From assembly GCA_964016885.1 (NCBI GenBank), contig OZ024740.1:208940001-209004000 (forward strand): 64,000 bases of DNA, read 5' to 3'. Each line of letters starts with the position of its first letter. Positions within the stretch are counted from its first letter, which is position 1. The notes under the pieces are model-generated. The model had not been told where the DNA came from and made no database searches. It saw only the letters and a program-made list of their open reading frames with translations. Below are positions 1 to 64,000 of the stretch, piece by piece. Position numbers and translations under genes: made by a program. Source of the stretch: Eledone cirrhosa. Its lineage: Eukaryota.

Positions 1-147
1 TTTTTTTTGTGTCCTTTTCAGAAAGCAATATATGTGAACTTATAAACACATAACAACAAATATTTTCCATAACATGGCAATTTGAAACAACTGAAAACAA
101 CAAACCTTTGCGGAGCTCAAGATAATAGGTTTCCTACGTAGGTCGCC

Positions 148-188
<41 letters not shown>

Positions 189-210
189 TTTTTTTTATTG
201 TTTATTTATT

Positions 211-260
<50 letters not shown>
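148..260. repeat. (AAT)n microsatellite tracts at the 3' end of Tx1 copy A1
   Basis: Two (AAT)n runs, 148-185 and 212-260. Confidence 0.95.
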
Positions 261-261
<1 letters not shown>

Positions 262-509
262 TTTTCTTTATTAACCACAAGGGTTTACATAAAGTAGACA
301 TTAAGGACAGTGCAGGACAATATAGGACGGTACAAATGGGCATTTCTGCGTGTAAAAAAACAAAAACAGAGGATGTAACAAAAAAATAACAATGAAAAAT
401 TCCCCAATAGGGGGGAGACTTCGGAGGGACATTTGTGAAGAAAGCCCAGTAAAAGGCCACAGTGACCCTGACCACCAGGGCAAGTGCCCTCTCCCAGTTT
501 TCCACCTGT

Positions 510-3500
510 TGGGAAGTGCTCTCTTCCCAACAAAATGCTGGGAAGAGAGCACTTCCCTCTCTACTCTGATTTTCCTTTTCAAATGAAATTTGAAAAAGTC
601 AATCAGGGCATCACCGAAGAGGTAAGTGCTCGTCTTCAGCCCTTTCAAACGTGTCCACCATACTATCTCTTTCGCCATGGCCACCAGACAGATAAAAACT
701 GCCTGCCCTTCCCGGCTAAAGGAAGAGGGCGGGGCAATCCTCACAATGGACTCAGATGATAGCCGGATCCGTCCTGCACGCGACAGCAAGTGTTCGACAT
801 AAACCCACAAGTCAGCAATTTTCGGACACTGGACGAGTGCGTGCAGGACGGTTTCGTCGCCCTGCGCGCATCTCGGACATGCCCGGCTGACGGCACCTCC
901 ATTCCTGTAGAGTTTATCCCGAACTGGCAAGGCTCCTCGGTAGCACTGCCAGGCCAGGGATTTCTGGAAGTTGTCCATAGGCCCCGGCCCGAAAGTTCTT
1001 CCGAAGAGAATAGCTAGTTGATTTTCGTCGACGCCTAGAGTTTCCCCAAGTACGTCGTCGCTCTTCCCCTCCACTAATCCTCTATAGAACGCCGAGGTGG
1101 AGTTTCCACCGATCACATTGCCCGATTGGTCGAGGGCTGTGAGCACCTGAAAACATTCCAGTCTCCAAGCGCTCCCTCTCGGTCTTCGCTTGACCCAGGA
1201 CTGCAGCTCCGTCAAGGAAACGAGCTGAGGAAAAACGCGTCTAGCAAACGGCGACCACACCTGATCACCGTTGAGGAAGAGGTGGAGATGTAGCCAGAGC
1301 GCGTGCCTGCGCATCATCAGCCACGGCATGCCCAGCTCTCCACGTAGCGGGTGTTGACAACAGATGGACTGCCTGACCATCGGAGCGCGTCCCTTCCACA
1401 AAAAGCGAAAGAGCAAACGCTCCAGCGCAGTCAGGCGAGGCTTAGGACAAAGTACGACGGTCAGGCGGTAGCAGATGACAGACACGATGTACGCGTTAGC
1501 CACCTCCGCTCGACCTTTCAGGAATAGCTTCCTCTCCGCCCATTTCTGGCTGAGAGAAGCCACCCTGCTCGTTACCTCGTCCCAGTTTTTGTCCGTCTGG
1601 AGGTCCGGACCGAACCAGACCCCTAGCAATTTAACCGGTCCGTCCGTCCAGCGTCCGACGACGCTTTTGGACGGCATGGATCTACCTCTCCAGGTGCCGA
1701 GCTGCAGGCCCACTGACTTTTCCTGGTTGATCATTGCTCCTGTCAACGCTTCGTATTCTCTTAGTGTAGTACCGATCGCCTCGATGTGTTTGGCGTTCGA
1801 CACCACTACGGTGACATCGTCCGCATATGCTGACACGGATCTTCCGCATCCTAGTTCGCGCGGGACGCCCCTCAACGTCTCCAGTTTGTGCAGTAATGGC
1901 TCGAGAGTCAATACGTACAAGAAGGACGAGAGGGAGACATCCTTGGCGGACCGAGCGCATGATGTTGAACGGTTCCGAAAGGTGACCGTTCACTCTCACC
2001 ACAGAGCAGATGTCGCTGTGCATGGCAGCGATCCAGCCTCTGAAGACGGGTCCAAAGCCAGCCGCCCTCAGGACTGCCGCTAGGTAACGATGGTCGACCC
2101 TATCGAAAGCTTTCTACTGATCTAAATTGATCAAGGACCCACCCGTGCCAGGTACCCTAGCTACCCTTTCTACGATGTATCACATGAGGTGAAGGTTGTC
2201 GTGGATGGATCTGTCGGGAATGGCGCATGTCTGCGCCTCTCCCACCAGACCACCAACGACAAGCGCCAACCTCTTTGCTAGCACCTTGGCCAAAATCTTG
2301 AATTCTGTGTTTAGCAGAGTTATGGGCCTGAAATTATCTATGTTATCCCCCTAGTTCGGATCCTTTCTCAGCAGCACCACCGCACCTCGGCTCACAGAGC
2401 TGGGAATTCTCCCGTTCTGTTGCCAGTTGCAGTAGACTTCCGCCAAGAGGCCTCCGAACAAGTCTGGCATCTGTACGTAAAGTTCATAGGGCAGACCATC
2501 CAAATCAGGCGATTTACCCCTTGTGCAGCCAGTCATTGCCTCCCTTACTTCAGCGGCTGTTATCGGCTTTTCGCAACACTTCGCCTCAGTGGCCGAGAGC
2601 CGCGGCAGTCCGTCGAGGTAGACACTAAAGTCCATCCCTCGACCCGGCCCACCGCTGCCCCCGAACAGCTGAGCGAAGTGTCGCTGAAAAGCTTCACACA
2701 TTTGCCCGGGATCGAGTAGCATGCGCCCTTCGTGGTCCACCAAAGACCGGATTGTGGCTTTGTTGCCACGACGCGCCTCCGCCACTCGGGCCCATTGAAC
2801 GGCTTTCGTCCCCTCGTGTCTGAGAGCACGCACCCTTGCTCTGACAACGCAGCCTTCGTGCTTTGCATTGAAGAATTGGTCAAGGGCCAATTTCGCCGCA
2901 AGCACGTCGGTCGCAATGCCTTTGCTAAGCGCCTCGTCTAATTTTCTAACTAGTTCTCCCTCTGCTCTATTTTTCTCTATTGCTAAAGCCTTACTAAACC
3001 TAATTTATTCTATTCTAATCACTCTTTTCAGAGCAAACCACCACTTGTTGTTGACGATGGCCCCCGTCAACGCCCGCTTAACTAGTTCGCTAATCCGGTC
3101 TCTGTAGGCCTTGCGCGCTGGTAAGGACGCGTTTAGCTTCCAGTAGCCGGGTCCTCGTCTATGAAGCCTATCTAAGTCAAGCACACAGATCACGAATTTG
3201 TGGTCCGTGTAGCTGACTATCTTGAATTGTGGACAGCCTATGCTAGACCTATCTATTTCCCTACAAAATACTCTATCTAGATATGATCTGGATGACCCTA
3301 CGCTATTTGTCCAAGTCCACATTGGCACATTAGGGAAATCCAATCGGTACCTGTCAGACAGTTCAAAACGCCTGAGCAGGTTGGTGAGGCTCTTGCACCC
3401 TCCACCCCTATCCGCTAATCCCACACAGTCCCAGCGTGCATCTAAGATCCCGTTCCAGTCGCCCACTAACACTAAAGAGCGGGACGTTCCAAGAAAGGTC

Positions 3501-3879
3501 TCAAGACGCCGGAAGAAATCAGGCCGCCCTGCTCCTGTCGGGGCATAGACGGCCACTAGCCTGAAAGCTTGCCCGTCTCCGCTGGTCACGTCCAGCACCA
3601 CCAGCTTACTCTCTGGGTCCAGAAAGATGGCCCGTATGGCGAGATCCAAACCTCTCCGAAAAAGCACAGCAACTCCTCCCCCGATCCAGGACGGCTGGGA
3701 GATGCGTACACATCGTAGCCGCCGAAGATCGGTGCGAAGGCCCGTGCTTCGGAGATTCTGGTCTCGCTGATGGCCACTACATCTATGTTTAGTGACCTGA
3801 GGTCGTTGAGCAGGTGACCCTGCTTCCATGACGACCCCAAGCCACGCGCATTTATGCTGCCTCGTCTGAGTGAGGTCAT
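510..3879 (-). pseudogene. Tx1 ORF2 (APE endonuclease-reverse transcriptase), stops/frameshifts
   Basis: Fragments SINARGL/ISET, GDWN, YLDRVF, TDH, GYWKLN, SVRQGC, AYADD, CPRCAQGDETVLHALVQC in ORFs 3586-3990, 3005-3829, 2351-2905, 1682-2023, 301-1920. Confidence 0.9.
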
Positions 3880-3914
3880 GTTTAAAATAGAGTGGAAAAG
3901 ATGGGAAAGACCAC

Positions 3915-6010
3915 TTACCGTACTTTTGGTAGAGGAGGGATGGTTTTTACATCCCTTTTCACTTGATCGTCTGGTGAAGGGACCGTTCAATCGTCCCTTC
4001 GGCTGGTCGTCGGCTCTTCTATGAGTATGTCCGAATATACTCTTCGATTGATAGTTCCTCCTAGGTCCCTGAAATCACCAACTGCGTTGGGGAATTTCGT
4101 TTTAATGTTTGTGTATTGTTTCTGTGCTATTTTTAGCAGTCTTATGTTAGTTGGCATTTTGATTGGTGCTGGTATTATGTAGTCGTGTTGTGAAATGTAT
4201 GTGTGTTCAATTATGTAAGTCATTAGTTTCTTGTTGTGTGTATTTATTGCCGTGCATTTGTTTTTCTGAGGGTGGGTGTGGTTCTGCTATTTTCTTGTCG
4301 TTGTTGCTGGGTGTGTGTGTTTTGTTGTTGTGTTTGCGATGTTGGTGCTTGTGGTGGTGGTGTTGAAGGTGTTGTTGGCGGTGGGATTGTCGCCGGTGGT
4401 GATGGTGGTGCTAGTGTGGGTGGTGATGGTGTTGGTGGTGTTGCTGCTGTGAGTCTCTTTGCAGTAGACTTTACCCTTTTCTCATTTCTTTCCACCCTTT
4501 TCAAAGGCGACGATGCGCTGCTTCTGCGTTTGTGCCTTCTTACGACCTTTTGCCATCCCTCTCCCACCTCACACTCCATGTCTGATTCTGTGAGGTCGGG
4601 GAGGGGTACCAGCTCCACTCTTTCACTTGTTGTTGTTGGTGATGTTTGCACTGGAGTCTCTGTTGCAGCTGCATTTGGTATTGCTGTTGTTGTTGTTAAT
4701 ATTTCCACTGCTGCTGCTGTTTTTGATTTCCGTGGAGTGGGTATGGGTGCCACAGACCCATCGTTCTTGGTTGCCGCTTGTCCTGTTGCTGGTAGCCGTG
4801 GAGCCGGTTTCGGAAGGAGGGGTTTTCTCCTTTCTCAGGGTCTTCTCGTTGCAGAAGGCCCTGAGGTGAGTCTTCGATCCACAGCGAAAGCATTTCGGGC
4901 GTTTGCCCTCAACACTTATGGGCAGTTGAGTGCCGTTATCGAAGTCAATCACATCCGGGATAGCTTCGATGCACTCCTGGTTGGTTTGGATTAACATCTC
5001 AATGGAGGTACCGACCCAATCTTCTCTTACTTTTTTCTGTACTTGCAGTACAGTTGTTTTGTCCTCGATTCCGACGAGGACAGACGCGGCCAGCCAAGAA
5101 GGGGCCATCCCGGGGGGGGGACGTGGGTCAGTTTGACCCTCACAATTTTTTGCCCGCAGTAGGAGGGCACCAACACCATTTCCTCGCTCCTTAGGGTCAC
5201 TACGGAATGAGCCTTTGCCTCCTGGGGTGTGGCAAAAAGTACGTCTACGGTGGCATATTTTTTGCCTCGGGTGATGTGCGTTTTCCGCTGCCACACAGAC
5301 CCCAAGGCTTTTTGTATTTGAGTCTCTGTGGCTCTTTCAACCCTACGGGATTTTGTACTTACTGTACGGTACGTGACCGTACAGTGTTGTTGGGTTTCGA
5401 AAATTTTTTCCGCTGCCTTGCAGATTGCTCGGTGTCCAGTCTTTGTCACCATCTTCTTCGCTTCCTCTAATTCCTCATTTGTTATGAGGATTGTTTCCAG
5501 GTTCTTCGCAATACCTGCAAACGAGATTGGTTTTTCTTTGCTGCTGTTGTTGTTGTCGTCAGAGATGCTGTTACTTTTGTTGTTGCTGCAGGTACTACGA
5601 CTACTGCCTCCGCCGCTGTTGCTGTGGTTGTTGTTGGTGTTGCTGCTGCTAATGCTGTTGTTGTTTATGCTGCTGGTGATGCTGTTGCGGCTGCTACTGT
5701 TGTTTTCATTGTCACTGTTGCTGTTGTTATTACGGCTGCTACTGCTATTATTCCTGACGTCAGACGAATGAAATGGGTTTTCGTATTTCCCGCACACCTG
5801 TTTCGTCGTTGTCGTCGTCGTCGTGGAGAAATCTTGCACGCTTTGCACGAGACTTTTCTTTTCTGTCGTCGCTTGTGAAAGAGAAGGGAGGGAGAGAGAC
5901 ACATTTAAAGAAGGGAGGGAGAGAGACAATCTTCTCTCTGCTGTAGTGATGATTGAGGAAGAAGACGGAATGAGTGGGAGTGACCTATGAAAATTCTTTT
6001 TCGTAGCCAT
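3915..6010 (-). pseudogene. Tx1 ORF1 (Asn/Ser-rich, CCHC zinc knuckle, Pro/Thr-rich), frameshifted
   Basis: MATKKN start at 6010, CFRCGSKTHLRAFC knuckle, stop about 35 nt before the ORF2 ATG. Confidence 0.85.
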
Positions 6011-6226
6011 GTTGTTTTTTTTGTTTAAAATAAATATTGGGCACAAAACCCCAATAAGCAGTTATTTAACCCCGAAGGGCCAAATAACGGGCAGAACGAC
6101 CCCTCTCACGAGGAGGAGGGTGTTTTTCTCTACAAGTTCGTTAAAGTTTTAAACAATTTACAATTGTTATAGCGTTCAAAATTTACAATACCTTACAGAG
6201 CCGAGCCTCCGTCAACCATAGCATTA

Positions 6227-6259
<33 letters not shown>

Positions 6260-6645
6260 CTGGTGGTTGTGGACAAAGAAAAAAGATCGTGCCTGATTGT
6301 GGATGTGGCCTGCCCATTCGACACGAGAGTGCAAGAGAAGGAGAGGGAGAAAATTAACCGATACCAGGACTTAAAGTGGGAGGTAAAAAGGATTTGGAAC
6401 TGCCATGAAGTCAAAGTGATCCCGATTGTCATAGGCGCACTAGGTACTATCTCAAAAAGTTTCCAGGGATGGTTAAAGAAAATTGGCCCCTTCACGCTTT
6501 TTGGAACGCTTTAAAAGGCATGCTTGCTGGGAACAGCAAGAACCCTCCGATACGTCCTGAATATCTGAGGCTGCAGGTAGTGGCTTGATATTCATTTCAA
6601 CAAACTTTCCAGTTAAATAATATCAATGACTGAGACTCAAAGAGT
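6260..6645 (+). mobile_element. 3' fragment of an R4/Dong-like RLE non-LTR element
   Basis: VVDKEKRSCLIVDVACPFD...EKINRYQDLKWEVKRIW...VIPIVIGALG restriction-like endonuclease motif; ends in (AAC/AAT)n. Confidence 0.8.
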
Positions 6646-6675
6646 AATAACAACAACAATAATAATAATAATAAT

Positions 6676-8356
6676 TTCTTTATTGGCCACAAGGGCTGAC
6701 ATCAAGAAAAACATTACAGACGGCACAGGACGGTACAGGACGGTACGATGTGGGTTTTGTGCGTGTAAATATTTTTATTATTTATATAAGAAAAGAAAAA
6801 AAAGGACATAGAAACATATATATATATATATAAACAATAAAAAAGAAAATTGAAACAATGAAAAATTCCCCAATAGGGGAGAAACCTCCGAGGGTTACTC
6901 GTGGCGAAAACCACACAAAAGACCACGGCCACCCTGACCACCAGGGCGAGCGCCCTCTCTCAATTTTTCCATTTCTCAAACTACAGACGTATATTCAGAG
7001 CGGTCCCGTTCACTCGGACCATTCTCGCTACATTCACCCACCTTTCAACAAACTTGCTAGAAGGCAGCACTTGCCTCTCCACCCTGATTTTCCTCTTCAA
7101 GTGAAACTTGAAAAAGTTAATTAAGGATTCGCCGAGGAGGAAAGTGTCTGTCTTTAACCCTTTCAACCTTGTCCACCACACAATCTCTTTCGCCATGGCC
7201 ACCAGGCAGATGAAAACCGCCTGCCCTTCCTCCTCGAAGGAAGACGGCGAGACCATCTGCACAATGGACTCAGTCGATAACCGGATCAGTCCCACACGCG
7301 ACAGCAACTGTTCGATATAGCTCCACAAGTCAGCAATGCTCGGGCACTGAACGAGTGCGTGCACGATGGTTTAGTCGCTCTGCGCGCATCTCGGACAGGC
7401 TCGGCTGACGGCACTTCCGTGCCTGTAGAGCTTATCTCGAACCGGCAGCGCTCCCCGGTAGCACTGCCAGGCCAGGGATTTTTGGAAATTATCCATAGGC
7501 TGAAAGTTCTCCGGAAGAGAGCAAACAGCTGATCTTCTTCGACGCCCAGGATCTCTCCGAGAACGTCGTCGCTCTTCCCCTCCACTAGTCCTCTATAGAA
7601 CGCCGAGGTGGATGTTCCACCGATACTGGTGCCCAGCTGGCAGAGGGCAGTGAGCGCCTGGAGACATTCCAGTTTCCAAGCGCTATCCCTCGGTCTTTTT
7701 CTGACCCAGGAGACGAGGTGTGGCAAAACGTGCCTGGCGAACGGCGACCACACCTGTTCACCGTCAAGGAAGCACCAGAGATGTCGCAGCCTCAGCGCAT
7801 GTTTGTGCATCATCAGCCATGGCATGCCCAGTCCTCCACGCAACGGGTGTTGACAGAAGATGGATCGTCTGCCCATGGGAGCGCGTCCCTTCCACAAAAA
7901 GCGGATGAGGAGGCGCTCCATTTTGGTGAGAGTTGGGCCGGGGCAAGGGACGACGGTGAGGCGGTAGCAGATGACGGATGCGATGTACGCATTCGCCACC
8001 TCCGCCCGGCCTTTCAGGGACAGCTTCCTCTCGGCCCATTTCTGGGTGAGGGAGGCCACCTTGCTCGTCACCTCGTTCCAGTTTTTCTCCATCTGGAGGT
8101 CCGGTCCGAACCAGACCCCGAGCAATTTAACCGGTCCGTCCGTCCAATGCCCCACGACGCTGTCGGACGGCATGGACTTGCCTCTCCTGGTGCCGAGCTG
8201 CAAGCCCACCAACTTTTCCTGGTTTATCTTTGCTCCTGTCACCACTTCGTATTCCTTGAGAGCGGTGCCGAGCATCTGGACGTGTCTGGTGCTCGACACC
8301 ACCATGGTGACGTCGTCGGCGTAAGCCGACTCGGATTTCCCGCATCCTAGTTCGCG
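6676..8356 (-). mobile_element. 5'-truncated Tx1 sister subfamily (copy B)
   Basis: ORFs 7286-8305 and 6981-7364 are homologous to the C-terminal part of Tx1 ORF2; related but distinct 3' UTR; (ATT)n tail. Confidence 0.88.
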
Positions 8357-8515
8357 TAATGCAATCGTGCAATGCCTGTGCGTGAAAAATATTTTTAAAG
8401 TGAGGAAAGACTGTGCACTGAGCCAATCCTACTCTCTGAGCAACAGTAGCTATGACCCGAAAAGAAGAAAAGATCAACATCATCGGTAACTACTGAGCTG
8501 CAGGTTTTATGTCGG
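8357..8515 (-). mobile_element. Fragment of RTE-type 5' UTR
   Basis: Reverse complement matches 25283-25441 and resembles 34430-34580. Confidence 0.65.
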
Positions 8516-8974
8516 CATACATACATACATACATGCATGCATACATCCATATACAAACATACATGTGTGTGCATGTATGTGTTATCCTTAAAAATGCGAG
8601 AAGACATCTATAAAATAAGTAGCATTCAAATGTTGGAGTCAATTAAATTCACAATACTCTCCCCCACTCTAAACCACGCAAAATCACTACACTGTCCCTC
8701 TAAATTCACTACACTTCCTAACCACCACTAAATTCACTACTTCCACTCTAAATTAAATACGCTCCCCTACCCCCGTTAATATTTAATATTTAAGTTTTAA
8801 AAATTCCACTTTTTAAAATATTTTCTCCCCCTGTCTTATTTGAAGAGAATTGATCATCAGCGTTAATGATTTTTAAATGAACTATTGAATTAACTTGTAT
8901 GACTCTCCACATTAAAATTGTTTGCTCTGACGTAACTCTATGAAACTATAGCAGCCGTCGCTCGTTATACAAAA

Positions 8975-9170
8975 CAGTCATTACTTATTTTATCTATTGA
9001 GACGTAATTCTTAAACTGTTAATCGGATAAACGTTTATAAAGTCTTAATTAAATGTAATCTATTGACATTTCACTGCGTTAAAAATACACTTGAGGCCAT
9101 CTTGAAAAAAACCAAACAACATAAAGCAATGACCGCTTGATAAAGATTGACACTCAAAACAGTTTCTAAA
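8975..9170 (+). repeat. Unclassified dispersed repeat (second copy about 22020-22220)
   Basis: cagtcattacttattttatctattg...gttaatcggataaacgtttat...aaaacagtttctaaa shared in direct orientation. Confidence 0.75.
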
Positions 9171-9381
9171 GTTTACAACACCAATAATATCAATAACAAC
9201 AATAACATCAATAACATTTGATGTTATTGGTGTTGTTGATGATGATGTTCATGTTTAGCTTTAGGTCAGTCTTGACAGAGCAATCTATAATGATAGGCGG
9301 ACATAAGTGTCAAGCTCTTCAAGAAACCATTGGTAAATGAATTAATTATCTTATGTTGATTACTATATATAATATATATAT

Positions 9382-9810
9382 ATATCAATGATATTAATAA
9401 ATGGAAACTATATTTATAAAAACCATATTTATTCTATTATATTTATTTCAAGGGTACCAAAACTTTGGTACGCTCTCATCAGATAAAATACAAAGTTTGT
9501 TTTATAAATAGTGACATACCCAGGAATCAGACCTTAACGGTTCAAGTTCCGTCTGGATAGTCAGACGGAACTTGAACCGTTAAGGTCTGATCCCTGGGTA
9601 TATCACTATTTATAAAACAAACTTTGTATTTTATCTGATGAGAGCGTACCAAAGTTTTGGTACCCTTGAAATATATATAATAGAATAAATATGGTTTTTA
9701 TAAATATAGTTTCCATTTATTAATATCATTGATATTAATAAATTTGTCGAGTTCTTCGAATCTGTTATAAATATATTTGTTGAATTACCAACAAATTAAA
9801 TATCCCTTTG

Positions 9811-9812
<2 letters not shown>
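9382..9812 (+). mobile_element. Palindromic PLE pseudo-LTR-like element (about 174-bp arms + 75-bp tail) in (TA)n
   Basis: Arms 9382-9555 / 9562-9735 nearly perfect; hammerhead core in each arm; tail similar to 37560-37660. Confidence 0.75.
9627..9687 (+). ncRNA. Minimal type I hammerhead ribozyme
   Basis: TATTTTAT-CTGATGA-[GAGCGTACCAAA GT TTTGGTACCCTT]-GAAA-TATATATA-ATAGAATA; stem I pairs, AUA cleavage triplet. Confidence 0.8.
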
Positions 9813-9860
<48 letters not shown>

Positions 9861-9861
<1 letters not shown>

Positions 9862-10349
9862 GGGATAACAGATTATTGTTATAGGTAGTCCACTTAGGTG
9901 TAGTCCAGTTAGGGTACTCCGAGTAGTGGATGGTATCAACGTTGGCTAAGTTTGACTCAACAAGGTGTTTCCATAGTGATGTTGCGAGTACGCCGTGATT
10001 TCTATGTTGTTAACACTTGGAGTAATGATAAATCAAAAAAGAAGAGTGACACGGTTTGCTATACAATAAGGGCTTTAATCACATTGCTGACAATTGTTTC
10101 TCTGAACTGGTAGGTCTAGAGATCGCTACTCGCCTGTTTCTGCGTCAATCGATCACCAATACATAGTTATAACCTCGTTATAAGCTCGCAAGATCTGATG
10201 AATTGACTGGTTATAACTATGTATTGGTGATCGATTGACGCAGAAACAGGCGAGTAGCGATCTCTAGACCTACCAGTTCAGAGAAACAATTGTCAGCAAT
10301 GTGATTAAAGCCCTTATTGTATAGCAAACCGTGTCACTCTTCTTTCTTG

Positions 10350-10353
<4 letters not shown>
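9861..10353 (-). mobile_element. (TA)n-flanked element with 145-bp inverted repeat, PLE pLTR-like
   Basis: Arms 10030-10174 / 10209-10353; GAAAC-AATT-GTC hammerhead 3' half; second copy 35407-35735. Confidence 0.6.
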
Positions 10354-10435
<82 letters not shown>

Positions 10436-10715
10436 GTATAATTGTGCATATATGTATGTGTGTATTTGTATATATATATATATATATATATACACTTGTG
10501 TATATATGTATATTTATGTATGTGTGTAGATATATATGTGTGTGTGTGCGTTTGTATTTGTATGTGGTTATGTATGTTATGTATGCACATGTATGTGGGT
10601 ATATATCTATATATACATGTGTATATGTATGTGTGTGTATATGTAGATGTGAGTGTATGTATATATTTATTTATGTTTATATCTTTATTTGTATGTGTAT
10701 GTGTGTGTGTATATA

Positions 10716-10790
<75 letters not shown>

Positions 10791-10899
10791 ACACACACAA
10801 CACACACACACATTTCTTATCTTTTATAATATTTTTTATCAAATTTATATTTCTCTTTATATTTATCATCTATTTAATTTTTTCAATAAGTTTGTATAG

Positions 10900-11300
10900 T
10901 AATGTGCTAGAGTGGTTTGACGCTATATTTCTGTAGTTGGACAACATAGATTTTCCATGCATTATGGCGTCATTTCGGATTTTTTAAATGTAAACATTTT
11001 CTTTGGTTGCTGGCTGTCGTGTGTTTTGGTGAAGTTATAATAAGGTTTTTTAATCTTAAATAACTGATTTTGAAAAGTCCCAGGAAGGGATGAAACGTTC
11101 GTAGATCAACATTTAATTTAAAAACGTGTTTGGTGTCTATTTTAATGAATAATTTGCTTCTAGTGTAATTATTATTTTTAGCACAATAGGATTTTGTATA
11201 CATGCTTTTTTGAGAAATTCTTTCAAACAAGCATGAAACATAACCTTTTGTACTGCTTTTTATAATCAATTACTCTATTTTTAGCTGTTTTTAACTTCTC
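10900..11300 (-). pseudogene. Possible decayed Penelope-like RT-EN linker remnant
   Basis: ORF 10970-11269 (KGYVSCLF...FKISYLRLKNL...RKC) resembles the PLE linker. Confidence 0.3.
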
Positions 11301-11366
11301 CACCTATGTTTCTAATGTTTTTATATTGTTTTTGTAAAAAACGATATCTATTTCATATATATATAT

Positions 11367-12175
11367 ACTAGCTGAGGTACCCGGTAATACTCGGGAGCGG
11401 GGGTATTCCCAGTTCCCATTAAAATGCCCAATGCCTCTCAGGCCAAAAATGAAGGACAGATAATCAAACGCGAAGACAAATTCATTTACGAAGCAATAAT
11501 ACAATTATTGTTGATTGCATTGGTCAGGCGAAAAAATGTTTGTCAGAGAAGTTGAGTGTTGCTATAAGGAAAAAAATAGAACCCCCATTAGGGTGTCTTA
11601 ATATTATTGAAATTTGCTGAAATTTTGTGAATAGGCATCATATCTTGTCATTTACCCATGGTTTAAATTTCATATAAATCGAAGGGAAAAAATGTTCAGC
11701 GGGGGTTTTCAGCGGGGTTTTTGTGCTCCCGGGGAACCTATTGATTAAATGAAATATACTTATCCAAGTACCCCGGGCAATGTAGTTTCAGAATATATAT
11801 GGTTATGGGGGTCTATCTCCAAAAACCATAGGAGGAGTTCGTGAAATCTTGTTCCATTTATTGGCCAAAATGTTCACTATAGAGTTTAATCCCCATTAGG
11901 GTGTCATAACATTATTGGAATTTGCTGAAATTCTGTGAATAGACATCATATCTTGTCATTTACCTATGGTTTAAATTTCATATAAATCGAAGGGAAAAAT
12001 TTAAGCGAGGGTTTTCAGCGGGGGCTTGAATCCCCGGGGAACCCTTTGATTAAAATGAAATATACGTAAGAAATCAAATGGACATGAGCCCCACACACGT
12101 GTCAAGTTTCAGCAAGATCGGTTTGGTAGTTTTTGAGTTTTAGGTTCGCAAACAAACAAACAGACAGAAATTGCC

Positions 12176-12180
<5 letters not shown>
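11367..12180 (+). mobile_element. Non-autonomous Helentron/HINE-like element
   Basis: ACTAGCTGAGGTACCCGG start; internal duplication (11582-11765 vs 11891-12065); 3' end aagtttcagcaagatcgg...caaacaaacagacaga...(TA)n. Confidence 0.55.
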
Positions 12181-12219
<39 letters not shown>

Positions 12220-12339
12220 GCCTGCCCGCCCAGCCAGTGGGGTGGCGTTATCTTATGGCTAAAACAGCATGAAGTGCTGTGACCAGCGGCGCCGATTGGC
12301 GCCCGACAGACTGGTCGGTCAAGGTGATCAAGGTGATAT

Positions 12340-14995
12340 ATATATATTGTTATACTTGGGGAGGGTCATATTGTTGTAATAATATTACCAGAAATAATAA
12401 CAGAACACACTCACTGTTTGGTTGGTTTTCGCTTCTGTATCTTTTATATCTCCACAGTTAATTCATTCGGTCCTCAATGTTTACCATTGACTGATCAACG
12501 GCCAAAAATACAGATATAATATAGATATAAACACATATATATATAGTCTAACAAAGTTCTTTCGTTGCACATCTCCAATATCGTCAGTGGTATTATTATG
12601 TTCCTCCTGGTGTATTGTACGCCATCTTTATTTTATCTGTTTATTTATTTATTTATTTATTTATTTATTTTTCTCTTCTCTGCGCATGTGTTTGCGTGTG
12701 TGTATAGTCTTTAGTGTGTGTTCGCGTTTGGGTGACTGTGTTTTGGTTATTGTATTCTATCTTAGTTTACTAGTGTGTGTTTATATGTGTTTGTTGTTAT
12801 TGTGCTTGTGTATATATTTATTTATTTATATTTCTCTTAAGTCAGTATTGTTTGTTTGGGTGTTGTTGTTATTCCATTCATTTTTTTCTGTTTAGCTTTG
12901 GCCTTCTAAGTTCTATTTCACTTGCCTCTCTGATTTGCCTATCAGCTGGATCATTTCTATGTTTAGATATTATTTTAATTTCTATGTTTTCTATGTTACC
13001 GTCATGTTGTTGTCTAGCGTGTTCGTATAGTACTGAACCGTTTTTTCGTCCTTTTAGTTCCCCCCAGTGTTGGTCTATGCTTTCTCCTATGTTACGAGCT
13101 GTCTGGCCTATGTATGTTGTTGTCATGTTTCTGCAAGTACCCTCTGTATATCTTATGCTATAGACTACGTTTCTAGTTTTACAGTTTATCCGGGGGTTTA
13201 CTTTACATAATACACATTTCCTATTAGTACAGTGGGTTTTCTTAAAAGGGTATATTTTGCTGATCAGGGATTTTATGGTAGTTCCTAGCTTTTCTACCAC
13301 TTTAATCTTTAAGTGGGTCTTTCTCAGGGCCTTTCTACACTGATTAGCTAATTTCCTTCCAGGGGTAGCGTCCACGAACATGACACAGGTATCTCTAGTT
13401 GTCGTACCATGAGGTGGCTTTCCCCTTCTTATGTTTAGTCCTATCTAAGCTATTCCATGATTTGCTCCTGTATAATGGGAAAATTCCTTTCATGTCCAGT
13501 TCTACGAGGGTCTTATACTTCTCCGTGGCTCCTTCGTATACTCTGATTCTGTCTCTTTTGTTGTAGCCAGAGAACTGCATGCGGTTGATGAAGTGTTGGA
13601 TGTGTCTTTCCATTTCTGTTGGGTCGCACATGCGGGACACGTTCTTCATCACTCGTACCAAGTCTGCGATCAGAATATTAAACTTAGCACTACTGGACAT
13701 TGCTGAGTTTTTGAGTATCAGGTATTTGGAGGCCGTGGGTTTAGTGTAGTGTGAGTGGAGAATTTGGGTCCTCTCGTCTATAGTGTTAATCCAGAGTTCC
13801 GTGTCTAATACAGGTAGTCTACTGTTAGGGTGTTTGGAAGGGTAGTCGATAGTTACAGTTATACTCTGGTGTATGGAGTTAGCTATCTGCTGGATGCTTT
13901 CCATTGTGTTACATTCTAAATCCTACTTGTTAGTACTCTCTTGTGGGGGGTGTCCTTATTACTATATTAATATCGTCTACGTAACGAGAGTATATGATGA
14001 GGTCTATGGAGCTCTCATCAAGGAGATCTTTGAGTCTCCTTTCCCACCATACCATAAATAGATTGGCAACATCACCAGCTATGCTGACGCCAATGACTGC
14101 TCCCTCATTTTGGGTGTAGATCTCGTTGAATTTGAATATGTGGCTCTTTAGGGTAGTTTTAATACTAGCTCCTATTGCATGCGCGACCATTTTTCTTACC
14201 TTATCATTGTTTTGGGCGTCCGTATGTCTTTGGTCCACCTAATCCACCTTCCCATGGAAGTCTTTTTTGCCATTGAGGTTATGGTGGGGGGTCTACCTCT
14301 TATGGGTCTACTGGGGCAGAAATGGCTAAGGTCATGGCTGTCTAGGTAATCGGTGTCATAGGTAAGTCTAAGTAGGAGGCCCAGTTCGTCTGTGTCGACG
14401 TCGCAGAACTCCACCTCACTCTCACTAATCATCTCCACACATTTTCCCACAGCAAAACCAATGTTAATGGATGGGTATAATGATACCACGTCCGTACTGC
14501 CTATTATGCAGTTAGATAGGTTTTTGTTTTTGTTGCATTCACTGATTCTGCTGAGGAGGTCTTCTGTACTGTCACATACATCTGGGGACATCTTGATTAT
14601 GGGGCGTATTACCATTGAGAGGAAGTAGGAGATCCTGTAGTTGCTAACGATATTGGCTCCGTATACAGGTGTTGTTGGTGGTCCTGTTGTCGGATCGTCG
14701 ACTGTCTTATGGTCTTTGCGGATCCCATACAAGGGTGGTATGTCATTGTTAGACGCCTGGAAGTTGTTGGAAGTGCATCTGCTTGGCTTTAGGATGTCGG
14801 TCCACATCATCATGTGAGCGTTGAGGATCTTCCCTCTCCCCTCATGTGTTTGTTGTGTAATTTCGCTGGTGTTGGTGATGTGGGGTTGCATAGCCTTGAT
14901 ATAGTTCGGCATGCTGTCTATTGACATCCTACCAGACTTATCCGTGGGTAGACATACTACCTCACCATCCCTTGTGCGCTGCTTGAGGCTAACTA
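12340..14995 (-). mobile_element. Penelope-like element, 5'-truncated (RT + C-terminal GIY-YIG)
   Basis: PTDKSG, DVVSLYPSI, YVDD, PVLD, VVYSI..C...YIGQTAR...REA..I...PKLN; degenerate hammerhead (CTGACGA...GAAA) at 12555-12592 downstream of the ORF. Confidence 0.85.
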
Positions 14996-15120
14996 ACTTT
15001 CTTTTTAGATAGATACATAGATATAACGTTGCGCCCTTATAATATTTGTCTGTAAGTCTGGCTGTCTGCATTACGACATTATGACGCTATATGTGTGTGT
15101 GTATATATGTATATATAGTG

Positions 15121-17690
15121 TGTGTATCAGGACACTCAACTTTGTGATATCCTCAGAGCTGCTGCCAGGAAAACAACCACTTATGTTTTTATTGCAGGAG
15201 ACTTCAATCACCCTGAGATTGACTGGGAAATCTTTCGTTGGCCGCCAAGTGCAAATGACTTCCTTGAGCTAGTGCTGGACTCGAATTGGTCCCAAGTAGT
15301 CACCTCCCCAACAAGAGGTGACAACATTTTGGACCTACTCTTCACCTCTACTCCTGAAACGGTCATTAGTGTTACTGCTGAAGAACCTTTAGGTGACTCT
15401 GATCATGCTATGATCATTGCCAATCTATCCCTCATGGGCAGTAACAAGAACCACAACCATCTCCAAACTGCTCACTTTGACTGGAATAAAGCAGACTGGA
15501 ACTGTTACTGCACTGAGTTGCAACGTCCAAACTGGTTTGAGTTCTACGACTCTGGAGATGTCAACACTGTACTCCAGAACATCCTGAGCTCAATATGGAC
15601 AGAATGTGCAGCATCGGTGCCACGTAAGCGGAAAAAACATCCCAAAAATGCAATTTGGGAGACTGCAGCAGTCCGTCTTGCCAGAAAAGAACGTCGCAAT
15701 GCTGAACGTGAGTACAAACTGCACAAATCAGACATTAATAGGAAGAGGCGAAATAGATCGTCCAACCACCCCAAACAGGTGACAAAAAAGGCAGTGCTTC
15801 AATTTGAGCAGCGCAAAGCAACCAGCCCTGACAGTAAGGTGTTCTGGAAGTATGTTCACTCAAAGCAGAGGCCTCACTCTCCAGTTGGTCCTCTCCACAA
15901 TCCCCACACAAGCCAGGTTACTGACGACCCCAAGGAATGTGCAGAGCTCATTGTTGAATGCTATGCAGGCATTTTCACTATTGAAGACCAGAGTGTGCCG
16001 TCTCTACCACCTATGACACCGGATTCTATTACAACCATGGAATTTACACCTGCAATGCTGCGACGTCACCTAAAAAATAAACGCAACCATGCCTCTCCTG
16101 GTCTTGATGGTGTTACGTACCTGCTTCTTAAACGTGGTGGGTACTACCTTCTGCACCAGCTATCACGCTTCTTCCAATTCTGTCTGAACAGTGGAAAACT
16201 GCCAGTGTCATTCCTATGTTCAAAAAGGGTAACCGCACATCACCTGTGAACTATCGTCTTACTAGTTGCATTGCCAAACTGATGGAATCCTGTGTCAGAG
16301 AAACACTTTGGAACTTCTGGAACTCTCACAGTCTTATCCGGCCCTCGCAATTTGGATTTATCCCCAACTCCAGCTGCTGTGATCAACTTATCGAGTTTCT
16401 TGAAGACATCACCCGGATCACTGATGGCGTCTCATGGGTGGTTGTTGTTTACCTTGACTTTGTGAAAGCTTTCAATTCTGTGCCACACAAAAGGCTTATG
16501 GCAAAACTGTCTGCAATGGGTGTGAAGGATGATCTTTTTAACTGATTGAAGTCCTTCATTCTCAGTCGAAGAGAGGCAGTCACGGTTCTGGGACAGCATT
16601 CCTCACCATATGAGATGTCATCTGGTGTACCACAGGGATCTGTTCTTGGCCCCCTTTTGTTTGTGGCATATATTAATGACATAGATGCCAACTTAAAGAA
16701 TGCCACAGTACTAAAGTACGCAGATGACATCAAGCTGTACCTTGAAATAAAAAGGACAGATCCTGAACACTATAGATCTTGCTTGCAGTCTGATCTGGAC
16801 ACAATGCAGCAATGGATCTCAGACTGGCAACTCAAGCTAGCTGTGGACAAGTGTACCACCATGCATTTTGGGAGTAAAAACCCAGCGTCCACATACTCTC
16901 TCCACAACACTAATATCAAGAAGTCTTCCTGTGAATGTGACCTGGGCGTTATGGTCAGCAGCGATTTGCGTTGGACGAAGCACATCTCTAAAATTGCCAA
17001 GAGGGCCGAGGGTGTCTTAGCAAGAACTTTGTCAGCCACTCTCCAGCTATCTATTTAAGGCTGTACATGGCTATGGTGCGGCCACACTTAGAATTTGCAT
17101 CACCAGTCTGGAACCTCTATCTTGCTCAGAACATTGACCGCCTGGAAACTGTTCAGAGACGTGCAACCAAGCGATTACCCTCCATCAGGCATCTACCATA
17201 CTCTGCTCGCCTTGCTTCCCTAGGCATGGATACATTGAAGCTCCGACGCCTGGCAACTGACTTGGTAAACACCCACAAAATCATTAACCATCTTGCCAAC
17301 AACAACCCTGAGTACCTTTTTTTTTTTTTCTATGTGTCTAACACACGTGGGCATGCCCACAAAGTCAGACAACAGCACAGTTCCCATGACTTTCGGAAAC
17401 ATTTTTTCACGCTCAGAGTTGCTGAAGCATGGAACAAACTACCTGCATCAGTTGTTAGCTGTCGAGACACTGCATCCTTTAAGGCCTCCATGCTTCCCGA
17501 GATTCGCCAACACTACAGCTAATGTTCTCCCTCCATACACACACACACACATGTATATCATGACTCATACACTATTCACTTCCCTGACATTTGTATATTA
17601 TTCTATGTACTATACATGCACCTTTGACGAGTTGTAGTGCACCTGAGCACTTTACACAATAATTTCATTACTATTATTATTATTATAAAT
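15121..17690 (+). mobile_element. CR1/L2-group LINE ORF2, 5'-truncated and frameshifted
   Basis: AGDFNHP, TRGDNILDL, SDH, QFGF, YLDFVKAFNSVPH, GVPQGSVLGP, YADD, VRPHLEFASPVW; (ATT)n tail. Confidence 0.9.
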
Positions 17691-17895
17691 GAAAATAGAG
17701 AAATTAATGTAAGCAAAAAGCCGACAATAATTCAGACATATAAGTGACTATTACATCAAGATGGAAAATGTTTAACGTAAGATTTGGGATAAATAATTCA
17801 ATCTTAATTCAAAACAAGTCAAGAAGAAAAATGTTATCCTCAGACTTTGTGTAAGCTGGGGAAAAAAATATTCTGCGTTCACATTGATTTATTTT

Positions 17896-17946
17896 AGTTT
17901 CAGAAGATCCCGTCAAGGGTGAAAGCAGCGCTTCTTTGCTTAAACT
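17896..17946 (+). ncRNA. Variant hammerhead motif (CAGAAGA core)
   Basis: AGTTT-CAGAAGA-TCCC gtcaa GGGT-GAAA-GCAG...TTGC-TT-AAACT; copies on minus at 38952-39001 and 50301-50351. Confidence 0.55.
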
Positions 17947-17954
17947 TTAATCTG

Positions 17955-18035
<81 letters not shown>

Positions 18036-18699
18036 TATATTCGTGCGTGTACAGATATTTTTGCATACACAATAACAAAATATAAACAAACGGGCATACG
18101 TCAAGACGGGCGGTCTCAAAAGTGAAACTAATTTTTGACAGTTACGATTGTGAATTTTTTTTTTTTTTTTACAACAGGTCTCAATAGTGAAAGTATAATG
18201 CAGACACACGCAATTGTATGGATTTCTTAATATATATATATGTGTGGGTGTGTATATGTGTGTATATATATATGTGTGTGTGTATGTATGTATATATATA
18301 TATGTGTGTTTGTATATATATATGTGTTTGTGTCATCATCATCGTTTAACGTCTATCTTCCACGCAAGCATGGGTTTAGACGTATATATATGTTTGTGTG
18401 TATATATGTGTTTGTGTGTATATATATGTGTCTGTATATATATATATATGTGTATGTATATATATATTTATGCACGCATTTGTATGAATTTGTAGGCATA
18501 TATAGATACATCTACAAATTCATACAAATGTGTATGTGTGCATAAATATATATATACATACACATATATATATATACATACACATATATATATATACAGA
18601 CACATATATATACACACAAACACACATATATATACACACAAACACATATATACCACATAGGTACCCTTGTCCCACAAGCGACTCTGCAATTCGTCCACA

Positions 18700-21200
18700 G
18701 ACGTGTTCTTTTGGGAATTTGCAGCAGTTACTGTTCCCTTTCCCTATTGAGATGTGAAACGCGCATTTGGGGGCTTGACACACTTCTTCGCTCACTTGTA
18801 CGAACGTATTTTCTCTCTCCACCACAGGTCGTTGTAATAACATGCACAGATGTCGCCATTAATATCTCTATATCACCCTAGGTGGCACCGACTCATTGTA
18901 CCAGAACCCCGCCTCCATTGGTGAAATGTGTCCCCTCTCCGCCATGGCCTTGATCGTGCGATGATGTCTCTCTATGATTCCTTTTCCACTCGGCCTGTAC
19001 ACCACTCTGAAGAGGCGGCTCACATTCCACCCATCGAGCATCTCTTTCAGCACCGAAACGCCGTGCTATTACTCCTCAACAGTTCATCCACAGAGCCCTG
19101 CTTCAAGAATATCTCTTTTAGCGTCCGTGCGATTTCCTTCACAGTCCCCGTTTTCATCTCCTTCCATATTGCCATCCACTCCGGTTCGCAATCGATTATC
19201 AAGAGATACGTCTCCTGTCAGCAGTGTGTCACATCCATTACCAATCGCTTCCAGTTGTACTCTTCTGGGATGTACCCGTCTCATGCATGGTCTCATCAAC
19301 TAAAATATCGTCGATGTAGGAATTGGTGGCCTTCTTCATCATGTCCACCTTCCCCAGAATGGCCTTGAGAACAGACGCCATGATCTTTGGTGCTCAATTC
19401 AACCCAAACCCCAGCCTGGTCAGGCAGTATGTCAGGCCCTTATACTTGGTCAACTGATACTTCCACAGTTTCTCAAGCTACGTGTAACTGCAGATATGTC
19501 GATTTTAAGTCAACAAACGTGGAGGCCCTCGTCATTTGTTTCCACTCTTGCAAGGTTTCCCCGCAGATATCTATGACATCGCCGCCTGTGTGACATGACA
19601 CGTGTTCATTCAGTTCATGAAAGTCCGGCACTGGCCTAATCTTGTTCTTCATTGGTTGCACTACTGCCATTAACGGCAACACTCCGCTCTTTATCTCCTC
19701 CATCCAGGGGATTAATATGCCCTCCTCGATCCATCTTTGCACCTCTCCTTCAAACCAGCTTTCAGTGTATGCTGATAGCAGTTCTCTAACGTCGGGGGCT
19801 CTCCTTTCCAGTACCACTCAACTGACCGTCGGACACAGCTATGAAATCCTTGTCCTGTATTGTATGAACAGCACATTTTTCTGCGCAGATCTTCCTGTTT
19901 CTCACTCACGGCGCATGGTGTTCCCCCGTTACCAAAGTCACTGTAACGCCCCCCCCCCCCCTAAGCAGCCAATCGCATCCACGCCCATTACAATATCCAC
20001 CACGTTGTCGATCACGATCGCCAGCACCCTTATTTTCATTCCTCGTACCGCAATCTCCACCTCACTGCTACCTCTGCATCTAATTTCCCTGCCGTTGACT
20101 ACCCTTACACTACTCATCTTGCTCCACTGTTTAACCACTCCCTGGTTCATTAATGTCCTTGTCCACAAGGGTTCGTAACAGCCACACGCCCCATCCAAGA
20201 ACCTCCACTACGGGCAGGGACTGCAAGAGCGCCTCAACTCGCTTCCGGGGGTAGCTACCGGCGCAGTAACTCTTCTTTGACCGGTTCCCTGGTTGCAATT
20301 GTTGGAGTTGTGGCCTGCCCGCTCACATCGGTAGCAAATTATTTCAGGCTCCCTGCGGTCCCTTGCCATGTGAGGTCTCTGACATATGAAGTACGTGCCT
20401 CTGAACGCCTGCGGCCGGGCGTTCATGGGGTCTTTTCTCCCCTCGGCGTCCGTTGATCGCTGTCGACTGCTATGGGTTTTCGTTGCTGCTAACGCTGCAA
20501 TATTCCACTCAACACCTCGTATCACTGCGCGAGTCTGTGTGATTAGCTCGCTCATAGCTATTTTGTTGCTACTCGGCAACTGTTGGAGCCTCACCGAAAT
20601 TTCATCGGGGAAACCGTTCACGAACGCCATCCGCAGGGCCCTTTCAAGATTCGGCTAGTGTAACCAACCTCCAAATTTCCGCCGTGGACACGTCCACCTG
20701 CTCTCCCGTCCACCTCACTTTGCCTAGCTTGGCGAAAGCAGCAGAAGGTCCCCCAGTGAATGCTTCCTTAAAGCGCTGCTCTATCTTCTCCGCGTTCAAT
20801 TATTCTGACAAGTTGATTTCGAGATATAATTGTTTCTACAGTTGGCACAAGGCCAGCAATTATCTCAGTGTATTACTGGTACTGTATTTTATCGACCCCG
20901 TAAGGATGAAAGGCAAAGTTAACCTCAGCCCGATTTGAACTCAGTCCGTAAAGGGACGTAACTGTGCTGCAAAGCATGGCGTCCGACCCTCTGCCGATAC
21001 TGCCAATCCACCGCCATATAATGCTAACGCATCACCGTCAAGATACAGTGCCATGAGGCCAGCCACACTTTCGATGACTTGCAGTGTAGCAACCAATTTT
21101 ATCTTTCTAATCCAGGCGATGTGTTCCCCCTCGCTACTGAAGTCTTTGACTACATTGCTACCTATTCTTATTTTCGTCTCCATATTGTCTGCGAGATCGG
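18700..21200 (-). mobile_element. Decayed Gypsy-type LTR retrotransposon internal region (gag, PR, RT, IN)
   Basis: Knuckle CYRCERAGHNSNNC; VLPLMAVVQ..KIRPV.DF; LGFGLNSAP, YIDD; IIERHHRTIK integrase. Confidence 0.8.
20826..21016 (-). mobile_element. tRNA-derived SINE inserted in the Gypsy gag
   Basis: ggcggtggattggcag head, gttcaaatc B box, gcctttcatccttacggggtcgataaaa core; ATATAAT on both sides. Confidence 0.85.
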
Positions 21201-22344
21201 AGAAAGCAAATAATAATTTAAAAAAAAAAACGATGCCTAAATTGTTTGTCGTGGGAAGCGTCTCCACACGTGTCCAGATTGAATATCCCTGCGCGGATGG
21301 TCACCTGTTTTATGTCCGGTCAAAGAATATAGCAAGCCTCACGCACTCATTCATAGCAGTCAGGAACACACACGTCTGCACGGTACCTCCCCTACACTTT
21401 CGACACCCTCGCCCTCAAACCCTTTTCATGACAGCCTGTAAAAGGAGCACTTTATGCAAAGTCATATTTTTTTTAGAGAGAGAAGAGAAAGAGAGAACTG
21501 GGAACTGGTAAAGAGATATAAAAGAAGAATCGACTTCGAAAAGATGTAAGACAAAGCTGATCTCGGCGGTATTAGAACTTGGAGCGCAGAACACCGGAAG
21601 CAATACAGTAAAGCATTCGATTCAATGTGCTAATGACCCTACCAATTTGTCGCCTTCATAATAGTGTATCTAATAACAAAATATTAATGAAGGTTTAACG
21701 TGGTTCTAATAGTTATATGATTCGAAAACTAACGGATTTGTCTCCCCTGCCTTTCTTCACAAGAATTTATCATTAATCTTCATAATTGTTTTCTCAATAC
21801 AAGTGCAATTTTAATAAAGTAACTTTGGAAACAATAGCTAACACAGTTATAGGAAGTGTCTTAACCATTGCGTAATTATATGAAAACAGCAGCCTTCGCA
21901 TAATTGGGGACTCACAACACTGTACGTTAGACATTACGTAACTACATAAAAAAAAAACATTAGCATTTGTTGCATATATTAGCGAATGATGACCCACTCA
22001 GATGGCTGGTTATGCCAAACAGTCATTACTTATTTTATCTATTGGCGCGTAATTCTTAAATCGTTAATCGGATAAACGTTTATCAAGTCTTAATTAAATG
22101 TAATCTGCTGGCATTTCCCCGTGTTAAAAATTCACTAGAGGCTATCTTGATAAAAAGAAATAAAAACATAAACCAATGGCCAGTTGATAATAGATTGACA
22201 TCCAAAACAGTTTCTAAAACAACGTTTGATGTGGATGTTGTTGGTATTGTTGGTGTTTAGACATAGGTCTTTCAATATATCCATGGCAGTGTAAGTATGA
22301 ATGTGTCTGTGTATAAGTATCATTGTATGCAACTGTGTGTGTGT

Positions 22345-22904
22345 ATGAGAGAGAGGCTGAAATGTTCATAGGCTGACCAAGATACTCTTCAGATGAAGTT
22401 TATTATTATGACCAAATGAAGGGCGGTGGATTGGCAGTATCGGTAGAGAGTCGGACGACATGCTATGCAGTATCGAGTTACGGTCCTTTATGGTTTAAGT
22501 TCAAATCCCATCGAGGTTAACTTTGCATTTCATCCTTACGGGGTCGATAAAATAAAGTACCAGTAATGCACTGGGGTCAATTTAATCTACTTTCCCCTCC
22601 CCTTAAAAAATTGCTGGCCTTGTGCTTAAAGTAGAAACAATTATTATGAAACAAATGAGATTTATTTTTCAACATAGTACGAAGCAAAACATCTTTTGCT
22701 TTCATTTGTTTGTATATATCGGGGTCGGCTAAAAAGTTCATAGATACTCTCATGGAATGACCAAATGAGGTTTATTTTTCAACATAGTCCCTGGAAAGAA
22801 ACAAAGCTGTTATTAATAAGAAGAGTTGAAATTAATGCATGCAAGATTTCACAAACATCACCTCATTCATAGTCAGCTTATGAACTTTTCAGCTTACCTT
22901 CGTA
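22345..22904. mobile_element. Mariner-type MITE remnants with a nested SINE
   Basis: gctgaaaagttcataggctgac-like ends at 22355 and 22727 and the reverse complement at 22872-22904. Confidence 0.55.
22421..22645 (+). mobile_element. tRNA-derived SINE
   Basis: Full head, core and 3' end; imperfect TSD ttatga(c/a)(c/a)caaatga. Confidence 0.85.
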
Positions 22905-22940
22905 TTTCTAGTTATCTGTTTGCATATTTCCATCAGTGTG

Positions 22941-22998
<58 letters not shown>

Positions 22999-23264
22999 AG
23001 TGTGTGTCAGTGTGTATGTGTGTGTGTATGTGTGTGTGTATGTGTCTGTGTGTGTGCGCGTGCATCTATGTGAGCCTTTAGATTGAGAAGATGGCGGAGA
23101 TAACTTCCTTTGTCCTGTCATGGAGTGAGCTAGTTTGATTGTCATAAATAAACACACCAAGATGATTATTTAGTTAACATTGTCATTTTTCCAGAGATTA
23201 AATTATGCAAAAAAATAATAAATAAATAAATAAATAAATATTCAAAAGTATGTTTTGATAATTA

Positions 23265-23345
23265 TTGGGTCGTCAAGTATGAAATTTGTAGAAATTTAAA
23301 AAAAAAACCCCAAAATTTCTACAAATTTCATACTTGCCGTTCCAA
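23265..23345. mobile_element. About 80-bp mini-MITE (copy at 45452-45530)
   Basis: TIR gggtcgtcaagtatgaaatttgtagaaattt and its reverse complement. Confidence 0.65.
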
Positions 23346-23944
23346 CAACATTAATAAAAATAAGACTACCTTTAAACAAGTGAAATATATTTTATCATAA
23401 AAATGTGTAGATGATAGCACAATCACCCAACAGGCCAGTTACAATGGCTGTTGTAACCGACTGCGGATTGACATGATTTATTGTTATATAATGGTGTACA
23501 TTTAATTTTATACAAATATGTAAATATGTATGTATGTATATATGTGTTTGTGGATATGTATGTATGTATGCATGCATGCATGTATGTATGTATGTATGTA
23601 TGTATGTATGTATGTATGTATGTATGTATGTATGTATGTATGTGTGTATGTATGTATATATGTATGTATGTATGCATGCATGTATGTATGTATGCATGTA
23701 TGTATGTATATATGTATGTATGTTCTTCTGGTTTTATAATTTTACAAAGTTTTACCAATAGAGAGAGAGTCAGTTTCTAACACAAGACTCTCTCATTGGA
23801 ATTTACACAACATCAACTAGGTAGATATGTATGTCTGCATGCATGTGTAGATATGGATGTTATTGTATGTGTGGATGTGGATGTTTTGAGTTGTATGTGT
23901 GCATGTGTATATGCTTTGTATCTGTAAATGTGTATATGCAGTTA

Positions 23945-24305
23945 TTAGATGCAAAATTTTTGGAATGTTTTACATATTTTTACTGTTCCATTAATGGATT
24001 GTACTTGTAATTTCCTAACTAGTTGTGTTCTTTCTGTTCCTGTGAAGCCTAGCTTCTCAAGATTTGTATTGAGGCAGTTACTAACATACCCCAGTGCCCC
24101 AATAATCACAGGCATAAATCTGAAGGTGTAATCAGGGTGGAGTATCTGCAGATTTCTCATCAGTTCTCCTTTTCACTAATCTTTGATATTATATTGGCAT
24201 CTGCTGGGCAGCTAATTTCCACTACTGTGCATGTTTTCTTCTCTCTGTCCCATATCATAATATCTGGTCTGTTATGCCTGCATTTTATTGGGGTTTTTAC
24301 TGGAA
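23945..24305 (-). mobile_element. 3' fragment of an RLE non-LTR element (second family)
   Basis: RPDIMIWD...VVEISCPAD...MRNLQILHPDYTFRFMPVIIGALG...VKICKTF. Confidence 0.75.
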
Positions 24306-24756
24306 CATATGCAAGGGCCTTGTTTCAGGGGGTACCAGGGGACAAGCCCCCCCCCCCCACTTTTTCAAACGTCTATGTTTTATTATTTGTTTATTTGATA
24401 TAATAAATTCTTTTTAAGCTTCTTTTTTTATATCTGAACATCATTTGAATATTTAAAATTTAATTAGCGTAAAATGTTACTTATGTGATAGGGTGCGGGA
24501 AAGGCACCATAAGCAATACTAACATGCTCCTTTAAGAATCAACAAATGTTGGTTTGTCTCCCTCACATTTTAAAGGCAAACGAGGCCTCTTATGTATGTA
24601 TGCATGTATGTACGTATGTATACATGTATGTATGTATGTGACACTTATACGTACGACATACACACACGCGCATACATACGCGCGCACGCACACGCATACA
24701 TACGCGCGCACACAGCAACACTCATACATACAAACAAACACACACGCTACTCACTT

Positions 24757-24828
<72 letters not shown>

Positions 24829-25159
24829 CCGTCATTACTGATACAAGATTACAAGATTATGTCAAATGTTGACTTTCAAGAGTTTGTATAGTTGAAGCCG
24901 TTCGTATTACAGTCCAGTATTATTATATTTGCTTTATAGCATAGAGCTATGGCTCTCCACGCTCTGAGCTTAAATCCCGCCGAGGTCAACCTTGCCTTTC
25001 ATCCCCACGGAGTCAACAAAAGAGAGTACCAGTAATGCGCTGGACCAGTCGCTGGATCCGTGCCAAAAGCAGAAAAATTATTATTATTAAAGTTGTTTTC
25101 TTAAGGCCCGGTCGCTGGTGATGGTGATGGCGGCGGTGAGTTTTTTTTTGCGCGCGCGC

Positions 25160-25441
25160 GGGCACATAGAAATAATCGGGCTGGATGCCCGATCGCGCAG
25201 TTAAACCACTGGGAGTGAAGAACCCCTAGCCCTTGTCAGGGCATTCTTCTAGGAGAAGGCATCTCAGGAAACTGGGTTAACTCCGACATAAAACCTGCGG
25301 CTCAGTAGTTGCCGTTGATGTTGATTTTTTCTTCTTTTCGGGTTATAGCTACTGTCGCTCAGAGAGTGGGATTGGCTCAGTGCACAGTCTTTCCTCACTT
25401 TAAAAATATTCGTCACGCACAGGCATTGCACGAGTGCATTA
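25160..25441 (+). mobile_element. RTE-type 5' UTR fragment
   Basis: Similar to the 5' half of 34201-34790; may be the detached 5' UTR of the RTE at 32020. Confidence 0.6.
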
Positions 25442-25489
25442 ATAATTATTAATAGTGTATTATTATTATTATTATTATTATTATTGTTA

Positions 25490-25891
25490 TTACTCTTTGA
25501 GTCTCAGTCCTTGATGTTAATTAACAGGAAAGTTTGTTGAAATGAATATCAAGCCACTACCTGCAGCCTCAGATATTCAGGACGTATCGGAGGGTTCTTG
25601 CTGTTCCCAGCAATCATGCCTTTTGAAGCGTTCCAAAAAGCGTGAAGGGGCCAATTTTCTTTAACCATCCCTGGAAACTTTTTGAGATAGTCCCTAGTGT
25701 GCCTATGACAATCGGGATCACTTTGACTTCATGGCAGTTCCAAATCCTTTTTACCTCCCACTTTAAGTCCTGGTATCGGTTAATTTTATAATATCGGTTA
25801 ATTTTCTCCCCCTCCTTCTCTTGCACTCTCGTGTCGAATGGGCAGGCCACATCCACAATCAGGCACGATCTTTTTTCTTTGTACAAAACCA
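25490..25891 (-). mobile_element. R4/Dong-like RLE 3' fragment (paralog of 6260-6645)
   Basis: ORF 25614-25892, with a small KINRY tandem duplication. Confidence 0.8.
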
Positions 25892-26127
25892 ATTATTATT
25901 ATTATTATTATTGAATGCTATGGTTGACGGAGGCTCGGCTCTGTAAGGTATTGTAAATTTTGAACGCTATAACAATTGTAAATTGTTTAAAACTTAGACC
26001 AACTTGTAGACAAAACACCCTCCTCCTCGTGAGAGGGGTCTTTCTGCCCGTTATTTGGCCCTTCGGGGTTAAATAACTGCTCATTGGGGTTTTGTACCCA
26101 ATATTTATTTTTAACAAAAAAAACAAC

Positions 26128-28238
26128 ATGGCTACGAAAAAGAATTTGCATAGGTCACTCCCACTCATTCCGTCTTCTTTTTCCTCAATCGTCACTACAG
26201 CAGAGAGAAGATTGTCTCTCCCTCCCTTCTTTAAATGTGTCTCTCTCCCTCCCTTCTCTTTCGCAAGCGACGAAAGAAAAGAAAAGTCTCGTGCAAAGCG
26301 TGCAAGGTTTCTCCACGACGACGACGACAGCGACGAAACAGGTGTGCGGGAAATACGAAAACCCAGTTCGTTCGTCTGACGTCGGGAATAATAGCAGTAG
26401 CAGCCGTAATAACAACAGCAACAGTGACAATGAAAACAACAGTAGCAGCCGCAACAGCATCACCAGCAGCATAAACAACAACAGCATTAGCAGCAGCAAC
26501 ACCAACAACAACCACAGCAACAGCGGCGGAGGCAGTAGTCGTAGTACCTGCAGCAACAACAAAAGTAACAGCAGCTCTTACGACAACAACAACAACAGCA
26601 GCAAAGAAAAACCAATCTCATTTGCAGGTATTGCGAAAAACTTGGAAACAATCCTCATAACAAATGAGGAATTAGAGGAAGCGAAGAAGATGGTGACAAA
26701 GACTGGACACCGAGCAATCTGCAAGGCAGCGGAAAAATTTTTCGAAACCCAACAGCACTGTACGGTCACGTACCGTACAGTAAGTACAAAATCCCGTAGG
26801 GTGGAAAGAACCACAGAGGCTCAAATACAAAAAGCCTTGGGGTCTGTGTGGCAGCGGAAAACGCACATCACCCGAGGCAAAAAATATGCCACCGTAGACG
26901 TACTTTTTGCCACACCCCAGGAGGCAAAGGCCCAATCCGTAGTGACCCTAAGGAGCGAGGAAATGGTGTTGGTGCCCTCCTACTGCGGGCAAAAAATTGT
27001 GAGGGTCAAACTGACCCACGTCCCCCCCCCCCCCCCCCGGAATGGCCCCTTCTTGGCTGGCCGCGTCTGTCCTCGTCGGAATCGAGGACAAAACAACTGT
27101 ACTGCAAGTACAGAAAAAAGTAAGAGAAGATTGGGTCGGCACCTCCATTGAGATGCTAATCCAAACCAACCAGGAGTGCATCGAAGCTATCCCGGATGTT
27201 ATAGACTTCGATAACGGCACTCAACTGCCCATAAGTGTTGAAGGAAAACGCCCGAAATGCTTTCGCTGTGGATCGAAGACTCACCTCAGGGCCTTCTGCA
27301 ACGAGAAGACCCTGAGAAAGGAGAAAACCCCCCTCCTTCCGAAACCGGCTCCACGGCTACCAGCAACAGGACAAGCGCCAACCAGGAACGATAGGTCCGT
27401 GGCACCCATACCCACGCCACGGAAATCAAAAACAGCAGCAGCAGTGGAAATATTAACAACAACAACAGCAATACCAAATGCAGCTGCAACAGAGACTCCA
27501 GTGCAAACATCACCAACAACAACAAGTGAAAGAGTGGAGCTGGTACCCCTCCCCGACCTCACAGAATCAGACATGGAGTGTGAGGTGGGAGAGGGATGGC
27601 AAAAGGTCGTAAGAAGGCACAAACGCAGAAACAGCGCATCGTCGCCTTTGAAAAGAGAGGATAGAAATGAGAAAAGGGTAAAGTCTACTGCAAAGAGACC
27701 CACAGCAGCAACACCACCAACACCATCACCACCCACACTAGCACCACCATCACCACCGGCGACAACCCCACCGCCAACAACACCTTCAACACCACCACCA
27801 CAAGCACCAACATCGCAAACACAACAACAAAACACACACACCCAGCAACAACGACAAGAAAATAGCAGAACCACACCCCACCCCCAGAAAAACAAATACA
27901 CGGCAATAAATACACACAACAAGAAACTAATGACTTACATAATTGAACACACATACATTTCACAACACGACTACATAATACCAGCACCAATCAAAACGCC
28001 AACTAACATAAGACTGCTAAAAATAGCACAGAAACAATACACAAACATTAAAACGAAATTCCCCAACGCAGTTGGTGATTTCAGGGACCTAGGAGGCACT
28101 ATCAATCGAAGAGTATATTCAGACATTCTCTTAGAAGAGCCGACGACCAGCCGAAGGGACGATTCAACGGTCCCTTCACCAGACGATCAAGTGAAAAGGG
28201 ATGTAAAAACCATCCCTCCTCTACCAAAAGTACGGTAA
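26128..28238 (+). pseudogene. Tx1 ORF1, frameshifted near the 5' end and at a poly-C run
   Basis: ORFs 26092, 26084-27151 and 27042-28238; CFRCGSKTHLRAFC. Confidence 0.85.
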
Positions 28239-28273
28239 GTGGTCTTTCCCATCTTTTCCACTCTATTTTAAAC

Positions 28274-31200
28274 ATGACCTCACTCAGAATAGGCAGCATA
28301 AATGCGCGTGGCTTGGGGTCGTCATGGAAGCAGGGTCACCTGCTCAACGACCTCAGGTCACTAAACATAGATGTAGTGGCCATCAGCGAGACCAGAATCT
28401 CCGAAGCACGGGCCTTCGCACCGATCTTCGGCGGCTACGATGCGTACGCATCTCCCAGCCGTCCTGGATCGGGGGGAGGAGTTGCTGTGCTTTTTCGGAG
28501 AGGTTTGGATCTCGCCATACGGGCCATCTTCCTGGACCCAGAGGGTAAGCTGGTGGTGCTGGACGTGACCAGCGGAGACGGGCAAGCTTTCAGGCTAGTG
28601 GCCGTCTATGCCCCGACAGGAGCAGAGAGGCCTGATTTCTTCCGGCGTCTGGAGACCTTTCTTGGGACGTCCCGCTCTTTAGTGTTAGTGGGCGACTGGA
28701 ACGGGATCTTAGATGCACGCTGGGACTGTGTGGGATTTGCGGATAGGGGTGGAGGGTGCAAGAGCCTCACCAACCTGCTCAGGCGTTTTGAACTGTCTGA
28801 CAGGTACTGATTGGATTTCCCGAATGCGCCAATGTGGACTTGGACAAATCGCATAGGGTCATCCAGATCATATCTAGATAGAGTATTTTGTAGGGAAATA
28901 GATAGGTCTAGCATAGGCTGTCCACAATTCAAGATAATCAGCTACACGGACCACAAATTCGTGATCTGTGTGCTTGACTTAGATAGGCTTCATAGACGAG
29001 GACCCGGCTACTGGAAACTAAACGCGTCCTTACCAGCGCGCAAGGCCTACAGAGACCGGATTAGCGAACTAGTTAAGAGGGCGTTGACGGGGGCCATCGT
29101 CAACAACAAGTGGTGGTTTGCTCTGAAAAGAGTGATTAGAATAGAATCCATTAGGTTTAGTAAGGCTTTAGCAATAGAGAAAAATAGAGCAGAGGGAGAA
29201 CTAGTTAGAAAATTAGACGAGGCGCTTAGCAAAGGCATTGCGACCGACGTGCTTGCGGCGAAATTGGCCCTTGACCAATTCTTCAATGCAAAGCACGAAG
29301 GCTGCGTTGTCAGAGCAAGGGTGCGTGCTCTCAGACACGAGGGGACGAAAGCCGTTCAATGGGCCCGAGTGGCGGAGGCGCGTCGTGGCAACAAAGCCAC
29401 GATCCGGTCTTTGGTGGACCACGACGGGCGCATGCTACTCGACCCCGGGCAAATGTGTGAAGCTTTTCAGTGACACTTCGCTCAGCTGTTCGGGGGCAGC
29501 GGTGGGCCGGGTCGAGGGATGGACTTTAGTGTCTACCTCGACGGACTGCCGCGGCTCTCGGCCACTGAGGCGAAGTGTTGCGAAAAGCCGATAACAGCCG
29601 CTGAAGTAAGGGAGGCAATGACTGGCTGCACAAGGGGTAAATCGCCTGGTTTGGATGGTCTGCCCTATGAACTTTACGTACAGATGCCAGACTTGTTCGG
29701 AGGCCTCTTGGCGGACGTCTACTGCAACTGGCAACAGAACGGGAGAATTCCCAGTTCTGTGAGCCGAGGAGCGGTGGCACTGCTGAGAAAGGATCCGAAC
29801 AAGGGGGATAACATAGATAATTTCCGGCCCATAACTCTGCTAAACACAGAGTTCAAGATTTTGGCCAAGGTGCTAGCAAAGAGGTTGGCGCTTGTCGTTG
29901 GTGGTCTGGTGGGAGAGGCGCAGACATGCGCCATTCCCGACAGATCCATCCAGGACAACCTCCACCTCATGCGATACATCATAGAGACGGTAGCTAGGGA
30001 ACCTGGCACGGGTGGGTCCTTGATCAATTTAGATCAGTCGAAAGCTTTCGATAGGGTCGACCATCGTTACCTAGCGGCAGTCCTGAGGGCGGCTGGATTT
30101 GGGCCCGTCTTCAGAGGCTGGATCGCTGCCATGCACAGCGACATCTGCTCTGTGGTGAGAGTGAACGGTCACCTGTCGGAACCGTTCAACATCATGCGCT
30201 CGGTCCGCCAAGGATGTCCCCTCTCGTCCCTCTTGTACGTATTGACTCTCGAGCCATTACTGCACAAACTGGAGACGTTGAGGGGCGTCCCGCGCGAACT
30301 AGGATGCGGAAGATCCGTGTCAGCATATGCGGACGATGTCATCGTAGTGGTGTCGAACGCCAAACACATCGAGGCGATCGGCACTACACTAAGAGAATAC
30401 GAAGCGGTGACAGGAGCAATGATCAACCAGGAAAAGTCAGTGGGCCTGCAGCTCGGCACCTGGAGAGGCAGGTCCATGCCGTCCAACAGCGTCGTCGGAC
30501 GCTGGACGGACGGACCGGTTAAATTGCTAGGGGTCTGGTTCGGTCCGGACCTTCAGACGGACAAAAACTGGGACGAGGTAACGAGCAGGGTGGCTTCTCT
30601 CACCCAGAAATGGGCCGAGAGGAAGCTATCCCTGAAAGGTCGAGCGGAGGTGGCTAACGCGTACATCGCGTCCGTCATCTGCTACCGCCTGACCGTCGTA
30701 CCTTGTCCTAAGCCTCGCCTGACTGCGCTGGAGCGTTTGCTCTTTCGCTTTTTGTGGAAGGGACGCGCTCCGATGGTCAGGCGGTCCATCTGTTGTCAAC
30801 ACCCGCTACGTGGAGGGCTGGGCATGCCGTGGCTGATGATGCGCAGGCACGCGCTCTGGCTACATCTCCACCTCTTCCTCAACGGTGATCAGGTGTGGTC
30901 GCCGTTTGCTAGACACGTATTTCCCCAGCTCGTTTCCTTGACGGAGCTGCAGTCCTGGGTCAAGCGAAGACCGAGAGGGAGCGCCTGGAGACTGGAATGT
31001 CTTCAGGCGCTCACAGCCCTCGACCAATCGGGCAATGTGATCGGTGGAAACTCCACCTCGGCGTTCTATAGAGGATTAGTGGAGGGGAAGAGCGACGACG
31101 TACTTGGGGAAACTCTAGGCGTCGACGAAAATCAACTAGCCAATCTCTTCGGAAGAACTTTCGGGCCAGGGCCTATGGACAACTTCCAGAAATCTCTGGC

Positions 31201-31690
31201 CTGGCAGTGCTACCGAGGAGCCTTGCCAGTTCGGGATAAACTCTACAGGCATGGAGGTGCCGTCAGCCGGGCATGTCCGAGATGCGCGCAGGGCGACGAA
31301 ACCGTCCTGCACGCAATCGTCCCGTTTCTGAAAATTGCTGACTTGTGGGTTTATGTCGAACACCTGCTGTCGCGTTTAGGACGGATCCGGCTATCATCTG
31401 AGTCCATCGTGAGGATTTCCCCGCCCTCCTCCTTTAGCCGGGAAGGGCAGGCAGTTTTTATCTGCCTGGTGGCCATGGCGAAAGAGATAGTATGGTGGAC
31501 ACGTTTGAAAGGGCTGAAGACGAGCACTTACCTCTTCGGTGATGCTCTGATTGACTTTTTCAAATTTCATTTGAAAAGGAAAATCAGAGTAGAGAGGGAA
31601 GTGCTCTCTTCCCAGCATTTTGTTGAAAGATGGGTGAGAGAAGCAAGTATGGCCCGAATGAATGGGCCTACTCTGAGTATATATCTGTAA
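28274..31690 (+). pseudogene. Tx1 ORF2 (APE-RT), one frame with two in-frame TGA stops
   Basis: ORFs 28274-28810, 28811-29473 and 29519-31690 are in frame; NFRPITLLN, DQSKAFDRVDH, RQGCPLS, YADD. Confidence 0.92.
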
Positions 31691-32019
31691 ATTAAAGGTG
31701 GAAAACTGGGAGAGGGCACTTGCCTTGGTGGTCAGGGTCATTGTGGCTTTTTACTGGGCTTTCACCACAAATGTCCCTCCGAAGTCTCCCCCCTATTGGG
31801 GAATTTTTCATTGTTATTTTTTTGTTACATCCTCTGTTTTTGTTTTTTACACGCAGAAATGCCCATTTGTACCGTCCTGCATTGTCCTGCATTGTCCTTA
31901 ATGTCTACTTTATGTAAACCCTTGTGGTTAATAAAGAAATCATTATTATTATTATTATTTTTTTTTATTTTTTTTTTTTATTGTTACTATTATTATTACT
32001 TTTTTTTTTTTTCCAATTC

Positions 32020-34053
32020 AATGATGTTCCAGAACAATATAAAAGAGATAATTGGCAATTTTGGTTCTGGAACAAAAAAGATAATTGGCAATAAGAGCAG
32101 GGGCCCCAGGTTATCACAGCCTGGGCCCGCTCGTCATCGTGCCATTGTAATAGAGCCAAACAAGGCATTTAGTCTTGGCTGCTGGAACGTACGGACGCTG
32201 CTTGACAGGGATTCCTTGGAGCGTCCTGAACGAAGGACCGCTCTTGTTGCAAAGGAGCTTCGACGTTACGATCTTGACATCGTGGCTTTATCTGAGACGA
32301 GGCTAGCTGGAGATGGTCATCTTACAGGATTTTGTGGAGAATATACATTCTTCTGGAAAGGAAGAGATGAAGGAACCAGAAGAGAGGCTGGGGTAGGATT
32401 TGCTGTTAAGACTGTTCTTGTGAATAAATTAGAAGAATTCCCAGTAGGGATTAGTGAGCGTCTTATGTCCATGAGAATTCCGCTGGACAAAGGAAGATAT
32501 GCGACCCTGGTGAGTGTGTATGCTCCAACTATGAATTCTGTCGATGAAGAAAAAGTGTCCTTTTACCATGCATTGAAAGGTGTTTTAAGAAATATCCCTC
32601 AGGCAGACAAAGTCATCGTGCTTGGTGACTTTAATGCTAGAGTGGGTAGGGATTTTAACACATGGAATGTAATCGGAAGGCATGGGGTGGGAAAGTGTAA
32701 CAACAATGGTATGCTCCTGCTGCAGATGTGTGAGGAGCTGGATCTGTGTGTTACAAACACCATGTTCCAACAAAAGAACAAATTCAAGACCACATGGATG
32801 CATCCTGCATCTAAGGAATGGCATCTTTTGGACTACGCCCTAGTCAGGATGCGTGACAGACAGGGTGTGCAGTGTGTTCGTGCTCTTCGTGGAGCTGAGT
32901 GCTGGACGGACCACCGCCTGGTACGCGCAAAAGTGAAACTAATCACTAAACGTAAAATCCGGGCTCCTGGTGTTGCCCTGCCCAAAAGATTGAATGCTGC
33001 TCGTCTTAAGGATAAAAATGTGAAGAGGACATTGGAAGAAGAGATGCAGGCTGTAAATCTTGGTGAGGATTTGACGACCCTTAAAAAGTCGGTTTATGAT
33101 GTAGGCAAGCGTGTTCTGGGATTGGTGCAGAGAAAACATCAGGACTGGTTTAATGAGAATGATGTACATATAGAAGACTTGTTGGCTGATAAGAGGCGTG
33201 CTCTGTCACGCTACTTGACGGCAAAACCACAGGAGAGGAATACGTTGCATGAGGAACTCAAGGATGTAAAATCACGTGTTAGGCGGAGTCTTTCTCAGAT
33301 GAAGGATCAGTGGTGGAGTGAGAAGGCTTGTGAGATACAAACTGCGTCAGATTCCAATAACACAAAGCTGTTGTACAGTCTCTTGCGTGAGGTTTATGGA
33401 CCGTCTTCTTCTCTAGTGACACCGCTTCGCAGCAAGGATGGCAAAGAACTTCTTCGTGACTCACAAGGAATTCTACGAAGGTTGCGAGAGCACTTTGATG
33501 ATCTTTTGAATCAGCCGTCTGTCGTTAGTGAAGATTTCCTCAATTTCATTCCAGAAAGTCCTGTGAAAGTAGCTCTCACAGAACCTCCGACGCTTGTGGA
33601 GGTTGCAGTGGCTATCTCGAAGCTGAACAGTGGAATGTCTCCAGGTATGGATGGCATACATGCTGAGCTCCTAAAATATGGTGGTGAGAGACTCCTGCAA
33701 CATCTTCACTCTTTGTTTGGCAGGATATGGGCTAATGAATCCGTACCTGAGGACTGGAGAGATGCAGTAATGGTGGTCTTGTACAAGGGAAAGGGTAACA
33801 GGAATGATTGTGGGAACTACAGAGGTATATCATTGTTTTCTGTCGTAGGGAAAGTTTTACGTAGAGTGCTTCTGGACTGTCTGCTGACACACATTGCAGA
33901 TTGTGTTCTTCCTGAAAGTCAATCTGGTTTTCGTGCTGGACGCGGCACTACTGATATGATCTTCTCAGCCAGACAGCTCCAGGAGAAGTGCATGGAACAA
34001 GGTTTGGATCTGTATCAGGTCTTTGTCGATCTGACAAAAGCTTTCGATACTGT
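32020..34053 (+). mobile_element. RTE-clade LINE ORF (APE + N-terminal RT), 3'-truncated
   Basis: WNVRTLLD...RPERRTALVA.EL.RY..DI.ALSETR, GDFNARVG, CWTDH, NYRGISL, QSGFR..RGT.DMIF, FVDLTKAFDTV then (TATG)n. Confidence 0.92.
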
Positions 34054-34200
34054 ATGTATGCATGCATACATGTATATGTATGTATGTATCTATGTATGTA
34101 TGTATGCATGGATGTATGTATATATATCTATATATATATGTATGCATGCATGTATGTATGTATGTATCTATATATGTATGTATGTGTGTATATATGTGTG

Positions 34201-34790
34201 CTACTGGTAACATGTATTCCAGTACAACCTGTCTCATGGTCGGGTCGTTGGCGACTAAACTGGCAACCCCACCAAGGTTTCTTGGTGAGGAGGGTGACTT
34301 TGGACATCCTGCAGGACTAAAAACAAAACCTGTCAAAGGGCAAAGGAGCTCTTAAGAGTCAATGGCCATCCAAAATCACCGGGATAGATGACCCCTTAGC
34401 CTTTGTCAAGGCAGAATTCTAGGAGAAGGAAAGCTCTGATATAACACCTGCAACCCTGATTGTATCCAATGATGTTGACTTGTTCTTCTTTTTGGTAAAT
34501 ATCATCTTGGTTAAGAGAGTGGGACTGGCTTTGTGCAGTGCCTTTGCTCACTATAAAAGCTTCACGGCACAGGCATTGCTTTATATCTGGAGATCTCTCT
34601 GCACTTGTCGTCACATGGTACCATGGGCCCAGCACTATGTGTCAATAATTGTCACAAGTGTAGTGTTTGTACCAGAGTTTTCAAGTCGCTGGCTGGACTA
34701 GAAAGTCACACTCGTTCAGCGCATCGGTACGCGTTCTCCTACATGGATATAAAGTAGTAGCCGTACTCGAAAACGAGTTGGCAGCCAACA
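34201..34790 (+). mobile_element. Bipartite non-autonomous RTE derivative (5' UTR + 3' end)
   Basis: RTE-like 5' UTR joined to a C2H2-coding 3' end ([24 protein letters not shown]) and (TATG)n tail; second copy 42537-42950. Confidence 0.7.
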
Positions 34791-34911
34791 TATATGTATG
34801 TATGTATGTGTGTATATATTTATAGTAGATTGATGAGTCAAACAGCGACAACAGATATCAATTATTAAACCCGGAATTACGCACATACAAAATGTTATTC
34901 TATAATCAATG

Positions 34912-34964
<53 letters not shown>

Positions 34965-34975
34965 GCGCACACACA

Positions 34976-35102
<127 letters not shown>

Positions 35103-35338
35103 CATATATGTAAAAGGTAAACAGAAATAACAGCACAATCGGTACAGTATATGGAAGGTTAACGCTTGATATAGCAGGAAGAGGGTCTTAACGTTTCGGA
35201 CTCTAGTCCTTCACAAGAAGAAAGAATGAGAAATAAAATAGATTGAGGGGACGGGCGGGATGGAATTGGAAAACATGTCTTTAGATAAAAATAACAGGTC
35301 CATTCAAACATACATACATACACATTCATATATACACA

Positions 35339-35406
<68 letters not shown>

Positions 35407-35409
<3 letters not shown>

Positions 35410-35735
35410 GGTAACAAATTATTGTTATAGGTAGTCCACTTAGGTGTAGTCCAGTTATGGTACTCCGGGTAGTGGATGATATCAACGCTTGGCTAAGTTT
35501 GACTCAACAAGGCGTTTCCTAGTGATGTTGCGAGTACGCTGTAATTCCTTGGAGTAATAATAAATCAGGAAAGAAGAGTGACACGGTTTGCTATACAAAA
35601 AAGGTTTTTAATCTCATTGTCGACAATTGTTTCTCTGAACTGGTAGGTCTAGAGATCGTTATCCGCTTATTTTCACGTTAGTCGATCGTCAATACAAAGT
35701 TATAACCAGTCAGTTCACCGGAGCTTGCGAGAATG
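35407..35735 (-). mobile_element. Single-arm copy of the 9861-10353 element
   Basis: Colinear with 9861-10174; abuts (TA)n. Confidence 0.7.
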
Positions 35736-36665
35736 AAAAGAATATACAGGCTACTATATGTAGTAGTAATGGCATTCAGTCAGAACAATAACAACAATAT
35801 CAACAATGCTAGCAATAAATTATTTGAAATAATCACGACATCAATCTAGGTGGGAAGTATAGTATATCATCGATTTTAGCGTATAAAACTAGCTGACATG
35901 AGGCAGATGTATAAAATTGACATGTAAAAACTGTCGTAGGGTGTATTATATCTAGTGTAAAGATAAACTGGTGTCTTTAAACAATGTAGGTCAGGTGGCC
36001 GTAATAGTCGGTTTTTATCTGACAGATGAAAGATTTATCACTGTAGTGGAATTTGTGTGGTCTATATTAGATGAGATGGCTGTCTAGCTTTCTCATCATC
36101 AATAACATACATGTATAAGACAACGCTAACAAAGAAGCTAAATAATGGGTAAATTAATACAGAGGTAAGGAGGCAATATATATATATATATATATACACA
36201 CATGCACACAAACATATATATATATATATATACACACACACATACATACATATAAAGAGAAAACATGCTGACTATAATTATAGCAGGAGGAAGGTAAAGT
36301 TCTGTTGTAGTAGTATTTTGAAATGTTCTTGGATTTAGGATCAAGTGCTGACAGCAGCTGAGAAGAGATATGTTTATGGGTTGATGAGGTACTTACAGAC
36401 ATTAGTGTGGTATAGAACTAAGAAGGCTAGAATGTACTTAATGATTATATTTCTGTGGTGGTTCGTGCAGAGTAGTGGGTATCCTAGTTGAAAGCTATGT
36501 TATGTCGGTTCGATTCACGGAGGTTTAAATTTTATGAATTTAGTGGCGATCCTGTGTCTGCAGAAGATAGATCTTTCTAACTTGTTGTTAAGTAGCCTTT
36601 TTACATTTCTAAGGATATACAGTAGTTCTAGATCACATAGCCTACAGTGGGACATACCTGTACTG

Positions 36666-36713
<48 letters not shown>

Positions 36714-37275
36714 TTTTTTTAGTTATGTAATAAACAACATAAGATAATTATTTCATTTACCTGTGGTTTCTTGAAGGCAGATGTTACGTCTGTTTTCAGT
36801 CGTCAGAATCAATAAATAGCATGGTGTTTCTATTAAATATGGATTTGAAAACAAAATTTAAGAAATATGAAAGTGAGGCTGAAAAAACGGGCAAAAAGGA
36901 ATTAGGGGAAAAATATATAAATAAATATCCAGAACATAAACATACACACACTCAACTACGCGCATATACGTAATAGTACGTATACTTTCTCACATAAGCG
37001 TATTTGCATCTACATGGAAATACGAACAGGCACATAAATACATACACACACATACACACAAATATATATGCACTCATATATGTACACACAAACACACACA
37101 CGCACACATAAAAAAGAGGGTATATACACACACATACACATACATACAAACACAAACACACAAAAACAAAAGGCTCTATACATACGCGGTATTTCCTATT
37201 ACCCACTCTACTACCCTAAGTATTGAGTACTCCGGTGCATTATGGTCCATCTGGTTCCTCACTACATTTCCTTCG

Positions 37276-37318
<43 letters not shown>

Positions 37319-37659
37319 TATACATGTACACACGCACAAACACATGCATGCATATATACACGTGCGTGTGTGTGCGTATAAACATATAGGCAGACAAACA
37401 ATAAATACACACACGCTCGCAGGTGGGAGTATAAAAAGGGGGTACCAAAAAATTAAAGGGTATACTCACAGATCCATGCGCAAAAAAAAAAAAATTTATA
37501 TAAAAAATATAAATACGCAAACATACAAAAAATACACACACACACACACATACACACTACATTTATCAATATCAATATTACTCCAGGTTGAGTGCTTCGA
37601 ATCAGTTATAAATATATATATTTTTGTTGAATAACCAACAAATTATATATCCCTTTGCT

Positions 37660-37725
<66 letters not shown>

Positions 37726-38219
37726 CACATACAAATGATATACACACATAAGAACACATACACACACACACACACATAATCTAATATGTATAAATACACG
37801 TATATGTGTATGTACACATAAGCCTGTCTGCATATGCGCTCACATACAACCTTATGTGAGTACACTTAAAAAACCTAGTGGGTAAGTAAGGACAAAGAGG
37901 GGTATAACTGAGATCAAATAATATAAAAAAATGTTATGAACAGGTAAGGGTAGAGAGTGAGTGTTTGTGATGAGATCTGGATAAGGGTATATAGTTAAAA
38001 AGTGATCTGGGTAAAGGATGAAGGTGGTGGGTGTGTATGTGTTAAAGGTATGGTAGAAAATAGGGGGGGGGGAGTTACAAGTCAAATGAAAAAAATATAG
38101 AAAAAGATGAGGGAGATAAAAAGTATATATTGGTAGAAAGTATGTGTTCATAAGGTGATGATATTGGTAGTGAGTGGAAGGCGTGATATGTAAAGAAGAA
38201 GCTCGGGGTGGTTGAGTAA

Positions 38220-38560
38220 TCGTTGGTGTGATAATCCAGCTAAAAAGTAGATGCGATTTCAGGTGCGGACAACATCTAAAGATCTCGGTCTTAGAGTTGA
38301 GACAAGTGGGAGGGATTTTCAAGTTTCGGAGAAATCTGAATTTTTCCGTAGTACACAAAGACCATTTCTTTGCGCTCCTTTGGTATTCTCTTGAATGGTC
38401 TAAAATAGACCAATCAATATTGTACGGAATGTTTTTGTCTTTAAACTACCACGCTTTATTTGCCAGCGCCGTTGCTGTTCTTTTTTCAGGGTGTTTGAAA
38501 GAAGCGCCATGTGCATAGTACCTGGTTTTAAATCTGTCCTGAGTCATGCCAACATATCGC
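38220..38560 (-). pseudogene. PLE GIY-YIG endonuclease 3' fragment
   Basis: YVGMTQDRFKTRYYAH..SF...LCTTEK...LNSKTEIFRCCPH. Confidence 0.75.
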
Positions 38561-38667
38561 TCACTCCTGGCTGGCTGGTTATTAATCATCGCAAGTTGGT
38601 GTCGACACACCTTCAGGACAAAACCAGGTAATCTATCGGGGCCTACATATATATACACACACACATT

Positions 38668-38753
<86 letters not shown>

Positions 38754-38793
38754 AACAAACAAACAAACATATATATATTTATAAACATACCTT

Positions 38794-38838
<45 letters not shown>

Positions 38839-39339
38839 GGAAAAAGAAATGAAACGAAATTTCATTTCTCATATACATACTTATTTCTCGTATACATACT
38901 TATATATATATATATATATATATTTATTTATTTATTAAAATAACAGATTAAAGTTTAAGCAAAGAATCGCTGCTTTCACCTTAACGGGATCTTCTGAAAC
39001 TAAAAAAATCAATCTGTGAACGCAGAAGTAAATATTTCGAAAAACGTTGCAACCGAAGGAAGACAGGAAGACGATACTTTGGTTCGTGGAAACGTTCCCT
39101 GGCAAAGAACGGAAACACGAAGATAATACGTCATTATTTGGAGCGGTGATCTGAGTTCAAATCCCGCCGGTGTTAACTTTGCCTTTCATCCTTACGGGGT
39201 CGATAAAATAAAGTACCAGTAATGTACTGGGTAATTTCTGGCCTTGTGCCTAATATAGAAACAATTATTTGGAGCGGTGAAAATAATTATACGCAAAAAC
39301 AAAACCACCTTTATGGTATAAATGTGTTGTATCAGATGA

Positions 39340-40646
39340 AAGAATGGTATTTAACTAATGTATTGGTACGCGATGGGGCCCACCCACGGCCCCGGTGGAC
39401 AGAATGGAGAAGGCGTTTCCCCGGAAGACGGCAAGGGAGACGCGCTGGAAAAGCCACTCCAACTCGCGGTGCTCACACCTGCGGCTGGCCAGCTCAGCAC
39501 CTATGGTGGTGAGTAAGGAGGTAGCCCTGGGGCCGAGGACACCAGAAGTTTCCACTGCCAGAGGAACGACCGCAAACCTGTCGGAGAGCGACCGGTATTT
39601 GAGGAGTTTGGCCCCCTCAGCCCGACGTGCAGCAGAACCTGGGTCAGTCGCAGACTGCACCAGATTGCGGCTGCAGAAAGTTTCGGTGCAAGTGGCATCC
39701 CAGACGAGGGGTTTGCCACCGCGAAACGGGAAGATGGTCATGCCATCTGGCCTTTTGCCGTCCCCTCGATCCAGCCCCACCGGCTCGAGCTGGGAAGGAA
39801 AGCCTGCAGCGTCCAAGCCATGCTTAATGACCTCGTTGAGGGCAGTATGGCGTGGAATGCAGCCGGCACTGTGGCGACAGAAAAGCGGGTGGAGGCGGAA
39901 AGAGTCCACGGTGGAACCACAGCGACATTGGTGTGGCTGGCAGATCCGGAGGCCGAGCCTCAGGGAAACGCCGATTCGCAGACTATGGTTGTCTAGCTGC
40001 GAGCCAGTGGAGAAGAAGGGCAGAGCATGGAGCCAGGCACCACTGTGGGGTTTGGAGGCCGCACGAAAACAAGCAAGGCGGTGCTGGTCGAGCTGGCGCG
40101 TGAGCCTGTCTGCGGCCAGGCTGCACTGGATGGCATCCCAAGTGCGTTGGGGGGACTTGACGTCAACAGGGGGAGAAGGAGGAGGGACGTCTACTGGGCT
40201 AAGTCCAGGCCGGTCCCACGTCTCACAGGAAGCCTCACGTTCTCTGAACACAGAGGGTTCTGTTGTGTTTTGAAGAACCCTGCTGACGAGGACGCGGCAC
40301 GAGGTTACCGACGAAAGATACGCCGGCAAAGCTAGTGAGATCGGGGACCGGAGGCCTAGGCCGCCATACCTGACCGGTAAAGTGGCCGGTTGCCACCCTA
40401 TGTCGTCAAACTTGACGTTGCATATTCCCTCGGCTGCTGCTCGGATACAAGTATCGAGGCCAGCGAGGAGAGATTTCTGGGTGTAGCATGGAGCGCTGCG
40501 GAGTGTATAGAGGAGTTTCGGCATGGTGAAGCAGTTCCTCAGCAGAAAGAGAGCTGGGTGGCCGTCAATCAAGCCCAGTCGGCTCGTGTGAGTCTGGAGC
40601 TGTTGAAGCCTGGACCTGATGGTGGAGCGGAGGGCCGGCGGGTGGT
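39340..40646 (-). mobile_element. CRE-clade RLE non-LTR element, 5'-truncated
   Basis: LPVRYGGLGL, SGAWLHALP, C.CG...H...C...RH..LN, DGKRPDG..IFPF..GKPLVWDATC. Confidence 0.85.
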
Positions 40647-40722
40647 TCACCGAAGTTAAGCAACGTAGAGCCTAGTTAGTACTTAGATGGGTGACCGCTT
40701 GGGAAACCTTGGTGCTGTAAGC
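40647..40722 (+). pseudogene. 5'-truncated 5S rRNA pseudogene (3' about 76 nt)
   Basis: tcaccgaagttaagcaacgtagagcctagttagtacttagatgggtgaccgcttgggaa...gtgctgtaagc matches the 5S box A/box C region and 3' end. Confidence 0.88.
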
Positions 40723-40724
40723 AT

Positions 40725-40998
40725 TATTAACCCTTTCGTCTGAAGACTGCCATCCTACTCCTACCCTAATATTTCGTCCGCCTCTTGGTCCCCGCCGACA
40801 GGATGGAGAGGGCATTGACCCAGCGGGCGGCGAAGGAGTAGCGCTGCTACAGCCACTTCACCTCGCGCGGCTTGCACCCGCGGGCACAACTCCGTTCCGA
40901 TAGCAGTGAGTAGGATTGTGGTCCGGGGCCCACGAACGCCGGAGGTCTCCACTGCTACAGGCTCAATCACAAGCTTATCGGAGAGCGACCGAGACTTT
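40725..40998 (-). mobile_element. Short 3' fragment of a related CRE element
   Basis: SLSDKLVIEPVAVETSGVRGPR, homologous to the 3' end of 39355-40650. Confidence 0.75.
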
Positions 40999-41599
40999 GA
41001 TTATCATTTACTTAACACAGTACACTAATAATTATTGATGTAAATGAGAATTTATAATCTCAGTAAAAAAGGTGAATTATTCGAAGCAGTCGTCAGTAAA
41101 ATACCCCTAGAAACGGAAGAAAGAGCGCAGAAGCCGCTACGGAAGATCGAACTCTGTATATCTCTGAATTTCGATCGAGTACTTTTACAATTAAGCTCAG
41201 AGAGGACTACCAACTAATCCTCTTAAGTCTAGTTGCTATATTAAACAGCTTGCCGCCTTGTGCTAGATATAAACGTTATAACTGTAATCACAGCCGATTG
41301 CTATGAATAATAGCATAGAAAATCAAGAGATACAGGGTTCGATTCTCCGTCATTTTTTCCCGTCTATAAGGCTATTATTTATAGCGATCAACTGTTGTTA
41401 CAGTTATTGTATTTGGGATTCTCACATTTTCAAAATTTCGAATAACCCAGCGCTTCGATAATTCATAAGTTGTATATGGATAACAGACTATATATATATG
41501 TATGTATGGGTGTATGTATGTATGTATGTTATCTCTTTCTCTTAATTTCGAGTATATTTTTTTTGACCGGCCACCTTCCTGGTGGCAAGGTTGTAAAAA

Positions 41600-42455
41600 A
41601 AAAGAAATTGTCATCCCTTGAATCGCAAGAATGTTTTGCAAATTTTGAAGGTGCCAGCTATCGCGGCCATTTGTAGACTATGAATTAGGGAGCTGCGTTT
41701 TTTGTCCGCAAATCCAAGTTCAGTCATACTTTGGTCCAAGCGGGTTGGTATATAACCCGTAGCTCCAATAATGATGGGTATGAAGCTAAAGGTGCATCTT
41801 GGATACTGGATTTGTAAACTCCTCATCAATGGTCCGTAGATGTCCTCCTTCTCCTATATTTTTCTGACAACGTTTACATCAAGTGGGCAGCTGATCTCCA
41901 CAACAGAACACGTTTTGAATGTGTGGTCCCAAACAACAATATCAGACCGGTTGTGCTTTAATTTGGTGGCAGTTTTTATTTTCAGGTTCCACCAGTATTC
42001 CTTAGTGCCATCTGTCTCAATATATTCCTCCTCGTTTGTTGTTAATTTTGTTTTCCGAAGTGCGTTCCAGATGGTTCTAGCTATCCCATCGTGTCTCATG
42101 GGGAGGTAGTAGCGAGATGACATTCTTTCGCAGCTGGCAACAATGTGGCTTACATCCTCGATCTTTGTTTTACATAGCCTACATTTATTGTCAGCTGCTG
42201 GCCCTCCTCTTTTGTGCAGCAGATATTTGGTAGGGAGTTCTTGTTCCTGTATTGCATAGAGATATCCCTCAAGGTGTGATGTCATAAACTTGTCGGAACT
42301 CCATGCCAGGCTTTTTGAGTGGTTTATCCCCTCTATGGTCTGTGTTTTACGTCTCAAGTATCCATGCACAACTTTTTCTGTAAATTGGTCAATTTTTTGG
42401 GGGGACCTCATTACACAATTTTCAACCGACATCAAAATGAAATTTGGTGAGTCCA
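41600..42455 (-). mobile_element. RLE non-LTR 3' fragment (related to 23945-24305)
   Basis: AIQEQE, CRLCK..IEDVSHIVASC, RHDGIA, DIVVWD...VVEISCP. Confidence 0.8.
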
Positions 42456-42536
42456 AGTGTGTATGTATGTATGTATGTATGTATGTATGTATGTATGTAT
42501 GTATGTATGTATGTATGTATGTATGTATGTATATAT

Positions 42537-42950
42537 CCGGGAGAGATGACCCCTTAGCCTTTGTCAAGGCAGAATTCTAGGAGAAGGAAAACTCTGATAT
42601 AGCACCTGCAACCCTGATGGTATCCAATGATGTTGACGTGTTCTTCTTTTTGGTAAATATCATCTTGGTTAAGAGAGTGGGACTGGCTTTGTGCAGTGCC
42701 TTTGCTCACTATAAAAGCTTCACGGCACAGGCATTGCTTTATATCTGGAGATGTCTCTGCACTTGTCATCACATGGTACATTGGGCCCAGCACTATGTGT
42801 CAGTAATTGTCACAAGTGTAGTGTTTGTACCAAAGTTTTCAAGTCGCTGGCTGGACTAAAAAGTCACACTCGTTCAGCGCATCGGTAGGGGTTCTCCTAC
42901 ATGGATATAAAGTAGTGGCCGTACTCGAAAACAAGTTGGCAGCCACCATG
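42537..42950 (+). mobile_element. Second, 5'-shorter copy of the bipartite RTE derivative
   Basis: Near-identical to 34378-34790; (TATG)n on both sides. Confidence 0.75.
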
Positions 42951-43049
42951 TATGTATGCAAATAAGCAAGTAGGCCAGTCAAATACATAAATCTAGACGT
43001 AGATATACCCAGAACAAACACAAAGTAATTATTGAATACCCTATAGTAA

Positions 43050-43220
43050 AATAATTGTTTCTACTTTTGGCACAAAGCCAGAAATTACTCAGTGCATTAC
43101 TGGTACTTTATTTTATCGACCCCATAAGGATGAAAGGCAAAGTTAGCCTCGGCGGGATTTGAACGCAGACCGTAAATGACCGTACCTCTCTGCTGCAAAA
43201 CATGGCGTCCGATCTTCTAA
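43050..43220 (-). mobile_element. tRNA-derived SINE
   Basis: Family core and 3' end. Confidence 0.8.
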
Positions 43221-44140
43221 TACACTCAGAAAACAAAGCCAACAATAAACAAGACATCTAGTGGATAAGACGATCGAATTCCAACCGAACTGCAAACATT
43301 TCGCAATATTTTAAACGTTCTTTACCCATCCATTAGATTCCCGATAAAAACCCAATGAGAAAGCACTATCATTTTGGGACATTCTCATAAAATTCTGTAA
43401 CACCAGAATTACAAGAGACATATTTTACAAAAAGACAGGACGCACTAGTATTTGTATTTTTATTCATGTCACCCAACACACATCAAACAGAACATTCCAT
43501 ACTGCATGGCGAGACGAATGTGAGTACAAACAACAAACATATCTCTTGAATGTAATAGACAACGGGAGTAGACAAGCAAAGAAACTTGATATAGCTAACC
43601 TTAGAAATCCTAGACAAAATGTTGTGGAAAATATTTTGTTAGTCAACACTTTTGATCCAGGAGTACCAAACATATTTGTCACCATTAAGGTAAACCTGTC
43701 GATCTTGTTCTAAAGCAAAAAATAAAGACCCAGTGAAAGAAACCTCAATCATGAACAGCAAACGCTAACCAAAGAGCTTAATAAAAAAATCTCACAAAGA
43801 TAAAATTTACATAAAAGAGACAGCAGGTGTGTGACATGTAATAACTATTTTAAATAAATGCAGAAATGAATAACAGAAAGTCTAATATATTGTATAGTTT
43901 GTCTGGACTACAAAGAGAATTATAACAGTCAGCTGGGTAACTGTTTAAAGAGTTGGATTATACAAACAACAGATGTTGGAACTAAGGAAAATCTCAGTAA
44001 GTGAACATTTAGAAATCCGCGGGAACAACAAATTCAAAATATTACCTTTTTATACATGTTAAAGGGAAGGTCTAAAGTATGGACAAGAAAGAGAAATATT
44101 TAATTTAAAAATTCGCTACGAAAATAAACTATAACAACTC
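43220..44140 (+). pseudogene. Highly decayed PLE (RT thumb to GIY-YIG)
   Basis: DIFYKKT...YLYFYSCHPTHIKQNIPYCMARRMC; LIYCIVC; FKILPFY. Confidence 0.6.
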
Positions 44141-44326
44141 TACTTAAAGTGATGCAAAATTACACACAGGGAACTTGCGGTTTGATTACCATTTTAACAA
44201 CAACTTACTTTATGTATTGGGAAATCTCGTGAAAGACGAACGTGCTAGGTTCTAATTTAAATAATGTTTTATTATAGTTTTTGATCCAAGTGATAAACAG
44301 TGTTTTATTACTTCTGACAATTATAC

Positions 44327-44406
<80 letters not shown>

Positions 44407-44644
44407 ATTTGTGTTTGACTTGAGATATCTTGGGGATTCTTTATGGAGAGGCGGAAGAATAGAATTTCGACTCCAACTATCACGTAAATTTCTCAACCAG
44501 TGACCAATCGGATGACGGTGTTTTGATGACGCGGAGGGATTTCAGTTACTAATGTACTACTGTTTCGCCTATCGCATTTAATGCCATAGGCGGCACGGAC
44601 TGCAATCGAATTGTGTCGATCGATTGGTTATTGATTAGGCGAGA

Positions 44645-44755
44645 CCCGCTGAAGAAGCCACATGCGCCGATTATGCATTGTTGCATAATGCATGCAGACA
44701 ATAGATGCTGTACGCTCTCTTGCTGCATTTAGTGTGGCCGAAACTCAAGTACGAG
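44645..44755 (+). ncRNA. Hammerhead motif with extended stem II
   Basis: CCCG-CTGAAGA-AGCCACA...TGTGGCC-GAAA-CTCAAG-TA-CGAG. Confidence 0.6.
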
Positions 44756-44914
44756 CATAGATTTATGGCACCCTTTAATGTGTGTTGTATTGGGGCAATT
44801 AGCTTTGTGTCTACCCTGGGATTTTTACATAAGCTTACCTATTGAGTACGCTGAGAGGCAACCGGTACTAGCACGAACACCTTATGCTAGTCCCGTCAAC
44901 TTATTATTATTATT

Positions 44915-45125
44915 AATTGGCAGTACCGGTAGAAAGTCGGATGCCATGCTTTGCAGCATAGACTTACGACCCTTTATGATCTGAGTTAAAATCCCACCGA
45001 GGTTAATTTTGCCTTTCATCCTCACGAGGTCGATAAATTAAAGTACCAATCACGAACTGGGGTCGATTTTAATCAACTTTCCCCTCCCCCAAAATTGCTG
45101 GCCTTGTGCCTATAGTAGAAATCAT
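44915..45125 (+). mobile_element. tRNA-derived SINE
   Basis: Family head, core and 3' end. Confidence 0.8.
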
Positions 45126-45192
45126 CATTATATATATATATAATATATATATGTGTGTGTGTGTATATGTGTATGTATATGTGTGTGTATGC

Positions 45193-45253
<61 letters not shown>

Positions 45254-45276
45254 CATGCATACATACATCTATATAT

Positions 45277-45331
45277 ATTTCTGATGATTACATACGAACA
45301 TACGGATGAAACAGTTCTACTATCGTAGAAG
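45277..45331 (+). ncRNA. Degenerate hammerhead motif
   Basis: CTGATGA...GAAAC...GTA-GAAG, followed by a tail with TTGAGTACC. Confidence 0.45.
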
Positions 45332-45538
45332 TCATTTCTAATATATATAATAAAGATGCCAATACTCTACCAATGTATTGAGTACCTTCTTTTTCTGTGG
45401 TTACCCCCCGCCCCCCTCTACAACTGGGAATCTAAATATTATATATATATATCGGGTCGTCAAGTATGAAATTTGTAGAAATTTGTTTTTTTCTGCAAAT
45501 TTCTAGAAATTTCATACTTGGCGACCCGATATATATAT

Positions 45539-45585
<47 letters not shown>

Positions 45586-45602
45586 ATATATATATTATAT
45601 AT

Positions 45603-45695
<93 letters not shown>

Positions 45696-45740
45696 GTGAA
45701 TATAATGTACACCATTTTACCAGGGGGAAAAAATACTGGT

Positions 45741-45785
<45 letters not shown>

Positions 45786-45824
45786 CACACACACATACAC
45801 ACGCGTACATCAACATACAAAGAG

Positions 45825-45868
<44 letters not shown>

Positions 45869-45981
45869 TTCTCCGTATAAGACAAAAGCTGAAAAATATC
45901 TTTTGACATGCTAAAATACCCCCCATTGCTTTCAGACACATTCTTACTGACCATCCCTGCCACCACAAATTACTCTGCTAT

Positions 45982-46067
<86 letters not shown>

Positions 46068-46142
46068 ATCTTAATAGCCATTTGACACACAACGCTGCTA
46101 ACCATTATCACAACATCGAACACCTTACTACTACTACTACTA

Positions 46143-46214
<72 letters not shown>

Positions 46215-46239
46215 TTGTTGTGAAAGAGTCATTTCTCAA

Positions 46240-46456
46240 TCTTGGCGCAAAACCAATTTTTTATTCACATGACCTCTACCGACCAATCAAAATTGTTTTG
46301 ACCACAAGAATTTTTGCTGGAGCCACTTTTTTAACATAAAAACAGTCTTGGCGCAAAATCAATTATTACATTCACATGACCGATACCAACCAATCAAAAT
46401 TGTTTTGACCACAAGAATTTTTGCAAATTGGAGCCACTTTTTTAACATAAAAACAG
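46240..46456 (+). repeat. About 107-bp tandem duplication
   Basis: tcttggcgcaaaa...accaatcaaaattgttttgaccacaagaattttt...aacataaaaacag twice. Confidence 0.85.
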
Positions 46457-46701
46457 GTAGAATTCCCAAAACTAATCAGATCAGAGCAAACAGCACGGAC
46501 ACTCTATCTCAAAATTATTTTTGAAAAGCATTTAGAAATGCGCAACCGGTAAAAACTTAAAAACTTAAAACCACAACTGAATACTAACCCATACAATCAC
46601 TAATACTCTTTTATTCCTAATTAAACCATTTTTCAACTGTGAACAATTTGTCAGCATTTTCTATTCCGTTTACCAATATATATATATATATATTATAATA
46701 T

Positions 46702-47277
<576 letters not shown>

Positions 47278-47450
47278 GATAAATCTACCAAGAGTTTACG
47301 GTAGTGTCCAATCCGTATGAAGAACTCAATGTAATCCGGATATCATGGAAAGAAGAGATGCAATGAAAAATCACTTTCGGTGAAAGATAAACGGAATACA
47401 GAGTCAAGATAAAATATTAAAAAAATAATATATTTTTAAATATAGAAAAG

Positions 47451-47492
47451 CTTCTACTAGTACTGTTTCATTCGTGAGAAATCATCAGGAAG
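47451..47492 (-). ncRNA. Minimal hammerhead motif
   Basis: Minus strand CTTC-CTGATGA-TTTC tcac GAAT-GAAA-CAGTACTAG-TA-GAAG. Confidence 0.65.
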
Positions 47493-48268
47493 CCCCTAGT
47501 CCTGTAGAAGCTTTTCTATATTAAAACATTTATAATCTGCTATGTATTGAGTACCTTACTTACTGTGGTTACTCCTGATTGAACCCGGAATAACTTATAT
47601 ATATATATATAAGAGAGTATTGAAGTTTGCTTGAAGCATTGTGGAATAATAAGGTAAATTTCTTTAAGTCGTTTGGAAGCCTCGCCAATGCAGATGGGTA
47701 AATCTCCGGGTAACAAGATCCGGTGGTGGAGAGAGAGATGTAAGTGGGTGTACGTTGAGATGCGTGGCGTGTATAAGACTGTAGCGTGTAGAGGAATGAA
47801 GGAAAGAGCGTAAAGGATAAAAATAAAAATAACAACACGAGATAGAGTTACCTTGGGAGAGATTTAATTGTCCCTATATATTTCGGATTCACATCCATCA
47901 ACTGTGGTTTTTTCCGGGGGGGGGGGGAGGTTGTCTGTCGGAAAGGTGCGAAACGTGTCCCCCGCTGTTCGTTGTTTTGAATATCTGAGGTATTCAGCAG
48001 AGCGCGCGTGCGCGTGAAATGGGGTCGGTCAAGCAGAGGTCAGCGGCCGAAGTAGTTCTTTCAATTGTGGGAGTGGGGTGGCACTAGCTGTCAGTCCATA
48101 GTATTGTCTGCCTGTTTGGTGAATGTTACTGTGTGTGTGTGTGTGTGTGTGTGCGTGTGTGTGTGTGTGTGTGTGCGTGTGTTGTTGTCTCGCTTGAGTG
48201 TGTGTGTGCGTGTGTTGTTGCCTTGTTCCTTTGTATTGGCAGTGTAGTATGTTCGTATGGTGGAATGC

Positions 48269-48346
<78 letters not shown>

Positions 48347-48367
48347 GTTGCTGCATCGTTTGTTAAC

Positions 48368-48940
48368 TTAAACCAACCACCTCATTTCGCTTCTCTCGGA
48401 TCGGTTGTTTAATTGTGGCCCTAGGCGTTTGATCCAAAGTGCTTCCTTGATACGTAATGTGCCGACGTTTCTTTCTGTCGCTAGAATTGTGACAATGGGC
48501 CTTCCGTCTTTGTTTCCGCATTTTGCTATGTGTTTCCGGAAAGACGAGGCCCTGGTGTTAGTGTGCTCCTTGATCCGGATGTGCAACGGCCGGATTGTGC
48601 TACCTATATAGTATTGGTTGCACTTGTTACATTCTATCTTATACACGACGTGTGTGCGTAGGCAACAGTTCGCATGGCGCATCGGGCAGTCTCTGAGGGA
48701 GCATGCGTCAGTTGATTTCCTGGGTTTCTTGGAGTGGCATCTTCGAAGGGAGGGGTCCAAGTGGGCCAGGTGGATGTCGAGGCCCTCCCCCCGTATAGCC
48801 TTGCGGATAGCGTTGGTGGTATTCTCGCACAGGTGTGGCATTTTAAGGAAGCACTTGCCTTGGGTGCCTCTCTGTCTCTTGTGTCTGGTGTCTCCTACTT
48901 TGTCTGTGAGCGAGGTAGGGTACGCGTTCGTCTCCAGCAC
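48368..48940 (-). pseudogene. PLE C-terminal linker + GIY-YIG fragment
   Basis: VVYKIECNKCNQYYIGSTIRPLHIRIKEH...IKEALWIKRLGPQLN. Confidence 0.85.
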
Positions 48941-49429
48941 CTATATATACATATATATAAATATATATGAATATATATATAGTCTCTCTCTCTATATATA
49001 TAATGTATATATGTATATATACATAGTCTCTCTCTATATATATATAATGTCTGTACACAATACTAAACGTTACAAAACCAAATTTCCAACATATTCATGT
49101 AAATAATCATTCTAAGTCGACTTCTTGTAGGTTAATATAGATAATTCCTGTATTTAGAGATAATCTTTCTTATAAAATAAATAGTGACCTGGATAAATGA
49201 ATTGCATAATTTTACACTGTTAATAGCATTTCACATCCCACCACTTGATAGTGGGAATTAAGGATTTATAGATTTGATTTGGAATAGCAATCGCTGGATT
49301 ATTCATTTGATCAAATGGTAGTCATCAAACGTTTAGTCATTGTGGACAGTAGAGAGGAAATCCCGAACATGTTGCAGTTTGCCTACGGCTGTGAATTTGT
49401 AAAACAATAATCTATTGATTTCCATACTA

Positions 49430-49685
49430 AATTTTGAATGTTTTTATTTATCATCGAACATTACACACGTTTCGCAGATGACTGGCTCAAGATCCGTATA
49501 GGTGTAATGGACCTGACTGCTATATCGATCGGCTCATCGGACGAGGTGATATTTGTTTTAGCCGAATCACCACGTCTAATGAGCCGATCTATATTGAAGT
49601 ATGGTCCATCACACCCATACGACCCATGTGCCAATCATCTACGAAACGTGCGTAACGATCGATGATAAATAAAAATGTTCAAAGT
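49430..49685. repeat. Old imperfect palindrome with degenerate long-stem-II hammerheads
   Basis: CTAATGA...GAAACGTGCGTA (+) and CCGATGA...GAAACGTGTGTA (-). Confidence 0.55.
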
Positions 49686-49977
49686 GAAACTTCTTTGTGT
49701 AAAACTTTATATATATATATATATATATTTGAAAATTAGGTAATAACATGTGCTTACGCCGTATTTGACTAAATAGAATTAGTCTGTTGTGATTTTTAAA
49801 AAAACCCTCTGAATGGAAAAATGGAAGAGTATTGATGTACATGGAACACAAAACATATCTTTGGTTTGCCGTACCAATGTGTTACCATTACTCCAACACG
49901 CCACCCATGCTTCCTTCCATTCAATTAGAGGCTATGTAACCATAGAAGGTGTATATATATATATATATATATAAATA

Positions 49978-50261
49978 AGGAGACACAAAGCAGGCTTTGT
50001 TTAGAAATGGCTAGCGAATCTGAAAATTAGGCAGTAACATGTGCTTACGCCGTATTTGACTAAATAGAATTAGTCTGTTAGTTGGGATGTGGGTTCATGT
50101 CCCATGTACGTCAATACTCATCCTTTTTTCCATTCAGAAGGTTTTTTAAAATCCAAACTAACAGACTAATTCTATTTAGTCAAATACGGCGTAAGCACAT
50201 GTTACTACCTAATTTTCAAATTCGCTAGTTGTTTGTAAACAAAACATGCTTTGTGTCTCCC
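49978..50261. repeat. (TA)n-flanked element with about 105-bp terminal inverted repeats; partial third copy at 49730-49850
   Basis: ggagacacaaagca...tagtctgttagt and its reverse complement. Confidence 0.75.
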
Positions 50262-50394
50262 TATATATATATATATATATTTATTAAAATAACAGATTAA
50301 AGTTTAAGCAAAGAATCGGTGCTTTCACCTTTAACGGGATCTTCTGAAACTTATCGAGCCCTCTTTGGATTTTAGTCTTCAAATTTATTATTAT

Positions 50395-50496
<102 letters not shown>

Positions 50497-50664
50497 TGGA
50501 GTTAAATCCATACCTTCCATAGGGGACCTTGAGCCAATCATCAGTGAAACGTACGTAACAGGTCGATAATTAAGCATGTAGACGAAACTTCATTTTTATA
50601 TGCATTCTATCTGTGCATCGAATGCTCATATTGGTACCACTACCATTAGTTCACAGAATCGCCT

Positions 50665-50771
<107 letters not shown>

Positions 50772-51139
50772 TATCTAAATATTGTCTCTTCTTCTAAGTG
50801 GAATTCTAAAGACGGATGTCTGGTTCGTTGGTTAAGGAGTAATGCTTTTTTTCGTTTGTGTATTTATCCTGCCCCACATGTATTGTAACCCCTAGTATAT
50901 AAAGTCTATTATATTTTAAATGCGAGCTCTTATGGATAATAAAAAGTCATTGTTACCACAACCACCACCATCACCACCACCATCACCACCACCAGCACCA
51001 CCTATACTATAGGAGGGGGCCATAACTTTGTTGACAGTACTTTCCTTGGTAAGTGGGCTGAATATGCTGGAAATTTGATGTTGTAACTCTGGATTGTGTA
51101 GATGTTCATGCTGCTTTCGATATGGTTTCTGAGCATTCA

Positions 51140-53580
51140 CGAGTCCTAAAGGTCATTCAGTCGCCTCTGGGATTATTTCGGCCTTCGTGTTCCACATTCT
51201 GCGTATTTTCATTTCATCATCTCCAGGTTTCTACACTTTGTTAACCTCTCAGAGACTTTCACAGTGGTGTTTCTTTTGGATGATATTGCTGTGTTGGCCA
51301 CTATGCAAGCCTTATCCTTCCCGTCCTTGATAATGATGTCAAGCATCTTGGGCTTCATTTACCTATTTGTATGGAAGAACATGTTCTAAAGAATGAAGAT
51401 ATCGTTGTTGTCAGTGACCGCGTTTGGCTGGTGACCATACCAGATCTCAGTTGTCTTCATTTTGTAACTTCTACATATCTTCCAGTACTGCCTTGTTACA
51501 CCTATTCCTGTATTCGGGTTTCGCTAGTTCCTTGTACAATGTGATCGATGTGATCAATGGTTTCTTCATAATTACCACACTACCAGAATTGTAGTGATTG
51601 GGTCTAGTTTCGAAACTCTGGTCCTGCGCAGCGATTATCAGTCCAGTACTGTTTAGCCATTGGTGTGTCTTAGTTGATTAACATCTGTTTCTTGCATCCT
51701 TTTGGGGTACTTTCCATACGTTACCTATCCTCTCGGATTTTCTGCATTGGCAGCTGGCCTTGCAGGTTGACCATCTGTTTCGCTCACTTCACGTAGGTGG
51801 TAGTCAACTCGTTTAGTTTTTTTTTTGTTGTTTTTTTATCCGTAGGGATTTGGGGACATGAAGATCCTTCAATTGTACACTTTCTTTACGGAGTAAATTC
51901 AATGTTTTACAATTCAGAGGAATTGCTGCCGGTATGCGTTCAGCCCAATAGGAGCACTGTACCTAATAATGATTTCTAGTATAGGCACAAGGCCAGCAAT
52001 TTTTTTTTTTTGGGGGGGGGGGGTCGATTTAATCGACCCCAGTACGTTACTGCTGCTTTATTTTATCGACCCCGTAAGGATGAAAGGCAAAGTTAAACTC
52101 GGCGGGATTTGAACTCAGACCGTAAAGGAACATAACTCTATGCTGCAAAGCATGGTGTCCGACTCTCTACCGATACTGCCAATCCACCGCCCTTATACCT
52201 AATAATAGACACGGCTCGGGAATTTATTGCACTGATGGCATTCAGATGTGATTTTATTTCTTTCCTTACTCTCCTTATGTATTCAGATCTTATCTTCATT
52301 TTATTGTCCTTGGTCTTAATTTCCTCCGGAACACCCAAATACCTATATCCCTCTTCGATGTCGATCTCTTTTATCCTCCCACCCGTTGGTACCTCGATTC
52401 CTTTGCTTCTCTTCAATTTACCTTTCATCATCACTAGGACTCCACACTTATTAACACCAAATTCCATATATACATCATTGCTGAAAATACGGACAGTGTT
52501 AACAAATACATCCAACTCTTTCTCGTTCTTCCCGAAGAGTTTTAGATCGTCCATGAAAAAGAGGTGGTTGATGTCAAGCTCTCCTCTTCCCAGTTCGTAT
52601 TCTACCTTCACTCTTTACAATACGAGGGTAAGGACAAACAATAAAGGAGAAAGACTATCTCCTTGGTTTTCTATCTCTTGATTTTCAGTATTCCCAAAGA
52701 TTTTCCTCCTGGTGTTAAATCTGTCTCCCAATTTTTCATGTTAATAATAGCAGTATGCTGTTGTCCGCCACCTTGAATATTTCTAGGCACTTGGTTATTC
52801 AAGAATGAGGAACCATGTCGAATGCCTTCATGTAAACCAGTATACCTCCTCTTGCAGTTCCTTATTATCATCTTGTCAATAAGTAACTGGTCTTTTGTAC
52901 CACGGGACTTCTTTTGGCATCCTTTCTGTTCCTCCAGCAATAGGTTGTTTATGTCAAGGTGGTGGTAGATTTCCTTAGACATAATGCTTGTTAACAATTC
53001 CTGCATCAAGGACAGACATGTGATAGGCCTATAGTTGGTAACATAATTTCCCTTGGCTTGCTCTTTCATTATTAGCGCCGTGGTACCTTTTGTCAACCAC
53101 TACGGCACTTCACCCGACATCAAACAATCATTGAACATGGCCGTCAGTATCGGGTGGAGAGACGTTATATTTTTAGTCCAATATCCTTGCACACCATTCG
53201 GGCCTGGTGATTTCCAGTTGGTAAAGTTATTGGCCTGCTTTTTAAGGGTTTCAACCAAGATATTCAAGTCAGGTTGTTGGTATGTTTGTTCATTAATCTC
53301 CTTTTTAACAGTCTCAATCCACTCAGCCCGACTATTATGCTCAACATCCTGCCCCCAAATCCCTCTCCAAAATGTGTTGGTCTGTTCAACATCAGGAATA
53401 GCATCGTTGCCTCTTTCTTTCCCTTCAAGCTGTTCAAATAACATATTCTAGTTGTTGTCAAACATTAGGTTTTGTCTATACTGGTTAACTCTGCTCTCAT
53501 ATCTTTTGATTTTTGCACTTTTAGCTATGACATGTTGTTTTAGTTCCTCTATTACAACATTTAGCCCTTTATTTTCTGTG
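51140..53580 (-). mobile_element. Decayed R4/Dong-like RLE LINE (RT to RLE), interrupted by a SINE
   Basis: NWKSPGPNGVQGYW, NYRPITCL, EEQKGC...GTKDQLLIDK, INHLFFMDDLKL. Confidence 0.85.
51970..52194 (-). mobile_element. tRNA-derived SINE inside the RLE LINE
   Basis: Full family sequence; TSD-like tacctaataat. Confidence 0.85.
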
Positions 53581-53709
53581 GCATTTCTTTGTTAATCTAT
53601 CCATAGTATCTACGTTATTATTATAATAAAGTACCAATCACGCACTGGGGTCGATTTAACCGTCTTTACCCTCCCCAAAAACTGTTGACCTTGTCCCTGA
53701 ATCAGAAAC

Positions 53710-53759
<50 letters not shown>

Positions 53760-53769
53760 ATGTATTTGG

Positions 53770-53930
53770 TTACGACTTTCTACGTTCTGAGTTCAAATCC
53801 TGCCAAGGTTAGCTTTGCCTTTCATCCCTATGAGATCAATAAAATAAAGTACCTGTAACGCATTGGGTCAATTTAATCGACTTACTCCTTTCCTTCAAAT
53901 TGCTGGCCTTGTGCCAAATGTAGAACAACA
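53770..53930 (+). mobile_element. Partial tRNA-derived SINE (further partial copies near 24940-25080, 39140-39270, 53625-53710, 61660-61740)
   Basis: B box, core and 3' end. Confidence 0.7.
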
Positions 53931-54261
53931 ACAGCAACAATAAATAGTTCCACATTTGCTGCTAACTAAACTGTTATTTGTTCACCTTCACAGTCATACT
54001 TTTTTCAGAAAGTACGTCCTCCTGATAAGGACGTACTTTCTTAGACCAGCTTGGATTAAGATTAATTCGTGGATTCATTTCACCAGCTTATCTTCTAGCT
54101 GCTATTTCTGTATGGGATTAGCGATTAATTTTATACTGACACACACAGACACACAGACACACACACGCACACACGCACACACATACATATATATATATGT
54201 ATGTGTGTGTGTGTGTGGATCTGTCCTTATGTGTGTATGTCTGTCTGTGTGTCTGTGTCTA

Positions 54262-54312
<51 letters not shown>

Positions 54313-55031
54313 CTGTCTGCCTGTGTGATTATGTGCTTCTGTATGTGTGGGTGGGGGGTGGGGGGGGGCTGTGTGTATATGTGAAAAAGAGAAAGAAAAA
54401 AACTCGCAGCTATCGTTACCAATGATTGGGGGGAAAATATACTTGTTAGTGGGAAATACATTCTAGTTGGCCAATTAGAAACTTCCAAAGCTGTGGTATT
54501 TTACTCACATTAATCCAGATTAAGATCTAGGGTATATAAATCGTGTTAAATCGAATCTGTTTCACAATTCTTCATACTTTTGGAGTATTGGTTCATAACC
54601 GAAAGTGAAAGTGAAACAACTTCAAACTAGTAAGTATCTATCTTTAACCATTGAAATTCTCTGGAAAATTTACATAACATTAACTATGTAATTATGTGTT
54701 TATATATATATATATACAGGGGCGATTTCTCCCCAAACTACCAAAACACACATCTATTTGTATATGCGCTACAATTTATGTACATGTTATGGTTATCGCA
54801 TATCGAAATTTAAAAAAAAAATATCTTGGTTGATATTTGATAATAACAGCTAAACTAATCCCTACAACTAAATTTACCAAATTTACACCACCACCTCCAA
54901 TTCAGAAATGCTTCCACCGCTCCTGATATATGTATGTATCATACATAAGTAAATTTGTCACCAATATACATAACATCCCACTGAAAAGATTGGTAAAATA
55001 TATCTAATTCTAACTTTAAGAAGCATATACA

Positions 55032-55253
55032 TATAGAACATCTTATACATAATCACTGATGGATAGATCCCAGTAAAGTAATCTAAAACAAAACTTTGCA
55101 AGCATCTACCCTAGTGGTAGATTAACTTAAAGCTTAGCGAAGCCTTTTAGCTTTAGGTTACTTAACTAAGATTCTACCACTACGGAAGATGTTTGTGAAG
55201 TTTTCTTGTTTTAGATTACTGGGATCTACCCATCAGTGATTTTGTATAAGATG

Positions 55254-55260
<7 letters not shown>
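55032..55260. repeat. Imperfect about 230-bp palindrome next to (TA)n
   Basis: tatagaacatcttataca.aatcactgatgg.tagatcccagtaa and its reverse complement. Confidence 0.75.
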
Positions 55261-55314
<54 letters not shown>

Positions 55315-55692
55315 TATCACCCCCCCCCCCCCCCCCCGCCGCTATGAAGGAATTTAACTATGTACACTACATCCCGAATAATTGACCACTCCCCGTGACA
55401 GACAAGAAAAACAACAAATTTTTAGGATTTTTTGGTTATATATTTCTGTTCTTTTTTTGTTTTGTTTTGACTGCATTCCCATATATGGACTGTACCCCTT
55501 GATAAGTTCAGCTAGATTCCCGCCGTTCTAATACTGGTGGCTTAGTTCGGAACTAGCTGTCGAAACGGCCGGAGCACAGTCGTCGGGGTCCTGACTCTTT
55601 TCCTATTACCCACTTTACTATCCTAAGTATTGAGTACTCTGGTGCGTTATGGTCCACTTGGTATCTTACCGCATCTTCTTCGTTATACATAC

Positions 55693-55737
<45 letters not shown>

Positions 55738-55847
55738 TAATCCACCTGGTTGTGGTGGGGCTGATAACGTTGTTAGAACTCAATATGCTCTCTTGGAAAG
55801 ATGGTTGCAGCGAGATTAGGCGGTGTGACCAGTAGTTTTTTTAGTAG

Positions 55848-55978
55848 TGTTTCTGAAGAAGACGGTCGATCCAACAGGAATTTCGAGACTAGAAATAGGT
55901 TGTAGCCTAATCACTACTATGGTAATCGATATATCAATTTTCCACAATCAATCGACTCTCTGAAACGATCGTAAAACA
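55848..55978 (+). ncRNA. Hammerhead motif with about 100-nt stem II region
   Basis: TGTTT-CTGAAGA-AGACGGTCGAT...ATCGACTCTCT-GAAA-CGATCG-TA-AAACA. Confidence 0.7.
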
Positions 55979-56040
55979 ATGATCTAATTAACTACCTATC
56001 CCTGACTTCTGTCTTTTTTTCATTATTGTTCTATACACTA

Positions 56041-56091
<51 letters not shown>

Positions 56092-56127
56092 CATATATAT
56101 ATATATACATACATATATATATATACA

Positions 56128-56208
<81 letters not shown>

Positions 56209-56210
<2 letters not shown>

Positions 56211-56372
56211 CGACGTAGTTTCAGATGTTCAAGTCCTTTGATAATTATTATTAAAGGACTTGAACATCTGAAACTACTTCGCTTTTTCTTATTCGATATT
56301 TACTCCGTCACTCCTATGTGGAAAAAGTACGTTGAGTGCTTAAATTGAATTGCATCAATGTTTACCCTAATA
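56209..56372 (+). mobile_element. Short palindrome + tail element in (TA)n
   Basis: 75-bp hairpin carrying the hammerhead 3' half GAAACTACGTC; tail with GTTGAGTGCT. Confidence 0.55.
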
Positions 56373-56382
56373 ATATATATAT

Positions 56383-56533
<151 letters not shown>

Positions 56534-58538
56534 ACATATATTTATATATCCCTCTGTAATTCTTAAAAATTTACAAACACAAGCATACACAGACATACAG
56601 ACAATGTAGTTCATGTATCAGTTAGATTGCTAGAATAAGTAGTTTGGTCCCCAATCACAAGATCCTGCGTTGTAACGTTATATTTGTCACTGTAAATAGT
56701 TATTTCTCCAAATTTATTTAGACATTTAATCCTGGTAGTTTGTTCTATTTCATTTGTACATATATGCTGAACATTTGTAATTACTCTCCGTTCTCCAATT
56801 AAAGCGGGGACATTTGCTTACGTTCTTATAAGCGGGTTGGGGGAATCAGTAATTGTATAGTGTACGTTAGTAAATATGGGATTTCTTGTAATGCTCTTTT
56901 TTTTTTCGTTATATATGTTTTTTTTAACGTAAAATAGAATTCTAATTAGATTCTCCAGCTACTATATCGACATGATTCACTTATAATGGGGGGGGGGGGG
57001 GGGGGATTATTCAAGACCTAAGAGTATATCCTTCAAATGAATTATCAAAATATCAGGATTTTAATCTTTAATCAGTTCCAGGTGTCAGCAAACAACATAA
57101 ACTATAGGTTTCTCTTATACAAAAAATAAATTTACTAAAGCGCAAAATTTCCAGTTTGTATGATTGTACATATACCCAGTAATCTTGGTATATACGGCAT
57201 ACCAATCCTCGACTCCAAAAATGAAATACGTTCAACACTATTGTCATCATTATTGACGACACTAGTTCACTAGTTTAGAAGAATAGACGAATGTTGTAGT
57301 TTACCCGAAATATTTTAGGAGACAAAATTATGTATGTATAATGTATGCACTTAAAGTTTGGTTTTCAAAAAGCAATGGGGTTCACAAAGAATACCAAACA
57401 TTGAGTCATTGCACCTGTATGAAAGATTTATGTAGTTCTAACATTTCCTTAAAATAAACCCTGTTCTAGATATACAAAACAACAGGATAGTCACGGCTGG
57501 ATTGATTTTGTTCATAGGTTTGCTCTATCAGGGCTTATTTTGGATACATCGTTAGCTTGTCAGGGTCAATCCCTCACCAAGATATACAAAGGGAAGGAGT
57601 TTAGCTCTATGTTGCAAGCTAACAGAGCTAATTGTTATTACTTTTGTTTAGAGAGACCAAGGAATAGTTCCTAACCTGTGGTATCTATTAACAGTTAGTT
57701 GAGCTGGACTATTTTAAAGTGATGTGTCATGGCTAAGGGTACAATACAGTGCCAAAGACAGAACATAGACCACCAACCTGCCTGTTGGTTCTCCAGTATT
57801 CTTATCCATTCGGTCATGGTGATGGGGGCCTGCTCGAATTATTTTCGTTGTGGATAAAGTTTTGTTGCTTTAGTTGACACCTCTCACTTGCAATGTCCTT
57901 TTGATATACAGACTGGTTTCATTTGATGTCCCCCACAGGAAGATTGAACATAACTAATGAGTGTTGTTGTTGTTGATGATAATGATGTTGTTGCTCTTGT
58001 TGTTTAACCCTGCATGGTTTGGTTGCTATTTCTAGCAGATCGAGAACTTATTTAAATGTGAGTCGTAGAAGTGAATCTAAGGATTCTTTTTTTTTTTTTT
58101 TTCTAAATAAAGGTCACACTAATTTTGTATTCCACGTTAAAGTATTTTACACAGTTGCATCGAAAGGATTAAGAAAAACTTTTATCACCGAGCGTTGTAA
58201 ATGCATAATCCGTACTTATCCGGCATTAACGGCAAATATTAACTACATATAACAGGATTAATATTTTTTTACTGACATTCTGAATATTAAAGAATTATTT
58301 TCGGGGATTAAAAGAAATTTTCCCGTAAATCTATCGGTTTTTACTTATATATTTATACATCATAGATATGTCTCAGTTTGTGTTGGGGGAAGGATGTGAG
58401 TTGTGTGCTAGTGCCTCTGTGTCTATGGGAGTGAGTGGTTGAGGGGTATGTTGATAATTTCGTCTCTAATCCAACTGTTAAAGTTCAGCGACAATAATAT
58501 TGCATTAAAAGAAAAGATTGTTGTAACAAGACCTGTGC

Positions 58539-59816
58539 AAAGCTGGTAGTAGGCACTGGCTACATACGAAATGTAGGCCTTCAAAGTTGGTTGTAGACCC
58601 AGACATGATCTGAATTGTAGGCCTCCAAAGCTGGCAGTAGGGCCAGACTGGATGAGAAATGTAGGCCTTCAAAGTTGGTTGTAGACCAGACATGATCTGA
58701 ATTGTAGGCCTCCAAAGCTGGCAGTAGGGCCAGACTGGATGAGAAATGTAGGCCTTCAAAGTTGGTTGTAGACCCAGACATGATCTGAATTGTAGGCCTC
58801 CAAAGCTGGCAGTAGGGCCAGACTGGATGAGAAATGTAGGCCATCAAGGTTGGTAGTAGACCCAGACATGATCTGAATTGTAGGCCTCCAAAGCTGGCAG
58901 TAGGCCCAGACTGGATGAGAAATGTAGGCCATCAAGGTTGGTAGTAGACCCAGACATGATCTGAATTGTAGGCCTCCAAAGCTGGCAGTAGGCCCAGACT
59001 GGATGAGAAATGTAGGCCATCAAGGTTGGTAGTAGACCCAGACATGATCTGAATTGTAGGCCTCCAAAGCTGGCAGTAGGCCCAGACTGGATGAGAAATG
59101 TAGGCCATCAAGGTTGGTAGTAGACCCAGACATGATCTGAAATGTAGGCCTCCAAAGCTGGTAATAGGCCCAGACTGGATGAGAAATGTAGGCCATCAAG
59201 GTTGGTAGTAGACCCAGACATGATCTGAAATGTAGGCCTCCAAAGCTGGTAATAGGCCCAGACTGGATGAGAAATGTAGGCCTTCAAAGTTGGTAGTAGA
59301 CCCAGACATGATCTGAATTGTAGGCCTCCAAAGCTGGCAGTAGGCCCAGACTGGATGAGAAATGTAGGCCATCAAGGTTGGTAGTAGACCCAGACATGAT
59401 CTGAAATGTAGGCCTCCAAGCTGGCAGTAGGCCCAGACTGGATGAGAAATGTAGGCCATCAAGGTTGGTAGTAGACCCAGGCCAGATCTGAATTGTAGGC
59501 CTCCAAGCTGGCAGTAGGCCCAGACTGGATGAGAAATGTAAGCCATCAAGGTTGGTAGTAGACCCAGACATGATCTGAAATGTAGGCCTCCAAAGCTGGT
59601 AATAGGCCCAGACTGGATGAGAAATGTAGGCCATCAAGGTTGGTAGTAGGCCCAGGCCAGATCTGAAATGTAGGCCTTCAAGGTTGGTAGTAGACCCAGG
59701 CCAGATCTGAAATGTAGGCCTTCAAAGTTGGTAGTAGGCCAGACTGAATGTGAAATATAGGCCTTCAAAGCTGGTAATAGGCCGAGGCCAGATCTGAAAT
59801 GTAGGTCCTCAAAGCT
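58539..59816. repeat. Minisatellite, 88-bp unit made of two related 44-bp monomers
   Basis: aaatgtaggccatcaaggttggtagtagacccagacatgatctg + aattgtaggcctccaaagctggcagtaggcccagactggatgag, about 12 dimers. Confidence 0.95.
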
Positions 59817-59884
59817 GTGCCTTCTATCCAATGCGTATTTAAAGCTATTAGGACATAGTTAAGATTGTGTTAACATACTTAATA

Positions 59885-60070
59885 TAATTGTTTCTACTTT
59901 AGGCACAAGGCCAGCAATTACCCAGTGCATTACTGGTACTTTATTTTATCGACCCCTTAAGGATGAAAGGCAAAGTTAACCTTGGCGGGATTTGAACTCA
60001 GACCGTAAAGGGACGTAACTATGGTGGAAAGCATGGCGTCCGACCCTCTACCGATTCTACCAATCCACAA
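59885..60070 (-). mobile_element. tRNA-derived SINE
   Basis: Family sequence. Confidence 0.85.
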
Positions 60071-60157
60071 TAGGTTATTAAAAAATAATTTGGTGATGAG
60101 AAATATACCTTAGCTCAATGATTATTATTTTAATCATTTTGACAAATACTGGCGAGA

Positions 60158-60199
60158 ACTCTGTGCATGTTTCGGTTTTATAAGACCTCCTCAGCGAAG
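60158..60199 (-). ncRNA. Degenerate hammerhead motif
   Basis: CTGAGGA-GGTCTTATAAAACC-GAAA-CATG; partial inverted copy at 60581-60602. Confidence 0.4.
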
Positions 60200-60939
60200 C
60201 ATAGACTTCATCATATTTACCAAAGTAGTAATGGGGCAATCGCTAAGTCGATATCCAATATTGTACACTGGTTGGTGGAACAAATTAGCATATATTAATA
60301 CTCAGGCTAATTACTTAGAGACACCATTAATCTATTAAATAGAAAGAGAATAAAAAAAAGTAATTAAAGATCATTATACTGTGATGATGAAAATAAAATA
60401 TAATTTAATTTCTCCTCATGATTTATTTTTCAAAGATGCTAATTTTTCTGAGCCTACTCTTTATTTAGACTAGGGGTCTCTATTTGAGTATGTATTCCTT
60501 TGTGACCCTCTGACAGAAAAGTTTTTTTTTTAAAGGCGGGAGAAACACAATGTGTAAATAATTGGTGATTGTTGGAAAGTGAAGTCTATGCTTCACTGAG
60601 GAAATCTAATATGAGGCTTATATAGGATCGCTCAACTTACAATAAATAGCGCCACATTCTTCAAATGAAAATGTAGGGTGATCATGATTGGAATGTGTTT
60701 TATCAGAGTCGACTTTGGGCTAAACAATAACAGCAACAACATCAACAATAACAGCAGTAGCAACAACAACAACAACAACAGTCAAATCATAACAATGATT
60801 TATATATATATATAAATGTATGCATAGTATATTTGGCAATATACCGTATGTTTAATTAAAAGCATTTTGAAGACCTTACGCTATCATTTTAAAGCAGTGA
60901 CTATATCACTTACTTCTTTTCGGCGAAAGAAGGCAAAGA

Positions 60940-60981
60940 AGCTAACAGTATGTTTCATGCTGTTTGGCAATCATCAGAGCT
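60940..60981 (-). ncRNA. Minimal hammerhead motif
   Basis: Minus strand AGCT-CTGATGA-TTGC caaaca GCAT-GAAA-CA tac TG-TT-AGCT. Confidence 0.72.
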
Positions 60982-61156
60982 ACGTACTGCCCTCTTCCGC
61001 CGAAAATTATAGAAGCTGGATTCTTATAGAATTCCAGTAATAATCAGGAGCTGATTATACAGAGCGATTGCCGGTCTAGCAAAAATTAAGTATTAGGATT
61101 GGTGCTCTGAAATAGGGATGTATACATGAATGTATGCATAGTATATTTGGCAATCC

Positions 61157-61615
<459 letters not shown>

Positions 61616-61781
61616 CGGAAAATTAACGAAATGACAGCTGGAAAGAGAGAAGGCAGCAACAGTCCTGGACTGATACTTTCTTGATTTACCCCGAAGTGAT
61701 GAAAATCAAAGTGGGCCTCAGAGGGATTTACATTCAGAGCCATAAAATGCCGGACTGAATAAGCAACACTATGAAGATTAA

Positions 61782-61968
61782 GGGGCGGTGGATTGGCAGT
61801 GTCGGTAGAGGGTCGGACGCCATGCTTTCCAGCATAGTTACGTCCCTTTACGATCTGAATTCAAATCCCGCCGAGGTTGACTTTGCCTTTCATCCTTACG
61901 GGGTCGATAAAATAAAGTACCAGTAATGCACTGGATAATTGCTGGCCTTGTGCCTAAAGTAGAAACAA
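61782..61968 (+). mobile_element. tRNA-derived SINE with 16-bp TSD
   Basis: actatgaagattaagg on both sides. Confidence 0.9.
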
Positions 61969-62102
61969 CTATGAAGATTAAGGTTTCTGGTAGAAATATC
62001 TAGAAAATACTCAGCTGCTGATACGAAGATTCAAAGAGTAAACTGTTCAATATTTCGAACAATTCCTTTACTCATCGGATTAAATGTATGCATATGGGGT
62101 TG

Positions 62103-62167
<65 letters not shown>

Positions 62168-62184
62168 ATCCACACACACACACA

Positions 62185-62231
<47 letters not shown>

Positions 62232-62854
62232 CCACACACACACACACACACACACATACACACACACACATACACACACACACACCCATCCACACATACA
62301 CACACACACACATCCTCCCACACACACACCCACACACACGCACACACACATACACACACACACACACATCCCCCCCACACATCCACACACACACACACAC
62401 ACACACACCCCACACACATACACACACATACACACACACACACCCACACACACCTACACACACCTTGATAACATCTGTCTTCTCCATTTGGTAGCTGGTT
62501 TGGTCCATGGCTGGTTTACAATATGGGGATTGCAGCTTGGGGTTGGTTTAGCGGGGGTTATCAGTACAGTATTTTCTGAGTATTTTGATTACTGGTTAAG
62601 GTGATCAATGGTTTTATTTATATACATACATACAAACATACATACATATACACACACAAACACATATATATATTCACACATATATTGTGTGTGTGTGCGT
62701 TTGACTACAAAGATATATTCCACTGTACATTGAGAAATCTTCTGAATTAATCTGAAGTCACCTTTCTTGGTCACAAAACCCCGACAATATTCCTTGCTAA
62801 AACAGTGTGATCCTATATGCCAGGGGATCACCTTATATGCCAACAAAATACGGT

Positions 62855-63064
62855 AAAATTGTTTCTACTTTTGGCACAAGGCCAGCAATTACCTAGTGTA
62901 TTACTGGTACTTTATTTTATCGACCCCGTAAGGATGAAAGGCAAAGATAACCTCGGCGGGATTTGAACTCAGAATGGCAAGGGCCGTAACTCTATGTGTC
63001 AAAGCATGGCGTCCGACCCTCTACCGATACTGCCAATCCACCGCCCTTTGCCAATCCACCGCCA
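62855..63064 (-). mobile_element. tRNA-derived SINE
   Basis: Family sequence with duplicated 5' end. Confidence 0.85.
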
Positions 63065-63140
63065 GTAATAATATCTGAAGGACATAAGAATTATGAGTTT
63101 TTATAAAACTAAACACGATTCTCTTTCTTATTATTTCCAG

Positions 63141-63203
63141 AGTATGAGTCTCAGAGAACAGCATGGCGCTGAAAAACTTATTGACGAGTACACACCACCA
63201 GAG
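63141..63203 (+). CDS. Candidate 63-nt host exon (SMSLREQHGAEKLIDEYTPPE)
   Basis: Pyrimidine tract + ttccag acceptor, GAG|gtaaga donor, open frame, length a multiple of 3. Confidence 0.45.
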
Positions 63204-63558
63204 GTAAGACGAATTTATAAATCTTAAAATATTTTAAAAGAAATATTGTTAATAAGATCATGATTATTCAGACTATTAATTTTATTTTTAGAGATGAAAC
63301 ATTAAATATATATATATATATTGAAAAGGGTCCGCCGAGCTGCGGATTATAGAGTCGGGTAAGATCGATACAGATCGAACCTTGAGCTGATCAGTGGCGA
63401 AAAGCGCGTCACCTACCAATAAATGTAATGAAGGAGTAACCAATCGTCCTTGTTATCTTATCAATATAATACACTCTGTATAGCTCTACACCTCGACACA
63501 GAAGTGAACCTAAACATCGAGTGCTCACCCGGGTGAACCTACACTAACTCCAAGTTAC

Positions 63559-63627
<69 letters not shown>

Positions 63628-64000
63628 GAATAATCGAGTATCGGAAAATCAGCTCACGAATTAACGATAAACAAATCCGATATGAGTGGCAGAGGGCTCA
63701 ATAATTTGGATAAATCAGAGCTATAACTATCGTTAAATTACCAACACATAAAGATTAAGCCTAAAATCACCCGTGCAGCCGAAAAAAAACGACCAGGAGG
63801 ATTCGGGTCACTCAAATAAAATATCAATAAATCAATAATTTAAATGAATATATATATATAGAATATAAAACGAAAAATCAGTGATGCGTCTGAACTCAAT
63901 TTATTGTGTGTTACAATTGTTTCGCCGGCGGACAGCTCGAGACGTGATCATTGTGTGGATCTGTCTGATTCTGGATCCGCAGGTTCGACGGATACGTCTA

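Follow-up and report, generated by a model that had tools for sequence, protein, structure and literature searches.

Head-to-head palindromes in (TA)n tracts of Eledone cirrhosa as probable insertion by-products of Penelope-like elements

The 64,000-nt stretch of the Eledone cirrhosa genome analyzed here (contig OZ024740.1, positions 208,940,001 to 209,004,000; hereafter the window) contains two palindromes with hammerhead motifs on both strands. Their presence raises the question of whether the palindrome is itself a replicating unit and, if not, how it is formed. A sequence-only reading of this DNA had described each palindrome as (TA)n, a near-perfect inverted repeat, a one-sided tail, and again (TA)n, and on re-measurement both are built in exactly this way, with (TA)n on either side (Table 1). 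Element 1 has arms of 174 bp with 3 mismatches (9382-9555 and 9562-9735) and a tail of 77 nt. Element 2 has arms of 159 bp, also with 3 mismatches (46829-46987 and 46988-47146), and a tail of 96 nt; its palindrome is centred, without a spacer, on A+1/A+1, where A+1 denotes the A of an initiator-like (Inr-like) TCACT. The two elements had been said to share one architecture despite little primary similarity. The architecture is indeed shared, but they are distant relatives: when arm and tail are aligned globally, 159 of 275 columns agree, and the hammerhead block is conserved.

Table 1. Features of the two palindromic elements in the window
Feature	Positions	Strand	Remarks
Left-hand (TA)n flank of element 1, short and interrupted	9364..9381	.	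by sequence
Element 1 (F1), tail-less inverted pLTR arm	9382..9561	-	outer end is the family's fixed pLTR/tail boundary; inner end is the A of Inr-like TCACT (9561)
Element 1, left-arm hammerhead motif	9430..9490	-	predicted cleavage at 9438; a single change affects stem III/loop
Element 1, tail-bearing pLTR arm	9562..9735	+	starts 6 nt downstream of the Inr-like A
Element 1, right-arm type I hammerhead motif	9627..9687	+	stem I of 8 bp, long stem II containing a C-C mismatch, stem III palindromic; cleavage predicted after 9679
F1 tail	9736..9812	+	in ORF-bearing copies, precedes by about 50 nt the 5' ORF region that served as query
Right-hand (TA)n flank of element 1, common to the adjoining F3 element	9813..9860	.	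by sequence
Left-hand (TA)n flank of element 2, interrupted	46677..46828	.	by sequence
Element 2 (F2), tail-less inverted pLTR arm	46829..46987	-	inner end is the Inr-like A
Element 2, left-arm hammerhead motif	46873..46935	-	predicted cleavage at 46885
Element 2, tail-bearing pLTR arm	46988..47146	+	starts exactly at the Inr-like A
Element 2, right-arm type I hammerhead motif	47040..47102	+	12-bp stem I; predicted cleavage after 47090
F2 tail	47147..47242	+	by family comparison
Right-hand (TA)n flank of element 2	47243..47274	.	by sequence

A type I hammerhead descriptor gives exactly four matches in the window, one per arm, against a mean of 0.03 and a maximum of 1 match in 100 block-wise dinucleotide shuffles of the same DNA. 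On the plus strand it places the cleavage sites where they had been predicted earlier, after 9679 and after 47090. The left-arm hammerheads had been called near-identical mirror copies of the right-arm ones; the motif is present in both left arms, but in element 1 it departs from the mirror copy in the region of 9443 (TAAATA for TATATA). Element 2 carries a minority variant of its own family, because stem III of F2 reads TATGTA in 42 motifs and TATATA in 3. In an Rfam scan of the window at E<=1, none of the 150 matches listed (out of 156) is to a hammerhead family, and the matches that cover the two elements were rejected as chance microRNA-hairpin likenesses. Stem II covaries across related families through compensated changes. 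Among these, several further families represented by L014, L128, L141, L146, L149, and L151 have stem I and the core in common, differ in stem II with compensation, and carry a palindromic stem III of TATATA, TATGTA, or TGCGCA. The hammerhead is thus present in the F1 and F2 pLTRs as a motif, that is, as a predicted ribozyme.

Both palindromes belong to high-copy families. With the right arm and tail of element 1 (family F1) as query, the 3.0-Gb genome yields 2122 first-look candidates, and with those of element 2 (family F2) it yields 1588; the 40 scored copies are 91-94% (F1) and 96-98% (F2) identical. Genomic copies reach further 5' than the arms seen in the window, and one F1 copy has the coding end of a GIY-YIG domain upstream of the arm. 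When this coding end served as the query, the F1 arm was found downstream on the same strand in 25 of the 30 loci fetched, the query's own locus included, mostly 1.1-1.4 kb away. For F2, EN-coding remains lie upstream on the same strand in three of the four extended loci examined. The parent ORFs of the two families are about 49% identical, as judged from the F2 locus L062, where an ORF from the RT thumb to the EN survives in pieces with an interrupted frame. At loci fetched with the F1 ORF start, a pLTR or tail directly precedes the ORF in 23 of 30 cases, which is the usual partial tandem of Penelope-like elements (PLEs). Thus, both arms are tied to PLE ORFs elsewhere in the genome and the proposed PLE origin stands, whereas the notion of a separate ORF-less family has to be given up: each element is the 3' end of a high-copy PLE with coding long copies.

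These data support the assignment of F1 and F2 to EN+ PLEs with an RT plus, C-terminally, a GIY-YIG domain. The protein identity of the ORFs rests on motifs; a Pfam search with four ORF pieces gave no supporting match (one DUF at E=0.095 only), and a PDB sequence search with one RT piece gave 0 matches. Near-full-length F1 copies show the motif order RLRW, SDKT, QMDI, MGS, YRDD, CxCX5C linker, GIY-YIG, and in the copy L099 the RT motifs QMDI, MGS, and YRDD are followed by IYKC..NYIG. The position of the EN C-terminal to the RT follows from the motif order in L099 and L100, and the tblastn order agrees. In the F1 copies DKT replaces DKG (SDKT in L100 and L101, SHKT in L099), and the N-terminal RWK position reads RLRWR in L100 and L101 and RLRWC in L099. 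The CxCX5C linker is present in L099 and L101 of F1 and in L062 of F2. The CxxC..E..N..CxH arrangement is found in L062, and the same Hydra-clade mark recurs in the translations of L081 and L093. The 3' flank is TA-alternating in 60 of 60 copies of the two families, in line with the (TA)n insertion that is a trait of this clade.

By these motifs, F1 and F2 appear to carry the marks of the Hydra clade, for which the available text of Craig et al. (2021, PMC8557442) names, among others, a C-terminal EN, hammerheads, and (TA)n insertion. The likeness extends to the C-terminal GIY-YIG EN, DKT, the CxCX5C linker, the CxxC and CxH pairs around conserved E and N, the pLTR hammerhead, and (TA)n targeting. 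Compared with the clade as described there, the residue after RW in the three F1 copies is R or C instead of K, the tails measure about 80-100 nt instead of 30-40, and the elements exceed the usual length of below 3 kb because of a 3' untranslated stretch of 1.2-1.5 kb. The Naiad clade, with an N-terminal EN and without a canonical hammerhead, was rejected since here the EN is C-terminal and hammerheads are present. Non-LTR retrozymes (bioRxiv 10.64898/2026.07.22.740005, as far as its accessible text describes them) are likewise short hammerhead-bearing sequences derived from PLE pLTRs. However, they are non-autonomous units arranged head to tail in tandem without a link to an ORF, whereas F1 and F2 arms are joined head to head and are colinear with ORF-bearing copies; this class was also set aside.

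Several features of the layout are already published, namely the inverted pLTR, the one-sided tail, TA targeting, and opposite-strand hammerhead pairs. PLE insertion units, in the parts of Craig et al. (2021, PMC8557442) and Arkhipova et al. (2013, PMC3846280) that treat them, have a head-to-head inverted pLTR with a tail on one arm, small palindromes at the junction, and an Inr-like TCACT in the pLTR. Unlike those units, both arms of the elements in the window are cut down to the pLTR, and the inner ends pile up at TCACT; the thousands of copies available here permit end statistics, while the target-site duplication is unreadable within (TA)n. The truncated PLEs of Cervera and de la Pena (2014, PMC4209133), as presented in the available text, resemble F1 and F2 in having one hammerhead on each strand, separated by about 100-700 bp, and a palindromic stem III that implies cleavage as a dimer. 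Those pairs are described for Schistosoma; stem I of F1 and F2 is longer (8-12 bp), and the short palindromic stem III is present. The supplements of PMC8557442 may already list F1 and F2.

If the palindrome replicated as a unit, the fold-back point would be the same in all copies, and this test had been set in advance by the sequence-only reading. Among copies picked by tail sequence only, an adjacent inverted arm is present in 14 of 30 F1 and 21 of 30 F2 cases. The outer end of the tail-less arm lies within 1 nt of one fixed position, the pLTR/tail boundary, in 16/21 F1 and 23/29 F2 arms. The junction coordinates, on the contrary, all differ, in 21 of 21 F1 and 29 of 29 F2 cases, so that all 50 sampled junctions are distinct. 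The samples are the best-scoring copies rather than random draws (51 distinct loci per family out of 60 after removal of duplicates between sets), and end positions were called automatically, with a noise of several nucleotides at palindromic junctions. The gaps between arms mostly fall within -12..+12, small hairpins occur at many junctions, and the same layout is seen with arms of up to a kilobase, of which either one may be the long arm.

Thus, the palindrome does not replicate as a unit. The varying fold-back points identify the palindromes as insertion by-products of autonomous PLEs rather than a family of mini-elements, and elements 1 and 2 themselves are ordinary PLE debris. The recurrence of one central junction might still speak for a replicating mini-element, in the strong form suggested earlier or as a foldback or MITE-type DNA element: the A+1/A+1 junction of F2 occurs at 12 loci. 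The six of these that were fetched belong to different subfamilies, each with one tailed and one tail-less arm, and such recurrence is expected of independent events that stop at a common site. The exact F1 junction of element 1 is found at two loci genome-wide, the second of which is built differently. Together with the many copies that lack an adjacent inverted arm and the position of the tail outside the inverted repeat, this makes whole-palindrome replication extremely improbable. MITEs and foldback DNA transposons have inverted repeats at both termini and a fixed internal structure. The tail outside the repeat, the distinct junctions, and the many single-armed copies led us to reject them.

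The inner ends of the arms are variable without being random. In both families, and for both arms, they pile up at or just downstream of A+1, whose distance from the 3' end is 262 nt in F1 and 258 nt in F2. The bin from -8 to +16 around A+1 holds the 5' ends of 12 of 30 tailed arms in each family, against 1.8 (F1) and 1.4 (F2) expected from the downstream stop rate, whereas the interval from -150 to -26 holds 0 and 2, respectively; sets obtained with 253-nt queries, being biased to long tailed arms, were left out of these counts. The tail-less arms behave similarly, with 11/21 F1 and 17/29 F2 ends in the same bin. Genome-wide, exact 23-mers just inside the site number 2063 versus 777 that span it, so that about 62% of the F2 arms that reach the site stop there, a figure based on exact-match counts uncorrected for sequence variation. 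In the window, A+1 is the exact centre of element 2 and also the base at which the left arm of element 1 ends. The 3' splice-site reading of a pyrimidine tract before the F1 arm start was rejected, as the ends cluster at A+1 and not after CAG.

A+1 is a likely candidate for a transcription start, judging by the likeness of its motif: TCACT is an initiator-like motif in a rotifer PLE pLTR according to the available text of PMC3846280, and PLE promoters are internal, in the pLTR, in the portions of PMC2377424 and PMC8557442 that describe them. A TATAAG lies 29 nt upstream of A+1 in F2; F1 has none. When contigs of two sequencing runs are compared with an F2 stretch, the summed depth in X1 rises about 20-fold in the bin with A+1, and loose TA ends are seen at the pLTR/tail boundary. 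This rise was not counted as support, since contig depth is not copy number and the runs may come from the assembly's own sample.

The observations to be explained are the linkage to ORFs, the fixed outer ends, the variable junctions, the pile-up at TCACT, and the variants common to both arms. We consider it probable that each palindrome consists of two 3'-end pieces of a PLE joined head to head in (TA)n and likely derived from two separately primed cDNAs. In such a scenario, the RT-endonuclease would nick both strands of (TA)n, and each nicked 3' end would prime a cDNA, one at the tail end and the other at the pLTR end. The template would be a linear RNA beginning at the pLTR start site; both cDNAs would reach its 5' end within 160-260 nt and run off, or would stop before it, and would then be joined, either by short overlaps or by small additions. 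That both outer ends are fixed is accounted for by two primings. The closest experimental parallel is the Poseidon element PAc of the green anole (Frangieh et al., 2024, PMC11167929), whose protein cuts and extends both target strands and whose reverse transcription starts in vitro at two internal sites bounding the tail. PAc has AT-rich targets, and its two RT starts fit the fixed outer ends seen here. It belongs to a different PLE clade, and the main text of that paper describes neither head-to-head joining nor run-off at a start site.

The main rival scenario is self-priming, in which one strand folds back on itself, for example on an antisense template, and endonuclease resolution removes the tail from one side; the pile-up would then mark a site prone to hairpins or pausing. 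The antisense version of self-priming has been published as a proposal (PMC3846280, in its available text), and many junctions have short hairpins centred at or near A+1. The two scenarios differ in the arm lengths they allow. In 6 of 12 F1 and 7 of 19 F2 insertions it is the tail-less arm that extends further 5', in 4/12 and 4/19 it is the tailed arm, and the arms are near-equal in 2/12 and 8/19. These 10 equal-length cases out of 31, along with the junction hairpins, fit self-priming too. A longer tail-less arm, on the other hand, cannot be produced by folding back of a tailed cDNA, and a long tail-less arm with a short tailed inverted arm is present at 7 of the 30 F1 loci obtained with the GIY-YIG-end query.

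The behavior of long copies also bears on the choice. An intrinsic pause at A+1 should stop ORF-crossing copies as well. Of the F1 copies that cross the ORF and reach this region, one of nine ends there and eight pass, compared with 12 of 16 short arms that end there and 4 that pass (Fisher p=0.004), although the ORF-crossing copies are more diverged and their ends coarser. This argues against an intrinsic pause site. Variants common to both arms agree with two primings as well as with self-priming: both arms of one insertion have 19 of 58 variants in common in F1 and 7 of 41 in F2, as opposed to 5.7% and 1.0% between different insertions. Such variants point to one source locus or one RNA, and could also stem from arm-to-arm gene conversion. 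A comparison of arm identities is uninformative, since no other copy is closer than the insertion's own arm in 8 of 18 (F1) and 4 of 23 (F2) cases. On balance, we regard self-priming as unlikely.

The abundance of copies that start at A+1 suggests yet another origin, namely that the pLTR plus tail is a SINE-like non-autonomous derivative with an internal promoter at A+1, re-inserted in trans with a new junction each time. Non-autonomous PLE derivatives exist, and the internal position of PLE promoters noted above agrees with this possibility. In such a case the short stubs should form a subfamily of their own. No stub-only subfamily is seen among the sampled copies; the stubs are 87-98% identical to long copies, and a variant common in stubs is also found in the inverted arm of the ORF-bearing copy L192. 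A SINE-like unit is therefore improbable.

Returning to two primings, the passage of most ORF-crossing copies through A+1 also means that long copies do not derive from RNA starting at A+1. The full-length template does not simply begin at this site, and one must postulate a further kind of template, namely circular or multimeric RNA. The most specific version of the two-priming scenario, which we put forward only tentatively and hold to be somewhat doubtful, is that most stubs are 'strong-stop-like' run-off cDNAs made from two RT starts near the 5' end of a pLTR-initiated RNA, that long copies come from a circular or multimeric hammerhead-cleaved template, and that the inverted pLTR arises from two primings. 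A literature search of incomplete coverage found no account of PLE run-off at a pLTR start.

The hammerheads in the stubs would be passengers inherited from the pLTR, and cutting by these predicted ribozymes would require a dimer or the help of a protein. Metazoan PLE hammerheads cleave weakly in vitro, as dimers (PMC4209133, as far as its available text reports), while that of the anole PLE cut only with protein and was dispensable for insertion (PMC11167929). It had been proposed that a transcript from either direction would hold the ribozyme behind its own antisense copy, in a dsRNA hairpin that could mask cleavage. For read-through transcripts this agrees with the folds: when folded whole, they reach -283 (element 1) and -245 (element 2) kcal/mol with the hammerhead core fully buried, paired at a probability near 1. 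Masking of the ribozyme in read-through transcripts is thus predicted by folding models and follows from any perfect palindrome. The proposal does not extend to the element's own predicted transcripts. Since the arms lie head to head around the likely promoter, such transcripts would start at the hairpin centre, run outward, and lack an antisense copy before the ribozyme. In folds of transcripts from the likely own start, the closing pair of stem II has a probability of 0.59 (element 1) and 0.97 (element 2), and for isolated arms a structure with hammerhead stems I and II comes within 1 kcal/mol of the optimum.

The end statistics could matter beyond these two loci, because the origin of the inverted pLTR and the role of the hammerhead are stated as open questions in PMC8557442, PMC11167929, and PMC3846280, as far as their available texts go. 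A sharp-ended high-copy family predicts an RNA 5' end at A+1 and another template for long copies, with RT starts downstream of A+1 at 160 and 258 nt in F2 and at about 183 and 262 nt in F1. If the reading with run-off and two templates is true, the thousands of stubs are a fossil map of the transcription start and both RT starts, and the inverted pLTR would be shown to come from two primings. Thousands of near-perfect hairpins of 150-180 bp could, moreover, feed dsRNA pathways if read through.

The window contains further related elements. A third palindrome of the same layout (F3; 9862-10355, minus strand) adjoins element 1 in the same TA tract; it has 147-bp arms, a 34-nt spacer, and a 166-nt tail, and its family gives 3050 first-look candidates, in whose long copies the end of a GIY-YIG ORF shows the motifs CxCX5C, CxxC, and CRH. 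CTGATGA and GAAAC are present in this palindrome, which the type I hammerhead descriptor does not match. An older single-armed F3 copy, 84% identical, lies at 35408-35707, a diverged F1 tail-end fragment (about 80% identical) at 37560-37659, and a related GIY-YIG coding remnant at 38254-38556 on the minus strand (34% identical to an F1 protein piece, E=1e-11). Immediately to the left of element 1, positions 9318-9365 match three other loci at 83-95% and read like the 3' half of another hammerhead-bearing family (L005), so that several families pile into the same TA tracts.

Two local palindromes, one TA-flanked with 125-bp arms (49959-50280) and one with 182-bp arms around a (TG)n centre (61158-61615), give no hammerhead hit and resemble none of the loci compared. 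Other repeats in the window are two copies, in opposite orientation and 90-98% alike, of a long non-LTR retrotransposon that has frames for endonuclease and RT (355-6675 and 25462-31848), and a tandem array (58511-59863) whose 44-nt units show a higher-order period of 88 nt. A 5S rRNA-like match on the plus strand at 40615-40723 scores 39.6 bits, against an Rfam gathering score of 38, and could be a pseudogene or the head of a SINE.
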